A DNA stretch of 27,546 nt from a virus. Lineage: Duplodnaviria; Caudoviricetes. The notes beneath the pieces were generated by a model. The model was not told the DNA's origin and ran no database searches. It saw only the letters and a list, made by a program, of their open reading frames with translations. A program made the translations under genes and the position numbers. Shown in pieces: positions 1-27,546 of this stretch (the first letter of the stretch is position 1; every line of letters begins with the position of its first letter). The stretch covers positions 1 through 27,546 of the IMG/VR virus record IMGVR_UViG_3300010289_000003; one strand, written 5' to 3'.

Positions 1-806
1 GCCGTGTCAGTGTGAGCGGAGCTGATGATGTTGTGCGCCGTGATTCCGCCTGAAGCCTTAGCGAAGTTCACGTAACGCAAGTCGTAGATGTTCTGCTCTG
101 TTCTGTCATCCGAAATAGCCGCCTGGCCTCGATATAGCAATACCCAGGCAAGCGGTATTTCGCTCGTTGTAGGGGCAGGAGCATCGGCAATCTGAATGGC
201 CTCGACAGACACAATGTTCCCCGCGCGTGCCTTTAAATCTCCATTGGCATCGAGATAGATCAGCACAAAGCGGGCATTGATTCCCGACGTCGGAACATAG
301 CTCGTCAAATCGAGTGTTTGGGACGTAATCCACATCGGGTATCCCCAAACGATAGCGTGTCCGGGTTCATTGCTCACCAGATACGTTCCGCTGGCGTATA
401 TCCTCAGCCCCCGTATCTGGCGATGGTGAACGTAAACCAAATCGCTACCGTCTCCCGTACCGACGCCTGGGAATTCGTGCGTCTCGTGATGTGGCGCAAT
501 CTCCGGCACGACATCAAAACCGGCTGCCAGGTACGTTTCCTGTCTGATCGCCAGCACCTGAAATTCATCTGTGATGCCGTCGTACCCCAGAACGACCGGT
601 AAATCGTAGCGATTCGGAACGCGCTTGTTCCTGGCCTGCCCCTCCGTCTCTTCGTGCCCAATGCGTACGTACACGTAACCTGGGCGGGTCGGTATGGCAA
701 CAGCGCGATCGGATATGCGCCCCAAAAGGCCAGGTACAGTGAAAAGCACGTCTGCTTTTCTGTCCATCATCTCTTGAAATTGCCGCCGAACGTCGTTGAA
801 GCTCAT
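1..806 (-). CDS. Minor tail / tail fibre protein, N-terminal part (runs off the left edge; absent from the ORF track)
   Basis: ATG at 806 overlaps the upstream stop (ATGA). I translated 268 stop-free codons: MSFNDVRRQFQEMMDRKADV...APHHETHEFP...EIPLAWVLLYRGQAAISDDRTEQNIYDLRY...SAHTDT. The IPLAxVxL...IxDLR pattern recalls phage minor tail proteins, and the position fits. Confidence 0.75.
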   Translation of the reverse strand, partial: MSFNDVRRQFQEMMDRKADVLFTVPGLLGRISDRAVAIPTRPGYVYVRIGHEETEGQARNKRVPNRYDLPVVLGYDGITDEFQVLAIRQETYLAAGFDVVPEIAPHHETHEFPGVGTGDGSDLVYVHHRQIRGLRIYASGTYLVSNEPGHAIVWGYPMWITSQTLDLTSYVPTSGINARFVLIYLDANGDLKARAGNIVSVEAIQIADAPAPTTSEIPLAWVLLYRGQAAISDDRTEQNIYDLRYVNFAKASGGITAHNIISSAHTDT

Positions 807-2833
807 ACCAAAAAAGTCCTGATGTGCGTATTGCCGACCGAGTTGTTCGTGAAGCCGCTCCAGTCTGTGAAAACGCTCCCCAGATTTCCGGTTTTATCAC
901 TCCAGGTCATTTCTTCTAGATCACACACAATAACAATGCGCTTGCCCGTTATGCTAGCTCTAGAGCTTCCCCGCACCCAGGCCACATACCGATCGTCCTT
1001 AGGATAGAAGACACCTAAGGCCCCAAGAGCGCCGGTGTCTCCAAAACCTGATGTTGCACTTTCGGCTGTTCCTATTTCAACTGCCGTCGCTTTCGACTGG
1101 GCAAGATAAAGATCGTAATCTGCACGGAGTGTCAGATATGTTTCTCCATCAGATGCTACGCTGAATCCATAGTTTCCTATTATTCCATCATCCCAGGGGG
1201 TGTCAAGGTTACCCCACCGGAATATTTCGGAGTCCCAGTCCTTGTTGTTCAACACATATTGGTCGCTTATACCTGGGACAGTTGAAATCATACCTTGCGG
1301 GTACGTAGAGTTGGCAAGTAAGACGAACGAAAAGGAGCCGCTTCCATCTCCAACCTGGTATGCCGAGCGAGGAGGAGTGGCCTCTACCTGTCCACCTACC
1401 TTCCACACCCCACCGACTCTCGCTACGCAGTTCCAGTTAAGACTATCTGGAACGCGGAACGGTTTTTCCGATGGGTTGTTGTTGCGGTGCGCGAACAAAC
1501 AAAAGTTAACAGACGAACCGCTGATGATATATGCGCCGCTCTGTTCAGATTCAAACATAATGTTACCGTGCAACGGTGCACAAACCTGATATGTTTCGCG
1601 GTCTATCAGTACAGCGCCGAATTGATAGGCGTTTGACACCGCGCTAGCATTAGATGATGAGACCAACAGCTTCCATACTTTTCCGCTTGTCCAATTCTGG
1701 ATCGCGCTCACATCGTCGCAACACCACAAGCCAATCGTATCCAAGTCCGGCGACGCCGCTGTGTCCCACGTGGTTACGTACGCTTTGTTGTTCCATACGT
1801 CCATAGAGTGAAACCTGCGCGTTGTGACGTCGCCCAACATATCGTTGTTTGGGTCTGCGTTATACCAGACCGGCGTCTCGGTATCTAGCGCGTATGTCAC
1901 GGCAATCTGATTCCGGTTTATGATAAACGCTCCAACCTTAGGCTCGATAATCGGCGCCGGTGGATCCGGCGGCGGGGGAGGCGGCGGTATAGACGTGGGA
2001 GGCGGCGGCTCAGGCGGCGGGTCTCCGTCAATACCCAGCCCTTCCCCGGTCGTCTCAAGCTCGCATCCTATCGAAGCGAGCAGCACGCCGTCATTCGCAT
2101 TGTGTTTAAGCGACACTCGGCGCGGTATAAGCCTGGCGTCCGGTAAAGTAATCCCCCTCACGGTGTCAGACCCCTCGATTGTCAGCGCAACATATTGATT
2201 TGGAGCAATGTCGAAAGCGCGATTGTTCGAGGCCAGCCGGATGTCAAACAACGGATACAAGTTCGCTTCATCGGCAAAAACCAGGCCTGCCAGAGCATTG
2301 GATTGCGCCTGGCTAGACAGGGCTAACCGGTCATAGCGCCTTATATTTCCATAACGAGCGGGGATATGTCCTAATGCTAGAGAGAATAAGGCCTGCGCTT
2401 CTCCATCTTGATATGCTACTCCTGACAGGTCTACCATCGCTACGTCCGACACTGTTTCGCGTCGGATTTCCATCGCGTTTTCCCAATCATCATCCGTCAG
2501 TTCCATCACGACCGGAATGTCTCCGCGGCTCGCTACGGGTAATAGTTGAGTATCTATCTCAACATATAATGCTCCGTAACGGTCACAACAAGCTGTCGCC
2601 AATATGGTCTCGCGCGCCACTCTCGTGATTTGCTCCCACAGCGTTCCAATCGGAGCATCAAAGACCCGTATCTGTCGTGTGTCACCGGTCAGGAAACAAT
2701 CCGTAAATCGCGTCAGCGTGGTTCGCCAGTGGAGAAAATGCCACAAGCCGCGGTCTACCGTCAGGTCACTGAACTCAGCCCAGCTATCTGGTACATCGCT
2801 TACATCCTCAATGCCGGATGGGAAGCCCATCAT
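803..2833 (-). CDS. Tail tip / baseplate hub-like protein with poly-Pro linker and beta-rich C-terminal (putative receptor-binding) domain
   Basis: 676-aa ORF downstream of the tape measure gene; linker DPPPEPPPPTSIPPPPPPPDPPAP separates two domains. May be the 3' half of a split gene (see findings). Confidence 0.7.
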   Translation of the reverse strand: MMGFPSGIEDVSDVPDSWAEFSDLTVDRGLWHFLHWRTTLTRFTDCFLTGDTRQIRVFDAPIGTLWEQITRVARETILATACCDRYGALYVEIDTQLLPVASRGDIPVVMELTDDDWENAMEIRRETVSDVAMVDLSGVAYQDGEAQALFSLALGHIPARYGNIRRYDRLALSSQAQSNALAGLVFADEANLYPLFDIRLASNNRAFDIAPNQYVALTIEGSDTVRGITLPDARLIPRRVSLKHNANDGVLLASIGCELETTGEGLGIDGDPPPEPPPPTSIPPPPPPPDPPAPIIEPKVGAFIINRNQIAVTYALDTETPVWYNADPNNDMLGDVTTRRFHSMDVWNNKAYVTTWDTAASPDLDTIGLWCCDDVSAIQNWTSGKVWKLLVSSSNASAVSNAYQFGAVLIDRETYQVCAPLHGNIMFESEQSGAYIISGSSVNFCLFAHRNNNPSEKPFRVPDSLNWNCVARVGGVWKVGGQVEATPPRSAYQVGDGSGSFSFVLLANSTYPQGMISTVPGISDQYVLNNKDWDSEIFRWGNLDTPWDDGIIGNYGFSVASDGETYLTLRADYDLYLAQSKATAVEIGTAESATSGFGDTGALGALGVFYPKDDRYVAWVRGSSRASITGKRIVIVCDLEEMTWSDKTGNLGSVFTDWSGFTNNSVGNTHIRTFLV

Positions 2834-3849
2834 CTGGGCAAGCCAATAGTTAGTCCATACACCTCAAACGTTACCGAACCGCTCTCGGTATCATAATTGA
2901 TCGTCTCCCCTGCTACCCATCCCACAAAGACAATGTTCTCACGCCCGCTAATCGGCCCAATGCTCTTTGCTGTGCTGCCATACACATCGCGCGCGAAAAC
3001 AACAACCATAGCGCGGTCACGAATTTCATCGCGCGTCGCTTCATCGTAAGCCGTGATGCGGGCAGTCCACCCGCCGTTACTCCTGTCTCCGTCACAACTT
3101 TCAAGCACAAAAGCGGTTGTCGGTGGATATTCATCACTGTACACAAAGACCCACCTGTATCCGGTGAACGTACCACCCGAAGCCGCTGTGACCGTGCAGG
3201 AGACACGAAACGTCCCGGTTGTGTCATACACAATTGTCGGTGTAGCAGTGTTCATCCCGCTTGTGCTGCTTGCGCCCGGTGCATCCCAGGAATAGGATGC
3301 TATGGTGCTTCCTATTACCCAAGAGCGTGAGGCATCAAAACTGACGGTCACGGTTGCACCAGTGAGCCAAACAACAGATGGCGGTCCCAACACAGGCACA
3401 GGCGCGCACACTGTGTGCTGGTCGCTGTATGCCACATCGTGATCCATATAGATTTTACCTTCGTCATCTATGCGAATATGCCGAGGCCAGGGAGCGAATT
3501 CGTTCACGATAGTAATGTACTGGTCGGCTGCAAATTGCACATCTGACGTTTCCGCGATCTTCATTGTGCCACTCTGTCCGGTCAGGGGGGCACGCAAGCG
3601 TGCCATTCCAACATCATAGCTGCCATCCAACGTGCCAACATAAACCGTCTGATCGGCAAGCGTATTGCTCCATCCCAAGTCGGCCTGGTGGTAGGTTAGC
3701 TGGGCAATGCGGTCATTGCTTGTCGGAGTGCTCGCCACTCTCGCTTTGCATACAATCGCAGGGGTGAGCACCGCCAGATACAGCAAGCAAGACTGCTGTT
3801 TCTGACGAAGCAAAAAAAGCTCGTTGGCCGTTAGTGCACGTGCCGCCAT
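2830..3849 (-). CDS. Tail protein with PKD (Ig-like) domain
   Basis: VSFDASRSW...IASYSWD...PTIVYDTTGTFRVSCTVT matches the PKD pattern; located in the tail-tip region. Confidence 0.75.
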   Translation of the reverse strand: MAARALTANELFLLRQKQQSCLLYLAVLTPAIVCKARVASTPTSNDRIAQLTYHQADLGWSNTLADQTVYVGTLDGSYDVGMARLRAPLTGQSGTMKIAETSDVQFAADQYITIVNEFAPWPRHIRIDDEGKIYMDHDVAYSDQHTVCAPVPVLGPPSVVWLTGATVTVSFDASRSWVIGSTIASYSWDAPGASSTSGMNTATPTIVYDTTGTFRVSCTVTAASGGTFTGYRWVFVYSDEYPPTTAFVLESCDGDRSNGGWTARITAYDEATRDEIRDRAMVVVFARDVYGSTAKSIGPISGRENIVFVGWVAGETINYDTESGSVTFEVYGLTIGLPR

Positions 3850-4199
3850 CAGCTCACCTCAATCCGGCTAAGCGATATGTCAAAGCCGACCATCACAGGT
3901 TCTGGCCCACGAGTGTCCATTCTCCCGGTCGCTTCATCCAGGTAAGCGGTAAATTCTGTCGGTTCGCCAGTCACTGGGTGAGGCAGGGTAAATGTATATT
4001 GTTCGCCATTTCGTAACCTGCACCACTCGTAGAACGAAATGCGACGGATCGATATCGGCAGGTCTATGCTCAGCGAACATTTCCAGAACCTGCCGATAAC
4101 AGGCGCGCCAGATGCCGTGCGGGCCACAATAGCTGGACTTTCCCAGTTGACAGAGCGTGGCGATAGCACCGCAGGTTTTCCAGCAATTTCTATGATCAC
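3849..4199 (-). CDS. Putative distal tail (Dit-like) protein
   Basis: 116-aa beta-rich ORF directly after the tape measure gene with GTGA overlap; call is by position. Confidence 0.5.
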   Translation of the reverse strand: MIIEIAGKPAVLSPRSVNWESPAIVARTASGAPVIGRFWKCSLSIDLPISIRRISFYEWCRLRNGEQYTFTLPHPVTGEPTEFTAYLDEATGRMDTRGPEPVMVGFDISLSRIEVS

Positions 4200-6469
4200 C
4201 GCACCACCTCACGGAACGCCTCAATTACCGCAGCTTGTACAGCGGCGGTAAGCTGCCCGGACAATCCGGCCATCTGAGCTGTGATTGTCCCACTAACATC
4301 GTGACGCATTTTCCCTCCGCTTAGCGGGATAGCCGACACAAGTTCTGCTCCGGCCTCGCCAAAGCGTGCAAGAGTTGGGCGAGTTACGATCATCGCCCCA
4401 CCCTCAGCGAAGCCAGGTATTCCGCTGTGTCCAACCGGCATTACTCCTCCACCCGGTGCAGGGATGCGCCTGTATATCCGCGGAATGAATTGATCGGTAA
4501 GCGTGAGCATCCGCATCAGATGCGCGCGATAAGCCTCCTCTTGTCCGAGATATGCTGCATCAGCCTGTGCTCTCTCCAACACAAACTGCCGCTGCATATC
4601 CTCTAGCTTGCGGCGGTTGGCAATTTCACGGTCTTGCCTCTGTCGCTCTTCAGCAAGTTGCATTTCGGCCAGTTGCCGTTCACGGTCAGCCTCAATCGCT
4701 GCGTTCTGTTGCTCAAGGTTTGCTCGCAGGTCGGCCAGTTGCTGTTCACGCGCCGCCCTTGCCGTCTCCCGCGCGCGTTGCAATGCGACGGCTTGTTCGG
4801 CTTGCTGCCGCTGGTAATCTGCCGCTGCTTCTGCTCTTTGTCTGTCACGTTCGCCTTGTGCGTTTTGTTCTTCCCTCTGGCGCGTTCTGATGGCCTCCAC
4901 TAATGCCAGCGCATCCCGCCGCCGCACCGCGTCTTGGAACGATATATCAAAGCGTTCTCGTATCTGGCGCATCCTCTCCTGATGTTGATATTCAATGTTC
5001 TCTAGACGACGCGCGTAATCCTGTTGAGCGCGTTGCATATTGTCATTATACTGTTGCTGGGCCTGCGAGATAGATTGTGTGTATTGCCGTTCAATCGCTT
5101 GCATACGATCGCCAGATTGCGCAACAATCTGTGCTCTGCGTTGAGCAAGGTTTCGTTCAAGGTCTTCAAGCCTACGCGCACGTGCAAGAGCATCATCCTC
5201 TCGCTGCCTCCCTGCCTGTATGGACATCTCGACCAGTTGCTCCAAGCCACGCGTCTGCAAGTCCACTAACCGCTTGGTGTATTGTGATGTAGCTTCGGCT
5301 GCGTTCCAAGTTGACTCAGATGCATCGTCAAAAGCACGACCGAGCACTCCAGCTCCCTCGGCTACCTGGTTCGTTTGTTCGCTCAGTTCGTGCGCACGAT
5401 TGTACGTCTCCATAAAAGCTTCGGTATATGCCCGCAGCGGTTCAAGTGCTTGTGTCATATCCCCAGTCTTGACACTAGCTCCGAGTTTAATCAGTTCTAT
5501 AGGTTGCGTCATCTCATAAACGCGGGAAACCATCGCGCTTAAACCGTGAAGAACACCTGCCACACGCGCTGCTGATTCTTCCACTAGTGCGAAGAATCCG
5601 GCGACATCCACTTGCGTAAGATGCAAAAATCCCTCGATCAACGCAGCGGTTGCAGGTGCGAGAGCTTGTTTCAACCCGTTGCTCAAGTTCTCCTGTTGTG
5701 CCCGCAGACGCCCAAACTGTGTGGCAGCATCTACGGCTCCCCCACCAAGCTGCTCGAATTTTTCGTTGACAGCCTCAAGAAGCGAAACCCTGATGGCTTC
5801 TTGCATCGCCATACCGGATGCCACATACGCGTCTATCTTCGGCTTAACATCTGCCAATGTTAAGCCGAAATCGTCCAGGCGCGCTTTCGAGGCCTCAAAA
5901 TTTGATGTCAGCAGAACAAAGCTCATAATAGCCCGCTCAGCCGACAGCCCCTTAATAGCTCCACCTACCGCGGTAATACTACGCGCAGCCGTTGCCAGTT
6001 CCTCTGATGTACGAGCGACACGTAGCGACAACAGCATCGTCGCTTGTTCCATCAAGCCCTGGTCAGATACAGCACCATTCGTCGCTTCTCGCAACTTCTC
6101 TAACACTGCACGTGCTTCCTCTACTCCGCCTACCAGTGTATAAAAAGCCCGCGCAGAACGTATCTGTTGCGCTCCCTCTGCAGCAGCTTGAAAGACCTGG
6201 TTCAGATAACCGGCGAAACGACCGAGCACCCCAGTTGCTATATCCACCACACCTTTTATGTCCGCGAACGATTGGATGAGCGATAAGCCACTGCGGGTTT
6301 TGCGGTCTTCCTTCTCCTCAACCTCCTCAAGGTTGTCTTTATATCTTTTCAGCGCGTACTCTGTACATTTGATAGCTCTCTCTGCCTGTTCAAGCGCGTT
6401 GTTGTAACGCTTGATTCCGGCTTCAAAACCGGCATCGCGCCATATCGCCTCAACGCCTATTCGTTCCAT
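4196..6469 (-). CDS. Tape measure protein
   Basis: 757 aa, Ala/Gln/Arg/Glu-rich helical and coiled-coil sequence, C-terminal IPGFAEGG...RPTLARFGEAGAELV motif, follows the tail chaperones. Confidence 0.9.
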   Translation of the reverse strand: MERIGVEAIWRDAGFEAGIKRYNNALEQAERAIKCTEYALKRYKDNLEEVEEKEDRKTRSGLSLIQSFADIKGVVDIATGVLGRFAGYLNQVFQAAAEGAQQIRSARAFYTLVGGVEEARAVLEKLREATNGAVSDQGLMEQATMLLSLRVARTSEELATAARSITAVGGAIKGLSAERAIMSFVLLTSNFEASKARLDDFGLTLADVKPKIDAYVASGMAMQEAIRVSLLEAVNEKFEQLGGGAVDAATQFGRLRAQQENLSNGLKQALAPATAALIEGFLHLTQVDVAGFFALVEESAARVAGVLHGLSAMVSRVYEMTQPIELIKLGASVKTGDMTQALEPLRAYTEAFMETYNRAHELSEQTNQVAEGAGVLGRAFDDASESTWNAAEATSQYTKRLVDLQTRGLEQLVEMSIQAGRQREDDALARARRLEDLERNLAQRRAQIVAQSGDRMQAIERQYTQSISQAQQQYNDNMQRAQQDYARRLENIEYQHQERMRQIRERFDISFQDAVRRRDALALVEAIRTRQREEQNAQGERDRQRAEAAADYQRQQAEQAVALQRARETARAAREQQLADLRANLEQQNAAIEADRERQLAEMQLAEERQRQDREIANRRKLEDMQRQFVLERAQADAAYLGQEEAYRAHLMRMLTLTDQFIPRIYRRIPAPGGGVMPVGHSGIPGFAEGGAMIVTRPTLARFGEAGAELVSAIPLSGGKMRHDVSGTITAQMAGLSGQLTAAVQAAVIEAFREVVR

Positions 6470-6475
6470 ACTACA

Positions 6476-6700
6476 TCATCTACCCCTAGACAACGCATAC
6501 TCTATACGCCCTCGTGCTCTCTCATACGCTACCATCATCGCGCGCGCGGCGCGTGAACAGGCGTACCAGGAATCCGGCGTTAGCCCCCACGCGCGCGCCG
6601 CTTCCATCTCCTCGTGTATCCTCGTTCGGGGTATTCCTGCCCCCGGCGGCCTTGCCAGCCGATTTATGTCGTCCCCGAAATCCGGCCTCAGCGGCCACAA
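6476..6700 (-). CDS. Tail assembly chaperone GT-like C-terminal segment (probably expressed by frameshift)
   Basis: Overlaps the chaperone ORF in the +1 frame and ends 6 nt before the tape measure ATG; sequence EAARAWGLTPDSWY..SRAARAMMVAY. Confidence 0.6.
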   Translation of the reverse strand: MWPLRPDFGDDINRLARPPGAGIPRTRIHEEMEAARAWGLTPDSWYACSRAARAMMVAYERARGRIEYALSRGR

Positions 6701-7199
6701 TCTCCTCCTCTCGCAACACCGTTTCAGATTCGATTACATCTAGCAACGCCGCGATGTCACGCGGCGTCGTCAGCAGTTCAAGAGCAATATACTCAGCGCG
6801 CAGATTCTCAGACGGGGACAAGCCAGCCCGCGTCAGAGCATCAGGATACCGCCAGTCTGCCGGTGGCTCTTGTAACCAGTCCCCCCCAGGAAATTGCCAG
6901 GCCACAACAGCGTAGTCACGAATAAGTGAGTTCCAGGCATCATTTGCTCGCTCTAGCGCGATCCGTTGCTGTTCCTCCCACTGCGCGTGAGAAGCGAGGT
7001 ATTGCTCCCAGGCAGGATCGTCCTCTGGTGCAACAGTTCTCTCTTTGTGACCGGCTTTAGTTGTGAATTCGACGGTTGGGGGTTGGGGTTCAGGAGGAAG
7101 CGCGGCGTGTACCTGGCCGCGAAAAACCAGGTAAACGTGCGGGGGAACGGGGCGCACCCGTAGGCGCACCCCGTTGCTCAATACGATTTCTCGTTCCAT
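6522..7199 (-). CDS. Tail assembly chaperone (gpG-like)
   Basis: Lies between tail tube and tape measure genes; GAGGT SD upstream of ATG 7199. Confidence 0.7.
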   Translation of the reverse strand: MEREIVLSNGVRLRVRPVPPHVYLVFRGQVHAALPPEPQPPTVEFTTKAGHKERTVAPEDDPAWEQYLASHAQWEEQQRIALERANDAWNSLIRDYAVVAWQFPGGDWLQEPPADWRYPDALTRAGLSPSENLRAEYIALELLTTPRDIAALLDVIESETVLREEEIVAAEAGFRGRHKSAGKAAGGRNTPNEDTRGDGSGARVGANAGFLVRLFTRRARDDGSV

Positions 7200-7201
7200 T
7201 T

Positions 7202-8671
7202 TTACCTCGCTTGTCTGTTGAATTTTGCGACATAGGAGGTAACAGAAACATCCCCAGCTGCATACATTAAGTTTGCGTCACAGACCGCAATCGCGTAAAT
7301 GCCGGCATTTGCAGGCGTGCGCATCCCAATTTCTGAGGCTAACCAAGTTGAGCCGCCATCCTCTGTGCGGTAAACTGTGGCAGAACCAGAGACGTTATAA
7401 ACCAGGTATCCTACGTAGCGATTCTGCGGATCGAAGCGAATCTGAGCCACATTGCCACTGCCAAAATCTGCGATCGTTTCCCAGGTCGTGCCCTGGTCTA
7501 CCGACCGATATACTGCTCCATTGTTCGCTCCAACAAAGACGTGACCATACCGGTTCACTGCTGCGGTGAGCAAATTCACTCCCCCTGCCGGCCCGGTCAA
7601 AGCAGACCAGGTAGAACCGCCGTCGGTGGTGCGGATCACCGCATTGGAGTCCCCAACCGCATATCCTGTACGATCGCTGTAGAAAGCGATGTCCCACAGG
7701 TTCTGAGCAGTCACCGTCCCATTGGTTAACACCACCCAAGAGTTGCCCACGTCTGCCGAGCGATACACTCGCCCCCCAGAAGCGACTGCGTACAGCCGCA
7801 TCCGTGTATCCCACCCCAGACGGTTGATAGAAATGCCCGTTGTACTGTGAACGGTAACCTCTGTCCAGGAAGTACCTTCGTTATCGCTATACGAAATAAC
7901 AGCCGGTTGCCCCGTCACAGCACCTCCGCTCACAATAACACGGTGACCGGAAGCAGTGATGACCGTCTTGACATCTGTCGCATCACGCGTTGCTTGAGTG
8001 AACGGATTCGCTGATGTACCTGTCCAATTTGCGCCACTATCATCAGTATAGTACACGATTGGATTGGACGGGTGCGTATAGTCAGAATCCATCACCACAT
8101 AACCATACTCTCCGAGCCGTATAGCCGCTGTACAATCTCCAGCGCAGGTGCGCGAGAGAAAGTCAATCCCGTTGATATTATACGTTGCGGACAGAGAGAG
8201 CCGGTTTCCGGTCAACTTGTACAGCACGAACGCTGAAGCCGCGCTGATTTGTCCGGTGGTGTTCACCCTACCATTCTCATCCGGCTGTAGCGCTGCCGCG
8301 CTTTCGATTGCGCTCTCCGTAAACACGCCGTCCATCAGAAACATAGCAACCTGGTAGTTTGTCACCAGGTTGCGCGGCGTTCCGGAGCACGCCCAGTTCA
8401 CGCGGTACGTGGCCGGGCAGGCCGCCTCTAGAAGCCAGTTGTACACACTCTCAAGCGGGCGCGTAAGCGGTAGGGTGGCAGCTCCCGCCTCGCCGACAAT
8501 GACACCATCAGATTGGTACTGCCCGCTGACCGCGCCCGGGCTGTACATTACCGTCACATCCCCGCGCGGGATGGTGATGTTCTCGATACCGACACACGTT
8601 AGAACATCAAAAGCCTCGGTCGGATCATCTTGCACAAACAGTGCAGCGGTCGAACCTTCGATAATTCCCAT
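7202..8671 (-). CDS. Major tail tube protein fused to a BNR/Asp-box (Ycf48-like) beta-propeller
   Basis: Strong SD AGGAGGTGA. The N-terminal approx. 150 aa are beta-rich in the tail-tube position. Six Asp-box motifs follow: TDDSGANW, SDNEGTSW, SADVGNSW, TTDGGSTW, SVDQGTTW, TEDGGSTW. Confidence 0.75.
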   Translation of the reverse strand: MGIIEGSTAALFVQDDPTEAFDVLTCVGIENITIPRGDVTVMYSPGAVSGQYQSDGVIVGEAGAATLPLTRPLESVYNWLLEAACPATYRVNWACSGTPRNLVTNYQVAMFLMDGVFTESAIESAAALQPDENGRVNTTGQISAASAFVLYKLTGNRLSLSATYNINGIDFLSRTCAGDCTAAIRLGEYGYVVMDSDYTHPSNPIVYYTDDSGANWTGTSANPFTQATRDATDVKTVITASGHRVIVSGGAVTGQPAVISYSDNEGTSWTEVTVHSTTGISINRLGWDTRMRLYAVASGGRVYRSADVGNSWVVLTNGTVTAQNLWDIAFYSDRTGYAVGDSNAVIRTTDGGSTWSALTGPAGGVNLLTAAVNRYGHVFVGANNGAVYRSVDQGTTWETIADFGSGNVAQIRFDPQNRYVGYLVYNVSGSATVYRTEDGGSTWLASEIGMRTPANAGIYAIAVCDANLMYAAGDVSVTSYVAKFNRQAR

Positions 8672-8681
8672 CTTTCACCTC

Positions 8682-9188
8682 CTATGCTCTTTGTTCAAGT
8701 CCTGCGCGGACAGCCTGCAAAATCGCCTTCACGAACTTGCTCTTGCGTCGCTTGGCGATTAGCTGTGTCCACCTCCGTGCTTCAATGCCAGGCCGCGGCG
8801 GGATACCGCGCGCCATCATCGCTCGTTTACCGGCGATTACAACGCGGCCAGCTCCTGGCCCACTGCCATACCAACCGGGGTTTGTTTTGCTCTCCCAATC
8901 ACGGGACATCACAGCCCAGCGAACCTTTGTGCCCTCGTCGAGCCAGATCCACTTTTTGACGCCCTTTTCATCCCCGGTTGGCCCAACCACTACAGTTAAC
9001 TCGCCTCCCTTGTATCCCACAAGATACTCGAAGCGAGGCTTACTGCCGCGCCAGGTTGCAATGGTTTTGTTATATTCACCAACAACAGATTTTCCCTCCG
9101 CCGTCAGCGCGTTCAAGACTCTCGCGCGCACAGCTCTTGACGATAACTTATGCGGCTTTATCTGCTTGAGTTGAATCGAAACGCCCAT
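8682..9188 (-). CDS. Neck / tail completion protein (HK97 gp10-like)
   Basis: Basic 168-aa protein with WLDEGT...PGIEARRW pattern, immediately upstream of the tail tube gene. Confidence 0.6.
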   Translation of the reverse strand: MGVSIQLKQIKPHKLSSRAVRARVLNALTAEGKSVVGEYNKTIATWRGSKPRFEYLVGYKGGELTVVVGPTGDEKGVKKWIWLDEGTKVRWAVMSRDWESKTNPGWYGSGPGAGRVVIAGKRAMMARGIPPRPGIEARRWTQLIAKRRKSKFVKAILQAVRAGLEQRA

Positions 9189-9194
9189 CTCAGC

Positions 9195-10217
9195 CTACAA
9201 GTTACACGCTCTAGCCTGGCGCATCGCCTGGGCAAATTGCCAGGCAATCCAGGCGCCGTCGCTGATCCCAAACTGACAGTTCAAACGTTCACGCGTCAGA
9301 ATTTCCGGTATATTCCGGTCACGCTTCCAAAGCTCTGTAATCTGCCCGCCATACGAACACGGCGGGTCGGGCATCTTTGAGTGCGCCAGCCTGATGATTG
9401 CATCCTGCTCCTGTAGGGATGGAGCACTGCCAGCGCGGTAGTTTAACGTTAACTGACCGCGGTCACAACAGCTAAGCGACACAAATTGAACGATCCCCAT
9501 CTGCCCGTTTTGAATCCAGATTCTCGTCACATCCTCCGTCCTTTGACCGCAGGCGCCGATACACAGCATAGTCGCCCGCTTGGATGTGTCCGTACTGCAC
9601 GCATAAACGTCAACTGAACCGGCAAAAAACGTATCGTCGTCGTAATCCAGGCCATCCGGTGGATTGTTCTGATACTCCGCTACAACCAGTCGGCAACGTG
9701 GAATTTCTATCACAAAAAATGCGCTGCTGATGTAAATATCTGATGGCACAATTGTAATCTTGGTGCCCTGATGGCATACCACGATACTGTCTTCTGAAAC
9801 CTCTGGGCTATATGGTACAATTGCAATTGCCGGATCGGTGTTGTAGTCGAGCGGTACATCATCCGCCAACAACGTCAGGCGTTTTGTGCCAAGCTCAATC
9901 AAGCGCGCCTGGCGAGTTACAACGGTATGGACGTAGCGGGCGGGATGCATAACGTGCGTTTCGGTAAACCACCTGTTTCCTACAGGATACCCCAGCACGT
10001 CCTCAATCTCACTCTGTGCCTCAGCCAGGTATCGTTGTACAAGCCATCGCTCGTGAAACGTCCAGATTCCGGTATCCTTGCCGTAGCAGTTGTCCTTGTC
10101 GTTGCGGACTCCCCAAAAGGCGCACTCGCACGCTCCAACAAATTGGGCGTACTGCGCGAGCAATACAGCCTGAGTCTCGTCTATACCGCTTGACACCGAA
10201 ACAACTGTCATTGTCAC
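9195..10217 (-). CDS. Head-tail adaptor/connector-like protein, Cys-rich
   Basis: YLAEAQSEIEDVLGYPV and LNYRAG...QDAIIRLAH resemble adaptor helices. Start re-called to GTG 10217 (GTGA overlap with the upstream stop) or ATG 10211; the track start at 10361 overlaps the upstream gene. Confidence 0.6.
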   Translation of the reverse strand: MTMTVVSVSSGIDETQAVLLAQYAQFVGACECAFWGVRNDKDNCYGKDTGIWTFHERWLVQRYLAEAQSEIEDVLGYPVGNRWFTETHVMHPARYVHTVVTRQARLIELGTKRLTLLADDVPLDYNTDPAIAIVPYSPEVSEDSIVVCHQGTKITIVPSDIYISSAFFVIEIPRCRLVVAEYQNNPPDGLDYDDDTFFAGSVDVYACSTDTSKRATMLCIGACGQRTEDVTRIWIQNGQMGIVQFVSLSCCDRGQLTLNYRAGSAPSLQEQDAIIRLAHSKMPDPPCSYGGQITELWKRDRNIPEILTRERLNCQFGISDGAWIAWQFAQAMRQARACNL

Positions 10218-10528
10218 CTGCCATAGTGAGTCAGAAGCTCTTGCACTCCGGCTGCAGCGATAAGCATAATCAGGACGTGTATATCCGGTGACGGCGAACA
10301 GTACCAGGCCAGGCCCAACAAGACAGAAAACCATACCCCGGTGCAGAAGCGACAATGCCACCCATCCGCGAACATATCCCAGAAGGGATGTTTCTCCGCA
10401 GCCGTTTCTAGCGCAATCCGTATGCGCCGGAAAACGTAAAACGGCCCATCGTCCAGTGCTACCAGTGAGGACAGGCGATAGGCAGCTAGCGCGATGATCA
10501 AAACTGAAGCCAGTGCATCACTCATCAT
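10214..10528 (-). CDS. DUF1360-like small membrane protein
   Basis: LAAYRLSSLVALDDGPF...CRFCTGVW plus hydrophobic helices; GGGGAG SD before ATG 10528/10525. Confidence 0.7.
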   Translation of the reverse strand: MMSDALASVLIIALAAYRLSSLVALDDGPFYVFRRIRIALETAAEKHPFWDMFADGWHCRFCTGVWFSVLLGLAWYCSPSPDIHVLIMLIAAAGVQELLTHYGR

Positions 10529-12236
10529 CAGCTTCTCCCCGCGCGTCGTCACTCGCGTTCCTGGCCCGACGGGGGCGGCGTTTCCGCTCCTCGATAACAA
10601 CGTTGTTAACATTGTCAACCTGCACCTGAACCGGTTTCTCTTCGCGTAATTCGTTCGGAATATCACGCGAAACGACACGAAAAACACCGGTTGCAAGCAA
10701 GCCCGGTACATCCCTGGTGTCTACAGCGACCAGACGATAACGACCTGTCAGGCCTGCTTTATAGGACCGGCCAGACACCTTGCCGATCCAGGTAGCTGCC
10801 CCAACTGAGTTGCCGGTGTATTCCATCAGCGTACTCGAACTGTCAACGTCCGGCACTTTCGTTTTTACACCGTAGACATCGGTTTGAATCCTCACCCTCT
10901 TTCTGCCACATCCAGCGCAAGCCATTGAATCACCTCCATCACCAGATCTTGTGTATAACTCAGGATATAATGCCTTTATACTTTCGAGGAACTGCCAGCG
11001 CGGTGTACCACGTCTCGTGGTTCTGTTTTGACCTTCCCTGCGGTAGCAATACCCTGCGTAGTCAAGATGCTTGCCGGCATATCCTGCGCGAGCGAGAGCA
11101 ATGTTAAAGGCCCAGTCCTCTCGCCCATCGCTCATCACCTCTGGGTATCCTCCGACTTCTTTCCACCAGCGGCGTTTGAACATAATGCCGGCGTGCATCG
11201 TGTTCTGGTGCGCAAGAAAAAGCAGCTCGCGTTCAACCGCTTCCATCCGAACCGTCTTTCTGTGCCCGTCGGTGCAGAAAACGATGTCGTCGCAGATTAC
11301 CCGGCCGGGGTTGCTTATCGCCGCTTCATACATTTTTGCCAGACGTTCCGGTTGATACCAGTCGTCCGCACTGAGGATTGTAATGTACTCCCCGTAGGCA
11401 GCTTCAATGCCGGTGTTGTTAGCAGCGGCCGTGCCGCGGTTTTTGCTGTGATGGATTACTCTTATCCCGTGCCGGTGATCGGCAAAACTGTCAGCGATGT
11501 CACCACTCCCGTCGGTGCTTGCGTCATCAACAATTACGACCTCAAACGCCTGGAATGTTTGTGCCATCAGGCTTTCAAGGGCCTGTTTGAGATAACGACC
11601 GTAATTGTACAGCGGTACGATAACAGATACAAGCGGTGGAGTGTGAAAAAAAACATCCCTCTTTGCCGGCTCGTCACGTAAAGCGCGTTCTATAGCCGCC
11701 CCAAAGCGCCTGCGCGGCTCGTGAACGAGACCGGACAGGCCTGTAACAGGAGAAACAGAAAACCCGCTCCTACAAGCCCTGACCTGCCACTCGGCCGTTG
11801 CCCCCCACAAGGGGAAAAGATGGGCATTGAACCCGCCGATCTTATTCAGCGCCCGGCGTGCAATGGCCATAAATGTTCCCTGCACGTAGCCGGTCGGCCA
11901 AGCGGGGTTGTTAAATACTCCATCGCCATAACATCCTGCACTGCCCTGTCCAAGAAAAGCGCTGGCAGTGTGAAAACACTGCTCACTGGTGAACCAGACA
12001 TCCTGGTTAATAACCACAACATCGCTGTCACCGGCTGCCTCGAAACCGACATTACAAGCGCCGGAAAAATACCCTCTCTCCTGCAGGTTTATGACCTGCG
12101 CATTTCCATTCTGCACCTCTGGAGGTTTGCTGCCGGCATCGTTAACGATGATGACCGGCATATCTCTTGGTAAGCTGTCTAACAAGCGGGCGATAGTCTT
12201 GTGTCCGTGCCAGAATGGAACTATCGCGGTCAACAT
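10518..12236 (-). CDS. Two-domain family-2 glycosyltransferase with C-terminal extension
   Basis: Two GT-A starts (LTAIVPFW...IIVND...GYFSGACNVG...INQD and VSVIVPLYNYGRYL...IVDDASTD...NRGTAAANNTG...LSADD...EDW). The C-terminal 135 aa have their own SD and ATG. Confidence 0.9.
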   Translation of the reverse strand: MLTAIVPFWHGHKTIARLLDSLPRDMPVIIVNDAGSKPPEVQNGNAQVINLQERGYFSGACNVGFEAAGDSDVVVINQDVWFTSEQCFHTASAFLGQGSAGCYGDGVFNNPAWPTGYVQGTFMAIARRALNKIGGFNAHLFPLWGATAEWQVRACRSGFSVSPVTGLSGLVHEPRRRFGAAIERALRDEPAKRDVFFHTPPLVSVIVPLYNYGRYLKQALESLMAQTFQAFEVVIVDDASTDGSGDIADSFADHRHGIRVIHHSKNRGTAAANNTGIEAAYGEYITILSADDWYQPERLAKMYEAAISNPGRVICDDIVFCTDGHRKTVRMEAVERELLFLAHQNTMHAGIMFKRRWWKEVGGYPEVMSDGREDWAFNIALARAGYAGKHLDYAGYCYRREGQNRTTRRGTPRWQFLESIKALYPELYTRSGDGGDSMACAGCGRKRVRIQTDVYGVKTKVPDVDSSSTLMEYTGNSVGAATWIGKVSGRSYKAGLTGRYRLVAVDTRDVPGLLATGVFRVVSRDIPNELREEKPVQVQVDNVNNVVIEERKRRPRRARNASDDARGEADDE

Positions 12237-12261
12237 AAAGGGCTTCCCCCTCTAGCCTCAA

Positions 12262-12296
12262 GCTGGCAAGCGCACCAAAATAGTGCGCTTGCCAGC
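12262..12296 (-). terminator. Stem-loop after the capsid gene (partial terminator or mRNA stabiliser)
   Basis: Perfect 14-bp stem GCTGGCAAGCGCAC / GTGCGCTTGCCAGC with 7-nt loop; only a weak U tail. Confidence 0.7.
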
Positions 12297-12311
12297 CGGT
12301 GATTCACAGAG

Positions 12312-13646
12312 TTATGGACACTCAGCAGGCGTAAAACTGGTTTGCGGATAGAAGCTAGTTTCTAGAGGATCAGGGCTGAGCGGGCCAGAAGGCGTGCGCA
12401 CGACGACGTCTTGGATTCTCACCTGTGCCCAGGGAGCAAGGCACCACAAGCGGTTGCGCATCCAAATCTTGACCGCACTGCACAAGTTTTCCACAGATAG
12501 CGCCATCAGGAAGCGACCGCCATCCATCGGCATGTAAGCCAGATTGTCCGCCAGATCCCCCAGGCTGGCCAGCACCTGGTTGGCATCCAGGAACTCGCCC
12601 TCCCAAATTCGCTGGTTGCCGACCGCGCCGGTCAGCACATACATATCGCAAGTTGTCGGCCCGTTGATCAGCCCCCAGTCGTATGCCAGGAGCGGAATGG
12701 TATAACCGTCGAGGCTGATTTGTCCATCTCCGAACAGCCCGCCATTCAACGACTGACGGAACTCGCGAATGTCAGCGAGATTTTTCTGCACCTCTTCGTA
12801 TTGAGCACCAGGGCACACCGACCAACAGGCAAACTCATCAAGCAATCCGCGCGCTGCGAACGACGGCAACAAAATGATTACGTCTCCTGTCTTCATCTGT
12901 TGATTGTTGAGCAGAGGAGACCAGGCGATGCGTTGCCTGATGTTGCGTGTCAGGTCGAGCAACCAGTCTACAAGCGTAAACCCTGATGCTACCGGATTCC
13001 CGTTGAGCGTGATCGCCCCTCCGCCTGTGCCGTCCAGGTTGTTTCCGTTCCAATCCAGAACATACGAGTCAAGCGCTGAGCAAGTATATCCGGTGCGTAC
13101 CCAACGCTGCAGCCCGTTGAATTGCCCTCCCACGGAATCATTTCCCGTGATCAGGGCAATCCGAATATCGTTCAGCACCTGATCCATCGTGAAAAACAAA
13201 TCCCACGTTCGCTCATCCTCAACCGGCGAGCCGTCGTAGAACTTGCGCGGATTCGTCTTGCAGTACCGTTGCGGCTTCCACAAATCGCGCGTCGGGCCGG
13301 AACGGCCAAAGCGCCCGAAATCATCAACAGACAGTGAGCAGCTTCCAAACTCGATGCCATACGGGTCGCTGCACGGATTGGCGATGTAGCCAGGAGAATA
13401 ACCACTCAACAGAGGAGCCGGACGGAGATATGATATGAAGTCAACAACGCGGTAACAATCCGTCGTCACATTCCAGCCCAACCAGTCCAGCAAACCCAGT
13501 GTACCTGGTCGGTAATACAAACTCATAATTGAGTCAGCGCACTGGTCAAAAAAGTTGCAACAACCAAACGGCGATGCCGTATTGCTGAGCGTCATTCGGC
13601 GAACTTCATCACCTGGTGTTGTCAGAGCACGCGTGGAGATTGTCAT
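12312..13646 (-). CDS. Major capsid protein
   Basis: 444 aa, SD AAGGAGGTGA, follows the protease/scaffold gene, followed by a hairpin; ALITGND..GQFNGL is typical of HK97-fold capsids. Confidence 0.82.
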   Translation of the reverse strand: MTISTRALTTPGDEVRRMTLSNTASPFGCCNFFDQCADSIMSLYYRPGTLGLLDWLGWNVTTDCYRVVDFISYLRPAPLLSGYSPGYIANPCSDPYGIEFGSCSLSVDDFGRFGRSGPTRDLWKPQRYCKTNPRKFYDGSPVEDERTWDLFFTMDQVLNDIRIALITGNDSVGGQFNGLQRWVRTGYTCSALDSYVLDWNGNNLDGTGGGAITLNGNPVASGFTLVDWLLDLTRNIRQRIAWSPLLNNQQMKTGDVIILLPSFAARGLLDEFACWSVCPGAQYEEVQKNLADIREFRQSLNGGLFGDGQISLDGYTIPLLAYDWGLINGPTTCDMYVLTGAVGNQRIWEGEFLDANQVLASLGDLADNLAYMPMDGGRFLMALSVENLCSAVKIWMRNRLWCLAPWAQVRIQDVVVRTPSGPLSPDPLETSFYPQTSFTPAECP

Positions 13647-15229
13647 TTCTTCACCTCCTTAGTCAATTTCTCCTGCAGGATGCGCCTTGCGCGCTCTGCC
13701 GCGCTCTCCTGCGCATCACCGCTATCGCGGGCGACCTTCGGACGCCATACCTCAACCTGGGGGGCTGGCAGGTCGCTCAAATAGATTTGCCTTTGTCTGT
13801 TTTGGGCGGCTTCCAGAGCATCAACGCGCGCCGTGATCTCCGTGATGAAGCTGCGCATCTGCTCGGCAAGTTGGTTCAGAGCCTCACGCTGAGCTACAAG
13901 CTCACGGGCCATTTGCACCAGCCCATCCTCACCGTCATCAGCCCCACCATCGCTGTCACCACCCGTATCGCCTGCCTGCCCAGGCTCTCCCGTGGTCACC
14001 GCACGCGCCGTTATCGCTGCCTCAGCAATCTGCCGGTTGGTAGCCTCGACTTGCGCAAGCCAGGCTTCCAACTCGTCATCGCTCAAACCAGCACTGCGGG
14101 CAAGCGCAACCAATGCCTCTCTTACTTTTTGATCCATCCCATTTACCTCCTCTACATTTATTTGTGTAAACAACGCTGCCGCCTGATCCTCTGGCAACGT
14201 TGATATTTCAACCAGATAACCATCCGTGTAAACCGGAACACCTATCCCCTCGATGTCGTGTTGCTCCCTGGAGATAGGTCTGTAACCGATACTCTCTCCC
14301 CACCTGTCTGGGTTGCGGCACACTGCCGCAATCTCAACAGCGGCGAGTGGTGTATCATCATACACCCCAGACGTGATCAACACATAACCGTCGCGCGCCA
14401 CAAAGTCGCACTGCCCGGTTTTGAATCGCTTGCCCTGGTGAAAGAACGTTCGATAGGGGTAGCCGTACTCCTGGACGCGATTGACGAAATTATCGAATAA
14501 CCGAGTCGAGTCAATCTCGCCCACCCGGTTCAAGACAGCGGTGCAACTGCGCGAGAACCAGCGATACTTACCGTCAGCCTGACGCCTGACAACAACCTTG
14601 CCTTCGGCTCTTCGCCGCTCAGACTCATTGCCCATTTCGGCAAATTGCCCCTCTCTGGTCACAATGCCGTCCCCGGTAACATCAAAAAAGACACGGTGCA
14701 ACCGCCCATCCTTCAGCGTCAATGCGTATGTGTCATCCTGCGTTCGGTAGACGTTCACGAGATAAGATGAACTCTCACCAAGCGCCCGGCTTAACCTGGC
14801 AACCATAGCACTGCGTTCCGCAGGCGGTTCAAGACCTGCGGTCTCGTACACGCTATCCGGCGCAACATCGCCGGCCTGTTCGTATGCGCCGATCAGCTCG
14901 CGCGCTGCGGATTGCAGTGCTCTTTGCCAATCCTCTGCTGACACATCATCTGGTTTCTGCATTGGCGTTCTCGCCCCTGCCAAAGCGGCTGCCGCCGCGG
15001 TCAGGGCCTGGCGCACATAAGCTGTCTCACCTGGTTCACGCACCGGCAGTTTACATAACTCCTGAGTCCAGTCATCTGGATTCTCCCTGCCGGCCGCTTC
15101 GTTCAGGTTGATCAAGCAGGCATTGCAGTAGGCTTGTGTCGAACCGTAACGGGAGGGACTCCCGTCCCAAGTGTCAACGCTCTTGACCTTGCGAGAAATC
15201 CAGTCCAAGACGCTTGATACGATTTGCAT
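13643..15229 (-). CDS. Prohead protease / scaffold fusion with extra N-terminal domain
   Basis: Start re-called to ATG 15229 (SD GGAGGGG). N-terminal WDGSPSRY...CKLPVREP...AAAALAGAR domain, central HK97-type protease-like segment (NRVGEID, FFHQ, LVEISTLP), C-terminal coiled coil. Confidence 0.72.
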   Translation of the reverse strand: MQIVSSVLDWISRKVKSVDTWDGSPSRYGSTQAYCNACLINLNEAAGRENPDDWTQELCKLPVREPGETAYVRQALTAAAAALAGARTPMQKPDDVSAEDWQRALQSAARELIGAYEQAGDVAPDSVYETAGLEPPAERSAMVARLSRALGESSSYLVNVYRTQDDTYALTLKDGRLHRVFFDVTGDGIVTREGQFAEMGNESERRRAEGKVVVRRQADGKYRWFSRSCTAVLNRVGEIDSTRLFDNFVNRVQEYGYPYRTFFHQGKRFKTGQCDFVARDGYVLITSGVYDDTPLAAVEIAAVCRNPDRWGESIGYRPISREQHDIEGIGVPVYTDGYLVEISTLPEDQAAALFTQINVEEVNGMDQKVREALVALARSAGLSDDELEAWLAQVEATNRQIAEAAITARAVTTGEPGQAGDTGGDSDGGADDGEDGLVQMARELVAQREALNQLAEQMRSFITEITARVDALEAAQNRQRQIYLSDLPAPQVEVWRPKVARDSGDAQESAAERARRILQEKLTKEVKK

Positions 15230-15239
15230 TGTCCCCTCC

Positions 15240-15275
15240 AAAAAAAAACGAGACCGAGGTATTTCTCGGTCTCGT
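15240..15275 (-). terminator. Intrinsic terminator / attenuator in the leader of the protease-capsid-tail operon
   Basis: 11-bp stem ACGAGACCGAG-aaatac-CTCGGTCTCGT followed by 8 more T, directly before the SD. Confidence 0.85.
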
Positions 15276-15289
15276 GGACTCTAACATAA

Positions 15290-15318
15290 AATATACCATA
15301 AAACGCTGCAAAAGTCAA
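15290..15318 (-). promoter_or_regulatory. Sigma70-type promoter for the head-tail operon
   Basis: TTGACT-17 bp-TATATT with extended -10 TGn. Confidence 0.8.
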
Positions 15319-15352
15319 CGAAATCGCTGCAAAATGCGCCAAAATGCGAAGC

Positions 15353-15390
15353 GGCAAGAACCCCACACGCGGGCGTGTGGGGTTCTTGCC
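15353..15390 (-). terminator. Long hairpin closing the leftward cassette transcript
   Basis: Perfect 18-bp inverted repeat GGCAAGAACCCCACACGC / GCGTGTGGGGTTCTTGCC, 18 nt past the stop at 15409. Confidence 0.75.
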
Positions 15391-15408
15391 TAACGAGTCG
15401 AGCTACTC

Positions 15409-15756
15409 CTACGCCATTGAGCTGCGGGCCAGGGCTTCGTCTAGCGTGAGGGGGCGACCGAACCCGCACGCATCCCCGAGGTCTTCAAACCGCCCCCCCA
15501 CACACAAGTCATCCTCCGTCACCAATTCCAACCACTCCTCTGTCGGTTCATTCTGGAACCGACTCCAAGCGTTCGAGTGGACGACCAGCCTCCCGTCATC
15601 CGCTCTGTACAATGTGCGGGTGACGCCCCTGTTGTCACCGCTGTACTCCTCGTCGCGGCCCAAGACTTCTGCCACGAACTCGACGTTCTTGCGTTGATCG
15701 TCAACACGCGAACCCGTCCACACTATCCGGCCTACATTCACCATTACCGTTTCCAT
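15409..15756 (-). CDS. Hypothetical acidic protein (cassette, leftward transcript)
   Basis: 115 aa, SD GGAGGT, own promoter and hairpin; no family confidently recognised. Confidence 0.8.
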   Translation of the reverse strand: METVMVNVGRIVWTGSRVDDQRKNVEFVAEVLGRDEEYSGDNRGVTRTLYRADDGRLVVHSNAWSRFQNEPTEEWLELVTEDDLCVGGRFEDLGDACGFGRPLTLDEALARSSMA

Positions 15757-15830
15757 TTCTACCTCCAGTTCTAGTTGTCATTTGGCCTCGCGTCTGGGGC
15801 CGAGGCCGCGCCCCTGTTCGATTTTTCATC

Positions 15831-15859
15831 ATCATATCATACTTTCCTCAATTTGTCAA
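15831..15859 (-). promoter_or_regulatory. Leftward sigma70 promoter
   Basis: TTGACA-aattgaggaaagtatga (17)-TATGAT with extended -10. Confidence 0.85.
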
Positions 15860-15919
15860 GGGGTTTCGGGGATGCAGAAACCGAAATTCTTAAAAATCTG
15901 GAGAAATTCTTAAAAATGC

Positions 15920-15948
15920 TTGACAAATTGCGAAAAGTATGCTAAAAT
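15920..15948 (+). promoter_or_regulatory. Rightward sigma70 promoter P1
   Basis: TTGACA-aattgcgaaaagtatgc (17)-TAAAAT. Confidence 0.85.
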
Positions 15949-16026
15949 GTAGACAACAATTTGATAAGGGAGAGTGAGATGCAGAAACCGAAATTCTTAA
16001 AAATCTGGCGAAATTCTTAAAAATGC

Positions 16027-16055
16027 TTGACAAATTGAAAAAAGTGTGATAAAAT
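16027..16055 (+). promoter_or_regulatory. Rightward sigma70 promoter P2
   Basis: TTGACA-aattgaaaaaagtgtga (17)-TAAAAT. Confidence 0.85.
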
Positions 16056-16090
16056 GTAGACAAATAAAGATGGATGAGGAGGTAAATAAA

Positions 16091-16579
16091 ATGAAGAAGA
16101 TCATAAACTTGAGGGGCGAGCTTTTTGGCAAGATGAAGGCTTTGGGTCATTACGACAGCAGGTTCTCCGGCCACTGGGCAAAGCAGGTCACGGACGTTAA
16201 TCCGAACGGAACCAACGGGTACGCCTTCGAGGGGGAGTTCATCCCCGGAGGTGATGTGGAGGTCGAGGTCGGCAACCATCTGTTTCTAGTTGCCACGGTT
16301 GCCGGCTCACGCAAGTACCAGACAAAATATTACCGGTTGTTCGTGATGACCCAAGACGGAGAACTGGTGGCGACGGAGTACGCCACCACGGACGAAATAG
16401 GCGGCTGGGCACTCCGGCTCCGTCAACCCGCGATCGACATCCTGAGCTCATTTCGGACTCAGCAGCCTCAGCCGGAGGCTCAGGCGGAGGACACGGTTGT
16501 TGAGAACCCCCTGGCCGTGTTCTCAGATGAGCAGATCCGCGCGGAGTTCGTCCGGCGCGGACTGACACTGACACTGTAA
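16091..16579 (+). CDS. Hypothetical protein (first gene of the rightward cassette transcript)
   Basis: Start re-called to ATG 16091 (SD GAGGAGGT); 162 aa; family not recognised. Confidence 0.8.
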   Translation: MKKIINLRGELFGKMKALGHYDSRFSGHWAKQVTDVNPNGTNGYAFEGEFIPGGDVEVEVGNHLFLVATVAGSRKYQTKYYRLFVMTQDGELVATEYATTDEIGGWALRLRQPAIDILSSFRTQQPQPEAQAEDTVVENPLAVFSDEQIRAEFVRRGLTLTL

Positions 16580-16590
16580 CGGTGGCCCAC

Positions 16591-16623
16591 GAAGGTGGGG
16601 GATGGCCTCCATCCCCCACCTTC
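16591..16623 (+). other. Intergenic stem-loop (processing, stabiliser or partial terminator)
   Basis: 15-bp perfect stem GAAGGTGGGGGATGG-cct-CCATCCCCCACCTTC, no U tract, ends 3 nt before the AGGAGG SD. Confidence 0.7.
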
Positions 16624-16639
16624 ATTAGGAGGAAAAGAG

Positions 16640-17026
16640 ATGGACGTGCCAATGCCAAGTGGTTTTTCTGTTAAGGTGGCCCACGTGGCCGCAGCCTGCG
16701 GCCTACTCCCACCTGGTTTCGACCGGTGGGAGCTTGCCGACGTCCACGGCTGGACGGTAGCCCACGTGGCCGCCTCCCGCGGCAAGCTCCCCCCGGATTT
16801 CGACCGGTGGGAGCTTGAGGATGCCTGGGGCTGGACGGTGGCCCACGTGGCCGCCGCCAACGGCAAGCTCCCACCCGATTTTGACCGGTGGGAGCTTGCC
16901 GACGTCCACGGCTGGACGGTGGCCCACGAGGCCGCCGCCAACGGCCTACTCCCACCTGATTTTGACCGGTGGGAGCTGGAGGACGAAAGCGGCTGGACTG
17001 TGGCCCAAGCGGCCGCCGAACACTGA
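16640..17026 (+). CDS. 27-aa ankyrin-like repeat protein 1 (128 aa)
   Basis: SD AGGAGG, ATG 16640; repeats GWTVAHxAAxxGxLPPDFDRWELxDxx. Confidence 0.85.
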   Translation: MDVPMPSGFSVKVAHVAAACGLLPPGFDRWELADVHGWTVAHVAASRGKLPPDFDRWELEDAWGWTVAHVAAANGKLPPDFDRWELADVHGWTVAHEAAANGLLPPDFDRWELEDESGWTVAQAAAEH

Positions 17027-17093
17027 CCCCCCCCCCGCCGGCTTCAACCAGCATTTGGTGGGCCGCGCATACCGACCACGCGGAGGAGACAAA

Positions 17094-17798
17094 ATGGACA
17101 GGCAACCAGATGCTACAGCACGACTCATCGAAGCCGCCAAGTGCGGCAAGCTCCCCGCCGGTTTCGACCGGTGGGAGTTAGCCTATGAGGACGGCTGGAC
17201 GGTGGCCCACGCAGCCGCCGCCTACGGCCTACTCCCACCGGGTTTCGACCGGTGGGAGCTGGCTGACATCTGCGGCTGGACGGTGGCCCACGTGGCCGCC
17301 AAGTGCGGCAAGCTCCCACCTAATTTCGACCGGTGGGAGCTTGCCGACCGCAACGGGTGGACGGTTGCCCACGAGGCTGCCGCCTACGGCAAGCTTCCAC
17401 CTGATTTCGACCGGTGGGAGCTGTCCGCCGGCCCTAGCGGCTGGACGGTGGCCCACGTGGCCACCAAGTGCGGCAAGCTCCCACCTGATTTCGACCGGTG
17501 GGAGCTTGAGGATACCTACGGCTCGACGGTGGCCCACGTGGCCGCCTCCCGCGGCGACCTCCCCCCGGATTTCGACCGGTGGGAGTTGGTGGACGACTGC
17601 GGCTGGACGGTGGCCCACGTGGCCGCCCAGCACGGCAATCTCCCCCCGGATTTCGACCGGTGGGAGTTAGCCGATCGTGACGGCTGGACTGTGGCCCACG
17701 AGGCCGCCGCCAACGGAAACCTCCCACCTGATTTCGACCAGTGGGAATTGGTGGACGAGAGCGGCTGGACTGTGGCCCAAGCGGCCGCCGAACACTGA
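17094..17798 (+). CDS. 27-aa ankyrin-like repeat protein 2 (234 aa)
   Basis: SD GGAGGAG, starts MDRQPDATARL, ends GWTVAQAAAEH. Confidence 0.88.
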   Translation: MDRQPDATARLIEAAKCGKLPAGFDRWELAYEDGWTVAHAAAAYGLLPPGFDRWELADICGWTVAHVAAKCGKLPPNFDRWELADRNGWTVAHEAAAYGKLPPDFDRWELSAGPSGWTVAHVATKCGKLPPDFDRWELEDTYGSTVAHVAASRGDLPPDFDRWELVDDCGWTVAHVAAQHGNLPPDFDRWELADRDGWTVAHEAAANGNLPPDFDQWELVDESGWTVAQAAAEH

Positions 17799-17853
17799 AA
17801 CCTCCAACCAGCATTTGGTGGGCCGCGCATACCGACCACGCGGAGGAGACAAA

Positions 17854-18606
17854 ATGGACAGGCAACCAGATGCTACAGCGCGACTCCTCGAAGCCGCCAA
17901 GTGCGGCAAGCTCCCCGCCGGTTTCGACCGGTGGGAGTTAGCCTATGAGGACGGCTGGACGGTGGCCCACGCAGCCGCCGCCTACGGCAAGCTCCCCCCG
18001 GATTTCGACCTGTGGGAGCTAGCCGACCGCAACGGGTGGACTGTGGCCCACGAGGCCGCCGCCCGCGGTACGCTTCCAGCCGGCTTTGACCGGTGGGATC
18101 TCGAGGATGCCTGGGGGTGGACTGTGGCCCACGAGGCCGCCGCCCGCGGCGACCTCCCACCTGATTTCGACCGGTGGAAGCTGTCCGCCGGCCCTAGCAG
18201 ATGGACGGTGGCCCACGAGGCCGCCGCCCGCGGCGACCTCCCACCTGATTTCGACCGGTGGGAGCTAGCTGACATCTGCGGCTGGACGGTGGCCCACGTG
18301 GCTGCCGCCCGCGGCGACCTCCCACCTGATTTCGACCAGTGGGAATTGGTGGACGACTGCGGCCGCACAGTTGCCCACGTGGCCGCCACCTACGGAACAC
18401 TCCCCACCGGTTTCAGCCGGTGGGAGTTGGTTGACGACCTGGGACAGACGGTGGCCCACGTGGCCGCCGCCCACGGCAAGCTCCCAGCCGACTTCAGCCG
18501 GTGGGAGCTTGCCGACCGCAACGGGTGGACTGTGGCCCACGTGGCCGCCGCCCGCAGCGGCCTCCCCACCGGTTTCGACCGGTGGGAGCTGGTAGTACAG
18601 AGGTGA
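17854..18606 (+). CDS. 27-aa ankyrin-like repeat protein 3 (250 aa)
   Basis: Same leader and N-cap as protein 2; ends RWELVVQR. Confidence 0.88.
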   Translation: MDRQPDATARLLEAAKCGKLPAGFDRWELAYEDGWTVAHAAAAYGKLPPDFDLWELADRNGWTVAHEAAARGTLPAGFDRWDLEDAWGWTVAHEAAARGDLPPDFDRWKLSAGPSRWTVAHEAAARGDLPPDFDRWELADICGWTVAHVAAARGDLPPDFDQWELVDDCGRTVAHVAATYGTLPTGFSRWELVDDLGQTVAHVAAAHGKLPADFSRWELADRNGWTVAHVAAARSGLPTGFDRWELVVQR

Positions 18607-18608
18607 AA

Positions 18609-19019
18609 ATGGACGCAGCGCGATTTATCGAAGACGCTGCCCACGGCAAGCTCCCCGATGGATTCAGTCGGTGGGAGCTTGCCGACCAGTGGGGCTGGAC
18701 TGTGGCCCACGCAGCCGCCGCCTACGGCAAGCTCCCCGATGGATTCAGTCGGTGGGAGCTTGCCGACCACAACGGAATGACGGTGGCCCACGCAGCCGCC
18801 ACCAGCGGCACGCTACCCGATGGCTTTGACCAGTGGGAGCTTGCTGATCACGGCGGCTGTACAGTTGCCCACTACGCTGCTGCCCGCGGCGACCTCCCAC
18901 CTGATTTCGACCGGTGGGAGCTAGCCGACCGCAACGGAGTGACGGTTGCCAAAATGGCCGCCATCCACGGAAACCTTCCAGCCGGCTTTGACCGGTGGGA
19001 GTTGGTAGTACAGAGGTGA
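18609..19019 (+). CDS. 27-aa ankyrin-like repeat protein 4 (136 aa)
   Basis: SD GAGGTGA overlaps the previous stop; starts MDAARF, ends RWELVVQR. Confidence 0.88.
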   Translation: MDAARFIEDAAHGKLPDGFSRWELADQWGWTVAHAAAAYGKLPDGFSRWELADHNGMTVAHAAATSGTLPDGFDQWELADHGGCTVAHYAAARGDLPPDFDRWELADRNGVTVAKMAAIHGNLPAGFDRWELVVQR

Positions 19020-19021
19020 AA

Positions 19022-19753
19022 ATGGACGCAGCGCGATTCGTCGCAGCCGCTGCCCACGGCACACTCCCAGATGGATTCAGTCGGTGGGAGCTTGCCAACC
19101 GCAACGGCTGGACTGTGGCCCACGAGGCTGCCACCAGTGGTTACCTCCCCTCCGACTTCAACCAGTGGGAGCTTGCCGACCAGTGGGGCTGGACAGTCGC
19201 CCACGTTGCCGCCAAGCGCAGCAAGCTCCCCCCAGATTTCAACCGGTGGGAGTTAGCCGATCGTGACGGCTGGACGGTGGCCCACGAGGCCGCCGCCCAC
19301 GGCACGCTACCCGCCGGCTTCGACCGGTGGGAGCTAGCAGACCGCAACGGTGTAACGGTGGCCCACGTGGCCGCCAGGCACGGCAATCTCCCGACCGGCT
19401 TCAGCCGGTGGGAGCTAGCGAATGAGAACGGCTGGACTGTGGCCCACGAGGCCGCCGCCCACAGAAAACTCCCGGCCGGCTTCGACCGGTGGGAGTTGTC
19501 TGCCGGCCACAGCGGCTGGACTGTGGCCCACGAGGCCGCCTCCCGCGGCAAGCTCCCCGCCGGTTTCGACCGGTGGGAGTTGGTTGACGCCCTGGGACAG
19601 ACGGTGGCCCACGTGGCCGCCACCCACGGCACGCTACCCGCCGGTTTCGACCGGTGGGAGCTGGCAGACCGCAACGGTGTAACGGTAGCAAAAGTAGCCG
19701 CTGCATACGGAAACCTTCCAGCCGGCTTTGACCGGTGGGAGTTGGTGAGATAA
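19022..19753 (+). CDS. 27-aa ankyrin-like repeat protein 5 (243 aa)
   Basis: SD GAGGTGA; starts MDAARF, ends RWELVR. Confidence 0.88.
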   Translation: MDAARFVAAAAHGTLPDGFSRWELANRNGWTVAHEAATSGYLPSDFNQWELADQWGWTVAHVAAKRSKLPPDFNRWELADRDGWTVAHEAAAHGTLPAGFDRWELADRNGVTVAHVAARHGNLPTGFSRWELANENGWTVAHEAAAHRKLPAGFDRWELSAGHSGWTVAHEAASRGKLPAGFDRWELVDALGQTVAHVAATHGTLPAGFDRWELADRNGVTVAKVAAAYGNLPAGFDRWELVR

Positions 19754-19782
19754 GCGCAGACCAATCACGCGGAGGAGAAAAA

Positions 19783-20364
19783 ATGGACAGGCAACCAGAT
19801 GCTACAGCGCGACTCCTCGAGGCCGCCGCCCGCGGCAAGCTCCCCGCCGGTTTCGACCGGTGGGAGCTTGCCGACATCTGCGGCTGGACGGTGGCCCACG
19901 TGGCCGCCACCCACGGCACGCTACCCGCCGGTTTCGACCGGTGGGAGCTGGCAGACCGCAACGGTGTAACGGTGGCCCACGTGGCCGCCGCCTACGGAAA
20001 CCTCCCACCCGATTTTGATCAGTGGGAGTTGGAAGACGCAAGTGGACGGACGGTGGCCCACGTGGCCGCCGCCCGCGGCAAGCTCCCCCCGGATTTCGAC
20101 CTGTGGGAGCTAGCGGACACCTACGGGTGGACGGTGGCCCACGAGGCCGCCAAGATGGGCAAGCTCCCCGCCAGTTTCGACCTGTGGGAGATGGCGGACA
20201 CCTACGGCTGGACTGTGGCCCACGAGGCCGCCGCCAACGGCACGCTACCCGCCGGCTTCGACCGGTGGGAGATAGACGACTGGGCTGGCTGGACTGTGGC
20301 CCAAGCGGCCGCCGAACACGGCAAGCTCCCCGCCGGCTTTGACCGGTGGGAGCTGGTGAGGTAA
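19783..20364 (+). CDS. 27-aa ankyrin-like repeat protein 6 (193 aa)
   Basis: SD GGAGGAG; starts MDRQPDATARL, ends RWELVR. Confidence 0.88.
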   Translation: MDRQPDATARLLEAAARGKLPAGFDRWELADICGWTVAHVAATHGTLPAGFDRWELADRNGVTVAHVAAAYGNLPPDFDQWELEDASGRTVAHVAAARGKLPPDFDLWELADTYGWTVAHEAAKMGKLPASFDLWEMADTYGWTVAHEAAANGTLPAGFDRWEIDDWAGWTVAQAAAEHGKLPAGFDRWELVR

Positions 20365-20396
20365 GCGCAGACCAATCACGCGGGAGGGGAATTGAA

Positions 20397-20732
20397 ATGT
20401 ACAGAAATACAGATTTTACAATGCGTGAGATTCAAGATTCTGAGTATGGAGAATTGCTCCGTGCACTCGCTGTGAATCCGTTTGATGCAGAGGCGCGCGA
20501 GAAAGTGGCTGTGCTCCTGCGCAAACATAAGAGCACGCAAGAATACTACGGCGATTTGTACCGCTCAGAATACGCTTCTTGTCATAGACAGGGAGAGTAT
20601 GGTTTGGAAGTGTACCACAATTTCTCCGAACGGCTGAGAGAGTACTTCTTGTCGATCGGCGGAAATAGCCTGGCTGCAAACCGGTTAGCCAGGTTTGATG
20701 CAGAGGGATTTGTGGAGATGTTAGCGGGTTAG
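20397..20732 (+). CDS. Hypothetical helical protein (111 aa) embedded in the repeat array
   Basis: SD GGGAGGGG before ATG 20397; visibly lower GC than the repeat genes; family not recognised. Confidence 0.72.
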   Translation: MYRNTDFTMREIQDSEYGELLRALAVNPFDAEAREKVAVLLRKHKSTQEYYGDLYRSEYASCHRQGEYGLEVYHNFSERLREYFLSIGGNSLAANRLARFDAEGFVEMLAG

Positions 20733-20748
20733 AAATACAGAAAAAAAC

Positions 20749-20808
20749 TTGGCTGCCAAGCACGGCAATATCCCCACCGGTTTCAGCCGGTGGGAGTTGG
20801 TGAGGTAA
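20749..20808 (+). pseudogene. Orphan 3' end of a repeat gene (AAKHGNIPTGFSRWELVR*)
   Basis: In-frame translation of 20752-20808 matches the ends of repeat genes 5 and 6, including the following GCGCA. Confidence 0.8.
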
Positions 20809-20819
20809 GCGCACCCCCA

Positions 20820-20862
20820 AAAACAAACGCGGCCCGTGGTCTTTACGGGCCGCATTTGTTTT
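20820..20862. terminator. Bidirectional intrinsic terminator between the cassette and the terminase-portal operon
   Basis: AAAACAAAc-GCGGCCCGT-ggtcttt-ACGGGCCGC-aTTTGTTTT; U-rich tail on both strands, between convergent genes. Confidence 0.85.
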
Positions 20863-21058
20863 GCTCTGCAAAAATGGCCGTCAAGTCAGCGATAAATTGC
20901 AACGTGTCAACATCCACCAGACGCCCGCCGCGGGCAACAGTGCGGTTGCAGTTCTTCTTGTCCATAAACAGCAAGCGCGTACCAACCAGGCGACAAAGGG
21001 GAATCCCACCCACCCTGATCAGACTGTCACCATCTATGGTCACTATTCGCCCATCCAT
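20843..21058 (-). CDS. Small hypothetical protein
   Basis: 71 aa, overlaps the MuF-like stop, GAGG upstream; ends within the terminator. Confidence 0.55.
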   Translation of the reverse strand: MDGRIVTIDGDSLIRVGGIPLCRLVGTRLLFMDKKNCNRTVARGGRLVDVDTLQFIADLTAIFAEQNKCGP

Positions 21059-21693
21059 AGCGCCTCACAATCCTCTACCTGCTTGGGGCGTATATCCCAA
21101 GTATGCGGGCAGTTAACGTGGTACGGGGGAGGGTTGTTTAACGCAACCCTCAGCGGGACAAAACCGCGATTGATCCAGCCCACACACACAGGACACACGC
21201 CTTGCCTCGGTTCAAGAATGGCAAACCCGATGGCGTTGGCGTTCATCCGATAAAATTCCTGTTGAGCAAGCGCGCGCGCGGTCTTGTCTGTCACATTGGC
21301 AATCTGAGCGTCTTTCCACTTCCAGTACTCCTCATCAAAACGCCGTATCCGCGCGGCGTAGTAATGGCGATTCCCCCGCGGGTTATCCTGTCTGGCGCGC
21401 TTGATCTCGTTGGCCAGGTAGTAGTTGTAGGTGTTAACGATGCTCTGCGCGTCCGCGAGCGACATTTCGTTCAGCTTGCTCAACGTCTCGTTATTCCTGA
21501 GTCCAGCCCGCCGACCTGCACAACCAACATTCCCAGCCTGGATCTCAAGCTCCTGCTCGTATGAAGCGCGCCGCGCGCGCAACAACTCGCGTCTAATCTG
21601 CTCGACATCCGCAGCATCATACCGCGCAGCAAGGTGAACCAGCCGCTGCACGTTCGAGAACTGCTCAACGACGGCGTGCCAGTCAAGCGGCAT
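21043..21693 (-). CDS. Head morphogenesis protein (MuF / SPP1 gp7-like)
   Basis: VCPVC...PPYHVNCPH motif, follows the portal gene; start re-called to ATG 21693 (GGAG SD). Confidence 0.78.
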   Translation of the reverse strand: MPLDWHAVVEQFSNVQRLVHLAARYDAADVEQIRRELLRARRASYEQELEIQAGNVGCAGRRAGLRNNETLSKLNEMSLADAQSIVNTYNYYLANEIKRARQDNPRGNRHYYAARIRRFDEEYWKWKDAQIANVTDKTARALAQQEFYRMNANAIGFAILEPRQGVCPVCVGWINRGFVPLRVALNNPPPYHVNCPHTWDIRPKQVEDCEALWMGE

Positions 21694-21892
21694 CGTCGCT
21701 CTCCAGAGCAGCAAGCCATTCATCCTCTGGGATATTCTCGACGCCCTGCGCTTTGGCTTCCCGCGCGACTTCGTGTAGTGACTTGAGTCTTAAAAGAAAA
21801 CCACGACGTAATCGGCGCCGCTTCAGCTCCTCAGCCCTGGCCTTACCAGGAGAAAAAAAGGCGAGAGGGGGAAACAGATTCTCTCCCATCAC
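21683..21892 (-). CDS. Small hypothetical protein
   Basis: 69 aa filling the portal-MuF gap, overlapping both neighbours; GGAGGT SD. Confidence 0.6.
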   Translation of the reverse strand: MMGENLFPPLAFFSPGKARAEELKRRRLRRGFLLRLKSLHEVAREAKAQGVENIPEDEWLAALESDDAA

Positions 21893-23454
21893 TCCACCTC
21901 CGGATCATACGTTCGCTCGCATTGCGCACACACCAGCAGATTCTTGTGGTCTTGGTAGGCGTATGCTTGCTCTGCTCCACATAGGGGACAGACGTGCTCG
22001 ACTAGAGACGGGATATGTATATCTTGGTTTGGGAGGCTGCGCTTAACGTGGTGGTAACGTCTGGCGGCATCGCTTCCGTGTTTCCAAATCACCTGCTCTC
22101 TGCCCCCAGGCCAGGAATAGCGAACGATAGGCTCGTCGGCGAAAAGCTCGCACGCGCGCCGCACCCGTTCGTTTTCGCGCAGGCGTTCGCGCTCGGCGTT
22201 ATCCGTGTCTGTAACCGTGACAGGTTCGTCCTCCTGTGTCCAAACGTCAGGAATGAGCTTCAGCTCCGCCAGAAGATAGCGTCTTTCTGCAGCAGACAAT
22301 GTTTCCTCGCCTGGCACGGGAGAAAAAGCCATCGTGTTTATGGCACTGGCTTGGGCTTGTTTGACCTGCGCTTCCAAGAGCAGGCCGGAATCATCGCGCT
22401 GCTCAAACTCGAAGTGCAAGCTAGCTGGAAGCTGGCGTTGAATGTGATCCTGAAATGCCAGAGCAAAATCAAGGTTACCCTTACTGGAGGCCTTCGCTGC
22501 CTGGACTTCAGTCTCTCGCCCTGTACCGAGCACACCGCCGGACACCGGCCAGAACTCGCGAGGGTCGAAGCCAAAGCAAAGCGCATACCCGTTCATCAGA
22601 ACAGACGTGAATGTCTGTAAATCGAAATTTTCCGGCAACTGGGACAGCGCGATGAGCTTTGCGTCCATACTGCTCTGGGTAAAGAGAACGGTCAGGCCGG
22701 CATAATACTCACGTTCCCGCTCTGTAAGCTGGGCGTCGTTGGTTTGCATTGCAGACACCCAGTCATTTTCGTCCCACCCCTGCAGCAGGAGCAGTCCCTT
22801 TTGGAGCGCAGCTTGCAACATTTCGCGGTCGTGGCGGTAGACTGCAACCATAATGATACTCAAGTCGAGCGCGCGGCTCAAGGCGCAATACCCCAACCCG
22901 TTGTATGCCTCGTCGCTGCTGGGCATACTCACCGAACGGAAGAAATCAGATGCGCGCCACATCTGCTCCTGTTTTCCAGGGGGGGAGTATATAAGCGGGA
23001 AATCAGGGTCACCGGTTAACCTGCACCGCGCGCTATCGAGGTGCCACAGAGCCGCCAGAGGGCCGCTTTCATCAACCCTGCCCACTTCGGAGATAGCACC
23101 AATGTCTGTTGTCCAAAAGGACTCGCTTTGCTGGCTGATATACTGCCGCCACCCATCCCCGTTGTTGGCGTTGCGCAGGATGGCGTTGTACCTTGCCACC
23201 TGGTTTCTCCCGCCGACGATTTGCCAGCCCCGGTTTTTGTCAATCGAGACCACGCTTGAGATAACACCGGACAGGAGTGGCTCTTGTTTCCAAAAGCTGC
23301 GCATCCACTGATCGCGCGAGCGATTGTCCGGCGACCAGGCCGGGCAAGACATTACCATCTCTTTTGTCCAACGCGATAACCGCTGGAAAAAGGACGACAT
23401 CGCTTGAGATGGCGACGTGAAACGGGGTTGTTTGGATGTGATTTCGTCTGACAT
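21889..23454 (-). CDS. Portal protein with C-terminal zinc ribbon
   Basis: 521 aa directly after TerL; portal-like features (LWHLDSARC, GLGYCAL, ALCFGFDPREF); ends CPLC...CAQC. Confidence 0.85.
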   Translation of the reverse strand: MSDEITSKQPRFTSPSQAMSSFFQRLSRWTKEMVMSCPAWSPDNRSRDQWMRSFWKQEPLLSGVISSVVSIDKNRGWQIVGGRNQVARYNAILRNANNGDGWRQYISQQSESFWTTDIGAISEVGRVDESGPLAALWHLDSARCRLTGDPDFPLIYSPPGKQEQMWRASDFFRSVSMPSSDEAYNGLGYCALSRALDLSIIMVAVYRHDREMLQAALQKGLLLLQGWDENDWVSAMQTNDAQLTEREREYYAGLTVLFTQSSMDAKLIALSQLPENFDLQTFTSVLMNGYALCFGFDPREFWPVSGGVLGTGRETEVQAAKASSKGNLDFALAFQDHIQRQLPASLHFEFEQRDDSGLLLEAQVKQAQASAINTMAFSPVPGEETLSAAERRYLLAELKLIPDVWTQEDEPVTVTDTDNAERERLRENERVRRACELFADEPIVRYSWPGGREQVIWKHGSDAARRYHHVKRSLPNQDIHIPSLVEHVCPLCGAEQAYAYQDHKNLLVCAQCERTYDPEVE

Positions 23455-24743
23455 TACGTTCCCCTCCCCCCACTGCTACGTCCAAGCAGAAATGTCGCTC
23501 CCCACACCAGCGCGTCGAGGCGGTTGGGGCTGTACGAACCCGGTTGCCATTGACACAACTCATCTTCCAGCCGGTAAAAACTTCCCACGTGATGAGCGCG
23601 CCCTTGTTGGTATATGGCACTAATTGGTTCTGCCCTCACGTGCTTCCCGCGTGAAGCGTAAACTAGTTTAACCGGAACTGTCGGATCAACGGTACGGAAT
23701 GTGAGAGTCACCATTTCACCGCCCTGGTTGGCTTCCGCTACAATCCTATCGGCCTGCAACTTGTTGTACAGAGCGATAGCTACCCTGGCGGCTTCATCTG
23801 GCGAAGCCCGTGTGCTTGCGTCCTCTAGCACGTACAAATGTTGTTTGTCGCCGACGGTAGATGTGCCAACCGCAACTATACCCCACTCGTCGCCGGCAGC
23901 GGTTGCAGCCGGGTCAACAGCGACGACAAGGCGCGACAGGTCTGGCAGGTCTGTAACGTGATCGATCCACTCTCTGCGCCACAACGCGCCTGGGTTGTCC
24001 TCAATATCCTCAGCGAGGATTTCTTGCCGGTATGCTATATCCGTCATATCCTGCTGGACTTCCGCCAGAGCCTCACGGTTGAGATATTTGTTGTCCATGC
24101 TGGTGAAGTGAAAAGCGGCCCAGCGGCCGGTTGTGTCCTTCTGTGCTCTTTTGAACAAATCGGCTGCGTGGCGCGGGTTTTTTGCCCGGCTGTACACGAT
24201 GCTTTGTATAGACGGGGGAGTGTAAATGAAGATAGCGTCGCCGTTGTTATCCAAGAGCATCGGAGCTCCAACGAGCGTCCAAGCAGACTCGTCCATCTGC
24301 TGGTACTCGTCCAGGATCAGCAAGTCGGCGTAGTCGCCGCGGAGGGTATCAGGGTCCCACGCGGTCTTGGCGCGGATGCGGGCTTCGCTGCCGGTTTTCT
24401 CGATAATGTGGCGGGTTTCATTTTTGTAGAATACGCCGGCCGAGAGCGGCTGCTCCAATGTCCTCTTGACCTCGTACCAGAAACGGTCAATCTGTTCCTG
24501 GGTCGGGACCGCGTACAAGATGCGTTTCCCGTTCAAGAACTGGTACGCTGCGATGTAAGCAGCGATGGTCGTCTTGCCGCTACGTCTTCCGGCCCGCACG
24601 ACTTTTCGCTTAGCGTTGCTCCTGAAAATCTCTTTTTGCTTGTCGTGCGGTTCCCTGAAGCTGGCATAAACGTCAATCCCAATTTTCGTGTACGAGGTGT
24701 ATCGTGACTTGCCCACCCACTCCTGCCTTGTCACCATAAACAT
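23454..24743 (-). CDS. terL: Terminase large subunit
   Basis: Walker A AGRRSGKT, Walker B LLILDE, nuclease motifs VVAVDPA and PNRLDALVW; exact start uncertain. Confidence 0.96.
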   Translation of the reverse strand: MFMVTRQEWVGKSRYTSYTKIGIDVYASFREPHDKQKEIFRSNAKRKVVRAGRRSGKTTIAAYIAAYQFLNGKRILYAVPTQEQIDRFWYEVKRTLEQPLSAGVFYKNETRHIIEKTGSEARIRAKTAWDPDTLRGDYADLLILDEYQQMDESAWTLVGAPMLLDNNGDAIFIYTPPSIQSIVYSRAKNPRHAADLFKRAQKDTTGRWAAFHFTSMDNKYLNREALAEVQQDMTDIAYRQEILAEDIEDNPGALWRREWIDHVTDLPDLSRLVVAVDPAATAAGDEWGIVAVGTSTVGDKQHLYVLEDASTRASPDEAARVAIALYNKLQADRIVAEANQGGEMVTLTFRTVDPTVPVKLVYASRGKHVRAEPISAIYQQGRAHHVGSFYRLEDELCQWQPGSYSPNRLDALVWGATFLLGRSSGGRGT

Positions 24744-25038
24744 CAGAGCGCATCACGCGCAACCACCATTGCGATGTAGAAAGATCCCCCTCGTTGATGG
24801 CCTTGATGATGTTGGCTTCGGCCATATCGCTCACTCTGTTTCGTTCATCCATCCAGGCTTCTGCAACCGTTGGATGCTCGTCTATGAAACGCCTGGCAGT
24901 GATCCAAGAGCACCCAACTCGCTTGGCGATAGCCGCGATCACACCGCCTGTCCCTGGGATGGCTTCGAGAAAGAGTTTGGTGGTGAACCGGCTGTTTTTT
25001 TTCCTGCCGCTCTTGCTGCTATCGGCTGCCTCCATCAC
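24673..25038 (-). CDS. terS: Terminase small subunit (HTH)
   Basis: HTH-like GVIAAIAKRVGCSWITARRFI, helical oligomerisation region, upstream of and overlapping terL. Confidence 0.82.
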   Translation of the reverse strand: MMEAADSSKSGRKKNSRFTTKLFLEAIPGTGGVIAAIAKRVGCSWITARRFIDEHPTVAEAWMDERNRVSDMAEANIIKAINEGDLSTSQWWLRVMRSDVYGDKAGVGGQVTIHLVHENWD

Positions 25039-25062
25039 ACCCCCTTAAAAAAATCTAGTTAT

Positions 25063-25101
25063 GTGGGCCTGCAATGTCGCTCCTGCACGTTGCAGGCCCA
25101 C
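25063..25101 (-). terminator. Hairpin after the small peptide gene
   Basis: 12-bp perfect stem GTGGGCCTGCAA / TTGCAGGCCCAC, followed on the minus strand by ATAACTAGATTTTTTT. Confidence 0.65.
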
Positions 25102-25113
25102 CGCTGCTTGGCT

Positions 25114-25296
25114 TTAGCGCCTGAAGAGCCTCCCCAAACGGGAGAGGGCACGCCGAAAGAACCCCCCTCTAGCTCCGCCAGCCGCTGGGGCAGGGGCAGG
25201 AGCAGGAGCAGCAGCAGGAGCTGCAGTCTCGGCGGCAGCAGCAGGAGCAGCGGCCTCTTCGGGCGCCGGCGCCGACTTCGGACCTTCGTAAGGCAT
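25114..25296 (-). CDS. 60-aa Ala/Pro-rich peptide with cationic amphipathic C-terminus
   Basis: Perfect SD AGGAGGTGA overlapping the radical SAM stop; MPYEGPKSAPAPEEAAAP...AAGGARGGFFRRALSRLGRLFRR; followed by a hairpin. Confidence 0.85.
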   Translation of the reverse strand: MPYEGPKSAPAPEEAAAPAAAAETAAPAAAPAPAPAPAAGGARGGFFRRALSRLGRLFRR

Positions 25297-25301
25297 TTTT
25301 A

Positions 25302-26552
25302 TCACCTCCTTTCCCAAAGATTATGGTCAACATCCACGACGTAGAAATGCGAGTCGAAAAGACGCTTTGAGAAGACGAAGATGTTGTTTCCGTCGTGGTC
25401 TAGCAGCCTGACAAGGTCTCCGTCCCACTCAGCGCATAACATAGCAAAGCAGGGATGAGTGTCCAGGCGGCAGTGGGATATTGCCGGGTTCCAGGCTGCG
25501 TAAAGCACATCGCGGTATGTTCCCCAGGTTGGGTGCGGGAATTTGTTCACGATAGCGTTATTGCGTATGATCACGCGCGCATAATCGTCTACCCGCACCC
25601 GCACATCGTCTGGAAACAGCGGAGCCATAAAGTCTGCGAAGTCCTCAAACAAGATATAGAAAACATCGGCATCCTCATCTGGCGACTCTTGAGCGCGGCG
25701 CTGCTCGTCGGCCTCATAGGCATACTTGATAAAATCACTGATTGTTGGGAACGTTTTGTTGTAGTAGCGGCGCACGAAATCGGGATAGCCAGATGGGGTC
25801 GGTTGGGTACAACCGTATGTGATGAGACCGGCTGCCTGTGCCTCTGCGATCAACTCCGTCGCTGTGAAGGTTTGCCTCTTAGCAGTAAAGTATTTCTTGA
25901 TCAATGGGGGCAGCGAATCCCTATTGGTTGCTTTGATATGTGTATTACGGAAACGGAGCAATTCGGTATACAAGACCTCAGCGCCGGCGTTTTTGATCGT
26001 CGAGACATAGTGCGCCGGGTTCGGCACACATTCTGGTATGTAGGGTATGCAATACACCACAACCCCGTGTCCCATACCGGCGAGTTTCTCGATACAATCC
26101 AAGCGATATGCAACCGATGGGGCGCCTGGTTCGATCTCCTGCCTGATGTTCTCGTCAAGGGTAGTCAGCGTAATGGCGAAGACGGACGGTGGGAGCATAG
26201 CGGCGATGTCGAGGAGAAACGAGCCGGTCTTAGTCTGGAAAGAGACCGGCACGTTTGAGTCAATGCAAGCTCTGACAATCGCTTGCGTATACTCCTGGTT
26301 GGATGGGCAAAACGGGTCAGTATGGTTGGAAATTACGATAGGATAACCGCGTGTGATGAGCTGAGCGATTGTGTTGGAATATTGATCAGGACGCACAATT
26401 GTGTTAAGCGTGCCCGAAAACTCAAGGTGAGTGGGGAAATGGGACCGGCGCAGGTACTGGTAGCAGTACGCGCACCCATAATCGCACTTCCCGTATGAAA
26501 GCTCCAGCGGAAATGGGCTTAGGAGGAACTCGCCGAAATATAGTTTAAGCAC
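25302..26552 (-). CDS. Radical SAM enzyme, spore-photoproduct-lyase-like (SPL/SplB) family
   Basis: CDYGCAYC (CxxxCxxC), TDPF, FQTK, ITLTTLD...IEPGAPSVAYRL; extra C-terminal region of approx. 170 aa. Confidence 0.9.
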   Translation of the reverse strand: MLKLYFGEFLLSPFPLELSYGKCDYGCAYCYQYLRRSHFPTHLEFSGTLNTIVRPDQYSNTIAQLITRGYPIVISNHTDPFCPSNQEYTQAIVRACIDSNVPVSFQTKTGSFLLDIAAMLPPSVFAITLTTLDENIRQEIEPGAPSVAYRLDCIEKLAGMGHGVVVYCIPYIPECVPNPAHYVSTIKNAGAEVLYTELLRFRNTHIKATNRDSLPPLIKKYFTAKRQTFTATELIAEAQAAGLITYGCTQPTPSGYPDFVRRYYNKTFPTISDFIKYAYEADEQRRAQESPDEDADVFYILFEDFADFMAPLFPDDVRVRVDDYARVIIRNNAIVNKFPHPTWGTYRDVLYAAWNPAISHCRLDTHPCFAMLCAEWDGDLVRLLDHDGNNIFVFSKRLFDSHFYVVDVDHNLWERR

Positions 26553-27283
26553 TCTGTCATCATCCTTGTGATCAAGCCTTTATCGGAAGCGACATCCCAA
26601 TACCGTTTGAGTGTTTGGAAATTCACCCAGTCCTTGCCGGACAGCACGATGTAGACGATGTGCTTCTTTCCATCATCCTCAATCTCCCCTTGCATAGCGG
26701 CAATGGTCTCTGACACAGGAGGGGCAACGCGTTTCTTATCTGGCGATGGAGGCGCGAAGCGATCCTCGAAGTCATCGTCTAAATCCTCCGTTTCGCTTGC
26801 TTCACCGTCATCGGTTGCCAGGCCGTTAAAAAGCGCCTCAAGGCTGTCGGACGTCTCGCGTATTTCGTTTAGCCAGTCCCTGTCCATACCGACCGTCGGT
26901 AGAATGTCTGCCATATCGCGCAGGAGATCGGCGTCCCACGTGCCGCTGTGGGTATTGGCGACAAGGTTAGCCTTTGCGCACTGTTCCGGCGTCCATCTGA
27001 CAGCGCGATATGAAAACATCTCTCCCCCGGACTCGAAATACCCGACTGCTACCGTTCCGGTAGACGTGGGGTGTGGGTATTCCTTGATGATGGTGGGAGA
27101 AACGTGCTGCAGGTCAAGCGCGGCGACACGTTGATTAGCGCTAATGACCTGGTCGCTGTTGAGGTCGTGAACAACACCGCCGAGGTCTCCGAACTCAACA
27201 AGCCTCTTGCGCAACTCTCGCAATTTCTGTTGTGTGATTTTACGTGGATTCTTCTTGTAAAATTTCATCGCTTGTGCCCTCAT
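26519..27283 (-). CDS. ParB/Srx-fold protein of the terminase-linked type
   Basis: YKKNPRKI...LVEFGDL...VISANQRV...ANLVAN..SGTWDADLL, acidic linker, short C-terminal domain. Confidence 0.8.
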   Translation of the reverse strand: MRAQAMKFYKKNPRKITQQKLRELRKRLVEFGDLGGVVHDLNSDQVISANQRVAALDLQHVSPTIIKEYPHPTSTGTVAVGYFESGGEMFSYRAVRWTPEQCAKANLVANTHSGTWDADLLRDMADILPTVGMDRDWLNEIRETSDSLEALFNGLATDDGEASETEDLDDDFEDRFAPPSPDKKRVAPPVSETIAAMQGEIEDDGKKHIVYIVLSGKDWVNFQTLKRYWDVASDKGLITRMMTECLNYISASSS

Positions 27284-27546
27284 TCATACGTGGAGACAAC
27301 AGCACGGTCTCGGTGCGGGGTTGCTTCGCAAGAGCAGCGCCTGTGCCGATTATGCCGGTTTTTCTCGTTTTACCCGCAACGAAACAAGCTGTGTCGAAAT
27401 CAATTCTGTTCCAACCCGCGTCCAGTAGGGGTTGATAGACCTTATGCCAATAACAGGAGAGCATAGCGTTGCCCCTCAAGTCTAGCAAGTTATCAACGAG
27501 GGAAGCGTGCTCGTCTATTGTCATTTCGTGCTTATAGGATCCACCC
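27240..27546 (-). CDS. DNA adenine methyltransferase (Dam/D12 class), C-terminal part; 5' end is beyond the window
   Basis: Frame is open to the edge: GGSYKHEMTIDEHASLVDNLLDLRGNAMLSCY...YQPLLDAGWNR...RTETVLLSP fits the YxHEMT..H..L...G...LSxY...R.E tail of D12-class methylases. The DPPY motif is not in the window. Confidence 0.75.
   Translation of the reverse strand, partial: GGSYKHEMTIDEHASLVDNLLDLRGNAMLSCYWHKVYQPLLDAGWNRIDFDTACFVAGKTRKTGIIGTGAALAKQPRTETVLLSPRMNEGTSDEILQEEST

What the first reader, a model, noticed from the sequence alone, without database searches (positions are those of the whole stretch)
16640..20364. Six-gene array of shortened (27-aa) ankyrin-like repeat proteins resembling a natural binder library
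Seen: six adjacent genes, each with its own SD, are made almost entirely of GxTVAHxAAxxGxLPxxFDRWELxDxx (approx. 42 units). Framework positions are nearly fixed. Variation concentrates after AA (SR, AN, KC, QH, TY, IH, KM), after H (V/E/A/Y), and in the loop before G (VH, AW, IC, RN, TY, QW, HG). Known: canonical ankyrin repeats are 33 aa with GxTPLHxAAxxG plus a second helix, and binding residues sit in the beta-turn and helix 1. Here helix 2 is replaced by LPxxFDRWEL. Inference: a distinct solenoid family kept as a diversified paralog set, expressed from host-type promoters, perhaps binding host defence proteins or signals. No signal peptide or catalytic domain is visible.
Basis: partly seen in the sequence, partly recalled or inferred. 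Interest (0 to 1): 0.88.

Follow-up and report, generated by a model that had tools for sequence, protein, structure and literature searches.

The report
Shuffled mini-ankyrin gene cassette in phage
A phage from hot-spring metagenomes carries six back-to-back genes built from a shortened 27-residue ankyrin repeat whose scaffold is fixed while its likely binding face differs in every copy, so it is likely a recombination-shuffled set of protein binders used against the host, with targets still unknown.

The parts
15871..16063 (+). Tandem 86-nt repeat holding two sigma-70-type promoters (TTGACA-17-TAAAAT with TG) at 15920 and 16027
   Evidence: 4 promoter-like sites vs 1.0 +/- 1.1 in shuffles
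15831..15859 (-). Divergent promoter of the same type, facing the 115-aa gene 15409-15756
16094..16579 (+). 161-aa gene of no known family, first gene of the cassette
   Evidence: no Pfam, PADLOC or NCBIfam hit; no usable Atlas hit
16591..16623 (+). Perfect 15-bp hairpin just before the A1 ribosome-binding site, no T tail
   Evidence: z -3.2
16640..17026 (+). Repeat gene A1, 128 aa, 4 units
17094..17798 (+). Repeat gene A2, 234 aa, 8 units
17854..18606 (+). Repeat gene A3, 250 aa, 9 units; modelled as an ankyrin-like solenoid
18609..19019 (+). Repeat gene A4, 136 aa, 5 units
19022..19753 (+). Repeat gene A5, 243 aa, 9 units
19783..20364 (+). Repeat gene A6, 193 aa, 7 units
20397..20732 (+). 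111-aa gene of no known family, between A6 and a relic gene end
   Evidence: no hit
20747..20813 (+). Non-coding relic of a repeat-gene 3' end (83% like the A6 end)
   Evidence: nhmmer E 1.7e-10
20829..20853 (+). Terminator-like hairpin closing the cassette
21043..21723 (-). Flank: 226-aa gene after the portal-position gene, read as a MuF-like minor head protein (by position and motif, no family hit)
   Evidence: naming is inference
12312..15241 (-). Flank: 532-aa and 444-aa genes read as protease/scaffold and major capsid (by position, no family hit)
   Evidence: naming is inference

Best explanation
The six genes form an accessory cassette inserted into the phage head operon that is likely transcribed by host polymerase and encodes six predicted cytoplasmic, one-helix-per-repeat ankyrin solenoids that likely act as a varied set of protein binders against host factors. 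Shown: intact genes, fixed framework, variable face, chimeric gene ends, decoupled unit halves, absence of the cassette at this site in a related phage. Predicted: the fold and the promoters. Inferred: the variable residues (hairpin positions 24, 26, 27, 2 and helix positions 7, 10, 11) form the concave binding face; unequal crossing-over and short-tract conversion between the 81-bp units change gene number, unit number and face composition; selection keeps the scaffold and favours new faces. The targets are most likely host proteins in conflict with the phage, such as anti-phage defence components, blocked by stoichiometric binding (about 0.3 for anti-defence specifically).
Against: No target or partner identified; no conserved neighbour across 150 + 60 neighbouring proteins scanned. 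pN exceeds pS in only 11 of 23 arrays, and ratios near 1.0 in several large ones; units are not independent, and high GC3 (0.83 vs 0.59) and conversion depress pS. The same positions vary in all ankyrins, so variability alone is expected. Of 7 strain-variant groups translated, only 3 touch face positions; the rest hit outer positions or a cap, and 58 of 168 (X2) and 37 of 108 (X3) contigs fit two places, so placement is uncertain. The largest expansions (29-128 matches) are in cellular genomes, partly among housekeeping genes. The window's own proteins lack the basic tail. Sporadic fusions to unrelated enzymes fit a promiscuous passenger too.
Confidence: 0.5

Rival explanations
1. Near-neutral gene accordion: one useful ankyrin-like gene was amplified and scrambled by recombination between GC-rich 81-bp repeats; the scaffold is kept so the proteins fold, and the face varies because constraint is relaxed, not because new specificities are selected.
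For: Chimeric gene ends, truncated ends of A1/A2 and non-coding relics at 20747-20813 and in a second cassette of the same phage; pN/pS about 1 or below in 12 of 23 arrays; sporadic contexts and fusions; giant 30-53-unit proteins in some genomes.
Against: All six genes intact with ribosome-binding sites; face positions outpace other exposed positions in 21 of 23 arrays and exceed pS in the five arrays with the lowest pS (0.15-0.39) and in L201.
Confidence: 0.25
2. Homogeneous polyimmunity cassette: the paralogs neutralise toxins of competing cells or phages and protect a lysogen.
For: Ankyrin immunity proteins and tandem polyimmunity loci are described (PMC3482391, passages read); the cassette lies next to a MuF-position gene; constitutive-type promoters.
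Against: The 226-aa flank gene has no room for a toxin domain and ends like its relative; no polymorphic toxin domain among the neighbours scanned; lysogeny not shown (record 45% complete).
Confidence: 0.12
3. Eukaryote-directed effectors like the sponge phage ANKp, dampening grazing or immunity.
For: Phage ANKp precedent (bioRxiv 10.1101/608950, passages read); heavy expansions in Deltaproteobacteria-labelled MAGs whose isolate names I recall, unchecked, as insect-gut sets.
Against: No signal-peptide-like stretch; all 3 runs holding the cassette are labelled hot springs; many homologs sit on phages and plasmids of free-living anaerobes.
Confidence: 0.07
4. Acidic elongated DNA mimics that jam host nucleases or other DNA-binding proteins.
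For: 5 of 6 proteins have pI 4.6-5.0; outer positions average -1 charge per unit in homologs.
Against: The acidic side is the conserved side while the neutral, aromatic side varies; one mimic would need no repertoire.
Confidence: 0.05

Closest known systems
Canonical 33-residue ankyrin repeat (Pfam Ank, Ank_2-5) and DARPins
   Same: Hairpin DxxGxT, TxxH-AAxxG inner helix, stacked curved solenoid with caps, variability at the positions equivalent to the randomised concave face (face description from PMC8229355 and PMC8683736 passages; exact position numbers recalled).
   Different: 27 residues; TVAH instead of TPLH; the outer helix is replaced by a non-helical LPxxFxxW segment with near-invariant Phe and Trp; natural, shuffled by recombination.
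Phage ANKp of sponge Ankyphages (bioRxiv 10.1101/608950)
   Same: Phage-encoded stand-alone ankyrin-type protein near head genes.
   Different: Two of the three Ankyphage proteins carry signal peptides and act on animal cells; these have none, come as a six-gene diversifying array, and are from hot-spring runs.
Imm-ank and homogeneous polyimmunity loci (PMC3482391)
   Same: Tandem paralogs of one binding domain with no intervening toxin gene.
   Different: No cognate toxin or other immunity family seen; phage cassette rather than chromosomal locus; non-canonical repeat.
Phage morons (term and definition recalled)
   Same: Own promoter and terminator, inserted between conserved head genes, different GC, absent at this site in a relative.
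   Different: Content is a paralog array that rearranges internally, and relics of its repeat flank unrelated genes.
Diversity-generating retroelements (features recalled)
   Same: Fixed scaffold with hypervariable surface codons.
   Different: Variation is not adenine-specific, synonymous sites vary, no template or reverse transcriptase in the held sequence.

Membership tests
Canonical ankyrin repeat | Scores above Pfam gathering cut-off for an ankyrin model | tested here: met
   Ank_4 28.1-63.3 bits vs 22.7 for 6 of 6; Ank_3 above cut-off for 5 of 6; no single stretch passes alone
Canonical ankyrin repeat | 33-residue period | tested here: not met
   32 of 39 anchored units are 27 aa; 332 intervals of 27 in 120 homologs, 3 of 33
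Canonical ankyrin repeat | Two antiparallel helices per repeat | tested here: not met
   One helix per unit in a pLDDT 94.5 model and a 6-residue gap over helix 2; prediction only, short 3-10 turns may be unlabelled
Canonical ankyrin repeat | Beta-hairpin plus TPLH-type motif starting the inner helix | tested here: met
   DxxGxTVAH aligns to DxxGxTPLH; bridges flank the loop in the model
Canonical ankyrin repeat | Stacked curved solenoid superposable on ankyrin domains | tested here: met
Canonical ankyrin repeat | Binds proteins through the concave face | not testable with these tools
   No partner known; only sequence variation at the equivalent positions
Diversity-generating retroelement target | Variation confined to template adenines | tested here: not met
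   Variable columns have majority C 16, G 12, A 7, T 3; 4 A columns are near-invariant; synonymous variation throughout
Diversity-generating retroelement target | Reverse transcriptase and template repeat in the element | tested here: inconclusive
   None among 29 window proteins, but the record is 45% complete
Phage moron | Own promoter and terminator | tested here: met
   Consensus matches only: 11 of 12 promoters at 15920 and 16027, hairpin 20829-20853
Phage moron | Inserted between conserved genes and absent in a relative | tested here: met
   L170 keeps the upstream flank genes and has two unrelated genes before its next head genes, no repeat match; one relative only
ANKp-type secreted phage ankyrin | N-terminal signal peptide | tested here: not met
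   No hydrophobic stretch in 6 of 6 by hydropathy; SignalP not available
Polyimmunity locus (Imm-ank) | Association with polymorphic toxin domains | tested here: inconclusive
   None among neighbours scanned; orphan loci need no neighbour
Known anti-phage defence system | Match to a PADLOC model | tested here: not met
   0 of 11 cassette proteins at E 0.01

The most novel reading that the evidence does not exclude
Phages and plasmids of anaerobic and thermophilic bacteria carry a natural, antibody-like repertoire: 81-bp units of a helix-deleted ankyrin are recombined within and between tandem genes to generate new binding faces against host defence proteins within populations, and the same repeat DNA serves as crossover linker that moves unrelated accessory genes between cassettes.
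Probability: 0.2. Interest if true: 0.8.

Novelty: new variant of a known kind. Interest (0 to 1): 0.5.

Why it matters
It defines a compact ankyrin variant (one helix plus a Phe/Trp loop) that my searches did not find described, common on mobile DNA and mostly annotated as hypothetical or generic ankyrin. If the arrays are binder repertoires, they would be a recombination-driven route to new counter-defence specificities, distinct from DGRs, and pull-downs with them would be a way to discover host defence targets. A 27-residue scaffold from hot-spring phages, with natural statistics from hundreds of units, is also a candidate smaller DARPin framework.

Full report
Observation. The window is a 27.5-kb virus record, 45% complete, with a terminase and head and tail-type genes on the minus strand. 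Between 16640 and 20364 lie six intact plus-strand genes of 128, 234, 250, 136, 243 and 193 aa, each with a GGAG/GAGG site. They hold 42 LPxxFxxW motifs; 32 of 39 anchored units are 27 aa. Fourteen positions are nearly fixed and positions 2, 7, 10, 11, 13, 16, 24, 26, 27 vary. The same DNA is identical in two other assemblies and in run X1, which may share a sample.

Setting. The array is part of a cassette: two tandem promoters in an 86-nt repeat, a 161-aa orphan gene, a perfect 15-bp hairpin, the six genes, a 111-aa orphan, a relic gene end and a terminator-like hairpin. GC is 67-68% against 52-57% in the core. It interrupts the head operon on the opposite strand; a relative with 59% identity in the flank gene has two unrelated genes at that site. 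This fits a moron. Another record of the same phage (L168, 99.8% identical over 6,514 nt) shows a second promoter-led cassette where a 391-aa orphan is flanked by a first-half relic (E 3.7e-4) and a second-half relic of the repeat (89% over 46 nt to the A1-A2 spacer, E 1.3e-10; unit profile E 0.18). All 3 runs holding the cassette are labelled hot springs. The host is unknown.

How diversity arises. Gene starts come in three types and gene ends in three types, in mixed combinations, with exact shared tracts up to 101 nt: the mark of unequal crossing-over. Unit halves are nearly decoupled (rho 0.16) and 22 of 45 informative site pairs show four gametes. Variation is not adenine-specific, so this is no DGR. 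In strain contigs, X2 shows 14 listed substitutions in the 3.7-kb array against 12 in 15.3 kb of core, X3 14 against 32; array changes are clustered, core changes single; X2 has a joint with a net loss of 81 nt. Against over-reading: many contigs fit two places, and only 3 of 7 translated variant groups touch the predicted face.

Selection. Framework dN/dS is 0.04 over 29 internal units. I mapped the DARPin randomised positions (numbers recalled; face described in PMC8229355 and PMC8683736, passages) through the alignment to positions 2, 10, 11, 24, 26, 27 and compared them with six other exposed positions. pN was higher at the face in 21 of 23 arrays; here 1.79-fold (bootstrap 1.48-2.21) and pN/pS 1.26 (1.07-1.53); 2.5 in the youngest array. 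pN exceeded pS in only 11 of 23. All 30 units differ over the seven face positions. Pairwise counts on recombining, GC3-biased units are weak evidence, so diversifying selection is suggested, not proven.

The family. 422 proteins of similar length match at E 0.001 among 8,000 candidates; in the best 120 the 27-residue interval occurs 332 times, next 28 with 26; 37 longer ones also match. A motif scan found 6 stretches on 5 viral contigs and 152 stretches in 48 of 64 parts of the genome collection; the 151 listed come from 32 genomes, 25 of them labelled Deltaproteobacteria or Desulfo- (hand count). Five such genomes hold 6-128 matches, with proteins up to 53 units. Tandem arrays of 4-7 genes recur: beside a phage integrase (L032), on low-GC phage-like contigs with the same C-terminal cap (L201, L182), and on plasmid pDF308 with 34 places. 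200 of 265 distinct repeat frames have no other stretch of 90 residues; fusions are sporadic (relaxase, UvrD, polyphosphate kinase, ASCH, HTH). No neighbour is conserved. 44 of 120 homologs end in a shared short basic tail, 0 of 119 capsid controls do; I read it from memory as a conjugative translocation signal, untested. There is no match in cultured phages or PADLOC.

Mechanism. Most likely (0.5): host polymerase transcribes the cassette, six cytoplasmic solenoids present different concave faces, bind host proteins in conflict with the phage and block them by binding; recombination among 81-bp units renews the faces. Fold and promoters are predicted; binding, target class and timing are inferred. 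Rivals: near-neutral accordion (0.25), polyimmunity (0.12; PMC3482391 passages), eukaryote-directed effector like ANKp (0.07; bioRxiv 10.1101/608950 passages), DNA mimic (0.05).

Novelty. Eight literature searches showed no description of this repeat; the pDF308 genome paper does not mention ankyrins (PMC2885270, passages). This scan had already noted 27-residue mini-ankyrin arrays in other phages (e1-5667069, e1-5667074); I could not compare their sequences (a sequence look-up found 0), though L201 and L182 show the same design. Verdict: real, new variant of a known kind, interest 0.5.

Noticed in passing
L168:90-1770 (minus strand): Second accessory cassette of the same phage: consensus promoter, 74-aa gene, repeat first-half relic, 391-aa orphan gene, repeat second-half relic, then an exact 83-nt copy of the promoter; repeat DNA may act as a crossover linker for unrelated genes.
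   Followed up: partly
window 15248-15318 (minus strand): A promoter-like site is followed at once by an 11-bp hairpin with a run of T just before the 532-aa head gene; may be an attenuator or the cassette's left terminator.
   Followed up: no
window 15353-15390: Perfect 18-bp inverted repeat downstream of the 115-aa gene 15409-15756, which has a weak EXLDI-family match below cut-off.
   Followed up: no
window 15750-15980: Contigs of X1 and X2 run off at 15750 into other sequence, suggesting the promoter block is repeated elsewhere in the phage.
   Followed up: no
window 17027-17036: Run of 10 C after the A1 stop, in a relic of the repeat; 3 nt shorter in an X3 contig.
   Followed up: no
window 2849: All three runs carry one more base here than the window, so the window likely has a one-base assembly error.
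   Followed up: no
window 10518-12236: Two-domain glycosyltransferase gene directly after the capsid-position gene.
   Followed up: no
L080:3793-6519: Seven repeat units fused in frame in front of a full polyphosphate kinase in a Desulfovibrionaceae genome.
   Followed up: partly
L178:1155-16379: Five scattered repeat genes sharing a near-identical 93-residue leader of no known family in a large phage-like contig; strongest face-over-synonymous ratio (2.5).
   Followed up: partly
L249:18141-24279: Seven tandem genes of a more diverged 27-residue variant on Deferribacter plasmid pDF308, a cultured organism usable for experiments; annotated as hypothetical or histidine triad protein.
   Followed up: partly

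Follow-up and report, generated by a model that had tools for sequence, protein, structure and literature searches.

Polymerase template switching from arm to arm within an inverted repeat that is imperfect (a quasi-palindrome) is reported to perfect and preserve short inverted repeats, coding DNA included, and phage T4 provided its first description (Ripley 1982, as cited in the parts of PMC5941160 and PMC8604942 that concern this process). The DNA analysed here, referred to as the window, is a stretch of 27,546 nucleotides from a tailed phage (Duplodnaviria; Caudoviricetes; positions 1 to 27,546 of IMG/VR record IMGVR_UViG_3300010289_000003). As in the quasi-palindromes treated in those parts, it carries a short imperfect inverted repeat with arms of 7-15 bp in coding DNA, and amino-acid changes that extend the arms occur likewise.

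Gene layout and the shortened ankyrin repeat

The inverted repeat lies in an island of repeat genes. Upstream, two sigma-70-type promoter matches (11/12 matches each) are located inside a 107-bp tandem duplication (15920-16055, + strand) and a third points leftward (15831-15859), i.e., three near the island where 0.6 are expected. Gene A follows (16091-16579, +; 162 aa), for which searches with a query beginning at the second codon returned no family match. Next come a 14-nt remnant with TVAHE codons, left from the repeat's ankyrin half and lacking the GKLPP/RWELA stem (16579-16592, +), and a perfect 15-bp intergenic hairpin unrelated to the unit stem (16591-16623; inverted repeats are given without strand). 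The six repeat genes, all on the + strand, encode 128 aa with 4 units (gene 1, 16640-17026), 234 aa with 8 units (gene 2, 17094-17798), 250 aa with 9 units (gene 3, 17854-18606), 136 aa with 5 units (gene 4, 18609-19019), 243 aa with 9 units (gene 5, 19022-19753; its product is predicted to form a solenoid in which every 27 aa contribute one helix) and 193 aa with 7 units (gene 6, 19783-20364). Behind them lies the unrelated gene B (20397-20732, +; 111 aa), which has the same leader as gene 6 and whose search among viral contigs returned gene B itself as the sole locus. An orphan, non-coding copy of a gene-terminal unit (20752-20808, +; no in-frame Met upstream) still pairs, as the preliminary description had stated, by a 9-bp stem with one G-T pair, and a terminator-like hairpin (20820-20862, +) ends the island. 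In a related phage (L082/L083; 59% in one head gene) the island is absent at the corresponding place.

The repeat unit is a shortened variant of the ankyrin repeat, 27 instead of 33 aa long. Its likeness to ankyrin extends to profile and fold: whole-protein Pfam scores exceed the cut-off for Ank_4 (PF13637) and Ank_2 (PF12796), and the best Foldseek matches of the predicted fold are ankyrin and DARPin chains (TM about 0.6-0.7). The difference lies in a single six-residue gap in the alignment to canonical ankyrin 1n0r, at the place of helix 2; the modelled protein has one predicted helix per unit, not ankyrin's two. The variant conserves P-x-x-F-x-x-W. Judged by sequence it is widespread, and since a search of the open literature returned no prior description it is apparently undescribed there so far. 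The repeat proteins are predicted to be variable solenoid binders made early in infection, a role suggested by their fold and the strong promoter matches.

Pairing, conservation and distribution of the palindrome

Positions 16861-16875 are the exact reverse complement of 16887-16901, forming a perfect 15-bp inverted repeat with a loop of 11 nt (16861-16901) from GKLPP and RWELA codons. A second perfect 15-bp copy is found at 17306-17346, and the last unit of gene 3 holds the sole perfect 9-bp stem closing on TTCG (18565-18586), its register off by one base. All strings and coordinates quoted in the preliminary description, the GFSR and orphan examples included, are correct. The palindrome is real at these places and exceeds chance for the encoded peptide, yet it is less uniform than had been claimed. 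The outer 11 bp are perfect in 6/43 units, and both 14 bp and the full 15 bp in 2/43. The TTCG-closing form, ascribed earlier to GFDR units generally, is perfect in 1/43; it is no cUUCGg tetraloop, as its closing pair is U-A. Sequestration of the next ribosome-binding site was rejected as well, because the SD-like motifs lie downstream of the stem.

Pairing surpasses codon-shuffled controls, as predicted. A Watson-Crick run of at least 7 bp is present in 20/42 units, compared with 1.4, 3.2 and 7.0 under three codon nulls, and the stem half has a mean folding energy of -20.1 kcal/mol, whereas four synonymous nulls give -10.1 to -14.6 (z averaging -1.4 to -2.9). One or few ancestors stand behind all 42 units, which are thus not independent observations. 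A DNA anchor search located 39 of the 42 plus the orphan, and later counts rest on the protein motif. The core hairpin has a predicted probability above 0.5 in 36/43 units at 37 C, which makes a series of imperfect hairpins reasonable to expect; the figures for 65 C, barely different, carry no weight here. The continuous chain at 81-nt spacing envisaged before is interrupted, as the units belong to six separate genes with spacers.

Stem codons are not more conserved than the remaining codons of the array (synonymous diversity 0.37 in the stem, 0.25 outside). Among stem cells 105 pairs are broken and 6 are new Watson-Crick pairs, and the outer stem has since been broken in most units without compensation. 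Double changes that yield a new pair number 4 in the window where 3.4 are expected (p=0.46), or 6 of 473 cells with the other reference. The "compensatory swap" reported for a GFSR unit (19394-19409) turned out to join two common variants; GGC at codon 6 occurs eight times with the non-pairing GAC and once with AGC. Permutation of the arms gave no covariation signal in the array (z=0.08), and family-wide the true register ranks 12 of 90 (22 groups). A family-wide hint (Stouffer 1.94; z near 3 in 4/30 groups) was dropped once the 90-register background was applied; a covariation signal is seen only in the AT-rich group described below. The anticipated covariation is therefore not significant at either level.

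Of 1,450 units in 24 other genomes, 25 have a stem of 7 bp or more where about 32 are expected, and none of the 24 shows a stem excess; one of the homolog scorings took at most 30 random units per genome. Four metagenome groups yield 0/107, 0/78, 0/7 and 2/28, the first of them being likewise a group whose contigs bear several repeat genes. When viral sequences were scanned for the stem pattern, 121 stretches were returned, and a protein search of 126 new viral loci found the repeat only in this phage's own. One locus comparison omitted L206, which is identical to the window, and 5 of its 50 loci had fewer than two units. The sole other lineage with an excess consists of AT-rich, likely jumbo, phages (23/117 units of at least 7 bp, null 1.1). 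Its Arg9 units account for the excess, with 23/39 reaching 7 bp (1.7 expected) and stems of 7-11 bp in Arg-bearing units, against 0/67 for Gln9 units. Of the two stem-bearing AT-rich clades one has C-G and the other A-T at the same site, and the units of one clade are not located at gene ends. Third bases shared between AT-rich units and this phage are more frequent in the stem half (0.50) than in the ankyrin half (0.14), and include a loop position. Retention of the palindrome in homologs thus holds for one further phage lineage and fails in the 24 genomes. Its absence from most relatives with the same protein repeat suggests that the palindrome is likely a by-product of replication and not a working signal.

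Origin of the palindrome

We interpret the palindrome as a quasi-palindrome that the peptide imposes and that polymerase template switching likely completed; duplication would then have multiplied it, and it is now in decay. We give this reading an even chance. The peptide of the 27-aa repeat by itself makes its coding DNA half-palindromic. In GC-rich DNA the conserved G-x-L-P ... W-E-L-A account for about 9 of the 14 pairs of this register, and self-complementarity of the family consensus peptide is best exactly in this register (8.8/14 pairs expected at GC3 0.8). Modal units in 6 of the 24 other genomes already have 9-10 of 14 pairs; the modal unit of this phage has 12. Template switching in a phage ancestor of the units likely rewrote one arm as a copy of its partner, and duplication likely spread the perfected unit through six genes. 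The same process may maintain the stems in the Arg-bearing units of the AT-rich lineage, while selection would act on the protein and the hairpin itself would have no job. That the extra pairs arose through template switching is what we infer from perfect arms of at least 7 bp, a short spacer and an excess over the codon-matched null, a pattern by which such switching is recognised. The differing base pairs of the AT-rich clades fit this origin but are no proof of it, and no clustered multi-base arm change relative to a known parent was caught among these units, which are too mosaic for parent reconstruction. Selection on the hairpin predicts the same codon choices as template switching.

Alternatively, the hairpin may be a selected RNA structure, established first in last units, where it guards or marks mRNA 3' ends or processing sites of a polycistronic early transcript, with internal spread by conversion in this phage. 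We regard this as unlikely. Last units near the stop are enriched for stems in AT-rich phages (9/14, internal units 12/83), orphan units retain their stems, and G at unit base 27 (0.53, genome usage 0.19) is the only codon position far above background. However, within unit types the AT-rich enrichment does not reach significance (p=0.13), stems are found in the second units of AT-rich genes as well, and terminal enrichment is absent from the window (2/4 and 14/30, p=0.61) and from the other groups. Stem sites in this phage are not conserved, and Rfam gave 10 weak matches, with no family at cut-off. Stem transitions giving G-U (22/129) exceed those giving A-C (3/92; p=0.001), a hint of tolerance at the RNA level; one codon holds 13 of the 22, p is about 0.14 without codon 12 (approximate, calculated with a denominator of 105 in place of 89), and A-C changes are no different in frequency from non-stem sites (6/85; p=0.32).

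A more specific version is less probable still: the last unit of each shortened-ankyrin gene in two unrelated phages would be a hairpin signal conserved across opposite base compositions and marking cassette ends, with repeat and foreign genes swapped at the hairpins in an early island. Three non-coding orphan units with 7-9-bp stems are known (one here, two in L225), and in both phages an unrelated gene of 105-111 aa has an orphan terminal unit behind it, together with a terminator-like hairpin.

The same arrangement would be expected if the hairpin were a single-stranded-DNA signal for recombination or slippage, similar to attC or PeSL, that shuffles units and captures foreign genes as cassettes. 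This reading, proposed in the preliminary description for the shuffling of units, is weak, and we hold it to be improbable. The units are indeed mosaic (rank correlation at most 0.24 across any boundary), sequencing runs X1-X3 show variation among strains, and contigs of other runs hold unit combinations absent from the window, although these contigs are short and many joints reflect self-mapping of the array. Linkage, however, is highest inside the stem and not lowest; clustering of crossovers at the stems was looked for in the array and not found, with just 5 identical tracts of at least 45 nt, their ends scattered. Three remnants behind unrelated genes (16579-16592 in the window; about 1445-1420 and 140-90 in L081) are stemless; no tyrosine integrase (PF00589) was found in two incomplete records, and no RAYT (PF01797) in two incomplete records that are 48% and 17% complete. 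Recombination between 81-nt units needs nothing beyond their plain homology.

Pure chance is doubtful to the same degree. Here the ancestral unit would have used complementary codons and then been amplified, with no copying of arms. GC-rich homolog consensus units are just 3-4 changes from a perfect stem, AT-rich terminal units keep ancestral codons at non-stem sites too, the 42 units amount to pseudo-replication, and the window was chosen from very many for its striking look. On the other hand, two further clades carry their own perfected stems, and among 2,000,000 units simulated from homolog codon frequencies a run of at least 11 bp occurred in 315 (1.6e-4) and 14 bp in 3 (1.5e-6), values that are likely too small because positions were treated as independent.

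The origin of the unit's second half by inverted duplication, creating new protein sequence, is largely refuted and very improbable. In the best units five codon pairs are in-register antisense partners, but this half, earlier called non-ankyrin, aligns to canonical ankyrin apart from the single gap, self-complementarity of the consensus peptide lies within the range of shuffled peptides (p=0.55, p=0.075), and of the homolog units 6% have K2 and 14% have P5, both of them residues that a perfect stem requires. Only a small version survives, in which arms were copied locally and then amplified, and this is the reading preferred here. That the units are CRISPR-repeat decoys (RNA anti-CRISPRs) is scarcely credible: a CRISPR-repeat-like loose end adjoins a 33-nt match in gene A, so that the host likely targets this phage, and the stem base of that repeat-like end has 5-6 nt in common with the unit stem, but the array contains nothing that matches the 16-nt repeat core with 3 or fewer mismatches (1 match elsewhere, 0.41 expected), and the units are coding and arrayed, unlike the published Racr candidates, which stand alone, lie outside ORFs and share at least 90% identity with a CRISPR repeat (PMC10651486).

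If the preferred reading of a peptide-seeded palindrome is true, the array is a clear example from nature in which a protein motif seeded a DNA palindrome, replication perfected it and repeat expansion multiplied it. It further cautions that homolog and founder controls are needed where repeat genes show striking "dual-coding" hairpins. The possibly weightier side result is the widespread one-helix ankyrin variant, which phages carry as variable multi-gene arrays. Were the terminal hairpin a real signal, this would be a cassette system with the recombination site written in the codons of its cargo; at cassette ends, it would imply that the phage encodes a recombining library of variable solenoid binders, the protein repeat serving as its own recombination site.

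Comparison with known elements

Integron attC sites have R'/R'' core sites of the form GTTRRRY/RYYYAAC and a length of at least 57 nt. An imperfect hairpin with a bulged base behind a foreign gene is common to these sites and to the orphan unit after gene B, whereas the phage units have no such cores and are far shorter than 57 nt. REP and Rickettsia palindromic elements inside genes, as characterised in the relevant parts of PMC3733652, share with the phage units a 20-40-bp palindrome read in frame. The analogy to REP drawn earlier fails nevertheless: the phage units have no unpaired GTAG or CGTC end tag, their copies are confined to the array and not dispersed through unrelated genes, and the palindrome is built into a protein repeat but absent from that repeat's homologs. 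The PeSL cassettes of T4-type phages, as far as the portion of PMC2839356 on them goes, are likewise variable islands with strong sigma-70-like promoters, hairpins and repeats that adjoin genes without known homologs; PeSLs are, however, intergenic promoter-terminator units, while the phage repeat is coding and promoterless. Quasi-palindrome homogenisation, in the scope given to it in the cited parts of PMC5941160 and PMC8604942, differs in that no event is traced to a parent here, and in that the inverted repeat lies within a tandemly amplified protein unit, so that one switch event would have been multiplied about 42-fold.

Pairing in the array and in its homologs

The coding palindrome is real, restricted to particular lineages and of a known kind. 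The R-W-E-L-A codons of the best units are complementary, one after another, to GGC AAG CTC CCA CC, and all sequence strings quoted in the preliminary description were correct on checking. Its expectation that pairing exceeds that of synonymous controls was confirmed: the stem half has a mean of -20.1 kcal/mol, compared with -10.1 to -14.6 under four synonymous nulls, while the folding excess of the ankyrin half is smaller under the same nulls (z -0.4 to -1.9). Watson-Crick runs of at least 7 bp occur in 20 of 42 units, where three codon nulls give 1.4, 3.2 and 7.0. Perfect stems are rare: the outer 11 bp are intact in only 6/43 units, 14 bp in 2/43 and the TTCG stem in 1/43. A core hairpin is predicted in 36/43 units.

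We found no sign of stem upkeep in the window's array. Synonymous diversity is 0.37 in stem codons versus 0.25 elsewhere in the array, and relative to a perfect stem there are 105 broken cells, 26 with G-U and six with a new pair. The supposed compensatory swap in a GFSR unit joins two common variants, and double changes do not exceed the level obtained by permuting arms (4 versus 3.4, p=0.46). Contrary to an absence of upkeep, transitions giving G-U (22/129) exceed those giving A-C (3/92); a single codon accounts for 13 of these 22, and the A-C class shows no difference from sites outside the stem.

That homologs might lack the palindrome was borne out in 24 other genomes (23 bacterial assemblies and one virus), where, summed, 25 of 1,450 units reach at least 7 bp and about 32 are expected. 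Mean folding z is -0.46 to +0.26 in 23 of these genomes and -1.71 in one six-unit locus. Four metagenome groups are likewise at the null (0/107, 0/78, 0/7 and 2/28 units). In the close relative L228, three of five units reach 7 bp. The covariation suggested earlier did not emerge, the stem register ranking 12 of 90 family-wide. The repeat peptide gives a latent palindrome whose best self-complementary centre is the stem register (8.8 of 14 pairs expected), a self-complementarity not unusual against shuffled peptides (p=0.075). Consensus units have 9-10 of 14 pairs in six homologs and 12 of 14 in the window phage.

A second, AT-rich lineage

Six AT-rich loci (L219, L225, L227, L229, L231, L235), all with tandem repeat genes, are likely jumbo phages, judging from polymerase B-like genes, tRNAs and a 70-kb contig. 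L225 (6092-10548) has eight repeat genes and L227 (1-9701) at least seven, in which first, second and terminal units are of different types. Runs of at least 7 bp occur in 23/117 units (null 1.1), all of the Arg9 type (23/39, null 1.7; Gln9 0/67), and their bearers form two clades, gene-terminal and second units, which fill one and the same pair with either C-G or A-T. At pair 13-27 both C-G and T-A occur (p=0.025); the excess within unit types is not significant (p=0.13). Last units are enriched for stems here (9/14 versus 12/83), an enrichment absent from the window and other groups. Third-base identity with the window phage is 0.50 in the stem half versus 0.14 in the ankyrin half. Downstream of an unrelated 105-aa gene, L225 carries a non-coding terminal unit whose 8-bp stem is perfect, and then a terminator-like hairpin; gene B and the non-coding orphan unit (20752-20808) show the same arrangement in the window.

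The repeat family and the phage island

The repeat is widespread (509 proteins of 8,000 scored candidates, 64 genome loci, 51 metagenome loci). Its structure, predicted with confidence (pLDDT 94.8), has one helix per 27 aa, with ankyrins as nearest folds. Since the profile aligns to consensus ankyrin with one six-residue gap, both unit halves are ankyrin-derived, including that formerly termed non-ankyrin. The literature searched contains no description of a 27-aa one-helix variant, which is apparently undescribed. Deltaproteobacteria assemblies (L016-L076) carry large expansions, up to 356 distinct units in a single genome; one homolog is named FAD-dependent thymidylate synthase, which suggests fusions. 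Units nearly identical in type to the window's are fused in L228 (1612-3030) to a long N-terminus, presumably pentapeptide-repeat-like, and one such unit is also present in sequencing run X2.

The virus record is about 45% complete, and the runs containing it are labelled hot springs metagenome. The minus strand carries the terminase large subunit and structural-type genes. A radical SAM gene adjoins the terminase region (25302-26552), the structural genes include one for a family 2 glycosyltransferase (10518-12236), and a gene we take to be DNA methylase-like runs off the right end. The plus-strand island (15,870-20,860) opens with two strong promoter matches, closes with a terminator-like hairpin and contains gene A (16091-16579), six repeat genes with 42 units of 27 aa in all (16640-20364), gene B (20397-20732) and the orphan unit. 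GC content is 67-68% in the array versus about 55% in the remaining window. Leaders of genes 2 and 3 (17027-17093, 17799-17853) resemble decayed units, with P-A-G-F-N-Q in one frame, and match a repeat remnant in L081, a 99.8% identical strain. The outer hexamer of the array stem, GGCAAG/CTTGCC, recurs as that of two perfect intergenic hairpins, at 15353-15390 (18 bp) and 12262-12296 (14 bp; post hoc p for the sharing ~0.015); the 18-bp hairpin is also the only near match to a CRISPR-like core, which is at chance level. A 33-nt match within gene A (16418-16450) in run X1, flanked on one side by a CRISPR-repeat-like loose end and on the other by unrelated sequence, is probably a spacer, presumably type I-E-like, with which the host targets this phage.

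Origin of the stem and known systems

The direct findings are a latent complementarity given by conserved residues, pairing above expectation in two phage lineages, its absence from most of the family and uncompensated decay here. We propose that a stem of about 7 bp would have existed first, anchored by protein-fixed bases, that polymerase template switching would then have perfected the arms, and that duplication probably spread the perfected unit. Template switching that perfects inverted repeats is among the events reported for coding DNA of T4, E. coli and yeast (PMC5941160, PMC8604942); it accounts for matching arms in the absence of selection and agrees with the occurrence of stems outside terminal units. 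A terminal RNA hairpin under selection would make many of the same predictions; we regard it as rather unlikely. It is doubtful that the terminal-unit hairpin marks the ends of exchangeable cassettes. Past the right end of the window, L081 carries a second promoter island (1-1800), in which a repeat remnant follows each of two orphan genes, of 74 and 391 aa, and a promoter segment is repeated.

A recombination signal, which also predicts much of what template switching does, appears quite improbable. Shuffling of units is supported, because mosaicism is seen at every boundary, most weakly within the stem, and their combinations differ in other runs. A role of the hairpin in this shuffling does not follow: both L081 remnants lie behind unrelated genes and lack the stem, and neither a tyrosine integrase nor a RAYT was found in the incomplete records searched. 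Chance with a founder effect is equally improbable; among 2,000,000 simulated units, 315 reached 11 bp and three 14 bp. The options of a CRISPR-repeat-like decoy (as an RNA anti-CRISPR, Racr, by criteria drawn from PMC10651486), a REP-like element (by features drawn from PMC3733652) and inverted duplication of a half unit were each rejected on testing. The nearest architectural analogy to the island is with PeSL cassettes (PMC2839356).
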